Source: Mobula hypostoma (Eukaryota). From it: a stretch of 64,000 bases of DNA. The translations under genes were made by a program, and so were the position numbers. The notes below the pieces were generated by a model. It had not been told where the DNA came from, searched no databases, and was given only the letters and a program-made list of their open reading frames with translations. Shown piece after piece: positions 1 to 64,000 of this stretch. Numbering within the stretch: position 1 is the stretch's first letter; each line of letters starts with the position of its first letter. The stretch spans positions 48,672,001 through 48,736,000 of the forward strand of contig NC_086097.1 of NCBI RefSeq assembly GCF_963921235.1. Direction: 5' to 3'.

Positions 1-324
1 AATTTTTTCTACAGAAGTGGTTAGCCATTGCTGCCTTCTGGACAGTGTCTTTACAAGATGGGTGATCCCAGCCATTATCAATACTCTTCAGATATTGTCT
101 GCCTGGCATCAGTGCTCACATAACCAGGATTTGTGACATGCACCAGCTGCTCATACGACCATCCATCACCTGCTCCCATGGCTTCAGATGACCCTGACTG
201 GGGGATTATCAGGAGCTACACCTTGCACAAAAGTAAGGTGTAGCACCTGCTTACCTGCAGGCTAGCAGAGGGAAGGAATGCCTTTCACTTTTTTTGGTAG
301 GGATGTATCTCCACTCCGCCACCC
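1..324 (-). mobile_element. SINE with RTE-type 3' tail, cut by the window edge; same family as 57861-58261
   Basis: Collinear with 57983-58261. Minus strand starts GGGTGGCGGAGTGG (Pol III A-box TGGCNNAGTGG) and contains an RTE/BovB-like GCAATGGCTAACCACTTCT tail motif. Confidence 0.75.
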
Positions 325-1011
325 GGGACTCTAGGGACAGCCTTTGCCTAATAAGAGCTACAAGTTACAGTAAGTATTACACAGTAGCGCAGACAATGTA
401 TTTTAAAAAACAGTTCCAGAATCAAAACTCCACATTTGTTTCTCCAGCACGCTACACACTTTCATCCATACTCCAGTGGCTCGCGAACCACAGCCTCCAA
501 TCTTCAGTTATTGTCTTTGTACCCATTCACAGAACTAGAATTCTGTATCTTTTTAAAACTGCCTCATGCATCCAGTTGCTGCTTTTTGAATCCTGGCCTT
601 GCTCACACTACTCCATTGTCTTCCCCATTGTCAGCAGCACAACTCTCACCTCTTCAGCTTCTACTAGTTGAATGTCACTTAGCCTTTTCTGCTGGCCAAC
701 ATCTCATTCCCACTTGCATTTAAAATTATATTGCATGTTGCAATTTCCACCACGTTTGACAATCTTGTGCTATGCTTGTCTGGATTCAAGCCCAAAATCT
801 GAAAGGCATTTTAGAAAATATTCTCAATGATCCATTCAGGGGCTCCGTGTCTGCCCAGAAACACCATTTATAAATGTCCTCAATTGAGGAGGTATTTAAG
901 TGTCAAGTACTTTGGTAGGGCTGGAGTCACTTTTCTGGAACTTCAGAAAAGGATGATAGATTTTCTTCTATGAAGGGTATTAATAAATCAGACGGGTTTT
1001 TACAATATTCA

Positions 1012-3568
1012 TCTAATGGGGAGCGAGAATTGGAGAAGCAAATTTATAAGGAGATAGCAGATATTTGTAGTAAGCACAAGGTTGTGATTGTGGGAGATTT
1101 TAATTTTCTACACATAGACTGGGAACCCCATACTGTAAAGGGGTTGGGTGGTTTGGAGTTTGTAAAATGCATGCAGGATCGTTTTTTTGCAGCAATACAT
1201 AGAGGTACCAACTAGAGAAGGGGCAGTGTTGGATCTCCTGTTAGGGAATGAGATAGGGCAGGTGATGGAGGTCTATGTTGGGGAGCACTTCGGGTCCAGT
1301 GATCACAATACCATTAGTTTCATATAATTATGGAGAAGGTTAGACCTGGACCCAGGGTTGAGATTTTTGACTGGAGAAAGGCTAACTTTAAGGAGATGTG
1401 AAAGGATTTAAAAGGAGTGGATTGGGACAATTTGTTTTATTGGAAGGATGTAATAGAGAAATAGAGGTCATTTAAAGGTGAAATTTTGAGGGTACAGAAT
1501 CTTTCTGCTCCTGTTAGGTTGAAAGGAAAGGTTGAAAGTTTGAGAGATCCATGGTTTTCAAGGGATATTGGAAACTTGGTTTAGAAAAAGAGAGATATCT
1601 ACAATAAATATAGGCAGCATGGAGTAAATGAGGTGCTTGAGGAATATAAAGAATGTAAAAAGATTCTTAAGAAAGAAATTAGAAAAGCTAAAAGGAGATA
1701 CGAGGTTGCTTTGGCAAGTAAGGTGAAAATAAATTCAAAGGGTTTCTACAGTTATATTAATAGCAAAAGGATAGTGAGGGATAAAATTGGTCCTTTAGAG
1801 AATCAGAGTGGACAGCTATGTGTGGAACCAAAAGAGATGGGGGACATTTTGAACAATGTCTTTTCTTCGGTATTCACTAAGGAGAAGGATATTGAATTGT
1901 GTAAGGTAAGGGAAACAGGTAGAGAAGTTATGGAAACTATGATGATTAAAGAAGAGGAAATATTGGGGCTTTTAAGGAATATAAAAGTGGATATGTCTCT
2001 GGGTCCTGACAGGATATTCCCTAGGACCTTGAGGGAAGTTAGTGTAGAAATAGTAGGGACTCTGACAGAAATATTTCAAATGTCATTAAAAACGGGGATG
2101 GTGCCGGAGGATTGGCGTATTGCTCATGTGGTTCCATTGTTTAAAAAGGGTTCTAAGAGTAAACCTAGCAATTATCGGCCTGTAAGTTTGACGTCAGTGG
2201 TGGGTAAATTAATGGAAAGTATTCTTAGAGATGGTATGTATAATTATTTGGATAGACAGGGTCTGACTAGGAATAGTCAGCATGGATTTGTGCGTGGAAG
2301 GTCATGTTTGACAAATCTTACTGAATTTTTTGAAGAGGTTGCTAGGAAAGTTGACGAGGGTAAAGCGGTGGATATTGTCTATATGGACTTCAGTAAGGCC
2401 TTTGACAAGGTTCAACACAGAAGGTTAGTTAGGAAGGTTCAATCGTTAGGTATTAATATTGAAGTAGTAAAATGGATTCAACAATGGCTGGATGGGAGGT
2501 GCCAGAGAGTAGTTGTGGATAACTGTTTGTCAGGTTGGAGGCCGGCGACTAGTGGTGTGCCTCAGGGATGTGTACTGGGTCCAATGTTGTTTGTCATATA
2601 TATTAATGATCTGGATGATGGGGTGGTAAATTGGATTAGTAAGTATGCAGATGATACTAAGATAGGTGGAGTTGTGGATAATGAAGTAGGTTTTCAAAGC
2701 TTGCAGAGAGATTTAGGCCAGTTAGAAGAGTGGGCTGAAAGATGGCGGATGGAGTTTAATGCTGATAAATGTGAGGTGCTACATTTTGGTAGGACTAATC
2801 AAAATAGGACATACATGGTAAATGGTAGGGCATTGAAGAATGCTGTAGAACAGAGGGATCTAGGAATAATGATGCATAGTTCCCTGAAGGTGGAATCTCC
2901 TGTGGATAGGGGGGTAAAGAAAGCTTTTGGTATGCTGGCCTTTATTAATCAGAGCATTGAGTATAGGAGTTGGGATGTAATGTTGAAATTGTACAAGGCA
3001 TTGGTAAGGCCAAATTTGGAATATTGTGTACAGTTCTGGTTACCGAACTATAGGAAAGATGTCAACAAAATGGAGAGAGTACGGAGAAGATTTACTAGAA
3101 TGTTACCTGGGTTTCAGCACCTAAGTTACAGAGAAAGGTTGAGCAATTTGGGTCTTTATTCTTTGGAGCATAGAAGGTTGAGGGGGGGACCTGATAGAGG
3201 TATTTAAAATTATGAGGAGGATAGATAGAGTTGACGTGGATAGGCTTTTTCCATTGAGAGGAGGGGATATTCAAACAAGAGGACATGAGTTGACAGTTAG
3301 GGAGCAAAAGTTTAGGGGTAACATGAGGGGGAACTTCTTTACTCAGAGAGTGGTAGCTGTGTGGAAAGAACTTCTAGTAGAAGTGGTAGAGGCAGGTTCG
3401 ATGTTGTCATTTAAAGTTAAATTGGATAGCTATATGGACAGGAAAGGAATGGAGGGTTATGGGCTGAGTGCAGGTCAGTGGGACTAGGTGAGAGTAAGAG
3501 TTCGGCACAGACTAGAGGGGCCGAGATGGCCTGTTTCCGTGCTGTAATTGTTATATGATTATATGGTT
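1012..3568 (+). mobile_element. 5'-truncated CR1 LINE (partial endonuclease, RT, 3' UTR)
   Basis: Endonuclease motif VVIVGDFN in ORF 970-1215, RT ORF 1633-3207, C-terminal RGNFFTQRVV in ORF 3212-3487, 3' tail GGCCTGTTTCCGTGCTGTAATTGTTATATG. Confidence 0.95.
1633..3207 (+). pseudogene. CR1 ORF2 reverse transcriptase, 524-aa open remnant
   Basis: NYRPVSLTSVVGK, SQHGF, YMDFSKAFDKV, GVPQG, YADD (2644-2655). Upstream stops and a frameshift at the G run 3182-3188 separate it from the rest of ORF2. Confidence 0.93.
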
Positions 3569-3759
3569 AATAATACTATAGTTTCATAGTTGCTATCACT
3601 GACATTAGCTTGTTTTTATTCTGCACCTTATTTAATTAATTCAATATATTTTCAACCAATGGCCTGGTGGACATTAATCATGTATCTTTAGTTCATTGGT
3701 CCAGGTCTCAGGATGCCAATCCAGTAAATTAACCAGAATGCTACCAAACCGTACCAGAA

Positions 3760-4174
3760 ACCATACTAGAGTTATAGGGAAAGGTTGAATTTGTTTGGAC
3801 TTTATTCCCTGAAGTGTAGGAGAGTAAGTGGAAATTTGACAGATGTATTCAAAATTATGAGGGGTACAGATAAGGTAAATACAAGCAGGCTTTTTCTACT
3901 GTGGTTGGGTGAGACTAGAACTAGAGGTCATGGTTTAGGAGTGAAAGGTGAAATGTTTAAAGGGGGAACTTCTTCACTCAGACGGTGCTGAAAGTGTGGA
4001 GCAAGTGACGGATGTGAGTTGAATTTCAACGTTTAAGTGAAATATAGATAGGTACATAGATGGGAGGGATATGGAGAGTTAAGGTCTAGGTGCAGGTTGA
4101 TGGGTCTAGGCTGAATAATAATTCAGCACAGACTAGATGGGTTGAAGGACCTGTGCTGTAGTGCTCTATGACTC
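3760..4174 (+). mobile_element. CR1 3' fragment (older subfamily)
   Basis: GLYSLKCRRVSGNLTDVFKIMRG...TRTRGH; tail TGTGCTGTAGTGCTCTATGACTCT. Confidence 0.85.
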
Positions 4175-5776
4175 TGAAATAATACTGTTATTAAAAAGGC
4201 TTGAAACCAATTACCAAGAAAAAAACAGCTACCCTGCTTAAATTGCTACCACCACCCATAGATATTAATGCTATAGCACTGATCCCATAATTCACAAAGT
4301 GACACTTGGAAAATTGTATGTTTTATTCTGAGCTTTGTGCTAAGCACCAGACTCTGCTGGTGGCTTTCAAACAACAGGCCACGAATCCTGAAATATTAAA
4401 TGCCCTGACAACATAGGAAAACCATTTTCTGATACATTTTGTTTAAATGTATGGAGTCTGATTCTCCACTCTGATTTTATATGCATTGGTAATTTCTTTT
4501 TATAATCCTGCTAATGCACTGCCTGTTCAACAGAGGATGACAGTTGTTACCTGTAAAGGAATTGGTAGGTTAAAGGAATAAGAAGTGTTTATACATTATA
4601 TAAAATAACCGGTGGTCAATGTGAACTAGGCTAGGAGGTATATCCCAAGAGACCTATCATAGACTAAGTGCAACTGAATGAATATATTTCGACCATCTAT
4701 TATTCTATACAGTCTCTGCTTCCTACAGTATCTATCAACGTTTGATTTCCCTGGTAGATTACAGAATATGAAGAATGAGTTGTCGGCAGCGCTCGTAAAT
4801 TTCAACTATTATTCATTGATTAAGTATAATGATTATAAAGAAATATTTCAGTCATTCTGTTTGTTGCATGATTGTTTACTGAGAATAAATAAATGGATAC
4901 TTATTTAACCATAAGTATTTACTGAGGCACTCACAGATTAGAGTGAGCCAAGCGTTTGTCACATGGAAGAAGGAATGTAATTTCCATGTTTTAGGTAGAA
5001 AGTGACAAGGCTATACATTTTTTTTGGATGATAACGGGTTAGGATTTCAATCTTCTAAAAATTCAATAAGCAATAACTATCCTTGCCTTTGCTATAATTA
5101 CATGCCTCTTTGAACCAGGAAGGCTTTTAATTCTACTCTTCAAGAACTCATTACTTGGCCCTTTCATACATCTCATACGCACTCGTCTGTTTTAACCCAT
5201 CTTTGCATAAACCCACACTTCCAGCACAATGGTCTTTCTGCAGCTATTTGATTTCCTGTGATAAAAATATTAGTTACTCCTTTTAGTTAACTGACTGCCA
5301 AAATTGCGTTGCTTCAGTTGCTTGGAGTTTCAAAAGCTTCACAAAAGCAGTTTGTGCCTAAGCCAAGCATAGTTGTTTCCATCTCCTGCAAAAGTGATTT
5401 CAGTTCCCTCAGGTAATAAACAGTCTCCAGATCCATAAAATGCTGGCTGATTGACAAGCAACATAAAGAAGTTTCAGCTGCTTAGAGGAAGCGAAAGGAA
5501 CCAAAACATCAAAAAGCTGAGAAAATATTGAACTCCCAGACTGCCTCATTTACACTATACTTGCTACCTTGTTTAAACAAGACAAGGCATTATGGTTTAA
5601 CATGAAATACACTGAGGGTCCAATTGTAAAACCACTATGGAAACTTGTTAGTATATTGATAGAGTTGTTTTCCCTTTAGAAAAATCATATTTAAATATCA
5701 TTTCTTTTCAACTTAAAGAAATGGTTTTCATTCCTTCTGTATAGAAGGGCTTGAGAGTCAAATCCATGATTTCTAG

Positions 5777-5848
5777 TCGGCACAGACTAGAAGGGCAGAG
5801 ATGGCCTGTTTCCATGCTGTAATTGTTATATGGTTATATGGTTATATG
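5777..5848 (+). mobile_element. CR1 3'-tail-only insertion, same subfamily as 1012-3568
   Basis: Near-identical to 3502-3568, ending in (GTTATATG)n. Confidence 0.85.
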
Positions 5849-6951
5849 AGTAAACTTTCCTGTACACTGCATGATACTGAATAGAAGTAACAAGAGCCTT
5901 AAAAGTGTCGCCTTAGATACTGTTACCAATATGTTGGTTAATTTGGAGCCATTCTAGCTCCTCACACAAAGGGACACCATTGAAAATGCAGGAAAAAAGT
6001 TATCAGAATTAGGCAGGATGATTCTGGCCCATCTCCTACCATCAATTGGGAATTATGAAATGGAGTGCATATTTGCTATAATGTTGCACATTTACAGCAT
6101 CCCATTAAGAATGAATTTCTGGCATTACCTGGTCTAAACAAAAATTGTCCTCTATTTATCTTGGCTGTGCTCCCTAATCCCAAAATATCTATTGCTTTAA
6201 TATGACATTTAAGGCATCTATTCAGATTATTCATTGGATTATTTGTGCCATTTTATCCCAATTTGTGGAAGATTTTGTCTTCTGCACTAAAAACTAAAAC
6301 TGGAAATGTTTGCTTCAGGAGAATCTTGAGGGAGCAGCTGTTGATCTCGTTTTGAGGCACCAGTTGTCAAAGTGGTGCATAAAAAGCATCTGAAGCCTGT
6401 TGAAGCATGTTGAGGCAAACTTCCTGTTGATGACAATGCTGGTACATGTATAACTTGCTTGACAGTAGTTTGTATTAGACAGATTGTGATTTCAATCAGT
6501 ACTGAGTTTGAAAAAGGGACATGGAGAATTGTCGAGTATTTGTGCCCTGTTTGATGGGTAGGATATGGCATTTGAAAGTGCTTTCTTTGAGCTTATTGAG
6601 GTTATTGTGATGTCATTGGAATTCTTCTAGTGTTGTATTGAAGTTTTCTAAGACTTAATTTATGGAAATAGACCTCCTTGGACATATGTTCTATCTGTTT
6701 TCTGAGTGTACTGTATATCATTAGGACCTATTGCCATTTATGCAGATATAGAACATTTCTCCTACTTTGCATCTCCTCCATCAAGGTCTCCAATGAAGCT
6801 CCTCTCTCATGTTCTGGCTTAGTTCACTCTTTCCAAGTCATCACCACATACCAGTGAAATAAAATACTGCAGATGTTGGAAGAGTGAAATAGACATAGAA
6901 AATTCTGGAAAATTTATCAGGTCAGGCAGCATCAGTGACGTAGGACTCTAA

Positions 6952-7752
6952 TCAAGTGGTTCAATTTAATATCAGAGATTGTATACAGTTTACAACCTGA
7001 AATTCTTACTCTTCGCAGACATCCACAAAACAAAAAAAACCCCAAAAGAATAACTGACAGAAACATTCGATTACCAAAGCTCACCTCCCATGAACAAGCA
7101 GCAGCAAATGCAGCAATCATTCCCTCTCCCCGCCCACATTTGCACCTGCAAAAGCACTGACCCCCACCACCCACCATGCAAACAATAGCAAATCCCCCAA
7201 AAAGACCATGATTTAGAGTCCACCAAAAAAACTACTGTCCATCCCAACCCTTCGACATTTCAGACAGGATCTCTCTCACTCTATGTCGCTTATCCAAGTC
7301 CCCTGACTCGAGGACCAGTAGTCTTTCACTCACTATCGAGAGAAAGAGAGAGATCGCTGGAGTGCAGGGGCCTTCTGACAGTAGCACACACTGCCTGCTG
7401 TCTTGATGTTTCAATCTCCTGCAATGCTTCAGTCAGTGACATTGGCGTGGAATCGGGTCGTCCACGCGGCCGCACCCCAAAGGTCTTCCAGGTCGCACTT
7501 GGAGATATCAAAACTCAAGGTCACATGGCTAGTCCAAAAATGAGAACTCATTGACTGTGGAGAACCATAGTTTGAACTGCAACTGTAGATCATGGACTCC
7601 GACAGGATCCCAGCCAGCTTGAAAAGGAAAGAGAGACATGAGAAGAGGGTTTGTTGTTTTGCAGGCAAACTGGAAGAAGTTGCCTGCATCTGCAAAAACA
7701 TCTAGTGCCATCTTTTTTAGCTCCTCCCATATTTTAAACACCATCTACTGCC
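6952..7752 (-). mobile_element. Non-autonomous retroposon with a Rex/Babar-like 3' end
   Basis: 3' end GTATACAATCTCTGATATTAAATTGAACCACTTGA and 5' AAGATGGC resemble 41370-42189 and 19190-19738. Confidence 0.6.
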
Positions 7753-7759
7753 TTGAAAA

Positions 7760-8840
7760 TAATAAAATATTGCAGAATCTGGAAATCTGAAGTAGAAAAA
7801 GAACTGAGAATGCTGGAAATAATTAGCAATTCAGGCCTCGCCTGTGGGACCAGAACAAAGGTAACATTTCAGTTAAATTGGGAAGGAGACGGTCTAAACT
7901 GCAGGGAGGGTGGGGATGTGGGGAGGTCCCTGATAGGGTAAAATGGGAGTGACCATGGGGCTAAATTCTAAATGAGATTGAATGGTTAATGAAGGAGAGG
8001 GAGCAGTGAGACAGTGAGAAGACAGACAAAGAACAATGTCAAAAGTATGTGGAAGTTGCAAAACGCAGGAAGACATGTTTAGTGATCTGGCGGGCATGTC
8101 TTCTAGCCCTAGAGGAAGAAAAAGAAAAAAAAAGAAAAGAAATATGACAAACTAAATGCAAAGTGAGTCAATCTAATATTTGAAAGATAAAATTAAATTA
8201 CCAAAAGTTGTAGGCTTAAACATTAAGTCATGTAATATGCCCAAACAGAAGATGAGTTGCTCGAGCTTGTGTTAGGCCATAAAACAGTACAGGCTAAAGG
8301 GTCAGAAAAGGAGGGAGTAGAAAATTAAATAGCAGGCAGCAGGAAGATCAAATTTGTTCCCCTGGACTGGACTTGAGTCCTCTGCAAAGCAACTACCCAG
8401 TTTGTGTTTGGTTTCTCCAATGTAGAGGAGATGATATTCTGAACATAAAATGCAGATGGGAGGGTGTGCCTGTGAATAGCAGTTTCACCTGGAAAGACTG
8501 TTTGAGTCCATGGATAGTGGGAAGGGAAGAGCTGGAGGGACAGGTGTTGTGTCAGCTGTGGTTGCATAGGAAAATGCTGCAAGAAAGCGGGTGGTTGGAG
8601 AGAATGAAAAAGTGGACAGGGGAATCATGAAGGGAATGGTCTTGGTGTGTTGTTGAAAGATGAAAATAGGGGAAGTTGAATATGGTGGTGGAGTCTATTT
8701 GAAGGTGACAGAAATTGTGGAGAACGGTCTGTTGAAGGCTGATGGAGCTGGTAGATAAGAACCAAGTGACTGATTGAAGTCAACAGAGAGAAACTGGAGT
8801 TGTGGATATGAAAGTCTTCATTTGTCATGGCAAACATTCT
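7760..8840 (-). mobile_element. Penelope-like element remnant with GIY-YIG endonuclease
   Basis: Minus strand of about 8325-8580 translates, with frameshift and stop, to CNHS*HNTCP..TIHGLKQSFQV...ILCSEYHLLYIGETKHKLGSCFAE. Terminal-repeat-like sequence at 7760-7870. Confidence 0.8.
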
Positions 8841-11070
8841 CATGAAGGCACTCTTGTTAGAGGCTCACAAATCCAAAAGTACATCACACTTTTATACCCT
8901 TAAGTTTAAAGGTAATGGCAGATGATTCCTACAATCTCAATAGTTACAATGATGTGGTTTACTTCAATATTTTGCGTTGACAATAGTTCTTTTGAATTAC
9001 ATATCTACAGTGGAAGACACATCTAAGTGTTCAAACACCCCTGATATTCGGAAACTTCCGAAAACAGAGAGCCAGGTGTCTGAGTATACAATAGATCAGT
9101 TATTGATTGTGACTATATCTGTGACCATATTTGATATGCTAAATTTGCCATTTTGAACTCAATCACAATGGTGTAAATAATTTAGCTGTGTTGCCTGTTG
9201 TGATGCAAGCCAATTAACATAATCCCATTGTTTTAATATTTGCATATGCAATCTCTTATCCTGTGAGCCAATTTAATTTCAAATTACTGCTTCCAATTTA
9301 TAATAAAAACTGAAGGCTGGTTCTTGCTTGAATTAACATCTGCTATATTCACGTAACTCCACTATACTCCCTAACACCATGTACTTAGTGTCTGCATCCA
9401 TGGATGAATTTCTACTTGACGAAATAATTCTTGACAATATCGTGATTAGGTCACGTATAAACTACTTCTAACAAACTTTGGTTTAGTATTTTCAGGTTAG
9501 GGGATATCCCATTCAGAATATAAAGCTTACACCAGCAATTAGGAAATTGGAGCTTTTTAACTGTTCATTTTCGGTATTTACAGCTCTATGGACAATGAAT
9601 AGGGGAATGGAGCTGATCACGTGACACCATTGATGTTGACACCAAACGAGGTCTGCAATCCAGATATTTAAACACTTAGAAATAATTGTCAGCAGTGTCA
9701 CAAAATAGCAAAGCTCAGAAATAGAAATAGAGCAAAATCCAGACTGGGGTTGTGTTGTTCAAAAATAAAGAACGTGTGTCATATAGCCTAGCTATTCAAG
9801 ATCTAAAATATGTGCCTCTGTTTAGGCAACCGAATAACATTGCATAAAAGCTGTATTAAAATTAATAATATTTCAAATAGTTTAGTCTGGCATTCCTGAT
9901 GTAGGTAACTCTGCATATAATTTCAACTCCTTGGATCTTTATGTAGCATGGCTTTTCTTTTCTTTGTATTGATAATGTTGGAAGCAGATTAATGATAAAG
10001 AAAATTGAAGACAGACATGCCTTGTTCAATTGTAAGTAATCCAGCCTGGCCACGCTTTGCTGCTTTCTGATATTGTCAGAATCATTTGTTTAAAATGGTT
10101 TCTGTGCATAGGTGCTTGACCTTATTCTTTGTAAAAGAAGAAAGCAGAGCAGCCTGAGGCTAAAGCTGAGGATAAATGGCCAGGGAAATTGGTCCTGATA
10201 GTAGAGACCCGATTCTTAGTGGGAATTAGTCCTCAAGCTTCATCTGTGTCGAGCAGAACTCCTGTTGTCAATCTGGTAATTTAAGGCAGTTTACTGGTTA
10301 GAGCTTCTCATCTGGTTTTGACCTGCAGCATTTAAGACCTCTGGCAGTGTTTGAGTCCATTGTGATTCAATCAGAATTGGATCCATCTCTTATTTTTGTA
10401 TGCAGAAATCATGTGTAGTGGGAGCCAATTTTTTACCCACAGGCACACACACAAGTAAGAAGAGAACTGAAATGCTAGTATGAGTAGCCAGACGTATGAT
10501 CTATATTGGTGGTCTGGGTAGGGTAAGGGTAGCTTGAGAGAGAGTAGATCTCATCATCTGGGATTGTGTGCATTGAAATTTTCCCTTATACAGTACTGTC
10601 TCGATTCCCAAGGAATGTTCCTGCAAATATCATAAATTTTGCAATTGAGTATCCGGCATTTGGAGACATCACACCCACAGTGGAAGGCACTGGCCTCACC
10701 CTTAAGGATCAGTGTGGGAAGGAAAACCAATGTGTGGAGCCATGGGAAACGGATAAGGTATGAAATGAATAATTCCTTCAACATGGAAGTTAGTGAGTTC
10801 AGGGAACAGTGATATTTTGGAGCGTATCAATGTAACAATGGAGGAAATGTTGGAGGAGGTCCTGAAAGCATCAAGATGGATAACTATCCAGGGCTTGACC
10901 AGGTATGCCCCAGGATGTTACAGGAAGAAAGAGAGGAGGTTGTTGGGGTTCAGGTGGAGAATTCTATAACCTCATTAGCCACAGGTTAGTAACCAGAAAT
11001 TGGAAGGTAGCGTACATTGTGCTTTTATTTAAGAAGGACAGCAGGGTCAGACCAGGGAATTTCATGCTGG

Positions 11071-11308
11071 TAATACACACAAAATGCTGGAGAAACTCAG
11101 CAGGCCAGGCAGCATCAATGGAAAAGAATAAGCTGTTGACATTTTAGGTTGAAACCCTTCAGCAGGACTCATGAAGGTATTTGGTCCCAAACATCATCTG
11201 TTTGCACATTTCCATAGATGCTTCCTGGCCAGCTGAGTTCTTTCAGAATTTTGTGTGTATTACTTTGATTTCCAGCATCTGCAGATTTTCTCTTGTTTGT
11301 GATAATGA
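11071..11308. mobile_element. Inverted pair of Penelope-type terminal repeats inserted into CR1
   Basis: 11071-11262 is an imperfect palindrome (TAATACACACAAAAT...ATTTTGTGTGTATTA). Flanking duplication CATGCTGG at 11063-11070 and 11309-11316. Confidence 0.8.
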
Positions 11309-11531
11309 CATGCTGGGCAGCCTTTTATCAGTTGTGGGAAAGTTATTGGAAGGATTTTGACAGTCAGAACAACAAGGGCTGTGATTGAGTTTTCTAAGCA
11401 GGTGACCAAGAGGATTCCCAAGGCCTTATCTACATGGACTTCAGCAATGCCTTTGACAAGGGCCTGCATGGTAGACCGGTTCAGAAGGTAACACTTTGGG
11501 ATTCAGGATGAGCTTGGATTCAGGATGAGCT

Positions 11532-11968
11532 TGTTGCATGGAATGGGTGAACCCAAACGGAGGACACTGGCACGGAGATAGAGTTAGGATGCAGATGAGG
11601 GCGTGAGCGTGGCTGGAGCTGAACGGCAAACAGGAAGGCGAACGGAAAAGCAGGAGGCAGGCAAAACTTAACTTGAAACAGGGTGTTGCTGGAGCTTAAT
11701 GGCAAACAGGAGGCAGGCGCCAGGCAATTCTTATCTTAACACAGAGAGACAGAGCTACACAGGTAAACCTCAGTACTGAAGTAAAACTTAGAATACACAG
11801 TCCTGAGTGGCCGGGAACGTGAATTACCACACTGGCTAAAACAATGATCTGGCGATGAGTGGATGCAAATCCAGGATATTTATGCTGCAGGTTTAGATGA
11901 GAATCAGATGTGCTGCAATCAAAGGGAATTAGGAGAATATGGGGAATTTAACGGTCGGGACTGTGACA
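11532..11968 (-). mobile_element. Solo LTR (Gypsy-type), 437 bp
   Basis: TGT...ACA termini with exact 5-bp TSD GAGCT (11527-11531 and 11969-11973). The host CR1 resumes on both sides. Strand is tentative. Confidence 0.85.
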
Positions 11969-12868
11969 GAGCTAGCCAATTGGATACAGAATTGGCTTGG
12001 TGGGAGAAAGCAGAGGGTAGCAATAGGGGATTCATTTTCAAACTGAATTGTGTGATCAGTGGTATTCTGTAGGGATCATTGTTGAGTTTTCTATTGTTCA
12101 TCTTATATACTAACGATCTGGATGTGAATGTGGATGAAAATTAGTAAGTGTAGAGATGACACCAGCATTGGTGGAGGATAGTGCCAAAAGTTGTTTAAGT
12201 TTACAATAGGATATTGAGCATCGGAGAAAGTGGACAAAGGAATGAAAAATGGAATTCAGCTCAGACAAGTGTGAAGTCATGAACTTTGGAAAGTTAACCC
12301 AGAGAGGTACATACATAGTCAGGCAGTGCTCTGGGAACATTGTTGAACAGAGAGAAACCTAGGGGTATAAATGCATTGTTGCCTGAAAAAGGAAACAGAG
12401 ATAGTCAAGATAGTGAAGGAGTAAGGTATGTTTACCTTCATTTAAGTAATGAATGCAACAATTGGAGCATCATTTAGTAGTTGTACTAAACACTATTTAC
12501 ACTTCTTATGCAGAATAGTGTGCTGTTCAGGTCACCACATGGCAGGAAATCTGAGAAAAAGTGGGAGGAGGCTCAGAGAGGATTTACAAAGATGTTCCCT
12601 GGTTTAAAGGACTTATTAGGAGAGAATGAACAGGCTAGGTCAGTTTTCTCTGGAGCAAAGGAGGCCGAAAGGTGACATGATAAAATTATGAGATACACAG
12701 AGTAGGTAACCAGTGTCTGTTTCCTATAGTAGAGATGTCATAAAAAGGAAAGTATGGCTTTAAGGTGAAAAGGACTAGATTTTAAAGGGGATCTGATGGA
12801 GTTGATTGAGCTGACAGATGAGGTGGTGGAGGCAGTCTTAGTGACAACATTTAAAATCCCTGAGCTGC

Positions 12869-15224
12869 TTTAGAGCAGCTTTTCATTAAGCCTACTAGGG
12901 GATCAGCTATACTGGATTGGGTGTTACGTAATAAACCAGAGGCGATTAGGGAGCTTAAGGTTAAAGAACCCTTAGGAGGCAGTGATCACAATATGATTGA
13001 GTACAAATTGTAATTTGATAGGGAGAAAGTAAAATCTGACATAGCAATATTTCAGTGGAGTAAAGGAAATTACAATGGTATGGTATGAGTTGTCCAAATT
13101 AAATTGGAAGGGAATGCTGACAGGGATGACAGCAGAGCAGCAGTGATGTGAGTTTCTGGGAAAAATGAGGAAGGTGCAGGATAAATGTATTCCAAAAACA
13201 AAGGAACACTCATATGGCAAAATAGTACAACCATGGCTGACAAGGAAAGTCAAAGCTAATGAAAAGCATGAGAGGGCAGACAACAAAGCAAAAATTAGTG
13301 GTAATCAGAGGATTGGGAAGCTTTTAAAAACTTACAGATAGCAACTAAAAGAATCATTAGGAGGGAAAAGATGAAATATGAAAGCAAGCTGGCAAACAAT
13401 ATCAAAGCGGATAGTAAAAGTTTTTTCAAATATGTAAAATATAAAAGAGAGATGACAGTGGATATCGGACACTAGAAAATGAGGCTGGAGAAATAATAAC
13501 GGGGGCCAAGGAGATGGCAGATGAACTAAATGAGTATTTCGCATTAGTCTTCGCTGCAGAAGACACTAGCAGTGTGCCAGATGTTGAAGGGTGTGAGGGA
13601 AGAGAAATAAGTGCAGTTATTATTACAAGGGAGAAAGTGCTCAAAAAGCTGGAAGACCTAAGGGTACATAAGTCACCGGACCAGATAAACTGCACCCTAG
13701 GGTTCTGAAAGGGGTAGCAGTGGAGATTGTGGAGGTATTAGTAATAATCTTATAAAAATCATTGGACTCTGGCATGGTGCCAGAGGACTGGAAAATTGCA
13801 TATGTCATTCTATTCTTTAAGAAAGGAGGGAAACAGCAGAAAGGAAATTATAGACCAGTTAGCCTGACCTCAGTGGTTGGGAAGATTTTGGAGTCAAGTT
13901 TTAAGGATGAGGTTATGGAGTACTTAGTGACACAGGACAAGATGGGACAAAGTCAGCATGGTTTCCTTAAGGGAAAATCTTGCCTGATGAATCTGTTGGA
14001 GATTACAAGTAGGATAGATAAAGGTGATGCAGTGGATGCTGTATATTTGGACTTACAGAGGCCTTTGACAAGGTGCCACAAATGAGGCTGCTTACCAGTT
14101 TAGGAGCCCATGGTATTACAGGAAGGTTACAAACATGGTTAGAGCATTGGCTGATTGGTAGGAGGCAGCAGGTGGGAATAAAAGGAACCTTTTCTGGTTG
14201 GCTGCCAGTAACCAGTGGTATTCCACAGGGGTCAGTGTTGGGACTGCTTCTTTTTAAGCTGTATATCAATATTTAGATGATGGAATAGATGCCTCTGTTG
14301 CCAAAGATTGAAGATTGGTGAGTGGCAGGTAGTGTTGAGGAAACAGGTAGGCGCAGAAGGACATAAACAAATGAGGAGAAAGGGCAAAAAAGTGGTAAAT
14401 GAAATACAAAGTTGGAAAATGCATGGTCATGCACTTTGGTAGAAGAAATAAATGTGCAGGCTATTTTCAAAATAGGGAGAAAATACAAAAATCTGAGATG
14501 CAAAGGGACTAAAGAGTCCTTGTGCAGAACACACTAAAGGTTAACTTACAGGTAGAGTCGGTGGTGAGGAAGGCAAGGCAGTGTTAGGATTCATTTTAAG
14601 AGGTTTAGAATACAAGAGCAGGTATGTGATGCTGAGGCTTTATAAGGCACTGGTGAGGCCTCACCTTGAGTATTGTGAACTGTTCTGGGTTCCTTATCTA
14701 AGAAAAGATGTACTGGCATTGGAGCGGGTCCAGAGGAGGTTCATAAGGATGACTCGTGGAATGAAAGGGTTATCATACGAGGGAAGTTTGATGGCTCTGG
14801 GTCTGCACTCGCAGGGATTTAGAAGAATGAGGAGGGATCTCATTAAAACCTTTCAAATATTGAATGGCCTAGACAGATTAGATGTGGAAAGGATGTTTCC
14901 CATGGTGGGGGGAGTCTAGGACAAGAGGGCACAGCCTCAGGATAGAGGAGCGTTCATTTAAAACAGAAATGCAGAGAAATTTCTTTAGCCAGAGGGTGGA
15001 GAATTTGTGGAATTTATTACCCCAGGCAGCTGTGGAGGCCAGATCGTTGGGTGTATTTAAGGCAGAGCTTGATAGGTTTTTGATTGGACACAGCATCAAA
15101 GGTTATGGGGAGAGGTGTGGGGAGTGGGGCCAAGGAGGGAAAAATAATGATCAGCCATACTTAAATGGTGGAGCAGACTTGATGGGCTAAATGGCCTAAT
15201 TCTACTCCCACATCTTATCGTCTT
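12869..15224 (+). mobile_element. 5'-truncated CR1 LINE with disrupted RT
   Basis: ORFs 13514-13708, 13762-14085 (NYRPVSLTSVVGK, SQHGF), 14073-14276 (GIPQGSVLG), 14581-14919 (RPHLEYC), 14882-15190; tail AAATGGCCTAATTCT. Confidence 0.93.
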
Positions 15225-15317
15225 AATTTAACTAATCAAAAAACACATGGAATTAATGCAACCAAGCTGGATTAGTACAGATAGGCATGATCATCAGCTT
15301 GAATGCAGTGAATCAAA

Positions 15318-15672
15318 GGAACACACTTAACATGCTGGAGGAATTCTGCAGGTCAGGCAGTGTCTATGGAAATGAATAAACAGCCAAAGGTTTTGGGCCG
15401 AGACCCTTCTTCAGGATTGGAGAGGAAGGGGGAAGACACCAGAATAAAAAGGTGGGGGGAGGGTAAGGAGGATAGCTAGAAGGTGATAAGTAAAGTCAAG
15501 TGGGTAGGAAAGATAAAGGGCTGGAGAGGAAGAGACCTGATAGGAGAGGAGAGTGGACCATACATTGATGAGACCTGTCGTAAATTGATGGACTGCTTTG
15601 TCAAGCACCTCTGTTCCATTCACCAAAAGTGGAACTTCCCGATGTCCAAACATTTTAATTTCAATTCCAACT
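15318..15672. mobile_element. Penelope-like fragment: minus-strand terminal repeat joined to plus-strand GIY-YIG piece
   Basis: Minus strand 15381-15420 reads CAATC-CTGAAGA-AGGGTCTCGGCCC-AAAAC. Plus strand encodes YIDETCRKLMDCFVKHL..FPMSKHFN. Confidence 0.75.
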
Positions 15673-16308
15673 CTAAGATGGGCATTGGCTATGGAGAGAC
15701 AGAGCACAAAGCAAAGGCTTTTTAAACAAGCTTAATCTGAAGATCCAGGACATAGGCGCAACACATGTGGATATGTGTCTGGTGATGCCGTCTGTGAACT
15801 GGGCTGCTTGAATGCAGCACTGAATAAAACAAACACAAGGAAATGGAAGACAGACAGGAATGACTGAAGAGAAATGACAGAAGCTACAATGATAGAAGCA
15901 GATTGAAGAATATGGAAAGTTAAGGCAAGAACAAGATTATTTGTTTGTATTGGAATTATGGTGGTATTTTTAACTATTGCCTAGACACACCATAAAGAGC
16001 AGGGAACTACAGTATGAGAGTCTTATAAAATCACAGTACTGAGGGATAGCATTCAAGCCACAGTGGCTCTCTGGCTCTTTGAATGAACTATCTGGTTGGG
16101 CCCAAACCTTGCCCTTTTATCCATTACCTTCAGTTTATTAGCAACATATTGTGAAATGTTTTTCTGTCTAAAATGTTCCCCCAATCATTCCCTCTTTTAT
16201 ATTTAAACATCTGTGACCTACCCTGTTGATGACATCAGACAGTGGAGTATCAGGGCTCCTCTTGTTACATTACTAGATCAATGAATAGAAATAGCATTCA
16301 GAAAAATA

Positions 16309-16830
16309 CACTCAGTGACCACTGTATTAGGTACACCTGCTCGTTAATGAAAATATCGAATCAGCCAATCATGTGGCAGCAACTTAATGCATAAAAGCAT
16401 GCAGACACGGTCAAGAAGTCCAATTGCTATTCAGATCAAACATCAGAATGGGGAAGAAATTTGATCTAAATAACTTTGATCATGAATACTGGTGCCAGAT
16501 GGGATGGTTTGAGTAGCTCAGAAAATGCTAAGCTTGTGGGATTTTCATACACAACAGTCTCTGGAGTTTACAGAGAATGATGTAAAAACAAATAGCATCC
16601 AGTGAGCGGCAGTTCTGTGGGCAAAATTGTCTTGTGACTGAGAGAGTTCAGAGGAGAATGGCTAGACTGGTTCAAGCTGACAGGAAGGTGACAGTAACTC
16701 AAATAACCATGTATTACAACAGTGGTGTGCAGAAGAGCATTTCTGATACACAACATGTTGAACCTTGAAGTGGATGGGCTACAGCAACAGAAGACCTCAA
16801 ACAGGTACCTAATAAAGTGGCCACTGAGTG
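16309..16830 (+). mobile_element. Internally deleted Tc1-family DNA transposon
   Basis: About 26-bp TIRs CACTCAGTG(A/G)CCACT(G/T)TATTAGGTAC and a 5' TA. Decayed transposase N-terminus MGKK.DL..FD...GFS.TTVS.VYRE...RRMARLVQADRK.TVTQIT. Confidence 0.92.
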
Positions 16831-18097
16831 CATATGCTTTACTGCCATGAGAGTTTGCTGTTGATTCTCAGTTTTAAGAGCGATGCATTGACATACCTTT
16901 GCATAAATGAATTTATAATCTCTTCTTTCTTTGGAATTACACAGTCAAGACAAAACTAAGAACCTGGCAATTAGATTAACCTACTAGACCATCTTCAGCC
17001 AGTTATCCAAGCTGTGTGTAAAGTGAGTTGTGGAAATCAGTTGTAAACTCAAGGAAAAATAGCACAAAAGAGCTACAGGTGTACGCAATAATTCTAACAA
17101 TCATAAACGTTTCAACAGAATTCCAACAAGAATGTTGCCAGAAAAAGCACTGGTGTGCACAGCACTGGAGGAGATTCATGCCCGTATAAAAGGTTTCTTG
17201 ACATTTCTAGTCACCACAGTATATTGATCAGTTTCATATGAATAGCCCCAATTCACAACTGCACAGATGCCATTCTGTTAATTGTTCACCTAATATCCCT
17301 GCTAGATTACTAAATACTGCTTCTGCAGTGTGCAGCTGTTGTGGGTTCTACCCTGGTACTTTTGGTACAGCTTTACACAGCTTTGCTTCCTTAGCACCAC
17401 ACTTATCTGGGAGAGAGAGATATAGTGTAGAACAGAAAGAGATATGGATGCAGCTGGCAGCAGAGAGATGAAGGATTGTATGGTGTCAGTCCCTGAGGTG
17501 GTTCTCTACACCTCTGCCAGCAGAATTGACCTTTACAGTCAATGAGTTACCTGATTGACAATAGGAGCTTTGCTCTACACAAATGAAGCTGAGTTACAGG
17601 AGTGCCCCTGAAGTTTCACCTGCCGTTGACAGATGTACCAGAAAATACAATGGCAGCATGACTGGCTTTGCTTAAACCATCAATGTCCTCTACTAAATCA
17701 AGGCAAAACCTTGCTGATGTTGGGGACCTGAAGGTCAGGCAGCACTTGCAGACAAAGAACAAGTCTTACCATTTCTGTTCTTTTGAAGGATGAAACATTA
17801 TAATAACAGGAATGTTAATTCATATCATTTTGCCCTGACAGTTTGAAAAGTACTAGCAGCTAAGACTATTTACTTCAATGTACTGTTTACATCTCCTGTA
17901 CATTGTTAGCTGGTTCAGAGTAGTTCATTTGATGATTCAAGTGGACAAATACTTATAAAGAAGATAAGAAATTGGAGCAGGAATAGTCCTCTCAGCTCCT
18001 TGACCTTTCTCCAGCGTTCAATAAAATTGTGGTTGGCTCCACCAGAACTCCACTTTCCCATTCAATCCCATTTCCCTTGGATGCCTTTGTGTCCAAG

Positions 18098-18362
18098 CGG
18101 GCAGCATGGTAGTGTAGCATAACACTATTACAGCAGGAGCGACCTAGGTTCAATTCCTGCCGCTGTCTGTAAGGAGTTTGTACGTTCTCACCGTTACCGC
18201 GTGGGTTTCCTCTGAGTGCTCCAGTTTCCTCCCTTATTCCAGGGACATATGGGATAGTAGGTGACCTGGTCAGAAGGCTGTGATTGAGTGGTGCACGTTC
18301 AATGGACTGGTAGGGCTTGCTGTGGTGCTGCTTCTCTAAATAAAAATAATAAATAAATAAAA
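18098..18362 (+). mobile_element. tRNA-derived V-SINE (HE1-like)
   Basis: B box GGTTCAATTCC, V-domain GGAGTTTGTACGTTCTC..CGCGTGGGTTTCCTC.GAGTGCTCCAGTTTCCTCC, A-rich tail. Confidence 0.85.
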
Positions 18363-18779
18363 CTGATTGACAATGTGGTGATACTTATTGCCAAGAATAC
18401 ATAATGGTGGTAGTTGTGTCAGCCCCACTTCACACACTGACTGATAGGACGCTTGGCTTACTCTGAGTGCTCTGGTAGGCTGTGGATATAACATGGCAAA
18501 TTCTTCAGCCACCTCGCAACCAGTGCATTGTCCCACAAATATGTATACCCCCATCAGAGGCCACATTAAAATTAACTTTAGTACCCAGAAAGTGAGTGCT
18601 GTGGAGCCAGATTCCATGGCAAAAATCAGTTATCAAAATATGTAACTTTTCCTCACCATTACCTGAACTAGTTTACAATAAGTGCCTGGTTGTTAAATTT
18701 CTGTGATTCATGTGCAGTGACATTCACTTGGCTTTATAAGAGGTGGTAGTATTCAAGCCCTGTCACAACTGTCAAGCAT

Positions 18780-19189
18780 CCTTTGTTGATTCGAGTTTAG
18801 TTCAAAATTGCCACCATCCATGAGATGACTTTCCAGAGATCATACCTGAACCTCTTGTAGCTTTCTTGGTCACCAGACTTGAATGTTTCTAATTTGGCCC
18901 TCTGCAGTTTGTAGATCTTCTGGTTGGAGAAGGCTCTGAATGATTTTGTGGGACTCACTAACCTACAACTGTTTTTATAAAGTTCATGATAACAATGGTG
19001 TATTCTTTCAGATCCACAGATGAGTCCTTGAAAATGGCCCGGTCCACTCCTCAATGCAATCCGAGAAGATTCCGGGAAGCAAACCCATACTCGGATGGTC
19101 TCGATGCAAAGAGACTTCAAGACAGGGCGTGATCTGATGTTTGACTGCATTTTGCCATTTAAAGCATTCACTAATCACCAATTAAAGCA
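18780..19189 (-). mobile_element. Rex1/Babar LINE ORF2 fragment
   Basis: ORF 18797-19171: PTKSFRAFSNQK...FKSGDQESYKRFRYDLWKVIS. Confidence 0.65.
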
Positions 19190-19738
19190 TCGCGGAAGAT
19201 TGAGATGTCGAGGCGAATGTGGAATTGAATGAAAGTTTCAGCGCCAACTGCCTGCCTTTTGATCACTGCCAGAGATGGAGTCTGCGAGAGGCCTATCGCT
19301 GTGTGGCTCACTGTGGCAGATGGGTTGGCCTCTCTGCCTCATATGGTGTCCCTCTCTTTTGGTGAATGTCGGTGATATTGGAGGATGATATCGTTTTTAT
19401 ATTCTGAGTTTTTTTATCATCCATTCCTTTTTGTTTCTTGTGTGAGGGGAGGGTGATTGAGCATTGGTGTTCTGTTAGTTATTTGTGTGGGGGAGGGGAT
19501 GTCTGAGGGTCAATGTTCCTGTTGCCTTTTGTGAGGGATGAGGGTGGTTTTGGACAGTTGATTATCAGGATGCCATTTTTTTGTATGAGGTGGGGTGGGG
19601 TGGGGTTTGATGTTTCTCCCTCAACGACTTTCTTATTTTTTCTTTGTTTCGTGGCTATCTGGAGAATACAAATTTTAGAGTTGTACATGGACACATGCTT
19701 TGATAATAAATGAACCTTTGAGCATTTGAACCATTGAA
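19190..19738 (+). mobile_element. Non-autonomous retroposon (family of 6952-7752 and 41370-42189)
   Basis: T/G-rich body ending TTTGATAATAAATGAACCTTTGAGCATTTGAACCATTGAA. Confidence 0.6.
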
Positions 19739-19744
19739 TTCTCC

Positions 19745-19952
19745 CTTTTGAAAACTTCATCTTTGGGATGTAACTATCCTGCACCTTCTGAATTGTTCCC
19801 AGAAACTCCAGCCATTCCTGCCTCTGCCATCATTCCCTCTAGTATCCCATTTCAATCAACTTTAGCCAGCTCTTCTCTCATGCCTCTGTAAACCCCTTTA
19901 CTCGACTGTAATACTGACATATCTGACTTTAGCTTCTCCCTCCTCAAACTGC
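19745..19952 (-). mobile_element. CR1 fragment
   Basis: Reverse complement resembles 13010-13200. Confidence 0.7.
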
Positions 19953-19956
19953 AGAA

Positions 19957-22204
19957 CACCAGTCCGAGTCCAATGCCTACGCTTCGCAATTTCACTCCCC
20001 AGCCTTAGGGCCATGACCAGCCCAGTCTCTTGATCAAGATCCATTCAAATCTATGCAGATCAACGGCACTACGCTCTCCCCCGATGAGAGGTCCAAGCAA
20101 AATCATTGCCTGTGCCAGTCATTGTAAGGGGGTATGTTTATGGCATGCTATTCCGACCCCCAGATTCTCCCAACAACCAACAAGGTGGCGGCCTGAGGTA
20201 ACCTACCAAGTCTCAGGCAATCAGAAACTGGCTACAACCATCCATTGTCAAACAAGTGCAACAATTCCTAGGGTTTGCAAACTTTTACTGGAAGTTCATC
20301 CAGAACTTCACCTTGGTGGCAGCTCTGCTGATGGCGTTAACTAAGAAATCCATGGGTCCTTCTATCTGGACTACCAAAGCGGAGGCTTAAACAGCAGTTC
20401 ACATCAGCTCCCATTTGGTTTCTCCTAACTCAGACCTTCCTTTCATCATACAGGTGGATGCCCCAGGCATCAGGGTGGTTGCAGTATTGTCTCAACAATC
20501 ACCTTCAGTAAACTACACTTGTGAGCATTCTTCGCTAGGCGGCTATCCTCGACAAAAAGAACCGATGACATTGGGAATCAGGAGCTTCTTGCGGTTAAGC
20601 GGAGTTTGAAGGAATGGTGTCACTGGCTAGAGGGGGCCAAGGGCCCTGTTATCATTTGGACAGACCACTAGAACCAGGCTTATAGTCAGGAGGCTAAGAT
20701 ACTGAATTCCAGGCAAGCCAGGTGGGTTTTGTTCTTTAACCATTTTAATTTCATCCTGACATATTGAATGGGGTCAAAAAAAAACAGAAGCCAGGTGCCT
20801 TTTCCCATCGGTTTAATGAACCAGAATGAGAGGAGCAACATACTACCATTTTGTCCCAAGCCAAGGTGGTAGTGCCAATTCATTGGGGAATTGACGCTCT
20901 TGTCTCCAAGCACAAAAGGGGGCTCCTAAGAACTGTCCTCGGGGTTGGCTGTTCATCCCAAGTTCTGGCTGGTCTCAGGTACTCCAAAGCGAATATTCAT
21001 CAAGAATGCCTGCTCACCCAGGGATTGCCAGGACCCTTGCGTTTATCAAGAGAAGGTATTGGTGGCACAGAACGATGAAAGAGGTTCAGCAGTACGTGTG
21101 AGCATGTAAGCTGTGTGCCTGGAACAAGGAGCCCCATACCCGACTGCGAGAGGACCTCCGCATACCTTTTGCGGAAAGACCATGGACACATGTCTCCGTG
21201 GACCTTGTCAGGGATCTTCCACCATCTAAAGGGAATCAATCTGTTTTTGAAAGCCTGCAAATTCATTGCCTTGGACAAGCTACCATCTGCAGTGGAGGTG
21301 GCTGAAATTGTCCAAGACCAGTTCTTCAGGATCCACGGATTCCTGGTAAATATTGTCTCACATCGTGGTCCACAATTCACATCATATTTCTGGGGGGTGC
21401 TCTGTAAGCTGATTGGGACAAGAGTAACCTTTCCTCTGGGTTTCACTTGCAGTCCAATGGCCAGGTGGAGCGGACCAACCAAGAAGTGGAATGAACCCTA
21501 AGATGCCTGGCCTCAGAGAGACCTGGGGAGTGGTGCGAACATTTGATGTGAGCAGAGATCGCCCTCAATACCTTACAGCATTCAGCCCACAGGATGTCAC
21601 TGTTTGAAATCCAATTTGGTTATCCTTCACCTCTTTTTCCAGAACAGGAAGCCGAGGTTGTTGTTCCTGCAGCCGAAGATCTCGTCCAACGCTATAAGCA
21701 GAAATGGATAAGGGCAAGAGAGCTTTTTCTGGCTTCTATCTGGAATACGGAAGCCATGGAAAACTGAAGGAGAAGATAGGGCAGCAGGTCTGTTGTCCAC
21801 TCATAATTTGCATCTTCGTGTGGAGTCTAGAAAGTTGGTGCCCAAGTTCAAAGTCCTGAGGAAAGTAAACCTGGTGGCTTACACCTTGAAACTCCCCAAA
21901 ATCCTAAAGATCAATTCCACCTTCCACATCTCTAAATTAAAACCAGTCAGTATCAGCCCCTTAGCCCCACCACCATCGACCCCACCGCATCCAGGTTTTT
22001 GTTGGGGATCAGGTCTTCACTTTTAGACTCACAAACTATACAGGGTGCTTGGCAATACCTCATGAACTGGAAAGGATTTGGACCTGAGGAAAAGTACTGG
22101 GTGCCCGAAAGAGACATCTTGGATCCAGTTCTCATCAATGACCACCATCACCATTTCCCTGAGTAGCCAAGGCCATCAGGAGTCAGCCATAGGGGAGGGG
22201 GTCC
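19957..22204 (+). mobile_element. Decayed chromodomain-bearing Ty3/Gypsy element (RT end, RNase H, integrase, chromodomain, PPT)
   Basis: [83 protein letters not shown] (22023-22136), polypurine tract AGGGGAGGGGG at 22191-22201. Confidence 0.9.
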
Positions 22205-22480
22205 TGTTACTAGATGCTCCCAGCTGTGCCAGCTTCCAGGGTTTAGATGCTCTAACTCTCCACAGTATGGGTAGCTGGGACAGCCCCTTTAAAGGTTCAG
22301 GATCATCCAGCTAATTGGCAATCACGTTTTGGGGCCATGAATTAAGTATTTAAAGAGCACCTGAATGAAGCCTCAGTGTTCAATTATCTAGCATTTCGTT
22401 TTTACTCAAATGTTGTGCCAGCTTTATACCATGTCTCAATCCTTGCCTTTGGATATTCCAGCATATGGGTCCTAACCATC
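22205..22480 (+). repeat. Probable 3' LTR of the preceding Gypsy element (end uncertain)
   Basis: TGTTA begins 3 nt after the PPT; TATTTAAA TATA-like box at about 22347. Confidence 0.55.
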
Positions 22481-22649
22481 CTTGTCAAGGCCTCTCATCA
22501 TACTTGCACTATCATCGGCCTGTCCTTCCTCACAATCTCACTACACACAGTATCTACTTGTATATCAACTGTCCCATCCTCAGCCCTATCAGTCCAGTTC
22601 CCAACCTCCTCCAAATTATTTTAAACCATCACCAACAACTCAAGCAAAC

Positions 22650-23120
22650 TTGATATTGCCCCTTCCTCAGTTTCAGAAAGGATTACTTTTATTGGAAGGA
22701 TAAGTAAACCAATATCAGCATCCTCTCCCATACCAATATTATTGGCTCTAATACATTATCGGGAAGGCTACATCATTTACTAGGCCAATACCAGACTTCC
22801 AAAACCAACATTCTTTTCTGAGTTCCTGTCACAGAAGGAAAGAGGAAAACTTTCAAGAATGTTTTCAAAGCCTGCTTGAAAAGTAAATGCAAAAATGTGC
22901 AAATACTTCACCGATTCTTGGGAATCTTCAGCTTGGAGAAGCAGCATTTATGATGGCACTGAGAACCTCAAGTCCACCAACAGAAGGAGAGACCTATCCC
23001 ACAAACTAGACACTTGCTGGCTTCAATTGCAGAAGAGTCTGTGATTCTCACATTCATCTTCAAGTCAACTGAAGGGGAAGTATAATCCTCAGTCCTGAAG
23101 AATTGCTCAAGAAGAGGAAA
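22650..23120 (+). mobile_element. Degraded RTE/BovB-like LINE 3' fragment
   Basis: RLPK..FFSE...RKTFKNVFKACLK-like remnants followed by an AAGAAG-type tail. Confidence 0.5.
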
Positions 23121-24332
23121 AGTACTCGCAGTGCAGCAAACTCTGAATCACGACTATTGACGATCTCCTCCTCACTTTTAATTTTCAGTCCACTAAAATG
23201 CAGCACTAACTTCAACTTTACAAAGAAGATTTAAAAATCTTTCCCATGGTTCAAAAGAAGTTAAAGAAGAAATTAATTTTTATTGGCATTAATGAGTGCT
23301 ATGTTCTGAACACTGACAGGGGAGAAACAAATGATGTATTAAAATAACTATCTCAGCTGTGTAATGAGAAAGTAAACAGCCAAAAGCTTCTACTATCACA
23401 TTCATTTATTTACTTTATCTGATAAATTGACCATTGCTGATAACTGACTTTAACTTTAGTTTTACAAGTGCAAGAGAGAAAAAAAACTCACTTTACCTTC
23501 ACGGTTTCTTACTTTACTCCTCTGATGCCTAAATTCAGGTGTTTATTTTCTTAAAAGACAAAATCTAAAAAGAAATGTGGTTTGTTTATTTATAAAGCAT
23601 CATTTTGATGGCTGAAATGACACTTTGATGGGTGAAACTGAAACCAACTGGAAAGTCCTTTGTCACCTAATGTGAAGGAAATGATATATATTACCAATAT
23701 CAAATAACTTAAGCCCTCAATAGTTGTTTAGTAAGTAGAACACTTGGTGAGCAGGTTGAAACATCACTCAGGTAAAAAATACAGGAAGAAAGAACCAAAG
23801 GCAACATGTTTCAAAGTATCTTACAGCCATTGAAGTCCTTCTGAATTGTGGATACTCCTGTAGTATGGAAACACAACAGCAAGGCACACCACAACGAAGT
23901 GGTCAAGACCACATGATCTGTTTAATGAAGTTAGTTAAGGGACTTCATGGTGGAGGAAACTGATAAACAGTGCAGCCTGGGTAATTGGACTATCCATGGG
24001 TAGAATTTTTGGGGTTGTTGTGTTAGACTCCAGAGGCACTGAGGGCAGCATAATAAAATGTGCAAAGCTGGGGATGAAATAAGCAAGGAGTGAATGGAGC
24101 AGTCATTTCACATGTCAATTTGAATTTATTTTAAAGTCACTGAGAATTCTCTCTGGGGCTCAAAATGTCCTTTATGGTGGGAACAGCAATCTTGACAGGC
24201 TGCTCGTCAAGGGGAGGAAGAGAAGATTAATGTATGGGGCAACCATTAGAACATAGAACAATTCAGGCCCTTCAGCCCACTATGTCTGTTCTAGCCATGA
24301 TGCCAAATTAAGGTAATCATAGTTGTTGTTCT

Positions 24333-25140
24333 TATTCTATATGCTCCCATTAGGTCAGAATATTTCAAAACACAAGGTGATTTACCACAGCTATGTAGAT
24401 GACACACAACTGTACTCGGGGATTATAGCAGATGACCCTAAGGCTCTAAGCCCCGTGTTCTAGTGTCTTACTGGCATTATGTAATGCATGAGTTCAAATT
24501 TCCTTAAACTAAATAAGGGAAAGACAGAGATTTTGATTATTGGTAACAATAAAAAAGTGTGAACCTTAGAAATAAACTTGATTATCTGGCCTTTCAAATC
24601 AAGCCAGAAGTAAAGAACTGAGGCATTATTAATGACTTTGAGCTAAACTTCAAATCACATACTAAGCATGTTATTACAACTGCATTCTTTCATTTAAGCA
24701 ACATTGCAAGAGTTCAATTTCTTATTACATCTCAAGATGTAGAAAAACTTATACACTTTTTTTTTGTTTTTAGTCAATTAGACTACTGTAATGCACTCTG
24801 GGACTGCCTAAGATAGATATAAATCGGCTGAAGCTTGTTCAAAATGCAGTAGCAAGAATCTTAATCAAAACAAGAAAATCTGACCACATTTCACCAGTTT
24901 TGGCACCATTACACTAGCTGCCTGTGTCCTTTAGGATCAATTTTAAAATACTCTTATTTCTATATAATGCTCTGAGTAATCTAGCTCCTCTATACATTTT
25001 GGAGTGTCTATCCCCTTACATCCCTAAATGTAATCTTAGATCCGCAAATACATGTTTGTTAGGACTAACTATACTGGTGATGCAACCTTTTGCTCTTATG
25101 CACCAAAAATCTGAAGGACTCAGCCATCTGAGATACACCT
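24333..25140 (+). mobile_element. L2-clade LINE RT fragment
   Basis: YHSYVDDTQLY, FLKLNKGKTEILII, LDYCNAL, VQNAVARIL, DHISPVLAPLH*LPVSFRINFKILL. Confidence 0.88.
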
Positions 25141-25424
25141 ACTTATAGGATAATTACTGCCTATTGATGTTGCTTACATTTATATAAATTGGTATATTTG
25201 ATTACATTTTATTCTACATAATGTTCTCACCATTCAGCCTCTAATACTCCAGAGAAACTAATTTAAGTTTGCCTTATCTCTCCTTATTGCTGATCCTCTC
25301 TAATCCAGTCAGCAAACTGGCAAAACCCTTCTGCGTGATGTGGTAATCAGAACTTCACTAGATACTCTAAATGTAGCTGAAAAAAATTGCAACGTGTCTT
25401 CACTATTTTTATACTCATTGCCCT

Positions 25425-28400
25425 GATCCTCAGCCAGAACCTCAGTTTTGTTCCTTGAACCATTTGCAGGATCCTCATCGTTAATGTCTCCAGAACCTAT
25501 GCAGTTAGGAAGAGCTCCTTTAACCCTCTGAGAGCATGAGATAAGTGGAGAAACAACTTGTTCACTTACTGCAGAGTCTCTAATCATCCACATGTCAAAT
25601 GCCCACTGTGTGTGGAAAAATGGCACTACCATGTAGATATGAGGAGCCTTCTATCTGGCAAGTTCCCCCGGTCTGTTGTTCTAGCACCATAGACAACTCA
25701 CTCTCTCTGTACTCCTCCACACCCTGACAGCTTTACGCACACTGGAGGCTCTGGTGGATACCTGCACAGCAGACATCTTTCTGGACCAGACCCTGTGTGT
25801 GCTGCTTGGACTTCTTACTGACCCTGTCTCTCACCCCTTCTGCATCACAGCCATTGACGGACGTCCCTTGAGATCTGGAAACGTCAAAGCATGCACATGG
25901 CCTGTGCATGTGAGAATTGCAGAGAACCATGAGTCAATCCAGTTCCTCCTTATCCACTCCCTCAACGCTCCTCTCATCTTGGGTTAGTCCTGGCTCTCCA
26001 CTCAGAACCTTCACTTCTGCTGGTCATCTGGTTCATTGCTGATTTGTAGACCCACCTGCATGTAACCTCCACTGCTTCGCCCTGTAAATCCGTGAAGACA
26101 GAGGAAACTCTTGGCCTTACTAAACTCTTGCAGGAATACCAGGACTTAGCCACTGTCATTAGTAACAGGGAAGCCAGCACTTTGCCACCTCACAGACCAC
26201 ATGGCTGTGCTCTCCCAGGTACCACCCCTTCCCCTCTTGAGACCCAGGTCATGAATGTCTACATGACCAAAGTGCTTCATTCTACCGTCCCAGACCATAT
26301 CTGGTGCAGGATTCTTCTTTGTCGAAAAGAAGCGTGGGGGTCTCCATCCCTGCAATGACCAAGGTGGACTCATCAAAATCACTATTAAGATCAGTTGCCC
26401 TCTCACCTTGATGGATAGCTTATTCGAAACATTCTGTGGGGCCCAGATCTTCATGTAACTGGACCTATGGAGTGTGTACAACCTGATCTGCATCTGCCAG
26501 GGAGATGAGTGGAAGATGGCATTCATAACACCCACTGGCCACGACAAGTACTTGGTGATGCCTTTTAGACTTTTCAGCCCTCCAGGCATTTCCAAGCCTT
26601 CGTATATGAGATCCTCTGAGATAAACTACACAGGTATGCGTTCGTCTATCTTGACCCCCAAGGGCATGTCTTTCAGTTCTTCGGTGTCTTTTTGAAAACA
26701 AACTGTACTGCAAGTTAGAAAAACGCCAGTTCCACACCTCAGTCATTTTCTTCCTGCGTTATGTCCTTTCACCCCAAGGTATAACCATCAATCCTGAGAA
26801 AGTGCACACCATCTTTGAATGGCCCCAACTGCGCTCCCTCAAACAGCTCAAATGCTTCTGAGCTTCTTCAACTTCTAATGCCTTTTCATCAGAAATTACA
26901 GCCTAATCTCTACTCCTCTCAACTCCCTCAGCAAATCACTTACCCCATGGATAACCTGCTGTCTCAGACCATGCTTTCAAGGAGCTCAAGAGACGCCTCA
27001 TTGCTGCTCCTATTCTTTGCCATCCAAACCCCTCTAGACCATTTCTGGTAGGGGTGGACACATTTAACATGGGCACTGGTGCCATCCTCTCCCAAAGAGT
27101 ACTGTACAGGAAGACACAAACTTGTGCCTTCTTCTCGTGCCAGTTGAACTCTGCACGGTGCTGCCATGGACGAGAAGACAGGGAGCTACTCGCCATTAAA
27201 TAGCTCTTAGAGACATTGCTTGATGGGAAGCACTGAGCCTTTCCTGATTTGGATTGACCACCAGAACCTCTTGTCCTTATAACAGACTCCCATACCTCAA
27301 CCCAACCTACACTAGGCTCACTGAGTCCTCATCTTCGATTAATTTACCTTCACCATCTCCTACCTATCCGGCTTCAGCAACACTAAGGTGGACGCCTTAG
27401 CATGCCTGTTTGACCCAGCTGAAACAGAGGTTGACCCTCAGCCCATCATTCCATCCTTGCAGATCCTCCCCCCAATCGTCTGAAATCCTCAGGCCATAGA
27501 GCAGGAGCCTGGACTGGCCAACACAACTGACAACCATATGTACTTGCCAGAGGCCGTGTGTCCTGAGGCATTCCAGTGGCTCCACTCCTCACGTCTCTCT
27601 GGCCATCCAGGCTCACGATAGACTCTGAATTTTCTGCAATGCTGGTACTGGTGCCCACCCCCAACCCCCGCCAGCCGACCCCCCCCACCGTGAACGCAGA
27701 TATACATCTGTTCATTTCTGCCTGCTCTCAATGTACCCAATCAAAATCCTCCAATCAGCAGCTCACTGGCCTCCTCTGGCCCCTACAAGTCACCAGACAC
27801 CCATGGTCCCACATCGCCATGGATTTCATCCTTGGGTTTGCCACTTTCCGATGGGGCCATGGTGATCATGATCATCACCATCCATGGTGGCCCACTTCAT
27901 TGTCCTCCCCAAACTTCTGTCAACCGCTGAGATGACAGACCTGGTTCTCCAACATTTAGTTTGCCTTGATGGTTTCCTACAGGACATTGTGTCAGACTGG
28001 TGTCCACAGTTCATCTCCAGCTTCTAGCAAGCCTTCTGCTCCCTCCTCTGCACCTCAGTGAGTTTGTCCTCTGGCTATCATCCTCAGACCACTGGTCAGT
28101 CAGAAAGAGCCAATCAGAAAATGGAGAGGTTTCTGCGATGCTTCGCTGCCTCTAACCCTACCACATGGAAGACATATCTGCTCGGGGCCAGACTGTCCCT
28201 CAATCTACACACTTCCTCTGCCACAGATATGTCACCCTTAGAAGTACTTTTTGGCTACCATCCTCCATTATTCACGTGCCCTGGCTCAAGCCCATGGTTC
28301 GCAGACCAGTCAAACCACCTAAGCCTACACCTCTGGAACCAAGGATGGTGGAAAGTGGCCAGTGTACACGGTTCACCGTTGATGGATTTGCATTGTCATG

Positions 28401-28545
28401 GACAGGCTCTGCAATACCTGGTTGACTGGGAAGGCACGGTCCAGAGGAAAGGTCTTGGTGCACTTCCAGTTTCATCTTGGATCCATCACTCATCAAGGAG
28501 TTCCATCAGACCAATCCTGTTCATCCTGAGCCATCAGGTCTGACG
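25425..28545 (+). mobile_element. Second decayed chromodomain-bearing Ty3/Gypsy element (gag, protease, RT, RNase H, integrase)
   Basis: ALVDTCTADIFLD (protease), [64 protein letters not shown]. Confidence 0.9.
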
Positions 28546-28556
28546 CTGCCAGTATT

Positions 28557-29682
28557 ACACAGAACATAGCACATTACAGGCCCTTTGGCCCACAATGTTG
28601 TGCCAACCATGTAACCTACTCTAGAAACTGCCTAGAATTTCCCTACCACATAGCCCTCTATTTTTCTAAGCTCCATATACCTATCTAAGAGTCTCTTAAA
28701 AGACCCTATTGTATCTGCCTCTATCACAGTCACTGGCAATGCATTCCATGCACCCACCACTCCCTGTGTGAAAAATTAACCTCTGACATCCCCCTCGTAC
28801 CTACTTCCAAGCACCTTAAAACTATGCCCCCTTGTGTTAGCCATTTCAGCTCTGGGAAAAAGCTTCTGGCTATCCACACAATCAATGACTCTCATTATCT
28901 TACACACATCTATCAGGTCACTTCTCATCCTCCATCACTCCAAGGAGAAATGGCCAAGTTCACTCAATCTATTCTCATAAGGCACTCTCTCCAATCCAGG
29001 CAATATCTTTGTAAATCTCCTCTGCACTCTTTCTATAGTATCCACATCCTTCCTGTAGTGAGGTGACCAGACTGAGCACTGTACTCTAAGTGGGGTCTAA
29101 CTAAGGTCTTATATAATGTTAACATTACCTCCCAGCTCTTGAACTCAGTCTCACAGTTGATGAAGGCCATCATACATACGCCTTCTTAACAACACTGTCA
29201 ACTTCCTCAGCAGTTTTGAGTGTCCTATGAACACGAGCTCCAAGATCTTGCTGATCCTCCACACCGCCAAGAGTGTTACCCTTAATATTATATTCTGTCT
29301 TCAAATTTGACCTACTGAAACGAACCACTTCACACTTATCAGGGTTGAATTCCATCTGCCATTTCTCAGCCCAGTTCTACATCCTATTGATGTCACACAG
29401 TAACCCTTGATGAGCCTCCAGACTATCCACAACACCCCCAACTTTTGTGTCGTGAGCAAACTTACTAACCCACACTTCTACTTCCTCATTCAGGTCATTA
29501 ATAAAAATCACAAAGAGGAGGAGACAAAGAACAGATCCCTGTGGAACACCACTGTTCACCGACTTCCATGCAGAATACACACCAGCAGTGGGCAAGCCAA
29601 TTCTGGATCCACAAAGCAAGGTCTCCTTGGATCCTGTGCCGCTTAACTTTCTGAATGAGCCTTGCATGGGGAACCTTATCAA
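28557..29682 (-). mobile_element. CR1 3' portion
   Basis: ORFs 29170-29355 (MEFNPDKCEV) and 29377-29697 (GVPQGSVL, SKFAHDTK); tail at 28557-28602. Confidence 0.92.
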
Positions 29683-31177
29683 CTTAGTATTTCTCAACTC
29701 TCTATATTACTGACATCTAAATTTATATTATAAATGACACCTAGAGGATAATACGTTTATGGATGTGTCATTCACAGGTAGCATTACAAATGGGCAAACC
29801 ATTTCCTTAAAGAAAACACCTATTGAAGGAATATTTCTGTTGTAATGTCAGTTTGCAGGGCTTTGCAGTTTTTCAAATTACTTCCTAACTTGAACTGAGT
29901 GGAATGATTTTGGCCTGGATGCTGTATCGCTCCATCAACTTGTATTGATCTGGTGATGTACAGCCCGAGTAAACGGATATACTCTCCTTAAATTTAATGG
30001 CACAAAGTAAGCGGAAACTATCTGTCAAAGACAGGTTAGTGGTTAGCCTGAAGTCACTTGAGGGTAAATTTAAAGTACAGAAGCTTGTTAGAAGACAAAA
30101 ACAAATAAGTATAATGCTAGTTGACAATTTTGACTGCTAAATAATGCTAAATGATAACCAACATTAACCTCTAAACACCCCATTCTTCGGAAACTCGGTG
30201 AACAGTAGGAGAGGCAACAAGCCAGTTCACTGAATACCCAGGCCATTTAACGACAGGATTGAAGTTCAAGGGCACCTCCTCCCAGCAGCTTTTTAAAAGG
30301 TTTTATAAATTAGCAAAAGGCCTGAAAAATGACTGACACTGCCAACAAGAAATTCAATAGCAAGCACTTCAGAGTGATGAATGAGCATATGACACAGTGT
30401 GTAGAGTGACAAGTCAGCCTTCCCCACAACAATATCCTTCTGCTTTCGTGACTGGAGATTTATATGGCAACATTGGTAATTAATGGAGCTCTTGTGGCCT
30501 TTATTAACACAAACAAGAAGCATAAGGCAGAAGGGAGCCAGCAAAGGGGAAGTCCTTTTCAAAGGAATATCAGGTGGGAACGATATTCCCAGGCAGTTGA
30601 AGCCATAATGTTGGTTTGATGAATATAGCTTTATCTGGGGAGATTGAGTGTCCTTCAAAAAGGGAAAAGAAATGGCTCTGGGGCCTAGCTTGAAGTAGTC
30701 TGGGGCAGAATTAAGATTAATGAAAAGTCCCTGGGAGCAGAGCTAGCGGTGTGATACAAATGGAGTGATGAAAGCAGTGCAGCAACTGAATGCGAATTAC
30801 TTGCTTTACCCACAGTCCCTTGTGAGCAACCCTAAGCTCTTGTTTTAGAAGCTAGCCATTTCACATTAGGCATTCACATAAACCCTGGAGATCCTTAGTC
30901 AGGGAGAGAAAGTGAGTAATTGCAAATTGCCTGTTGGCCAAACACAATTTGTAATCAAACAAATATAATCAGAATTCTGTCAGAAATGCTGCTTGCTATG
31001 AAGTTACTGGATGATGACTACTTTGGAGCATGGAATAAATCTGCTTTAAGAAATAAACCCTCACTGTTTAGCTATGTAACTGAGCAAGTGGAACAGCAAA
31101 AGATTGTGTACATTTAAAATACTTCTGAGCTTTGTATAAAAAGTACACAAAAGTGTCAGTGGAGAATGGATTTCTTT

Positions 31178-31232
31178 ATAATTAGAACAATACGGCACAG
31201 TACAGGCCATTCGGCCCACAATTGTGTGCTGA
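31178..31232 (-). mobile_element. CR1 3'-tail fragment
   Basis: GCACAGTACAGGCCATTCGGCCCACAAT matches the tails at 28570 and 48485. Confidence 0.7.
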
Positions 31233-32569
31233 TGACAGCTAAAAAGCAAATCAAAATCAAAATTAGCTCGGATATGAACTCAAGAATACATGTACTTTAT
31301 TTTAGATATTATAACCTGATCCTGGTAATTGTCAGTAAATGGGTTGGAGTTCTTATCCCTCTTTAGTAGGTGACAGGGAATTTCCACATCTTCCCCCTGT
31401 GGTCTTAACTACATGAGCAGCCCACTTTTGGTGCACAGCTGACAGAACACTGGTAAGAAGTTGACTGAAACTTTTAGACTATGTTTGTACACACAAGCAC
31501 AGAAATTCCTAAGCGGTTACAGTGGAAAATGCTGGTATTTCTCCCTCAAAGTCTTGGCCAACAAGCCTGAGACATCCTTTACTACAACAACTCTTACAAC
31601 TTTCAGGATCTTGGTCTCTGTTCCTCCATTTGTATCCAGTTCTTTATTTTACTCTTCACTGCATCGAGCACTCTAAAGTTCTGAAAAGTGATATTAGGCT
31701 ACAATTCATCTCTATCCTGCATGTTTCTTTGTTTATCTGTATTTACTGACTCACACCAATTCCAATGACCTCCTGCTAAACAAAAGACAAATCCTAAACA
31801 AGACCACAGCCTGTGAGTGTAATATGAGTAACTTAAAGACAGACTGATGGAGAGTCGGCTTCTCGGCTTCCTAATTAGCAGCTGGGTTAAGTTCCCAAAT
31901 GAATCCTGCACCATTAACAATTAACATTTGATGAGGTGGTGAAGGGCAAAGGGCAATCATAAGGTGCCTTGTAATGATTTTATGTTACATTTTTAAAATT
32001 TTACTTATTATTATATAATTGTATCAGCAGCCTTTTGAAACTGTCAAAGCTCAATATCATGTCCTATGAATATAACACAAGACAACTGAGGGCCTACCTG
32101 AAAAGGTCTTGGTTAAATATGCTGGAATACAGCATGAAGGGCAACCGAGGTTTGAATGCTTGAAACACCAGCTAGTCATGGGAGCTCTCAGGCTGTGGTT
32201 CTCCTGATTATCAACTTTAACTGCTGGTGACCTGCTCCAGATGAGCTACTTTTGCACCATGTGGAAAGAAACCTTTACCCTGCATGGATCTGTAATGATG
32301 CTGAACTTCCAGACATAGTTTCTTAATTCATCCGTGGTGGCTATTTTGGTAGCCCTTTTGTATTGAAAACCCTCTTCAGGAAATAGTTCTGTGATACAGC
32401 CCTCAGTATTATCGAAAGTATCCTGCTCATATTACATAGGCTTCCTGTTGAAATAATTCCATGTACGTGAACATATGCATGTGCTGTTATTTTTGAAGTT
32501 GTAGTGATCATTCTCCAGGGACTGCCATCTTGACTCCATGATACAATTTGTGAGAGTGTTAGAATGGTG

Positions 32570-34590
32570 CATGGGAGACATTTTGGGTCAAGTGTCAAGC
32601 ATTCTTAAGTGGGAGGATGAACAGCCAGTGGACATGGTCCACATTGGTACCAATGACATGGGTAGGAAGGGTGATGAGGTCCTGCAAAGTGTGTTCAGGG
32701 AGTTAGGTGCTAAGTTAAAGGATAGGACCCTGAGTTTTTATCTCAGGATTGCTACCTGTGCCACGTGCTGATGAGGCCAGGAAGATCTTACAGTTGAACA
32801 CATGGCTAAGGAGAAGGTTGCAGGAGAGGTGACTTCAGATTGTTGGATCATTGGGCTCTCATCCAGGGAAGGTGGAACCTATACAAGACGGATGGTATGC
32901 ACCTCAACTGGAGGGGGACTAATATCCTAGTGGGAATGTTTGCTAGTACTGCACAGGGGAGGGGGTTAAAACTAGAGTTGCAGGGAGATGGGAACCTGAG
33001 CAGATAGTGGAGTGGTTGGGAGGAAAGATGTTATTAAGCCGACATACAAAACCAGCAATTGAAAGATTGAGCACAGTGAGACTAATGTTCAGAGTTGTGT
33101 ATTTTTCAATGCAAGGAATATTGTAGGAAAGGCAAATGAGGACTGGCAGCTCAATGTTCCAGGGTTTCGTTGTTTTAGATGTGACAAAGCAGAAGGGATT
33201 AAAGGGGGAGGGATGGCATTACTAGTCAGGGAAATTGTCATGGCAGTGTTTAGTCAGAACAGAATGGAGAGCTCGTCTACTGAGGCTATATGGGTGGAAC
33301 TGAGGAATTAGAAGGGCATACCCACATTGATGGAATTATATAATAGACCACCCAACAGTCCATGGGATTTAGAGGAGCACATTTGTAGAGAGATTGCAGA
33401 CCTGTTGCAAGAAACCTGAGGTTGTGATAATAGGTGATTTTAACTTTCCCAATATTGATGGGAATTCCCACACGGTAAAAGGGATAATTCTTGTCAAATG
33501 CATTCAGGAAAGTTTCCTTAATCAGTACATTGAGGTTCTAACTACAGAGTGTAATATTAAATCTCCTAAAAGGGGATGAGAGAGGACAGGTAACAAAAGT
33601 TTGTGTAGGAGAATACTTTGCATCTAATGATCATGTGGTAAACTGGTTCACCAAATTTACGGATGACAGCAAGATTTGGGGTGCAGTGGACAAGCGAGGA
33701 AGACTACCAAAGCTTGCAATGGGATCTGCACCAGCTGGAAAAATGGGGTGAAAATGGCTGATGGAATTTAATGCAGACAAGTGTGAGGTGTTGCACTTTG
33801 GGATGACATATCAGGGTAGGATTTGCACAGTGAGTAGCAGGGCACAGAGAGGTGTGGTAGAACAAAGGGATCTGGGAATACAGATCCATAATTCCATGAA
33901 AGTGGGTGTCACAGATACAGTGTTTAGTTATTTATGAGATACAGTGCGGAATAGGTCTTTCCAGCTCTTCAAGCCCAACCGCCCAATCCCTGATTTAATC
34001 CTAGCCTAATCACGGGACAATTTACAATGACCAGTTAACCTACCAACCGATATGCCTTTGGACTATGGGAGGAACCTGGACCATCTGGAAGAAACGCACA
34101 CGGTCAAGTGGATAACGTACAAACTCCTTACAGGCAGTGGTGGGAATCGAACCTAGGTTGTCTGTACTGTAAAGCATTGTGCTAACCACTACACTATCGT
34201 ACCAACCATGGAGCCTAGAAGAACGAGGGGAGATTTGGTAGAGGTAAACAAAATTATGGGGTGTATAAATATAAGCAGACTTTTTCCACTGTGGTTGGGT
34301 TAGACTAGAACTAGAAACCATCAGTTAAAGGAGAAAGGTGAAATGTTTAAGAGGAACATAGGGGTAACTTCATCACTCTGAAGTTGGTGAGCGTATAGAA
34401 TGAACTGTCAGTGGAAGTGGCGAATGCGGGTTTGACTTTAATACTTGAGAGAAATTTAGAGAGGTACATGGATAGGAGGAGTATGGAGGGTTGTACTGGG
34501 AGTGAGGGTTAATGGGACTGGGGGGATTAATATTTTGACTGACTAGATGGGCCAAAGAGCCTGTTTCTCTGCTACGGTGTTCTATGACTA
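32570..34590 (+). mobile_element. Fragmented CR1 (ORF1 esterase, endonuclease, RT pieces, 3' end), interrupted by a SINE
   Basis: MVHIGTNDMGR, VVIIGDFNFPNID, MEFNADKCEVLHFG; tail GGTGTTCTATGACTATG. Confidence 0.85.
33923..34207 (-). mobile_element. V-SINE
   Basis: Reverse complement of the 18098 family (GGTTCGATTCC B box, GGAGTTTGTACGTT). Confidence 0.85.
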
Positions 34591-34672
34591 TGAATTTGTG
34601 AGGGATGTGTTTTCATCTGCACAGAAGCTTGTCAAGGTACACAGTCTTAAGTGCTCATGTGGCACTTGCTTC

Positions 34673-35600
34673 AGAATCAGAATCAGAATCAGGTTTATTA
34701 TCACCGGCATGTGTCGTAAAATCTGTTAACTGAGCAGCAGCAGTTCAATCTGTGGAATGCTCTGCCTCAGAGGGCAGTGGAGGCCAATTCTCTGGATGCT
34801 TTCAAGAAAGCGTTAGATAGAGCTCTTAAAGATAGCGGAGTGAAGGGATATGGGGAGAAGGCAGGAACAGGGTACTGATTGTGGATGATCAGCCCGAAGG
34901 GCCGAACGGCCTACTCCTGCACATATTGTCTATTGTCTATTATGCAATACATAATATAGAAGAAAAAAATAACAATAAATAAATCAATCAATGATAGAAT
35001 ATGTATATTGAATAGATTAAAAATCGTGCAAAAACAGAAATATACATTAAAAAGGTGAGGTAGTGTCCAAGGGTTCGATGTTCACTCAGGAATCAGATGG
35101 CAGAGAGGAAGAAGCTTTTTTCTGAATCACTGAGTGTGAGCCTTCAGGTTTCTATACCTCCTACCTGATGGTAACAGTGAGAAAAGGGCATGCCCTGGGT
35201 GCTGGGGGTCCTTAATAATAGACGCTGCCTTTCTGAGACACCGCTCCTTGAAGATGTCCTGGGTACTTTGTAGGCTAGTACCCAAAATGGAACCGACTAA
35301 ATTTACAACCCACTGCAGCTTCTTTCGGTCCTGTGCAAATAGCCCCACCACCACACCCCCGCCCATACCAGACAGTGATGCAGCCTGTCAGAATGCTCTC
35401 CACGGTACAACTATAGAAGTTTTTGAGTGTTTCTGTTGACATACCAAATCTCTTCAAACTCCTAATGAAATATAGTCACTGTCTTGCCTTCTCTATAACT
35501 GCATCGATATGTTGGGACCCGGTTAGTTCCTCAATGATTTTGACACTCGGGAACTTGAAACTGCTCACTCTCTCCACTTCTGATCCCTCCATGAGGATTG
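34673..35600 (-). mobile_element. Rex1/Babar LINE 3' end with (ATTCTG)n tail
   Basis: FYSCTVESILTGCITVWYG and IIKDPQHPGHALFSLLPSGRRYR; (CAGAAT)3 tail; CR1 piece nested at 34747-34941. Confidence 0.9.
34747..34941 (+). mobile_element. CR1 3' end nested in Rex/Babar
   Basis: AATCTGTGGAATGCTCTGCC...GGCCTACTCCTGCAC(ATTGTCT)n. Confidence 0.85.
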
Positions 35601-36714
35601 TGGATGCTTGTGGAAGCATCAACCGGAAGCCCTCCGTTGACAGATGCAGTCCTCCTGCAGCAGCACCACAGCTGCCCCTTCCCTGGTACGGTGGCATTGC
35701 CAGCTCTGGGACCGCTCATAGTAAACGGGCTTTCAGACTCTCACTTGTGTTTTCTGGTGGATTGGGCTGATATTGCTGATGAAGCACACTAGTGCCTGTC
35801 ACTCCTTCATTCTTTTCAATAGCAAGAATACAGCCTCGCTACAGAATCCATTTGGCTTGTTTTACTTTCATTGTCATGGTGGTATCAGGTGTACTTATCA
35901 GAACTTGATTGCGGTGGATTGAGGGGCCTGACTCTATACCATACAGCTCTCTGGCTCTTTGTGTGAATAAATCAAAACCTTAAAAACAAACACTGTCTTA
36001 AAACACAACTGCACTGAGTCCTCAGTAAGATTAGATATACAGTTTACTTTGAGAAACAGCATTAGACGCCTGATGATCCTAAGTCATTTAAACTGTCTAA
36101 ATATCAGCAGCAGGACGATGGCTTATTGAAATTGATCACCCAGCACTGACAGGTAGCTAGAGTGGAGATATTTTCAAACAGTGGCGGACACCATTCCTCA
36201 AGTACAGGAAAATGGGACACTAAATATACGTAAATTTCATTCATTTGAATAAAGGACTCAATAGCCAACAGATTATCAGCAACTCTGTATCAAAATAGCT
36301 GAAGACTGACTGTATCAATAGATTGGAAGGCTTAAACATTTAGCAAGCTTGTTACTTGTCCTGTCACTACTTTGGAATAGTCTATATTTCGCTCTCTATT
36401 ATCACCAGGCCATTTCATATATACATAAGATCTTTATATGATCAGCTTCATCACCTTTCCCCTCTAACTTAAATTTGACTTCCTTTTTTCTAGAGCCTCA
36501 CCTTGCTCCTGTTCTCACAACCTCGTGCAATATTGCTCCACTGTTCTTTAATCTATTTCAATCAGCAGACCTAAAAGTTCCTTCATCCCTTATGGCTGGT
36601 GTGCAGAGTGCTCCATCTACTGTGAGTCATTTCAATGTAGGGACATTTCTTTTTTCTCTCTCTGTTTCTGTAAACAATGCTACATTTTCAAAAGCAGGAA
36701 CTTCTGTAAAAATG

Positions 36715-37118
36715 CGGTACATTGCAGAGACACCCGATAATTGCCCTCCCCTTCACCATTCCCATTCCGATTCCCTCCCAACTCATCTCCTTACCTGTCT
36801 ATTGCCTCCCTCTCGTGCTCCTCCCCCTTCCCTTTCTTCCATGGTCTCTACTCTCTACTCTCAGATTCCCCCTTCTACAGCCCTGTATCTCTTTCACCTA
36901 TCAGCTTCCCAGCCCTTTACTTCACCCCTTCCCTCTCCTGGTTTCACCTATGACCTACCACCTTGCACTTCCTCCTGCCCTCCTCCACCTTCTTGATCTA
37001 ACTTCTCATCTTTTTTTCCAGGCCTGATGAAGGGTCTCAGCTTGAAACATAGACTGTTTACTCTTTTCCATTGATACTCCCTGTCCTGCTGAGTTCCTCC
37101 AGCATTTTGTGTATGTTA
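36715..37118 (+). mobile_element. Penelope-like 3' end with pyrimidine-rich terminal repeat
   Basis: YIAET remnant at 36718, C/T-rich tract, hammerhead-like motif, then CCTGCTGAGTTCCTCCAGCATTTTGTGT. Confidence 0.8.
37019..37056 (+). ncRNA. Minimal type I hammerhead ribozyme motif (decayed)
   Basis: CAGGC-CTGATGA-A-GGG TCTCAG CTT-GAAAC-ATA-GACTG. Both core boxes intact; stems carry mismatches. Confidence 0.65.
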
Positions 37119-38400
37119 CACCCAAATATAATATGCAAGTGATGTAAGGGTAGAATACAATGTGATTCATATCTTCAGATCAAAGTGTTGAGATTCAAGG
37201 AATGGTACCAGTGCGAGGTGCAGAGAGGCAAGATGTGGCAGCAGCTGTAGAGTGGTGATGGAATGTAAGTGATGGGAGCCTCTGTTTGTTCCCAGTGGAT
37301 TGGAGTGGTCAGGAATAAGTGCTTCTCTATTATGTACAAGTGAAGCAGCACTTCCCTGGCTCAAAAGGCCATGTGTGGAGGATCTGAGCCAGTTTAGTGA
37401 GCGGCTGTCTGGCAGTGGATTCTATTTCATGTGGGGCCCAAGGAATCACATATGGTAACAAAAATAAACACACAAAATAACTTTCCTCTTCTGACTCCAG
37501 TGGAACAGAAGTATCCGGCAGGCTGAGCAGCACAGGCAGGATGGGGTTTTAGAGAGGACTAGAGCTGGGAACTATACTAACCTCTTTCCCAAGTCAGCTT
37601 AGGTCCCAAGATGGGAACATTGTGTCTGGGCACCATTAAGCAAGAGGCTGGTATAGTTGGGGCATTAATGGAAGAGGCTTTGAGGGATCAGCTAGTATCA
37701 GTGATACTGCAAGCTGTGGTATCAAAAGAAGGGATGAGGCTAGAATGAAATTGCAGTCAGATGATTGGAGTGCTCATGGATCAGATACAGTGTAGTGAAG
37801 GCTCATTTTGATTTGGGTGTTGAGGAGGTTCAACAGGCAGTCACCACACAGTCAATCCAGGAACCAGATGGGGTGAAGTGGGCTCAGCAGTGGAATTCTT
37901 TAATGGTTGTCTCTAAAGGTAGTGTGTGAAACAAGATCTGGGAAATACCTCATGAATGGTCAGACACTAAGAAACATAGAGAAACTGAAATATCTTGGTT
38001 TGATGTTTGATATCCTGTGTGGTATCTGCTTGCTACAATTGCTGTTTGCACAATTGGTTCTTTTGTCGTGCATTGGATGTTTGATGTTTTTCTTAAGTGG
38101 GCTCCATGGTGTCCTGCGGCTGCCTGTGGGAGGAGGAGTTATATTCTGTATACGTGCTTTGATAATAAAGGACCTTTGAATCTTTAATAGAAGCAAGAGG
38201 GCAGGTTAACAAGGTTGTGAAGAAAGAATTAAGACAGTGCCCCTATGGGCCAAGCAAATGAATAAAAGAGCAAAGTAATTAGGCCACAATGTGTAACAAA
38301 TTTAGTCACCACACTAACTGGAAGTTGTGATGGCACCTTAGAGGGCGAGGAGGAGATTTTTACAAGGATATTGTCAGGACTGAAGATGAGGCCAAACAAT

Positions 38401-38594
38401 AAACACAAGACAGTCTGCAGATGCTGTAAATCCAGAGCAACACACACAAAATGCTGCAGGAACTCAGCAGGTCAAGTGGCATCTATGGAGAGGAAGAAAC
38501 GGTTGGCATTTCAGGCCGTGACTGCATCACCTGTTTATTCCTCTCCATAGATGCTGCCTGACCTACTGAGTTCCTCCAGCAATTTGAGTGTGTG
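38401..38594. mobile_element. Inverted pair of Penelope-type terminal repeats inside an old CR1
   Basis: Arms 38441-38502 and about 38530-38594 are reverse complements (CACACACAAAATGCTG...CAGCAATTTGAGTGTGTG). Confidence 0.75.
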
Positions 38595-41369
38595 AGGCTT
38601 AACAAAAAACACGGTTGAGGCTGGTGCTTTTATTTGGGGCAAAAGAGGCTTATGAAGTTTTAAATGAAGCATATCAAATTATGATAGACCTATAAGAAAG
38701 GACAAAAGTGGTCTATTTCCCTGAGCAGAAATGTTAATAAGTGAAGGGAATAGATTTAAGTTTATTAGTCAGACAATTATAACGGATCTGACTGAGTGGT
38801 CAGACTGAAATTAAAAAATATCAACGGTAGAAACCCTCACTGCATTTTGTAATACTATAGTTGGATGCGTAATTAAAGAGCCATGATGTACAAGACCTTG
38901 GACCAAGAACTGGGAAATAGGATTAAATTAAGTTTTATTTTTGTCTGTCAACAATATGATGGGCCATATCACCTTTCTGTATGATGTAAACTTCTACTTT
39001 ATTGTGAATTTTTGGAGATGCATAACTTGTGTTCAGCGATTGGAACATAAGCTATAAAAATACACAAAAGATTTCCAGCCAATTGACTCTCTGATTATTA
39101 TTTTTAAGATACTCCTTACATTACAGGAGGTTAGGCTTTAGAGTGAGTGTAATTTCTGTTTTAGCTGCTTATGTTATAAACCTGTGCGTCAGGTGTTTCT
39201 GTGTTTCCGTTACTCTTAAGTATTTGACTTGCTGTTGTGACACACCCATAATGTCACAATGATTATGTCTGAAATCTTGTTTAAAGTAAGTTGATAGCAA
39301 CAAGAAATAAGATTGCAGCAATGAAGTTCTTGACTGTTTTCACAGATAAGGAAAGTAACATTTTAAACTGCACAAAGAAACAAATGGGAAAGGCTTTTTA
39401 AATCATATTTGACCAGAAAAAGCAAAGACATTTCTAGAGAAAAAAAATTGCAGAGCATGAAACTAGAAAAAGGCTATAATTTACAGAAATAGGATTTTTT
39501 TTAAGGTAGGGAGGCAACTCATTTAGGATTTGTCTCATTTTGCTAAAGGAAGGCTGCTGCGGAACAGGATCTGGTCAACAATACCAGTCACCTTTTTTTT
39601 TAGCAGCAATCACGACCCTTACATTGTGCTGTAAAAGTGAAATGTGACAGGTTCAAATTAGGGGCAGGAGTCTATTCTTTTTGCCATATGGAGAAAAGAT
39701 GAATTGTGCTATAATGTTTGCTGCAAATGATTGCTCTTCCATCAGGTAAAATTATTATTTCTTTTGTCCGCCTCAGTGCCATTGCTATGGCCTAATTTTG
39801 TATTTGTCAGGAAGTATGATGCTAAAGACATTCTCAGTTAACAAAACCATCAGTCTTTTCTTCAGTAATGTCTGTTTCAGGATATTATTTCAATGGTGCT
39901 AATTTTACCCCATCTAATACTGGAAGAGGTGGCTGACACAGTTTCATTAAAAGACACTTGGGTAGGTATATGGATAAGAAAGGTCTAGGGCAGGATTCCC
40001 AAACTTGGGAACCTCTGGTCTAAGGGGATATGGGCTATACACAAGCAAATAGAACCAGCTTAGATAAGAATCTTGGTCAGCTTGGACGAGTTGGGCCGAA
40101 GGTCCCATGTCTGTGCAGTATGCCACTGGGACTCTCATATCGCACAGAATAACACAGCTTTCAAATTTCTTCAGCTGAAATATGGTTAAACTGTGGAATT
40201 CATTGCCACAGCCAGCTGTGGAGGCCATCATAGAATATATTTAAACTGGATATTGGCACATAGAAACATAGAAAACCTACAGCACAATACAGGCCCTTCA
40301 GCCCACAATGCTGTGCTGGACATGTACTTACTTTAGAAATTAGCTAGGGTTACCCATAGCCCTCTATTTTTCTAAGCTCCATGTACTTATACAGGAGTCT
40401 CTTAAAAGACCTTATTGTATCTGCCTCCACCATCGTCACCGGCAGCCCATTCCACGCACTCACTACTCTCCGCGTAAAAAACTTAGCCCTGACATCTCCT
40501 CTGTACCTACTTCCAAGCACCTTAAAACTGTGCCCACTCGTGTTAGCCATTTCAGCCCTGGGATAAAGCCTCTGACTATCCACACGATCAATGCCTGTCA
40601 TCATCTTATACACCTCTATCAGGTCACTTCTCATCCCCAGTCGCTCCAAGGGGGAAAGGCCAAGTTCACTCAACCTATTCTCAGCAGCTTTGAGAGTCCT
40701 ATGGACTCGGACCCCAAGATCCTTCCGATCCTCCACACTACCAAGAGTCCTACCATTAATACTATATTCTGCCATCATATTTGACTACCAAAATGAACCA
40801 CCTCACACTTACCTGGGTTGAATTCCATCTTCCACTTCTCAGCCCAGTTTTACATTCTATCGATGTCCCACTGTAACCACCTACAGCCCCCCAGACTATT
40901 CACAACACCGCCAACCTCTGCGTCATCAGCAAATTTACAAACCCTTCCCTCCACTTCCTCATCCAGGTCATTTAAAAAACTCACAAAGAGAAGGGGTCCC
41001 AGAACAGATCCCTGAGGCACACCACTGGTCACCGACCTCCATGCAGAATATGACCCATCTGCAACCACTCTTTGCCTGCTGTGGGCAAGACAATTCTGGA
41101 TCCGCAAAGCAAGGTCCCCTTGGATCCCATGTCTCCTTACTTTCTCAATAAGCCTTGTATGGGGTACCTTATCAAATGCCTTGCTGAAATCCATATACAC
41201 TACATCTACTGCTCTACCTTCATCAATGTATTTAGTCACATCCTCAAAAAATTCAATCAGGCTTGTAAGGCATGACCTGCCCTTGACAAAGCTATGCTGA
41301 CTATTCTTAATCATATTATGCCTCTCCAAATGTTCATAAATCCTGCCTCTCAGGATCTTCTCCATCAAC

Positions 41370-42189
41370 ACAAAGTTGGAGGCGGAGTTAAGATGCACTA
41401 AACAGCAACTCCTTTGCTTACATCTTTGGAAACAACTCTATTTCCTTCTTTAATATCTTTATTTTTCCCTTTCTGGGTTCTTTTGAAGATCCTGATCTGG
41501 GGTTACACACAGACTTCAGTTCTTTGCGGGAATGGGACCCGTTCTCGGGGTTTCAGGACCGGCCGTTGCTCAGCACACCAAGGGTTCGGCCTGAGAGGTG
41601 GCCTAGTGTTTGAAAGCCGAAGATCTCAGGTCTCTGGAGATGGTGGATTGAGGGTCGGTGTCATGGCAGGAGACTCATGTGTTGTCAGAGAGGCTGGAAA
41701 ATCTTCCGTTGTGGGCCCGAAAACCGGAGATCTTTGTGATCTTCAGGCACAGAGCTCATAAAAAGTGACGAAACAGACTTTTTAACATCATAAACCAGCG
41801 GGTTGTTGTTATGTCTTCCGCTTGCTGTGAAAATAGGGGACACCTATCTCTCCATTACTAGGGAGAGAAAGAAAACCTGTGGTTTGTTGAATGCCGGATG
41901 AAATGTGATAGTCTTCGGGGTAACTGGAAGGTCTGTGTCTTTGCTATCACTTAGCTCACGCTTGTGCTGAGTAGTGGGTGCGCTATTTTTGCTGGTGGGG
42001 GAGTGGGTATCATTGCCTTGCTGCTGGTTACCCGTGGGAGGGGAGAGCTGGGGGGACTTCGAGGTTCTCACGTTTACTGCCGTTCATTCTTTGGGACACT
42101 TCTCTGTTTTTGTGGATGTTTTGCGAAGAAAAAGCATTTCAGGTTGTATATTGTATACATTTCCCTGACATTAAATCGAACCTTTGAAC
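41370..42189 (+). mobile_element. Non-autonomous retroposon inserted into the CR1 RT
   Basis: CR1 sequence ...CTCCATCAAC|TTACCAGCCACTGAAG is split by this segment, which ends CATTAAATCGAACCTTTGAAC. Confidence 0.8.
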
Positions 42190-43795
42190 TTACCAGCCAC
42201 TGAAGTAAGACTCACTGATCTATAAATTCCTGGGCTATCTCCACTCCCTTTCTTGAATAAGGGAACAACATCTGTAACCCTCTGGAACCTCTCCCGTCCC
42301 CATTGATGATGCAAAGATCATTACCAGAGGCTCAGCAATCTCCTCCCGTGCCACCCACAGTAGCCTGGGGTATTTCTCGTCTGGTCCTGGTGACTTATCC
42401 AACTTGATGCTTTCCGAAAGCTCCAGCACATCCTTTTTCTTAATGTCTATATGCTCAAGCTTTTCAGTACGCTGTAAGTCATCCCTACAATCGCCAAGGT
42501 CCTTTTCCGTAGTGAATACTGAAGCTAAGTATTCTTTAAGTATCTCCACTATCTGGTTCCATACACACTTTTCCACCATCACACTTCTCTCACGTCTATC
42601 TCTATTGCTCTTCACATACTTGTAGAATGCCTTGGGGTTTTCCTTAATCCTGCTCAGCAAGGCCTTCTCATGGCCCCTTCTGGCTCTCCTAATTTCATCC
42701 TTAAGCTCCTTCCTGCTAGCCTTATAATTTCCTAGATCTGTCATTACCTAGTTTTTTGAACCTTTCATAAGCTTTTCTTCTCTTCTTGATTAGATTTTCA
42801 ACAGCCTTTGTACACCATGGTTCCTGTATCCTATCGTCCTTTCCCTGTCTCATTGGAACGTACCTATGCAGAACACCATGCAAATATCCCCTAAACATTT
42901 GCCACATTTCTGCCGTACATTTCCCTGAGAACATCTGTTCCCAATTTATGCTTCCAAGTTCCTGCCAACTTCATATTTCCCCTTTCTCCAATTAAACACT
43001 TTCCTAACTTGTCTGTTCCTATCCCTCTCCAATGTTATGGTAAAGGAGATAGAATTGTGACCACTATCACCAAGATGCTCTCCCACTGAAAGACCTGACA
43101 CCCGACTAAGTTCATTTCCCAATACCAGATCAAGTACAGCCTCTCCTCTTGTAGGCTTATCTACATATTGTGTCAGGAAACCTTACTAACACACCTAACA
43201 AACTCTACCCCATCTAAACACCTTGCTCTAGGGAAATGCCAGTCAATACTGGGGAAATTTAAATATCTCATCATGACAACCCTGTTATTATTGCGCCATT
43301 CCAATATCTGTCTCCCTATCTGCTTCTCGATGTCGCTGTTACTATTGGGTGGTCTATAAAAAACACCCAGTAGAGTTATTGACCCTTTCCTGTTACTAAC
43401 TTCCACTCACAGAGACTCAGTAGACAATCCCTCCATGAATTCCTCCTTCTCTGCAGCCATGACACTATCTCTGATCAGCAGTGCCACGCCCCACCTCTTT
43501 TGCCTCCCTCCATGTCCTTTCTGAAACATCTGAAGCCTGGCACTCTAAGCAGCCATTCCTGCCCCTGAACCATCCAAGTCTCTGTAATGGCCACAACATC
43601 ATAACTCTAAGCTCATCCGCTTTGTTTATGATACTCCTTGCATTAAAATAGACACATCTCAAACCATCAGTCTGGGTGCATCCCTTCTCTATCACCTGCC
43701 TATCCTCCCTCTCACACTGCCTACAAACTTTCTCTATTTGCCAGCCAACCGCCCCTTCCTCTGTCTCTTCAGTTTGGTTCCCACCCCCAGCAATT

Positions 43796-44218
43796 CTAGT
43801 TTAAGCTCTCCCCAATAGCCTCAGCAAACCTTCCCGCCAGGATATTGGTCTCCCTCAGATTCAAGTGCAACTCATCCTTATTATACAGGCCATGCCTGCC
43901 CCAAAAGAGCTCCCAGTGTTCCAGAAATCTGAATCCCTGCCCCCTGCTCCAATCCCTCAGCCAGGCATTTATCCTCCACCTCACTCTATTCCTATACTCA
44001 CTGTCGCATAGCATAGGGATTACTACCCTTGTGGTCCTGCCTCTCAGCTTCTTTCCTAATTCCCTGTAGTCTGTTTTCAGGACCTCCTCCCTTTTCCTAT
44101 CTTTGTCGTTGGTACCAATATGTACCACGACCTCTGACTGTTCACCTTCCCACTTCAGGTTATCGTGGATGCGATCAGAAACATCCCGGACCCTGGCACC
44201 TGGGAGACAAGCTACCAT
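43796..44218 (-). pseudogene. CR1 ORF1 SGNH/GDSL esterase domain
   Basis: PGARVRD, VVVHIGTND and DELHLN blocks typical of CR1 ORF1 esterases. Confidence 0.85.
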
Positions 44219-45531
44219 CCATGTTTCTTTCCTGCATCCACGGAATCACCTGTCTGACCCCCTAACTATAGAGTCCCCTATCACTGCTGCCATCCTTTTC
44301 CTTTCCTTACCCTTCTGAGCCACAGGGCCGGACTCTGTGCCAGAGGCGCAGCCACTGTTGCTTCCCCCAGGTAGGTCATACCCGCCCCCCCACCAAAAGT
44401 ACTCAAACAGGAGTAATTATTGTTAAGGGGGACCGCCACAGGGGTACTCCCTAGTATCTGACTCTTGCCCTTCCCTCTCCTGACTGTTACCCACTTATCT
44501 GTCTCCCGAGGCCCGGATGTGACAACTTGCCTATCACCTCCTCACTTTCCCTGACCAGATGAAGGTCTTTGAGCTGCACCTCCAGTTCCCTAACCTGGTC
44601 CCTAAGGAGCTGCATCTCGTCGCACCTGGCGCAGATGTGGCCGTCCTGGGGCTCGGAGTCTCCCAGACATCCCACATCTGACACCTAGTACGGAACACCA
44701 GCCTTGCAGACATACTTCCTGTTCCTATTCTTATCTCGCTTCGACTCATTATCGCTGAAGCCCCATTGAGCAAAAGCCCTCCTACTCCAACACCCTCTAT
44801 AAAGCTGTCTTCTTTTAAAATTCTTCCTGCCAGTCTAACTTGCTGACATTCATGTGCCTGCGCAGTCGTGCCTCGATATGTTCTGGATTAGTAAAGGCAT
44901 CAAAGTTTATAGGGAGAAGTGTGTACAGAGGGAAAGTAAGTCGACCATGATTGAACGGCAGAGCAGAATTGATGGACCAAATGGCCTAATTCTGCTTGTA
45001 TGTCATATGGTCTTTTAATGCTTCTGTAAAAAATCCTTGACTGTTTTTACTATGCTAAGTGTCCCAAATAAATGCAAGTTATTGTTATTACCATTCACAA
45101 GCATGAAAACCTCTGTCAAATCTCTGCCTGCCTTGTGTCTAGCCACAACCTCTCCAGCTTCTCTCCATGTTTAAGGGTGCTGTCGGAGCTGTGTAGCTGT
45201 TCCCTACCTGCTTTGTATCCTGTGCTGCATGTTTATTATAGTAACTAGTTACATGACTGGGGCTGTGGAAAAGGTGAAGGGAATTAGTTACATAATCTTG
45301 CCTATTTCATCGTGGTTTGTAGCTTGGGACCAGTGGAACTGACCACCGAGATATCGCTGAGATAACACTCAGCAATGCTTAATCTTATGTTTGCTTAATG
45401 CTAATAAGGGATTGAATAAAGGGTTTGACTTTTGGAGCAATCCTTGGAACTGTGGGTGCGTAATGCAAGTATTGCAGTCTGTACGGTTGCAGGCTAGTGG
45501 CAATTGATTTTGAATTAGTTATGCCACTACT

Positions 45532-45670
45532 GGTGGCACAGTGAGACAGATGATACAGCTACAACATCACAGTTCCGATGACCCGGGTTCAGTCCTGCCC
45601 TTCAGTGTGTATGTGTGGTGTTTGCAAGTTCTCCCTTTGAATGTGTGTGTTTCCACCGGTGCTCTGGTTT
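45532..45670 (+). mobile_element. V-SINE 5' part
   Basis: GACCCGGGTTCAGTCC and GTTTGCAAGTTCTCCC...CCGGTGCTCTGGTTTC. Confidence 0.75.
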
Positions 45671-46128
45671 CAAAGTTCAAAAGTTTAAAGTAACTTTATT
45701 ATTAAAGATCATAGATGTCACGATGTACTACCCTGAGATTCATTTTCTTGTGGGCATTCACAGTAAATACAAAGAAACACAATAGATTCAATGAAAAACC
45801 GCACGCAACAAAGACAAAGAACCAATGTGTAAAAAAAAGAAACTGTACAAATACAAAAAAAACAAACTAAAAATAACAAGTAAACAAGCAATGAATATTG
45901 AGAATATAAGTTGAAGAATCTTTGAAAGTGAGTCGGTTGGTTGTGGGATCAATTCAATGTTGGGGTAAGTGGAGTTATCTCTTTTGGTTCAGAGACTGAT
46001 GGTTGAGGGGTAACAACTGTTCCTGAACCTGGTGGTGTGAATCATGAAGCTCCTGTACTTCCTTCTGATGGCAGCAGTGAGAATAGAACATGACCTAGGT
46101 GGTGCACGTCCCTGATGATAGACGCTGC
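45671..46128 (-). mobile_element. Rex1/Babar-like LINE 3' end
   Basis: RKYRSFMIHTTRFRNSCYPSTI; tail AATAAAGTTACTTTAAACTTTTGAACTTTG. Confidence 0.75.
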
Positions 46129-46676
46129 TTAATGGTGTTATAGCGAAGGGATGGTAATGCGGACAAGCTCCCAAGGGCGTGTGTCTCAAATAGCCTCTGA
46201 CAACCAAGTCCTGCTCCTGGCCTTCACATGTGGTTTAGCTACTAAGCCTGGCAGATCAGTTTCTATTGAAAGGAGAAGACGTAAAGGCGGATTGCTTCAG
46301 GCAATAGGGGCTCGTCAGCCATGGTTGGCAGCTCATCTAGGATAAGGAAAACTTTGACCTCAGACCTATGCTGCCCTGTGGATATACCCACTCATGGGAA
46401 AGGCTTCAGGGGTAAATCCCGAGGTAAAAATCTCTAGCTGGAGTCCCTGAGGCAGTTCTACATTGACTTCAATGCTGACTGGCAACTCCTTTGATGCAGC
46501 TGGTACCAAACTGCATTGATCTCTGCCGTTCCTTTGGGTTCATCAGTTGCATGGAGAAGGGGAGCTTGCTACATGGGCAACAGTTTGCTCTCCATATTGT
46601 ACTGCTCAAGCTTGTGTATCCAGACAGCTAGGATGCAATATCACTGATCAACTCTGACAGATGGAGGCCTCAGACC
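46127..46676 (+). mobile_element. Non-autonomous element with RTE-like 5' UTR
   Basis: GGGCTCGTCAGCCATGGTTGGCAGCTCATCTAGGATAAGGAAAACT matches 63939-63990; 3' body resembles 62925-63015. Confidence 0.6.
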
Positions 46677-46679
46677 TCA

Positions 46680-47091
46680 GAACGGTATGCTGATTTTGAG
46701 ACAAGCAAAGATCTATCATGGTGAACTGAACATTGAAGGTAATTGTGAATATTCAGCAGGCTGTTTTGCAGAAATTTAAGAAAAGGCACAGCATTAAACT
46801 TTTAAAGATTTGTGGTGATAATGTATCTGTTGATTATGAAGCAGCAGATAAATTCATTGATTAGTTTGCCAAGATCGTCACTGGTGAAAATCTAACACAC
46901 TGAAAGGCTACATCAGTACATATATGAGATGAACAAGTGTCAGACAAAGACTGCTTACCGGAAGCACATAAAGTCAGTCAGAAATGATAGTGATCCCAAG
47001 CTGTCTCATTATGTATTTCAAAATCTGAAAAAAATCTGAAATCGGAAACACTTCCGCCCCCAAGCATTTCGGATAAAGAGTTCTCAACCTG
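46680..47091 (+). mobile_element. Tigger/pogo-family transposon fragment with right TIR
   Basis: QAKIYHGELNIEGNCEYSAG-[frameshift]-LQKFKKRHSI..ICGD...EAADKF (CENP-B-type HTH). End CAAGCATTTCGGATAAAGAGTTCTCAACCTG|TA resembles the Tigger4/MER46 TIR. Confidence 0.8.
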
Positions 47092-48465
47092 TACTAGTAT
47101 ATGAAATAACATGTAGATATAGCAGCAATTGAATGCTTGGCCTTTACTGCAACAAGTTTGAGGTATAAAGAATAACTCATACTGCAATTTTATGGGGCTT
47201 TGGTGAAATTGCACCTGACAATAGAGTACTGTATGTTTACAGTTTAAACCCTTCATCCAAGGAAGGATATATCTGTCCAGGAGAAAGTGGATTCACCAGA
47301 TGATTGCTGAGATGTGAGAGTCCATTATTAATTATGTGCTTTCGGGTTACAAGGAGGCTCATGACAAAATAGGCTGAAGTCAGCATGGTTTCTGTAGTGT
47401 ATTTAATACTTCAGTAGTATTTGAGTAATATTGTAAATATATTGTTTGATTAAGCATTCTTGTTTCCTACATAATTCATTATGGGTTATATGTAAGAAGA
47501 ATGTGAATCACTATTATGCCATCACGTCATATGTGCACTCACTAAAGAAAATAACAAAGTAGACATATTTTCCTGGGCTCCCACACTTTTTTTTCATTTA
47601 ATTTCTGGAGCTACAAAACATCACAGTAAATATGTACTTTGATAATAAATTTACTTTGAACCTTGAACTTTGACATAACAATGATGACAAGTGTGCTTTA
47701 AAATTAACCTGAGATAACTTACCTACTCGTTGAAACGCAACATGTTTTTTTTCTTTACAAGGTGAGAAAGAGAAATAGTTGAGGTTATAAAAATGGGCAG
47801 CACATGTTTCTTTGGAAGGGGAGTGAGTTGGTTGAGTTAAAAAGTCATAAAATGGATGAAATTTAGGGGACTATAAGCAGTGAGTACTGTGATATAATAA
47901 TAATAATAATAATAAAATTGAAAGCAGAACTGAAATATTGCATTGGAAAGATGGATGTGCTAGATTGCACAACAGATATCTGAGCTGTATTTGAAAGCAA
48001 ATGAAAGCTCATGAGAAACAAGTGCTAGTTTTGCTGAGCGCTATTTGTGGGTGAGCATAGAGGTTGCTGAGAAGTTTGACTGCTCTAATCAAACCAGCTG
48101 AAATCAGTTTTGCTGATATCATGAACGTAATGCAAAAACATTTAGAACTGAAAACATTGTTGATTGCAGAACGCTTTAGTTTTCATAAGCAGAATCAAAA
48201 TGAAGGGGACACGATTTCTGTTTACAAGGATGAATCAAAGAAGCTGTCCGAGCATTGTCAATTCAGTGATTGGATTAATGAGACACTAAGAGGTTGTTTA
48301 GTTTGTGGAATCCTACAAGAAAGCATTCAAAATGGCTCCTAACTAAAGCACAACTTACATGAAAACAGCAGTTGAAATTGCTGTATCAATGGAAAGAGCA
48401 ACCAAAGACACAGTTGAGTTGTAGCCAGGAATGAAATTGAGCGTGAACAAACTTGCAATGTCTAA

Positions 48466-49114
48466 ACAGAACATAGAATAGTACAGCACAGTACAGGCCC
48501 TTCGGCCCACAATGTTGTGCCGACCCTCAAACCCTGCCTCCCATATAAGCCCCCACCTTAAATTCTTCCATATACCTGTCTAGTAGTCTCTTAAACTTCA
48601 CTAGTGTATCTGCCTCCACCACTGACTCAGGCAGTGCATTCCACGCACCAACCACTCCCTGAGTAAAAAACCTTCCTCTAATATCCCCCTTGAACTTCCC
48701 ACCCCTTACCTTAAAGCCATGTCCTCTTGTATTGAGCAGTGGTGCCCTGGGGAAGAGGTACTGGCTATCCACTCTATCTATTCCTCTTATTATCTTGTAC
48801 ACCTCTATCATGTCTCCTCTCATCCTCCTTCTCTCCAAAGAGTAAAGCCCTAGCTCATCTTAATCTCTGATCATAATGCATTCTCCCTAAACCAGGCAGC
48901 ATCCTGGTAAATCTCCTCTGTATCCTTTCCAATGCTTCCACATCCTTCCTATAGTGAGGCGACCAGAACTGGACACAGTACTCCAAGTGTGACCTAACCA
49001 GAGTTTTATAGAGCTGCATCATTACCTCGCAACTCTTAAACTCTGTCCCTCGACTTATGAAAGCTAACACCCCATAAGCTTTCTTAACTACCCTATCCAC
49101 CTGTGAAGCAACTG
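48466..49114 (-). mobile_element. Young CR1 3' end inserted in Gypsy gag
   Basis: ORFs 48855-49100 (RSHLEYCVQFWSP) and 48527-48838 (TRGH..FFTQGVV). Confidence 0.93.
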
Positions 49115-49779
49115 TCTGGCAGGGCTCACATACTATAAATCAGACCAATACTTGTTTAAAGGTGGAAGCTGTCGAAAATGTGACAAAGTAGGACACATAC
49201 AAAGACCAAGTCAGACAGAGAAAAATAAATGGACTGCACAAGGAGGAGAAAAAGATAAAAAGTCAAGATGAAGTTTCAAAATGAGGACTAATCTGCATGC
49301 TGTTGATGAAGAATCTGATAATGATGAGTGTGATACAGGACTGAGTAGCCTTGAGATTTATAATGTAAAATCTAACAAGAGTCAAGCAATCTAGGCTTAC
49401 ACCAGAAGTGAATAGCAAATTAATTAAAATGGATTTGGACACTGGCTTGGCTGCTTCAGTCATTGCACAAAATGATCTTCAACAGCATTTTAAAGTTATT
49501 GAACTGAAGCCTGCAGATATCCAAGAACTTATACTGAAGAAAAGATTACGCCTGTGGGGATAACATTCGTAACAGTGAAATAAAACAACCAACAAGCCAT
49601 ATTGGGCTTGTATGTAGTAAATACGGAAGAGCCAGCATTGTGGGGAGGTGACAACGACAACTTGATTGGAGATCAATCAAGCATTTGCATGCCACATCTC
49701 CTGCAATAGAATCAACTGATAGTGAATTAACAAAGATACTGGATGATGCTATTGGATGGCATTGGATGGCTCAGATATA

Positions 49780-50042
49780 AAAAAGGAAAGGTACATCACA
49801 TCTGGAGTTTCTCCAGTTAGCAGACGATTTCCCACCACACCTCTCTGACATAGTGGGGAACCACGTACGAGGCAAGTTACAGCAGGTGTTTGCCACTGAC
49901 TTCTGTCGGGTGAGTTTTCGCAGAGATCACCAGCTCGTAACCCAGTATGGATGGAAAGCATGCAAGGGAGCCGGCTGGATTTGAACTGGGGACCTTTCGT
50001 CCCGAAGTCCGGCACTGATGCCACTAAGTCATCAGCCGGGTC
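49780..50042 (-). mobile_element. tRNA-head SINE with RTE-like tail
   Basis: Minus strand: A-box-like TGACTTAGTGG, B box GTTCAAATCC, AGTGGCAAACACC..CTTGCC. TSD GGCTCAG(A/G)TATA at 49768-49779 and 50043-50054. Confidence 0.8.
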
Positions 50043-50289
50043 GGCTCAGGTATATCCAGATTAAAATAGTTTTAAATGAAAATGCCATACCCAAGTCTTA
50101 TAAAGCCCATCTGGTTCCTTATTGCACTCAGAATAAAGTAGCCAGTGAGCTAGATCGCATGGAGGCTCAAGGAATACTTTGCAAGGTTAAGTAGAGCCCA
50201 TGGGTAATGCTCATAATCCCAATAGCCAAGGATGGGTCTGTCAGGATCTGTAGTGATTTTAAGGTCACCATCAACTAGGTAATGAAATT

Positions 50290-50730
50290 GTTAGCATATG
50301 AGGAGCATTTGATGGTTTTGGGCCTGTACTTGCTGGAGTTTAGACAAATGAGCAGATCTCATTGAAAGCAATCAAATATTGAAAGGCTTTGATAAAGTGG
50401 ATGTGGAGAGGATGATTCCTATAGTGGAGGAGTCTAGGACCAGAAAGCACAGCCTCAAAATAGAGCAGTGTCCCTTTAGAACAGATATGAGAATTTTTTT
50501 TTAGCCAGAGAGGGGTGAATCTGTGGAATACATTGCCACAGATGGTTGTGGAGGCCAAGTCATTGGGTATATTTAAAGGGGAGGTTGATAGGTTCTTAAT
50601 TAGGGTGTCAAAGGTGATGAGGAGAAGGCAGTAGAATGGAAATGAGAGGGATAATAAATCAGCCATGATGGAATGGTGGAGCAGACTCAATGAGCCGAAT
50701 TGCCTAATTCTGCTCCAATGTATTACAGCC
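50290..50730 (+). mobile_element. CR1 3' fragment
   Basis: Collinear with 14770-15220. Confidence 0.88.
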
Positions 50731-51451
50731 CTATAGTTTCTGGAAAAAGAAGATTGTCCTTTGAGGTAGGGTAGAAGTTAGGATGAAGTAAATGACTAGC
50801 CATGATTTTATTGAACATTGGAGCAGATTTGATGGTCTGGCTGACCTCCTATTTTTTTCATTCTTATGCAGATTAGGCTTAATCTTGATATCCTTCAAGT
50901 AAAATGTTCAGAACTGGGTATAAATCCTCTAGCTGAGACTTTCTAATATTTCACAACAGCCTGTGAGATTTCACTTTTAAAAATGGCAAGAGGCTATTGG
51001 CAAAAATGACATTGGCACCATTTTCACTGCTGGCTGGAGGGCTCTGATATGTTGTAAATACTAGGAGAGCCAAATTCTTGCTTTTGCTTTAATTTCTTTA
51101 TCACAGCATTTGACAAGATGCTATTTTATTCGAGAATATCAGAGCAGCTTCACATTAACCCTTTAAATTCAACATTCTGTATAGTTCTGGCCAATTGGAA
51201 GAAAATGTATTCATGAGGAACTTGTGATTATATAACTGCATCTGTAGAATTTTTGACAGTGTTGCATTTTTAAAGGTAGTTGTCATCTTACTTGTTTACT
51301 GTAGCAGAAAAGAATAGTCTGTGATAGCGTGCAATAGGACAATCATACCAATTATACTCATCTCTTCTTATTTCTGCATGGCTCTGACATTTTTTCTCTC
51401 TCATATGATTATCAGCTCCCCTTTGATTCTTTATCACTTCTGTACATTTAT

Positions 51452-52050
51452 CAGAACAGAATCAGGTTTAATATCGCTGCCGCATGTTGTGAAATTTGTT
51501 GTCTTTGTGGCAGCAGTACAATGCAATACATAATAATAGGAAAAAATGTTAATTACAGTAAATATATATATATATAAAATAGTTATATTAAATGTACTGC
51601 AAAAATAGAATAGAAAGTAGTGAGGTAGTGTTCATGGGTTCAATGACCACTCAGAGATTGGATAGCAGAGGAGAAGAAGCTATTCCTGAAATGTCGAGTG
51701 TGTGCCTTTAGGCTTCTGTATTCCTTCCTGATGGTATCAATGAGAACAAGACATGTCCTGGGTGATGGGGATCTATAATGATGGATGCCAACTTTTTGCG
51801 ATATTACTCCTTGAAGATGTCTTGGATACTACAGAGGCTAGTGCCCTTGATGGAGCTGACTAAGTTACAATTCTGCAGCTTATTTCAATCATATGGAGTG
51901 GCACCCCGCCCCATACCAGACAGTGATGCAGCCAGTTAGAATGCTCTCCATGGTACATCTGTAGAAACTTGTGAATATCTTTGGTGACGTATCAAATCTC
52001 CTCAAACTCCTAATGAAATGTAGCTGCAGTCGTGCCTTCTTTGTAGCTGT
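51452..52050 (-). mobile_element. Rex1/Babar 3' end (family of 34673-35600)
   Basis: Collinear with 34673-35500; CAGAATCAGGTTTA tail. Confidence 0.88.
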
Positions 52051-52319
52051 AACCTAGCAGAATGACACTGAGATGTGCAAGGAAACTGGAACCTCCAAAG
52101 GAGATTCATGTGTCTAAGGTGGAACAAGCAGACTTCAGATAAGTAGCACTAGAGGACTGAACCCAAATCCATGAATCTGCCAGGCAGCAGCGCGAACTAT
52201 ACCACCTTGGGCGTTGTACTCTTGATGTAAATAAGCAAGTGCAGATATACAGAATTAGAAACCAAAATGAAATAAAAATACCAAGTGCATTAACCAGCAA
52301 CCACAAATGTACAAATAAA

Positions 52320-52922
52320 GGTGCCACAGTAGTGTGGTGGTTAGCATAATGCTATTACAGCGCCAGTGAACTGGGTTCAATTCTTGTCACTGTCTGTGAG
52401 GAGTTTGTACCGTAGTTGAACGGGTTTCCTCCATGTTCTCTGGTATCCTCCCTCATTCCAAAGACATATTAGATTAATTGTTCATATAGGTCTTGATAGA
52501 GCAGACGTGGAGAGGATGGTTCCTATGGTGGGAGTGTCTAACTCCAGAGGATACAGCCTCAGAATAGAGGGGCATCCATTTAGAACAAAGAAGAGGAGGA
52601 ATTTCTTTAACCATAGAGTGGTGAATCAGTGGAATTTGTTGCCACAGGCAACAGGCGTGGAGGCCAAGTCTTTACATATATTTAATACACAGATTCTTGA
52701 TGGATCCATCGATTGGTTAGGGCATGAGGGATATGGGGAGAAAGCAGGAGATTGGGGCTGAGAGGAAAAATGGATCAGCCATGATCAATTGGTGGAGCAG
52801 ACTCGATGGGCCAAATGGCCTAATTCTGCTTCTATATCTTATGGTCTTATAGATGTCATAGGGTGGTGTGGACTCATTGGGCTGGAAGGAGCTGTTACTG
52901 TGCGGTATCTCTCAAAAAAAAT
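52320..52922 (+). mobile_element. V-SINE split by a CR1 3' fragment (about 52489-52850)
   Basis: SINE head and V-domain at 52320-52488, CR1 ORF 52507-52761 (RRNFFNHRVV), SINE tail resumes at 52851-52922. Confidence 0.82.
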
Positions 52923-53797
52923 GTAATACTGTGAACTGTAAATACATTACTAAGCAAGTTAACCGCTGGCCAATTTGACAATAAAATCCCAATGGCAATC
53001 CCTTTTTTAAAGTGCTGAATAATTTTATAATTCAGTTTATGATTACTTGCAATTCCTATATGACATTATAAATTTCCATGAAAGAGTTCATGGAAAAATA
53101 GGCTTACATTATAGATGCTGTAAGGTATAAATTTAAAAAGCCTGATCGAGGAGGTTTTGTCAATTTTTAACAAAATTAAGGAAAAAATAGCCCTGTCTTT
53201 AATGCTTCGATCACCTAAATTCTAACAAAGTCTAGTCCGCACACACTGGCGTTCAGGTGAGTGGAAAGTTTGAAGAGCTAATATATAGCCATTAGCAGAG
53301 CACTGGGGCATTGGAGGAAATCCAGTGACCCTAAACTGAAATAATGGACTGGAAGAAATTGAAAAATTGAGATTTGATTTCATGTACTTCAGTTTCTAGG
53401 TGATAAATTGCTTTGGAGTTAAAGAAAATGGTTTTGAAAGAGGACAAAATGCTATCATCTTATCAGAATTTTTCTTGCCAGGATCCTCTTTCTTCATGAC
53501 AAAATGATGATTTAATTCTCCACTAGTGCATTTTGCTGTATTGCTCCATGGTTCAGCACAGAGCACGGCAATATGAAAACTCCCTTGACTGCTGGATGCT
53601 CACCAGATATATTCTTTCTCAGTGGTGAATTATATGCAAATATAGTGAGTGTCAGCCTGGCTCACTCATACTCTCTAAAGTTGGATTTCCTCAAAATTCA
53701 TCCTGGGAGCACTGCTGAGCACTCAATGTCTGAAATTCAAGACAATACCGGAACTGGGTATTGGAAGGAGATTAGAATGTGCACCTGCTACAACATT

Positions 53798-53905
53798 GTC
53801 TGTATTCTGGTATCTTCCCCCTTCCTTCTCAAAACGTCAACTATTTATTCTTTTCCATAGATGCTGCCTAGCCTTCTGGGTTCCTCCAGCATTTTGTGTG
53901 TGTTA
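53798..53905 (+). mobile_element. Penelope-type terminal repeat fragment, hammerhead 5' half deleted
   Basis: AAAACGTCAACTA (53831-53843) followed by CCATAGATGCTGCC...TTCCTCCAGCATTTTGTGTGTG. Confidence 0.7.
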
Positions 53906-54419
53906 CATTGCCTGATTAATATCCGAGCTGAGAAATAATGCCAAGGAAGTTAGAGACTGGAGCTTAAGTCCTGTGGTGGGTTTCAGCTCGAATAAACAGC
54001 AAATTGCCTTTTCCAAAAGCTCCCTTCTGGAAAGCACTATAGGTCTACTAAAACAAAACCTTCATGCCACCTTAAAAGTTTCTTTCCCCCAGGCACATAA
54101 ATCTGATCAACCATTCTATTTAGAACCCCCCCCCACCCTACGCCTCTCCATCTACTACCTCAGTCACTGCACTGTACTGTACTGTAAATACTTTTAAACC
54201 ACTTTCTATAATGCTAGTTGCATTGTAAGGTCATGGTGGCAATTATTCCATACTTTAACCTCTAACTTTGTACTTCATATAATTCTTTATTTTTTGTAAT
54301 TGTTAAATGTTGTTGGTTTTTGTTGCATGTCATGCTAACATGTCACAGTAAATTCCTAATACGTATAAACTTATGATGAAGAAAGTTAATCCTAGGTCCT
54401 TGAGTGCCTCTGTAACTTT

Positions 54420-55220
54420 CAGCAACAACCTTGCACTCAGTGTCAGTAAGACCAAAGAACTTACTGTGGACTTTAGAAAGGATAGGATGAAGGTTCACAA
54501 ACCAATCCTCATAGAGGGATCAGAAGTGAAGAGAGTGAGCAATTTCAAGTTCCTGGGTGTCAAGGTGTCTGAGGATCTAACCTGGTCCAAACAAATCGAA
54601 GCAGTTATAATGAAGGCAAGGCAGAGGCTTACATCTCATTAGGAGTTTGAAATTTGGTTTGTCACCTAAGACACTCAAAAACTTCTGTGGAGAACATTCT
54701 GACAGGCTGCATCACTGTCTGGTTTGGGGGTGGGTGGGGGGTGGTGTGCTACTGCACAGGATCGAAAGAAGCTACAGAAAGTTGTCAAATTAGTCAGTTC
54801 CATCTTGGGTACTAGCCTCTGTCTGTCTAAGATGTCTTCAAGGAGCAGTGTCTGAGAAAGGTGGTGTCCTTCATTAAGGACCCCCATCACCCAGGATATG
54901 TCCCTTTCTCATTGTTACTGTTAGGTAGGAGGTTCAGAAGCCTAAAGACACATATTCAGCGATTCAGAAACAGCTTCTTCCCCTCTGCCATCTGATTCCT
55001 AAATGGACAATGACCCCATGAACACGACCTCACTTTTATTATTTCTGTTTTTGTACTATTTTTAACTTAACTATTTAATCGACTTAATATGTATATACTT
55101 ACTATAATTGATTTCTTATTTATATTTTTTCCATATTATCGCGTATTGCATTGTACTGCTGCCACTAAGTTAACAAATTTCATGACCTATGCCAGTGATA
55201 TTAAACCTGATTCTGATTCT
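54420..55220 (+). mobile_element. Rex1/Babar 3' end
   Basis: NNLALSVSKTKELTVDFRK, FKFLGV; tail AAACCTGATTCTGATTCT. Confidence 0.9.
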
Positions 55221-55831
55221 ACCAGTTCTCTGTAGAAGTAAGAATTTATATTTAAGTACCATAATTACACTTCTTCTCAGATACCTTCAAACTCTGTTTT
55301 CTGGGGCTGGACCATTCCAAATGTGGTGCAAAAGGAAGCAAAATGACTGGGTAACACATATTTCCTGCTCAGACCAGGCAGGTCTGGATTATATGTTTAC
55401 TTTGGGAAATAGGCTCTTGGCAGTCTCACTGGAAATTAGCAGCTGGTTACACACAAGAGTTAATTTCTGACACTATTAGTTTGCTTGCTGGAAAACTCTG
55501 AACACAATGCAAAATGTGAAGACTAGCAATGTTTAAAGGAGTGACTATGGATTTGCTTACATGCTGGCCCAGTATTCCTTTCCCATTACCGTCGGTTCAC
55601 TTAGGGTTTCTCTTCTTTTGCTCTTTTCCCCTTTCCATCTTTCCATCACTCTTACACATGTCCACCTGGGTTTCTACTATCTTGACATCACCTCCCTATT
55701 TGTTTCCCCACCTGGTAGTATCTGCCAATAATCCCTCCCTCATCTGGTTTCACATCACCTGCTCCTACCATCCACACCTCCACATACTGTCATCCCGATC
55801 TTCACCTCCCCCAGCCCCCACCTTCCACCAA

Positions 55832-57399
55832 CTCCCCAGTCACCATGGACTCACTTTCACTAGTGTGTGGGTGAGAAGGGCTCTGGGGAAACTCAGACAC
55901 GGCAAAGCATTGGGACCGGATGGTGTGATCCCTGAGGTCCTGAAGGAGTGTGCTGAGCAGATGTGTGGATTTCTCCAGTGCATGTTCGATCTGAGTCTCA
56001 GCCTGGAGAGGGTCCTGACCGTGTGGAAAACATCTTGTGTGCTGCTAGTACCCAAAAAGTGCTGACCGAATGTCTTGAATGACTGCTAACCAGTGGCCCT
56101 GACCTCACACATCATAAAGACCCTAGAGAGGCTGGCCCTGGTTCACCTCTGACACTGGTCAGATCTGGCCTTGATCCCCTGCAGTTTGCCTACCAGGAGC
56201 ACATTGGAGCTGACGATGCTGTCATCTACCTGCTGAACAGAGAACACTCCCATTTGGATAAGCTGGGCAGCACTGTGAGGATCATGTTCTTTGATTTCTC
56301 AAGTTCCTTCAATACCATAGAGCCCTCATTGCTGGGGAAAACCTCCATTTATTGCAGGTTGGCACTTCCATTGTATCCTGGATAATAGACTAATTGACTG
56401 GCAGACCACAGTTTGTGCGGCTTCAGAGCAATGAGGCAGACATGGCTATAAGCAGCAACAGGCGCTCCACAAGGGACTGTATGGGCTTCCTTCCTGTTTA
56501 CCCTGTATATATCGGACTTTAGATACAACATTGAGTCATGTCGTCGGCAGAAGTTCTCCGATGACTCAGCAATAGTTGGGTGCATAAAGGGAGGATTGGA
56601 GGATGAATACAGGGCCCTGGTGGAGGACTTTGTCAAATGGTGCAAGCTGACTCATCTGCAGCTCAAAGTAAGACAAAGGAGATGGTGATGGACTTTAGCA
56701 AGACTAAGCCTGTCACTATTGATAGTGAGGACATGGATGTGGTGAGGACCTACAAGTACCTGGGGGTACACCTGGACGACAATTTAGAGCAGAGTACCAA
56801 CACAAAGGCTGTATACAAGAAGGGCCAAGGTCACCTCTACTTCCTTGAGGAGACTGAGGTCCTTTGGAGTATTCAGGCCTTTCCTTCACGTTCTACCAGT
56901 CTGTTGTCACCAGTACGGTCTTCTGTGTGGTGGTGTGCTGGGACAATGGCATCAAAATGGGTGATGCCAACAGGCTCAATAAACTGATTAGAAAGGCTGG
57001 CTCTGTTAGAGGACTCAAACTGGACGCACTGGAGGTTATAGTAGAACAAAGGACCTTACGGAAAATCCTGGCAATTCTGGACAATGTTTCTCATCCCCTG
57101 CATGGCAGTTTAGCTGAATAGAGGAGCATTTTCAATAATAGACTAAGACAACTGTGCTGCTCCAAAGAGCGCTATATGAGGTCATTCTTACCCTCGGCCA
57201 TCAGGCTCTATTAACGAGTCAACATTTACCCGTGAAAGTGATCTTGAAATCTTTGACTTGTAAATTTTGTACATCTTATTTATAAGGAAACGTATTTTTA
57301 ATCTTTCTTGCTTCTCTTCTAATATTTGTATATCTCTGCATTTGTAATGCTACTGAGACACTGTAATTTCCTTTGGGATCAATAAAATATCTATCTATC
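55832..57399 (+). mobile_element. Rex1/Babar LINE, disrupted RT and 3' end
   Basis: KALGPDGV, WKTSCV, DPLQFAYQ, MFFDFSSSFNTI, GAPQGTV, KFSDDSAIVG, YKYLGVHLD; tail AATAAAATATCTATCTATC. Confidence 0.93.
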
Positions 57400-57860
57400 A
57401 CCTCCAGCCTCGATTTTTATCTTCCCTTCTCCCAAACCTGGTTTCACCTGCATTTCATACCCCCACTTCACCTGATTCTATCTATCACCTGTTTCACCTT
57501 TCCCTCTCATTTCTTTACCTTGGCTCTGCTCCCTCTATAGTCTGTTTTAAGTTCAGAATCTATGCCTTTACCTCCAACAGATGCTGCACAAGCTGTTGAG
57601 TTCCTCCAGCAGTTTGTTTTTGCTGCTCATACCATGCCTTTCTATTTCCCTGATTTGGAAACGAGAATCTGATGGCAATGTATTTTTAGTGAGTTGGGAA
57701 GATAAAGTTAATGTTAGATACGAGAACAATTTTTGGCAATGTGCAATGTATTGAATATTCTCTCATGTGGGATTCAGAGAATAAAGGTCACGTTTGGTGG
57801 AAGATTGTATTTTTAACAAGAGATTTGATGTTGGCTCCAAGAACAGCCCTGTGGCTTCAC

Positions 57861-58261
57861 CATCATCATTATCATTATATCATCATCATCAACATCATTA
57901 TCATATCATCATGATCATCATCATCATGTGCTGTGTTGTATGACATTGGTGATCGTGGTCTTTGATTATTTTTGTTCTTGGTAAATTTTTCTGCAGAAGC
58001 GGTTTGCCATTGCCTTTTTCTGGGCAGTGACCCCAGCCATTATCAATACTCTTCAAAGATTGTCTGCCTGGTGTCAGTGGTCGCATAACCAGGACTTGTG
58101 ATATACACCAGCTGCTCAAATGACATCCACCTCCTGCTCCCATGGCATCACATAATCCTGACTGGGAGGCAAACACCTTGCCCAAGGGTGACCTGCAGGT
58201 TAGCGGAGGGAAGGAATGCCTTACACCTCCTTTGGTAGAGACACATCTCCTCCTGCCACCC
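57861..58261 (-). mobile_element. Complete SINE with RTE-type tail and (TGA)n end
   Basis: TSD (G/A)TGGCTTCAC at 57851-57860 and 58262-58271; AAGGCAATGGCAAACC motif; (CAT)n tract on the plus strand. Confidence 0.85.
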
Positions 58262-59404
58262 ATGGCTTCACAACTGAGTCTCTTTGCCAGTTAAAATGTT
58301 TGTTGGTTTTCAAGAGTAGGATGCACGGTTTTTGGATGGTAGTGCTTGTCATAATATCCTCTCCTCACAGTGATGAGTCTTTTGCATGATGTCGTTGATG
58401 TGAACTCCAAGCATTACATTCAATGATAAATATTACTGATGCTGTAAAGAGAATCCAAGACACCCAAAGGGACAACACTGGAGAAACTTTGTCGAGACTT
58501 CCTCATCTTTGACAAACCATTTACACTTTGAAGGTGTCACCTGAACTGACAAAGAACTTTGTTACTCCACCGATGAGAGAAAGCGAAACTCTGGAAGAGA
58601 AGTGGGAGGAAGCAGGGAAAACTGCAGGGTGGCTCCAGTTCTGCATGAGGATAAGGTTACCTGCTCTAGCCATCCTCTACCTGCACTCCCAGAGCTTCCC
58701 TCTGGGTGCTCGGCTCCTCAATGATCCTGAGTGTCAGTCAGCACACTTTGTGCCTTTAGAGCAATAGAAGCAACTAGCAGGTTGGTTTAAAGCTGTTCCC
58801 AATCGACATTTGAACACTAAGCCTGAAGTTGCGTGGTCTGAACCTGTAGGTATGTTCAGCTGTAGTCATCATCAGTTTGGGTTGAATTTCAGTGCTAAAC
58901 CTAAACTTGGAACTTGGATTCAGTACCACTCAACCCAGTCCAGTTCCAGTGAAAACCTCAGAACAGCTGAAATTCAGGGATTTGGCTAAATTGCTCAATG
59001 TACCTGATTTTCTTTCCAGGTGTCTGAAGCATTACTACACAAAGGACTTTAGGAGAGGCTGTGGTGCCCAACAGCCTGCAGTTCTATCATTTTGGATGGC
59101 ACAAATTTAATCCAAGCTGTCCAGCTTTCACAATATCAGTGAGGCCTGTCTTCAAGGGGATCTCTGTGACCATCTCCCAGGCTGGTGTGGGGGACTCAAT
59201 CTTGCAGGTTCTCTTTAAAGTTAAAAAAAAACTCCCCAGCTCTGCTTTGATTTCCCCTTCCCCACCCCAAAATCCAGCCATATCAATGCCCCATACAGCT
59301 CCAAGTCACCTAACCTTCAACCCTCACTTCACCCGTCTTCTCACCTACTGATCTAACAACCCAATCTGACTGTACCACCCACCTAAACCTACCAATTGGC
59401 CGAA

Positions 59405-59566
59405 ATCTACTCCTCATCTTTTTTTTTCTCCAGTCCTGCTGAAGGGTCTTGGCCCGAAACATTGACTGTCCTTTTGTCCATAGATGCTGCCTGGCCTGCT
59501 GAGTTCCTCCAGCATTTAGTGTCTGTTGCTTGGATTTCCAGCATCTGCAGATTTTCTCTTGGTTGT
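59405..59566 (+). mobile_element. Penelope-type terminal repeat with hammerhead-like motif (59431-59468)
   Basis: CAGTC-CTGCTGA-A-GGGTCTTGGCCC-GAAAC-ATT-GACTG, then the shared repeat body. Confidence 0.8.
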
Positions 59567-59650
59567 GATCTCACCCAGTACTGGCTTTAGCCTCACCTGC
59601 TCTCCCATGCACACTCTCCTCTGACGGTACACAGGGAGCAAAGGCTTTTT

Positions 59651-59710
59651 GTGTGCAAGGCAGAGTTAGCAGCACGCGTGTGCAAGGCAGAGTTAGCAGC
59701 ACGTGTGTGC
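59651..59710 (+). repeat. 27-bp tandem duplication
   Basis: GTGTGCAAGGCAGAGTTAGCAGCACG(C/T) twice plus GTGTGC. Confidence 0.9.
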
Positions 59711-61446
59711 TCCTGTTCCAAGTTGATTTGAGACACTGATCAATCTCAACCCAGCAGACTCTGAGAAAAATACTGTTATGAACAGAGTACTCATTCCTCT
59801 CCCACTTTTAACCTCTGGCCATTGCAACCCCAATGCGACTTTTCACTGAGAAATTTTTCAAACTTGATCTGCATTCAGCGGTACTAAATGTAGCATGCAG
59901 TAGTAACAGCGCCATGTAATTTGCCTTGGAAATTCAGTTCCAATGGACCTTCCTTTATTAAGTACAGGCTTCTGTGAACTGTGCCTAATCAGTAACTTTG
60001 AACGCTATCAGACATGCACCATTAGTGTTGCCAGGTTTAGAAAACAAATTACCAACTGTAATTCCTACCCCGATACATGAAGCTAAATAGAACTGTCAGT
60101 GGAGAAGATTTATTGTTAGCAGCTGAGCAAACTTAATTTTATAGCTTGTATCAAAAGTTGACCGTGAACCTGGCTTTTGGACAACAGGATAATTACTATT
60201 ATCTCACATATATTATTCTATGTACACTTATTTCCTTCAAATGTTAAAAACATTCCATGTTCAACTTAATTCATTCTAGCCATAAGGAGGAGGATTCCAG
60301 TGCCTCGGTCTTGCATTGCAGCACAGATGCAACAAATATATAGCCTGTAAGCTGCATTATTAGACATACATTAACATAATTGCATGCTGGATATTATTGC
60401 AATTAATTACTAATTAGTATTTCTACAATGTTCTGGTCAATTGCCATAAAGTGGCATGAATTCTGTAGATGTTTTAATATTCTTTATCAGTTTGTCACTA
60501 TCTACGTCCACATGTTAGTTCTGCATTTCATAGCATTTTGTACTAAAGAGTACTTGCCCTTATCCAGTTTTCTATTTAGAAAATGCTGGTGAAAATAATA
60601 ACTATTCTTAATTCTGTTGGCGGGAATATGCCTTGCAGGTTCCCCAGGCTTTAGAAGCATTAATCCATCTGTTGTGGTGCAAACAGTCTTTTGGGGGAGA
60701 GACCGTATCATTTTAGGTCTGTTTGTGGAGGCGTATGGCTCTGTCCTAGCAATCTGCTAAGGGAAATTAATTTGTTAGCATGGTGGTCTGGCTCTATAAT
60801 ACATATCTATTTCTCTTAGTTGTCTTGGCAATATGGGGGAGATGAGCATGGTATGTATCCAATCTCTGGAAGTCAATTAGAAACAGAGGTGTGGGAGTAT
60901 GATCATTTTGCTTTAATTATTTAAGGTACCAGTGGGTATTAAATTAACTAAATTTGAAACAAGTCTGTTCCTAATCATAAGCACAGTTGGAGATTGTACA
61001 CAATCAGCTCACCATTAATTGCCTGTATATGCAAATGCATAATCAGTGCTGTTTCCAAAAAGTTAAGGGTAGCTAAATTGGGTGGTTACATGGATGGCAA
61101 TTTATTACTAACCCTGGCCCAGTGCTCACTTCCCTTGGCACTGCCTGATCTTTATATTGGTTCATCTCTCCTATTGACCAGCAGCCAAAGCCTGCTCTGA
61201 GTTGGACTGACTCCCATGATGCAACTTTCCTCCAGGACTCGGCTCATTGGTCAAGCACAGGACAAGCCTGATCAAAATAGGCACTGCACTTGCAGTGGCA
61301 GTTCACCCAAACTTGCAAGTTTACCAGCTGTTGGAGAGGAGAATGTCTGTGAATATCTTTGTTATTCAGAAACATTCATTGAAACTCAAAAACTATTAAA
61401 AGCAGTCCTTTAACTCTTAAAATATTTCAAAAACTGAGCACAATGA

Positions 61447-61650
61447 AAATTCAAAGTACATTTATTATCAAAGTATGTATGAAGTATACAACCTTGAGAT
61501 TTGTCTTCCAGCAGACAGCCACAAGACAAACTCCACAGAACATGTTCAGAGGAAACATTAGACACCCAGTGCAGAAAAAAAGAGAACAAATCACAGAAAC
61601 AGCAAAAAGGAGTGAAAAATCCACAGAATATTAAATGTCAAACCATAGGG
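61447..61650 (-). mobile_element. 3' fragment of the non-autonomous retroposon family
   Basis: Reverse complement resembles 19630-19738. Confidence 0.6.
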
Positions 61651-61707
61651 TCACAAAGAGATACTTTTTAAAACAAGAATCTATTTTCATTGAAAATGAA
61701 ATAACAA

Positions 61708-61935
61708 TACACAGAGTTCAGTGAGTGCTTGGAATGAGCTGCCAGAGGAAGAGGTTGGGGAAGGTACAATTGCCACAATTAAGGGGCAATTGGATAGGTA
61801 CACGGAGGGGCGGAGCTTGGAGGATAATTGACCAAATGTGGGCAACTGGCACTAGCAAGGAGAATGTTGTGGTTGGTATGGATCAATTGGGCCAAAGGAC
61901 CATTTCCATGCTATATCACTCTATGAAACTATGAA
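61708..61935 (+). mobile_element. Old CR1 3' fragment
   Basis: TGGAATGAGCTGCCAGAGGA...CTCTATGAAACTATG. Confidence 0.75.
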
Positions 61936-62380
61936 ATATGATCCACTAATTCATAAAAGGATTTTTTTTTGTACTTATCCTACTCTCCAGTACCTTTTGC
62001 AAAGAATAGGGACTCTGGGCTTCCCTACATGCAATTTCTCAAGCCTAAGTGTGGAATTTACTCAGGCATGGACTTGAGAGATTGGGTAGAAGGTTGGGAT
62101 GTCTTCCTTTGCTTGGGAGTCCTAAATTTTCATCCACTAACATCTTTAGAAGCTACAATATGGAGGCAAATCTGCAGAGTTTGAAGCTATTTATGGGCTG
62201 AAAACATCAACGCAGGTTACTACTGGGAGTGGACGGCTAGCCTGCACCTCATAAAGGGGTTGTCCCTTGTTGGATCAGCTGCAGGCTGTTATTGTAGTGA
62301 TTCTAAGATGAATCTGGCCTTAGAAAGGTTGAATGATACTATGAGATAGGAGCCAACAGGCTTTAAGAAATGGTCTGGAT

Positions 62381-62734
62381 TAGTGGCCCCCAAACTCTGG
62401 GCCGCGGACCGATACATTGCCACAAAGAATGCAGTGGTGCAGCGGTAGCCAGAACGCACCCAGCACATCTTTAAGAAAAAAAAGCTGAAATAAACAAGCT
62501 AATTAATTAGGTGCCACCCAGCACGTAAATGTCGGCCCAGATCAGAGGCGATTGCCGATCGCGTCGCCTCTGATCTGGGCCGATATTTATGTGCCGGGCG
62601 GCACCTAATTAATTAGCTTGTTTATTTCAGCTTTTTTTTCTTAAAGATGTGCTGGGTGCATTCCGACTACCGCTGCACCCCTGCATTCTTTGCGGCAATG
62701 TATCAGTCCACGGCCAGGAGGCTGGGGACCACTG
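62381..62734. mobile_element. Palindromic hAT (Charlie-like) MITE, 354 bp
   Basis: Almost the whole element is an inverted repeat; termini (T/C)AGTGG(C/T)CCCC; 8-bp TSD GTCTGGAT/GTCTGGTT (62373-62380, 62735-62742). Confidence 0.92.
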
Positions 62735-62798
62735 GTCTGGTTCGTGCAAAACTGCTCTTTGAGGTAAATGCTTTTATTCAACTGGTAATTATGGATGG

Positions 62799-63109
62799 TG
62801 TTAGCGCATGGCCAAGTGGTTAAGGCTTTTGTCTAGTGATTTGAAGGTCGCTAGTTCGAGCCTTGGTTGAGGCAGCGTGTATGTCTTTGAGCAAGGCACT
62901 TTACCACACAGTGCTCTACGATGACACTGATACCAAGCTGTATGGGTCCTAATGCCCTTCCCTTGGACAACATCGGTGGTGTAGAGAGGGAAGACTTGTA
63001 GCATGGGCAACTGCTGGTCTTCCAAACAACCTTGCCCAGGCCTACGCCCTGGAAACTTTCCAAGGCACAAATCCATGGTCTCGTGAGACTAATGGATGCC
63101 TATATATAA
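62799..63109 (+). mobile_element. tRNA-derived SINE with CORE-like segment
   Basis: A box TGGCCAAGTGG, B box GTTCGAGCC, TGTCTTTGAGCAAGGCACTTTACC; 12-bp TSD AATTATGGATGG (62787-62798, 63110-63121). Confidence 0.88.
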
Positions 63110-63299
63110 AATTATGGATGGATGAATAAATATTACAGTTATTCATTATATCATTTGAGGCAAATGCTTGTCACTAGGGAAATGAAATAAGCAACTCCAT
63201 TAATGAAATTGAAATTATGCCAGTTATGTGTTAGAACTCTAGCTTGTTACAGTTTTGTTAACTTTAAAGTAAGTACTTTAGTGATTGCTGTGGTATAGA

Positions 63300-63670
63300 C
63301 TTACAGTATGCTGCATTACCATGTGGTACAGAAACTGCACTACGGCAGACAGGTAGTTAAAACTGCCTGACGCATTACTGACACCAGCCTCCCTGCCATC
63401 AAGGTGCCAGAACAAGCTCAAGACTATCATGAAGGATCCCATCCATCCTGTTTATGGACTATTTCTCCCACTCCCATCAGGGGAGAGGCTGCACGGCATC
63501 GATACCAGGAGCACAAGACTCAAAATCAGTGACTTCCCCCAATCCATCAGGGTGATCAAAACCTCGACCTATTTACCCACTCCACCACACCCCAACCATC
63601 ACTACATGCACCTCACCAAGCGTCACTTTAGTTCATACAATTAGTCTATGTATATAACTGTTACTATACA
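63300..63670 (+). mobile_element. Old Rex1/Babar-like 3' fragment
   Basis: KDPIHPVYGLFLPLPSGERL...TRLKISDFPQSIR. Confidence 0.75.
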
Positions 63671-63678
63671 TCGTGTTT

Positions 63679-63892
63679 GGGGGGTGCGGATGTGGTCTGG
63701 GCCTGACGTCCCGTTCACCCAGGGAAAGTGAACGCACAATACATCGCCTCTCCTTTCCCGGTGTAGTGATCGCCACGTGGTCACTGTCTGGCCTGCTAGG
63801 CAGGATGCCACTGCCAATGGCCTCTCCTACATTACTGCATCCGTAGCAACGCCTTCTCGTCGGTGCCCCCCATTTCCACTGAGCTTGCTACG
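63679..63892 (+). ncRNA. HDV/CPEB3-like self-cleaving ribozyme candidate
   Basis: P1 GGGGGGT/GCCCCCC, P3 GCC/GGT, L3 TTCTCGTC, P2 AGCAAC/G(C)TTGCT, J4/2 CTGA, structured J1/2. Confidence 0.7.
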
Positions 63893-64000
63893 TCATGGCG
63901 TGACCGAGCGTCCGGTGGTATAACTGGGTGGGTAGGCTGGGCTCGTTAGCCTTGGTTGGCAGCCAGCCTAAGAGAAGGACAACTCTGAATCCAAACCCGG
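63679..64000 (+). mobile_element. 5' end of an RTE-like retroelement (continues beyond the window)
   Basis: CpG-rich. GGCAGCCAGCCTAAGAGAAGGACAACTCTGAATCCAAACC resembles RTE 5' UTRs and 46308-46365. Confidence 0.6.

Follow-up and report, generated by a model that had tools for sequence, protein, structure and literature searches.

A predicted HDV-like ribozyme at the first base of an RTE-clade retrotransposon family in the ray Mobula hypostoma

Known ribozymes of retrotransposons and the ray element

HDV-like ribozymes at the 5′ ends of RTE/baggins retrotransposons were reportedly described by Ruminski et al. in 2011, and drz-Agam-2 belongs to an RTE. Passages of PMC6765202 and PMC3774820 already place HDV-like ribozymes on RTE 5′ ends, and the ribozymes of RTE/baggins elements, such as the mosquito drz-Agam-2 group, are treated in sections of these two papers and of PMC4908430. 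We analyzed a 64,000-nucleotide stretch of DNA from the ray Mobula hypostoma (hereafter the window), and its sequence makes it quite probable that positions 63679-63892 hold an HDV-like, predicted self-cleaving ribozyme in a decayed copy; in an RTE-clade family of non-LTR retrotransposons, this ribozyme makes up the initial ~215 nt. Like the RTE/baggins ribozymes, this element has a nested double pseudoknot that starts with the first base of an RTE-clade LINE, a large structured J1/2 and an extended P2, and it presumably serves to release the element RNA from a co-transcript begun upstream; the ray family differs from them in that P4 is absent, P1.1 consists of one G-C plus U·U, the cleavage-site pair is G-C and the host is a cartilaginous fish.

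The silkmoth R2 ribozymes (Bombyx mori and relatives), to which a part of PMC3774820 ascribes a J1/2 of 216-498 nt and no P4, resemble the ray family in the very long J1/2 (~156 nt in the ray), the missing P4 and the conserved P3/L3/P1.1 core. However, they belong to the R2 clade, which is site-specific in 28S rDNA, is co-transcribed by Pol I and is cleaved upstream inside 28S, whereas the ray element is dispersed and its cut is predicted at its own first base. In large HDV-like ribozymes, a structured J1/2 and a long P2 are described as activating (the "pinch" model, in a section of PMC4908430), and the ray-family J1/2 closing helix likewise adjoins an extended P2. Passages of PMC4836649 give CPEB3 a P1.1 of one G-C and one U-U pair, and both HDV and CPEB3 a G·U wobble at the cleavage-site pair. 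Mammalian CPEB3 shares its P1.1 build with the ray family, where GU after P1′ is the majority, but it is single-copy and intronic, with a P4 hairpin, a short J1/2 and a G1·U36 wobble. Twister-type ribozymes also reportedly occur at RTE 5′ ends, as in Perere-3 of Schistosoma (PMC8501958; remark in PMC7761336); they occupy an equal position with the same presumed job on the same LINE clade, but have another fold.

The biology is therefore expected from earlier work and not surprising; our literature search for ribozymes of the HDV-like or self-cleaving kind in sharks or other cartilaginous fish brought up R2 papers only. What the present case adds is a vertebrate (cartilaginous fish) RTE family, together with at least six RTE families on metagenome contigs, with a predicted delta-type ribozyme at the first base, and the finding that a long J1/2 without P4, a build familiar from silkmoth R2, also occurs in RTEs.

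Fold elements in the window copy and in the family

An initial annotation of this DNA had placed P1, P3, L3 and a CTGA motif (63879-82) in HDV order. When we reread the sequence from 63000 to 64000, each of them was found at its position and in that order, so the observation is confirmed, and its interpretation as an HDV-like ribozyme is supported. The features, all on the forward strand, are as follows.

63668..63678, + strand: upstream copy of the TSD, ACATCGTGTTT, 11 bp; the second copy follows the 3′ end of the element (L001 2167-2177), ~345 bases past the window end
63679..64000, + strand: start (322 bases) of an RTE-clade LINE copy, a 666-bp deletion derivative that continues to about 64344
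63679..63685, + strand: P1 5′ strand, GGGGGGU; predicted cleavage site 5′ of G63679
63686..63841, + strand: J1/2 peripheral domain, about 156 nt, with closing helix 63689-96/63834-41
63842..63850, + strand: P2 5′ strand, CGUAGCAA, plus C63850 (helix tabulation by script)
63851..63853, + strand: P3 5′ strand, GCC; family majority ACC (29 of 30 copies)
63854..63861, + strand: L3, UUCUCGUC, with U at position 1, C at position 3 and G at position 6 as in HDV-type cores
63862..63864, + strand: P3 3′ strand, GGU (helix tabulation by script)
63865..63871, + strand: P1 3′ strand, GCCCCCC (sequence and helix tabulation)
63872..63873, + strand: P1.1 position; AU in the window copy, GU in the family
63874..63878, + strand: 5-nt linker UUCCA where P4 would be (sequence and helix tabulation)
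63879..63884, + strand: J4/2; CUGA(GC) in the window copy, CCGA(GC) in the family
63885..63892, + strand: P2 3′ strand, UUGCUACG (helix tabulation by script)

Direct reading of the sequence shows that GGGGGGT (63679-85) pairs with GCCCCCC (63865-71) in a 7-bp P1 of six G-C pairs and one U·G, and that the 8-nt L3, TTCTCGTC, is closed by the P3 strands GCC (63851-53) and GGT (63862-64). For P2, the letters first proposed (AGCAAC, 63845-50, opposite G[C]TTGCT, 63883-89) are present, but a script listing helices gave a better reading, CGTAGCAA (63842-49) with TTGCTACG (63885-92), in which all 8 pairs are perfect. Since this P2 takes three pairs from the 11-bp helix that had been proposed to close J1/2, the long structured J1/2 and its closing helix stand, but the helix is shortened by 3 bp; in the window copy it can be extended to 63686/63844. 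The hairpins described within J1/2 do exist in the window copy, but some are peculiar to it: CGTTCAC/GTGAACG is perfect there only, the family majority having C at 63712-14, which leaves a C·A mismatch. The absence of P4 was confirmed by the linker in its place. The nested double pseudoknot order P1, J1/2, P2, P3, L3, P3′, P1′, (P4), J4/2, P2′ was found in the window copy and in the family copies L002 and L004.

In order to compare the window copy with its family, the family majority was drawn from an alignment of 30 copies. The P1.1 G-C pair is present in the family majority and not in the window copy, in which A63872 leaves the L3 C without a G to pair with. The proposal that the AT after P1′ is a CpG-decayed GT held up, as base 63872 is G in 25 of the 30 copies and G is also the majority letter in runs X19, X2 and X5. 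Base 63851, at the start of P3, is A in 29/30 copies and gives an A-U pair, C63879 is kept in 29/30, and base 63880 is C in 24/30 but T in the window copy. Contigs from four sequencing runs agreed with the majority letters at 63851, 63872 and 63880 and placed the element boundary near 63680. The C-N-R-A of J4/2 thus reads CCGA in the family and CUGA in the window copy, the candidate for the catalytic C being 63879 or, in another register, 63880. The window copy is probably inactive, because its P1.1 G has become A; if the catalytic C of the family CCGA is 63880, then it too would be lost in the window copy (T63880).

In HDV-like ribozymes, the L3 U and G form a reverse wobble, and the L3 C pairs in P1.1. 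These core letters, whose importance is set out in passages of PMC3774820 and PMC4836649, are present in the family L3, which reads UUCUCG(Y)C (U 30/30, C 28/30, G 26/30), and the same letters recur in relatives. The cleavage-site pair of the family is G1-C (C63871 in 26/30 copies, T in 3/30) and not the G·U wobble, which we treated as frequent rather than defining. P1 position 7 is T (U·G) in some copies and C (C-G) in others, both of which pair with G63865. Apart from this T/C difference and L3 position 7 (T 18, C 12), the variants common to several copies in the ray's own genome are mostly CpG decay, and since these copies are neutral relics they were set aside as a test of covariation. A search with the 34-nt core, from P3 to J4/2, found 55 genomic places at ≤2 mismatches, 15 of them exact, and none with the reversed control. 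Judged from its letters, the family has a variant build without P4, in which a structured J1/2 of ~156 nt would bring the 7-bp P1 beside the 8-bp P2, and in which P1.1 is CPEB3-like, with one G-C plus U·U.

The element, its family and its RTE identity

The flanking 11-bp TSD defines G63679 as the first base of the element, which is also where the initial annotation had predicted the cut. Its view that an upstream Rex fragment ends at 63679 had to be given up, as an older repeat (63330-63678; at least 2,009 candidate places, 72-82% identity) is interrupted by the insertion and resumes after it (L001 about 2184-2300). Farther upstream, at 62504-62611, lies a near-perfect long inverted repeat. 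Both of its strands resemble a miRNA precursor, but their scores with the mir-2329 model (44.5 and 41.8 bits) stay under the gathering score, which is 90, and a palindromic repeat or MITE-like hairpin is a more probable identity than a miRNA.

When 63679-64000 was used as the query, at least 549 candidate places were found in the 3.48-Gb genome. The 40 family places that were scored showed 90-100% identity, and in 30 fetched family loci the upstream flanks were unrelated right up to the G run. In the 666-bp copy, the two ends of a ~4.1-kb element (L031 101-4215) are joined, 543 bases from the 5′ side and ~120 from the 3′ side. The same 543/120 junction was found in 14 of 29 other loci compared, and we conclude that the 666-bp form is an amplified non-autonomous derivative. 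Within it, the segment 63935-63995 showed contig depth several-fold higher in all four sequencing runs and has a weak copy at window positions 46308-46352; it seems to be common to other, more abundant repeat families.

The RTE-like nature suggested at first was borne out by the long family form, in which a broken frame of ~1,066 codons contains an endonuclease (Exo_endo_phos, E 2.7e-07) and a reverse transcriptase (RVT_1, E 7e-14 and 7e-11). The endonuclease part gave 824 protein matches at E≤1e-5. Those of the matching proteins that have a name belong to rays, birds, sea urchins, molluscs and corals and bear the label "craniofacial development protein 2-like", which we take to mark RTE/BovB-derived endonucleases. 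The 3′ ends of copies read ...GCCATGA, followed in several (e.g. L012, L007, L026, L027) by a variable (TGA)n microsatellite. RTEs are reported to tend to seed microsatellites (a reference cited in a passage of PMC6765202), and the (TGA)n tails of the family fit this. The family also has the other traits of an RTE, namely a single long ORF with an N-terminal APE-type endonuclease and RT, a length of ~3-4 kb, no poly(A) and a short-repeat 3′ tail. Judging from the homologue names and the shape of the element, we assign the family to the RTE clade, on the strength of its EN/RT domains, CFDP2-like homologues, ~4.1-kb size and (TGA)n tails. Those family copies that have the longest open frames are 5′-truncated. 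An ORF1 in the frame of the AUG at 63896 (stop-to-stop) was considered and rejected, as its translation was of low complexity and without a Pfam match.

Such an element would be mobilized as follows. Transcription entering from upstream would yield a co-transcript containing the element, and the ribozyme fold would cut it 5′ of G1, leaving an RNA that starts exactly at the first base of the element. The released RNA would then be copied at new sites by target-primed reverse transcription, carried out by the RTE EN-RT protein, which in the case of the 666-bp derivative would be supplied in trans. We infer catalysis and co-transcription, as well as any role in translation, from the fold and its position. 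The minimal P1.1 and the absence of P4 could make the ribozyme slow or helper-dependent. As the derivative was amplified after retaining no more than 543 nt at its 5′ end and ~120 nt at its 3′ end, our data suggest that head plus tail are what mobilization in trans needs.

RTE relatives, alternative readings and other heads

An endonuclease profile search provided 80 metagenome loci encoding relatives. On their coding strands, a strict descriptor matched in L068, L074, L077, L094 and L099, and at one extra low-complexity site common to L062 and L063. As controls, the reverse strands of the same loci gave 1 match in 369 kb, the window gave 0 in 128 kb, and 345 kb of own-genome loci gave family copies only. 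The distance from the P1 start to the EN start was 824-1008 nt in the five strict matches, compared with 960 nt in the ray family. L060/L061, L069 and the core of L058/L059 also fit in relaxed or core-only scans and by eye, the P1 5′ strand of L058/L059 being ambiguous. Altogether, an HDV-type head was found in 10 of the 50 loci with at least 700 nt upstream, a total that combines strict, relaxed and core-only scans with inspection, the controls applying to the strict scan. The P1 strands, 5′ then 3′, are as follows.

Ray family: GGGGGGY / GCCCCCC
L094: GGGGGC / GCCCCU
L099: GGGGGG / CCCCCU
L060: GUGGGGC / GCCUCAU
L074: GGGGGG / CCCCCC
L077: GGGGAG / CUCCCU
L068: GGGGUAU / AUACCCC

Tabulation by script showed that the P1 and P2 sequences vary across these seven families while the pairing is kept; since the descriptor itself requires pairing, the support from such compensatory changes rests on the enrichment over controls and on the common position. 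The P2 strands are 8-10 nt long, differ in sequence by family and are paired at all or all but 1-2 outer positions. L074 and L077, which are 83% identical overall, carry double changes in both P1 and P2. In contrast to P1 and P2, P3 and L3 are nearly constant among the relatives, with L3 reading U(U/C)C(A/U)CG. An L3 with UUC associates with GU after P1′ and no P4 (ray family, L094, L099), and one with UCC associates with GG after P1′, mostly together with a P4 hairpin. The cleavage-site pair is G·U in L094, L099, L077 and L060 and G-C in L068 and L074. L094, which has G1·U, a 7-bp P2 and no P4, is identical to the ray-family head at 100 of 130 nt (77%) from J1/2 through P2, P3, L3 and P1′ (63745-63871). 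In L060 versus L061 and in L074 versus L077, the flanks differ up to exactly the predicted G1, where the element begins; in L099 versus L069, the boundary falls within the G run. Several of the ribozyme-headed relatives have intact frames of 1,087-1,165 codons, so the fold sits on functional-looking elements.

We consider it unlikely that the fold, although conserved, is here mainly a structural RNA whose catalysis is lost or nearly so, serving as a protein-binding site or as a translation aid for uncapped RNA while the 5′ end is made otherwise. Such a role would suit a family with G1-C instead of G·U, a single-pair P1.1 and no P4, and passages of PMC6765202 note that the R2 protein binds its ribozyme region and that HDV-like folds have been proposed as a translation aid. 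Against it, the core letters (L3 U, C and G; J4/2 C) are kept in the family and its relatives, in several families the predicted cut site is where the element starts, and P4-less silkmoth R2 ribozymes are reported active in a part of PMC3774820. Moreover, in relatives with intact frames the first AUG of the main ORF lies about 760-1,500 nt downstream of the fold and not beside it.

We also weighed a chance likeness, in which a G-rich start and a C run 186 nt downstream would happen to lie in a GC-rich 5′ UTR, and the RNA would start at an internal promoter with cap-added Gs. For a search of the window, a descriptor was composed after the candidate site had been seen. It required a P1 of 6-7 bp starting with G, a P3 of 3 bp and a P2 of at least 5 bp adjoining P3, with an L3 of 7-8 nt having U, C and G at positions 1, 3 and 6, and C-N-R-A before P2′; the C-N-R-A pattern for the catalytic C in J4/2 reportedly belongs to a published search descriptor. 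On both strands of the 64-kb window, the helices by themselves gave 15 matches, and the helices with the L3 rule (U..C..G) gave one, the 63679 site, so that the motif alone is just mildly unusual, which leaves room for chance. The same is true of the folding energy: the pseudoknot-free MFE structure of 63679-63895 includes P1, the closing helix and P3, but its energy is ordinary (z -1.46; 16 of 200 shuffles fold equally well). TSD-defined 5′ junctions are ragged, as is usual for LINEs, with 3 to 12 Gs (exactly 6 in L001 and L027), truncated starts in L003, L017, L024 and L026, and extra Gs or other bases in L009, L010, L011 and L028; this variable G run would also agree with cap-added Gs, and the junctions fail to separate cleavage from a transcription start. 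On the other hand, when anchored at the first base of the element, the motif appeared in 0 of 20,000 dinucleotide shuffles of a near-consensus copy, a result to which we gave less weight than to the comparative evidence because of the post hoc design of the descriptor. Taken together with the five strict relatives, whose fold lies at a similar distance from EN, against a single control match, the compensatory changes in P1 and P2 and the P1.1 G restored in the family majority, these results make a chance likeness the least likely reading, and a very improbable one.

The chance reading could also draw on Rfam, where a scan of 60000-64000 with 4,227 models, the covariance-model check proposed at the outset, gave no HDV-type match at E≤10. 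Rfam likewise gave no ribozyme match in ten relatives (E≤1) or in seven own-genome RTE loci. Since the relatives missed include some with P4, the HDV-type models of Rfam are uninformative for this group of RTE heads. As this whole group escapes the curated RNA models, large animal genomes probably hold more such ribozymes than have been counted.

Returning to the predicted ribozyme head, we compared it with the heads of other RTEs. The closest EN relatives are those of the L042 group, with about 60-72% identity. Their elements have a sharp 5′ end, ~843 nt upstream of EN, which begins (A/T)G(G/T)TCAGGTCAGGTTCATTTCGGATC... and leads into a head unrelated to that of the ray family; no HDV-type core and no Rfam match was found in it (L042 5158-5420; L050, L057, L080, L049). 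In a quick tree, the L042 group falls in the same 100%-supported clade as the ray family, and HDV-headed rows are found in both halves. From this distribution, the HDV head is probably old in the group and was replaced in the L042 line, or else heads were exchanged. The ray-family head is 77% identical in nucleotides to that of an HDV-headed RTE although their endonucleases are only 42% identical. Ribozyme heads may thus be exchangeable modules in RTE evolution, a suggestion that we put forward tentatively and rate below even chances. If it is true, heads would be swapped by template switching at the RNA 5′ end, and the "UUC...GUU, no P4" build would be a distinct, widespread subclass missed by standard searches.

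The ray's own genome holds two further RTE families, L033-L036 (e.g. G000:C12:153186000-153193500) and L038/L040, one of which is young: its copies are ~96% identical, and its open frames reach 1,129 codons. In neither family did the descriptor find an HDV-type motif or Rfam a ribozyme match, and no twister match was found in the ray family or in the other RTE loci scanned.

Inspection by eye showed that the predicted ribozyme is followed by a GC-rich stretch (63893..63925, + strand) ending in GGTATAA. In relatives (L094 5215-5245, L099 402-432, L060 458-490 and also L058), comparable stretches with (G/C)TATAT at their end come directly after the ribozyme. The stretch lies too far inside the element to be a promoter for its first base, and this GGTATA(T/A)/CTATAT segment may be a conserved hairpin or a protein-binding site.
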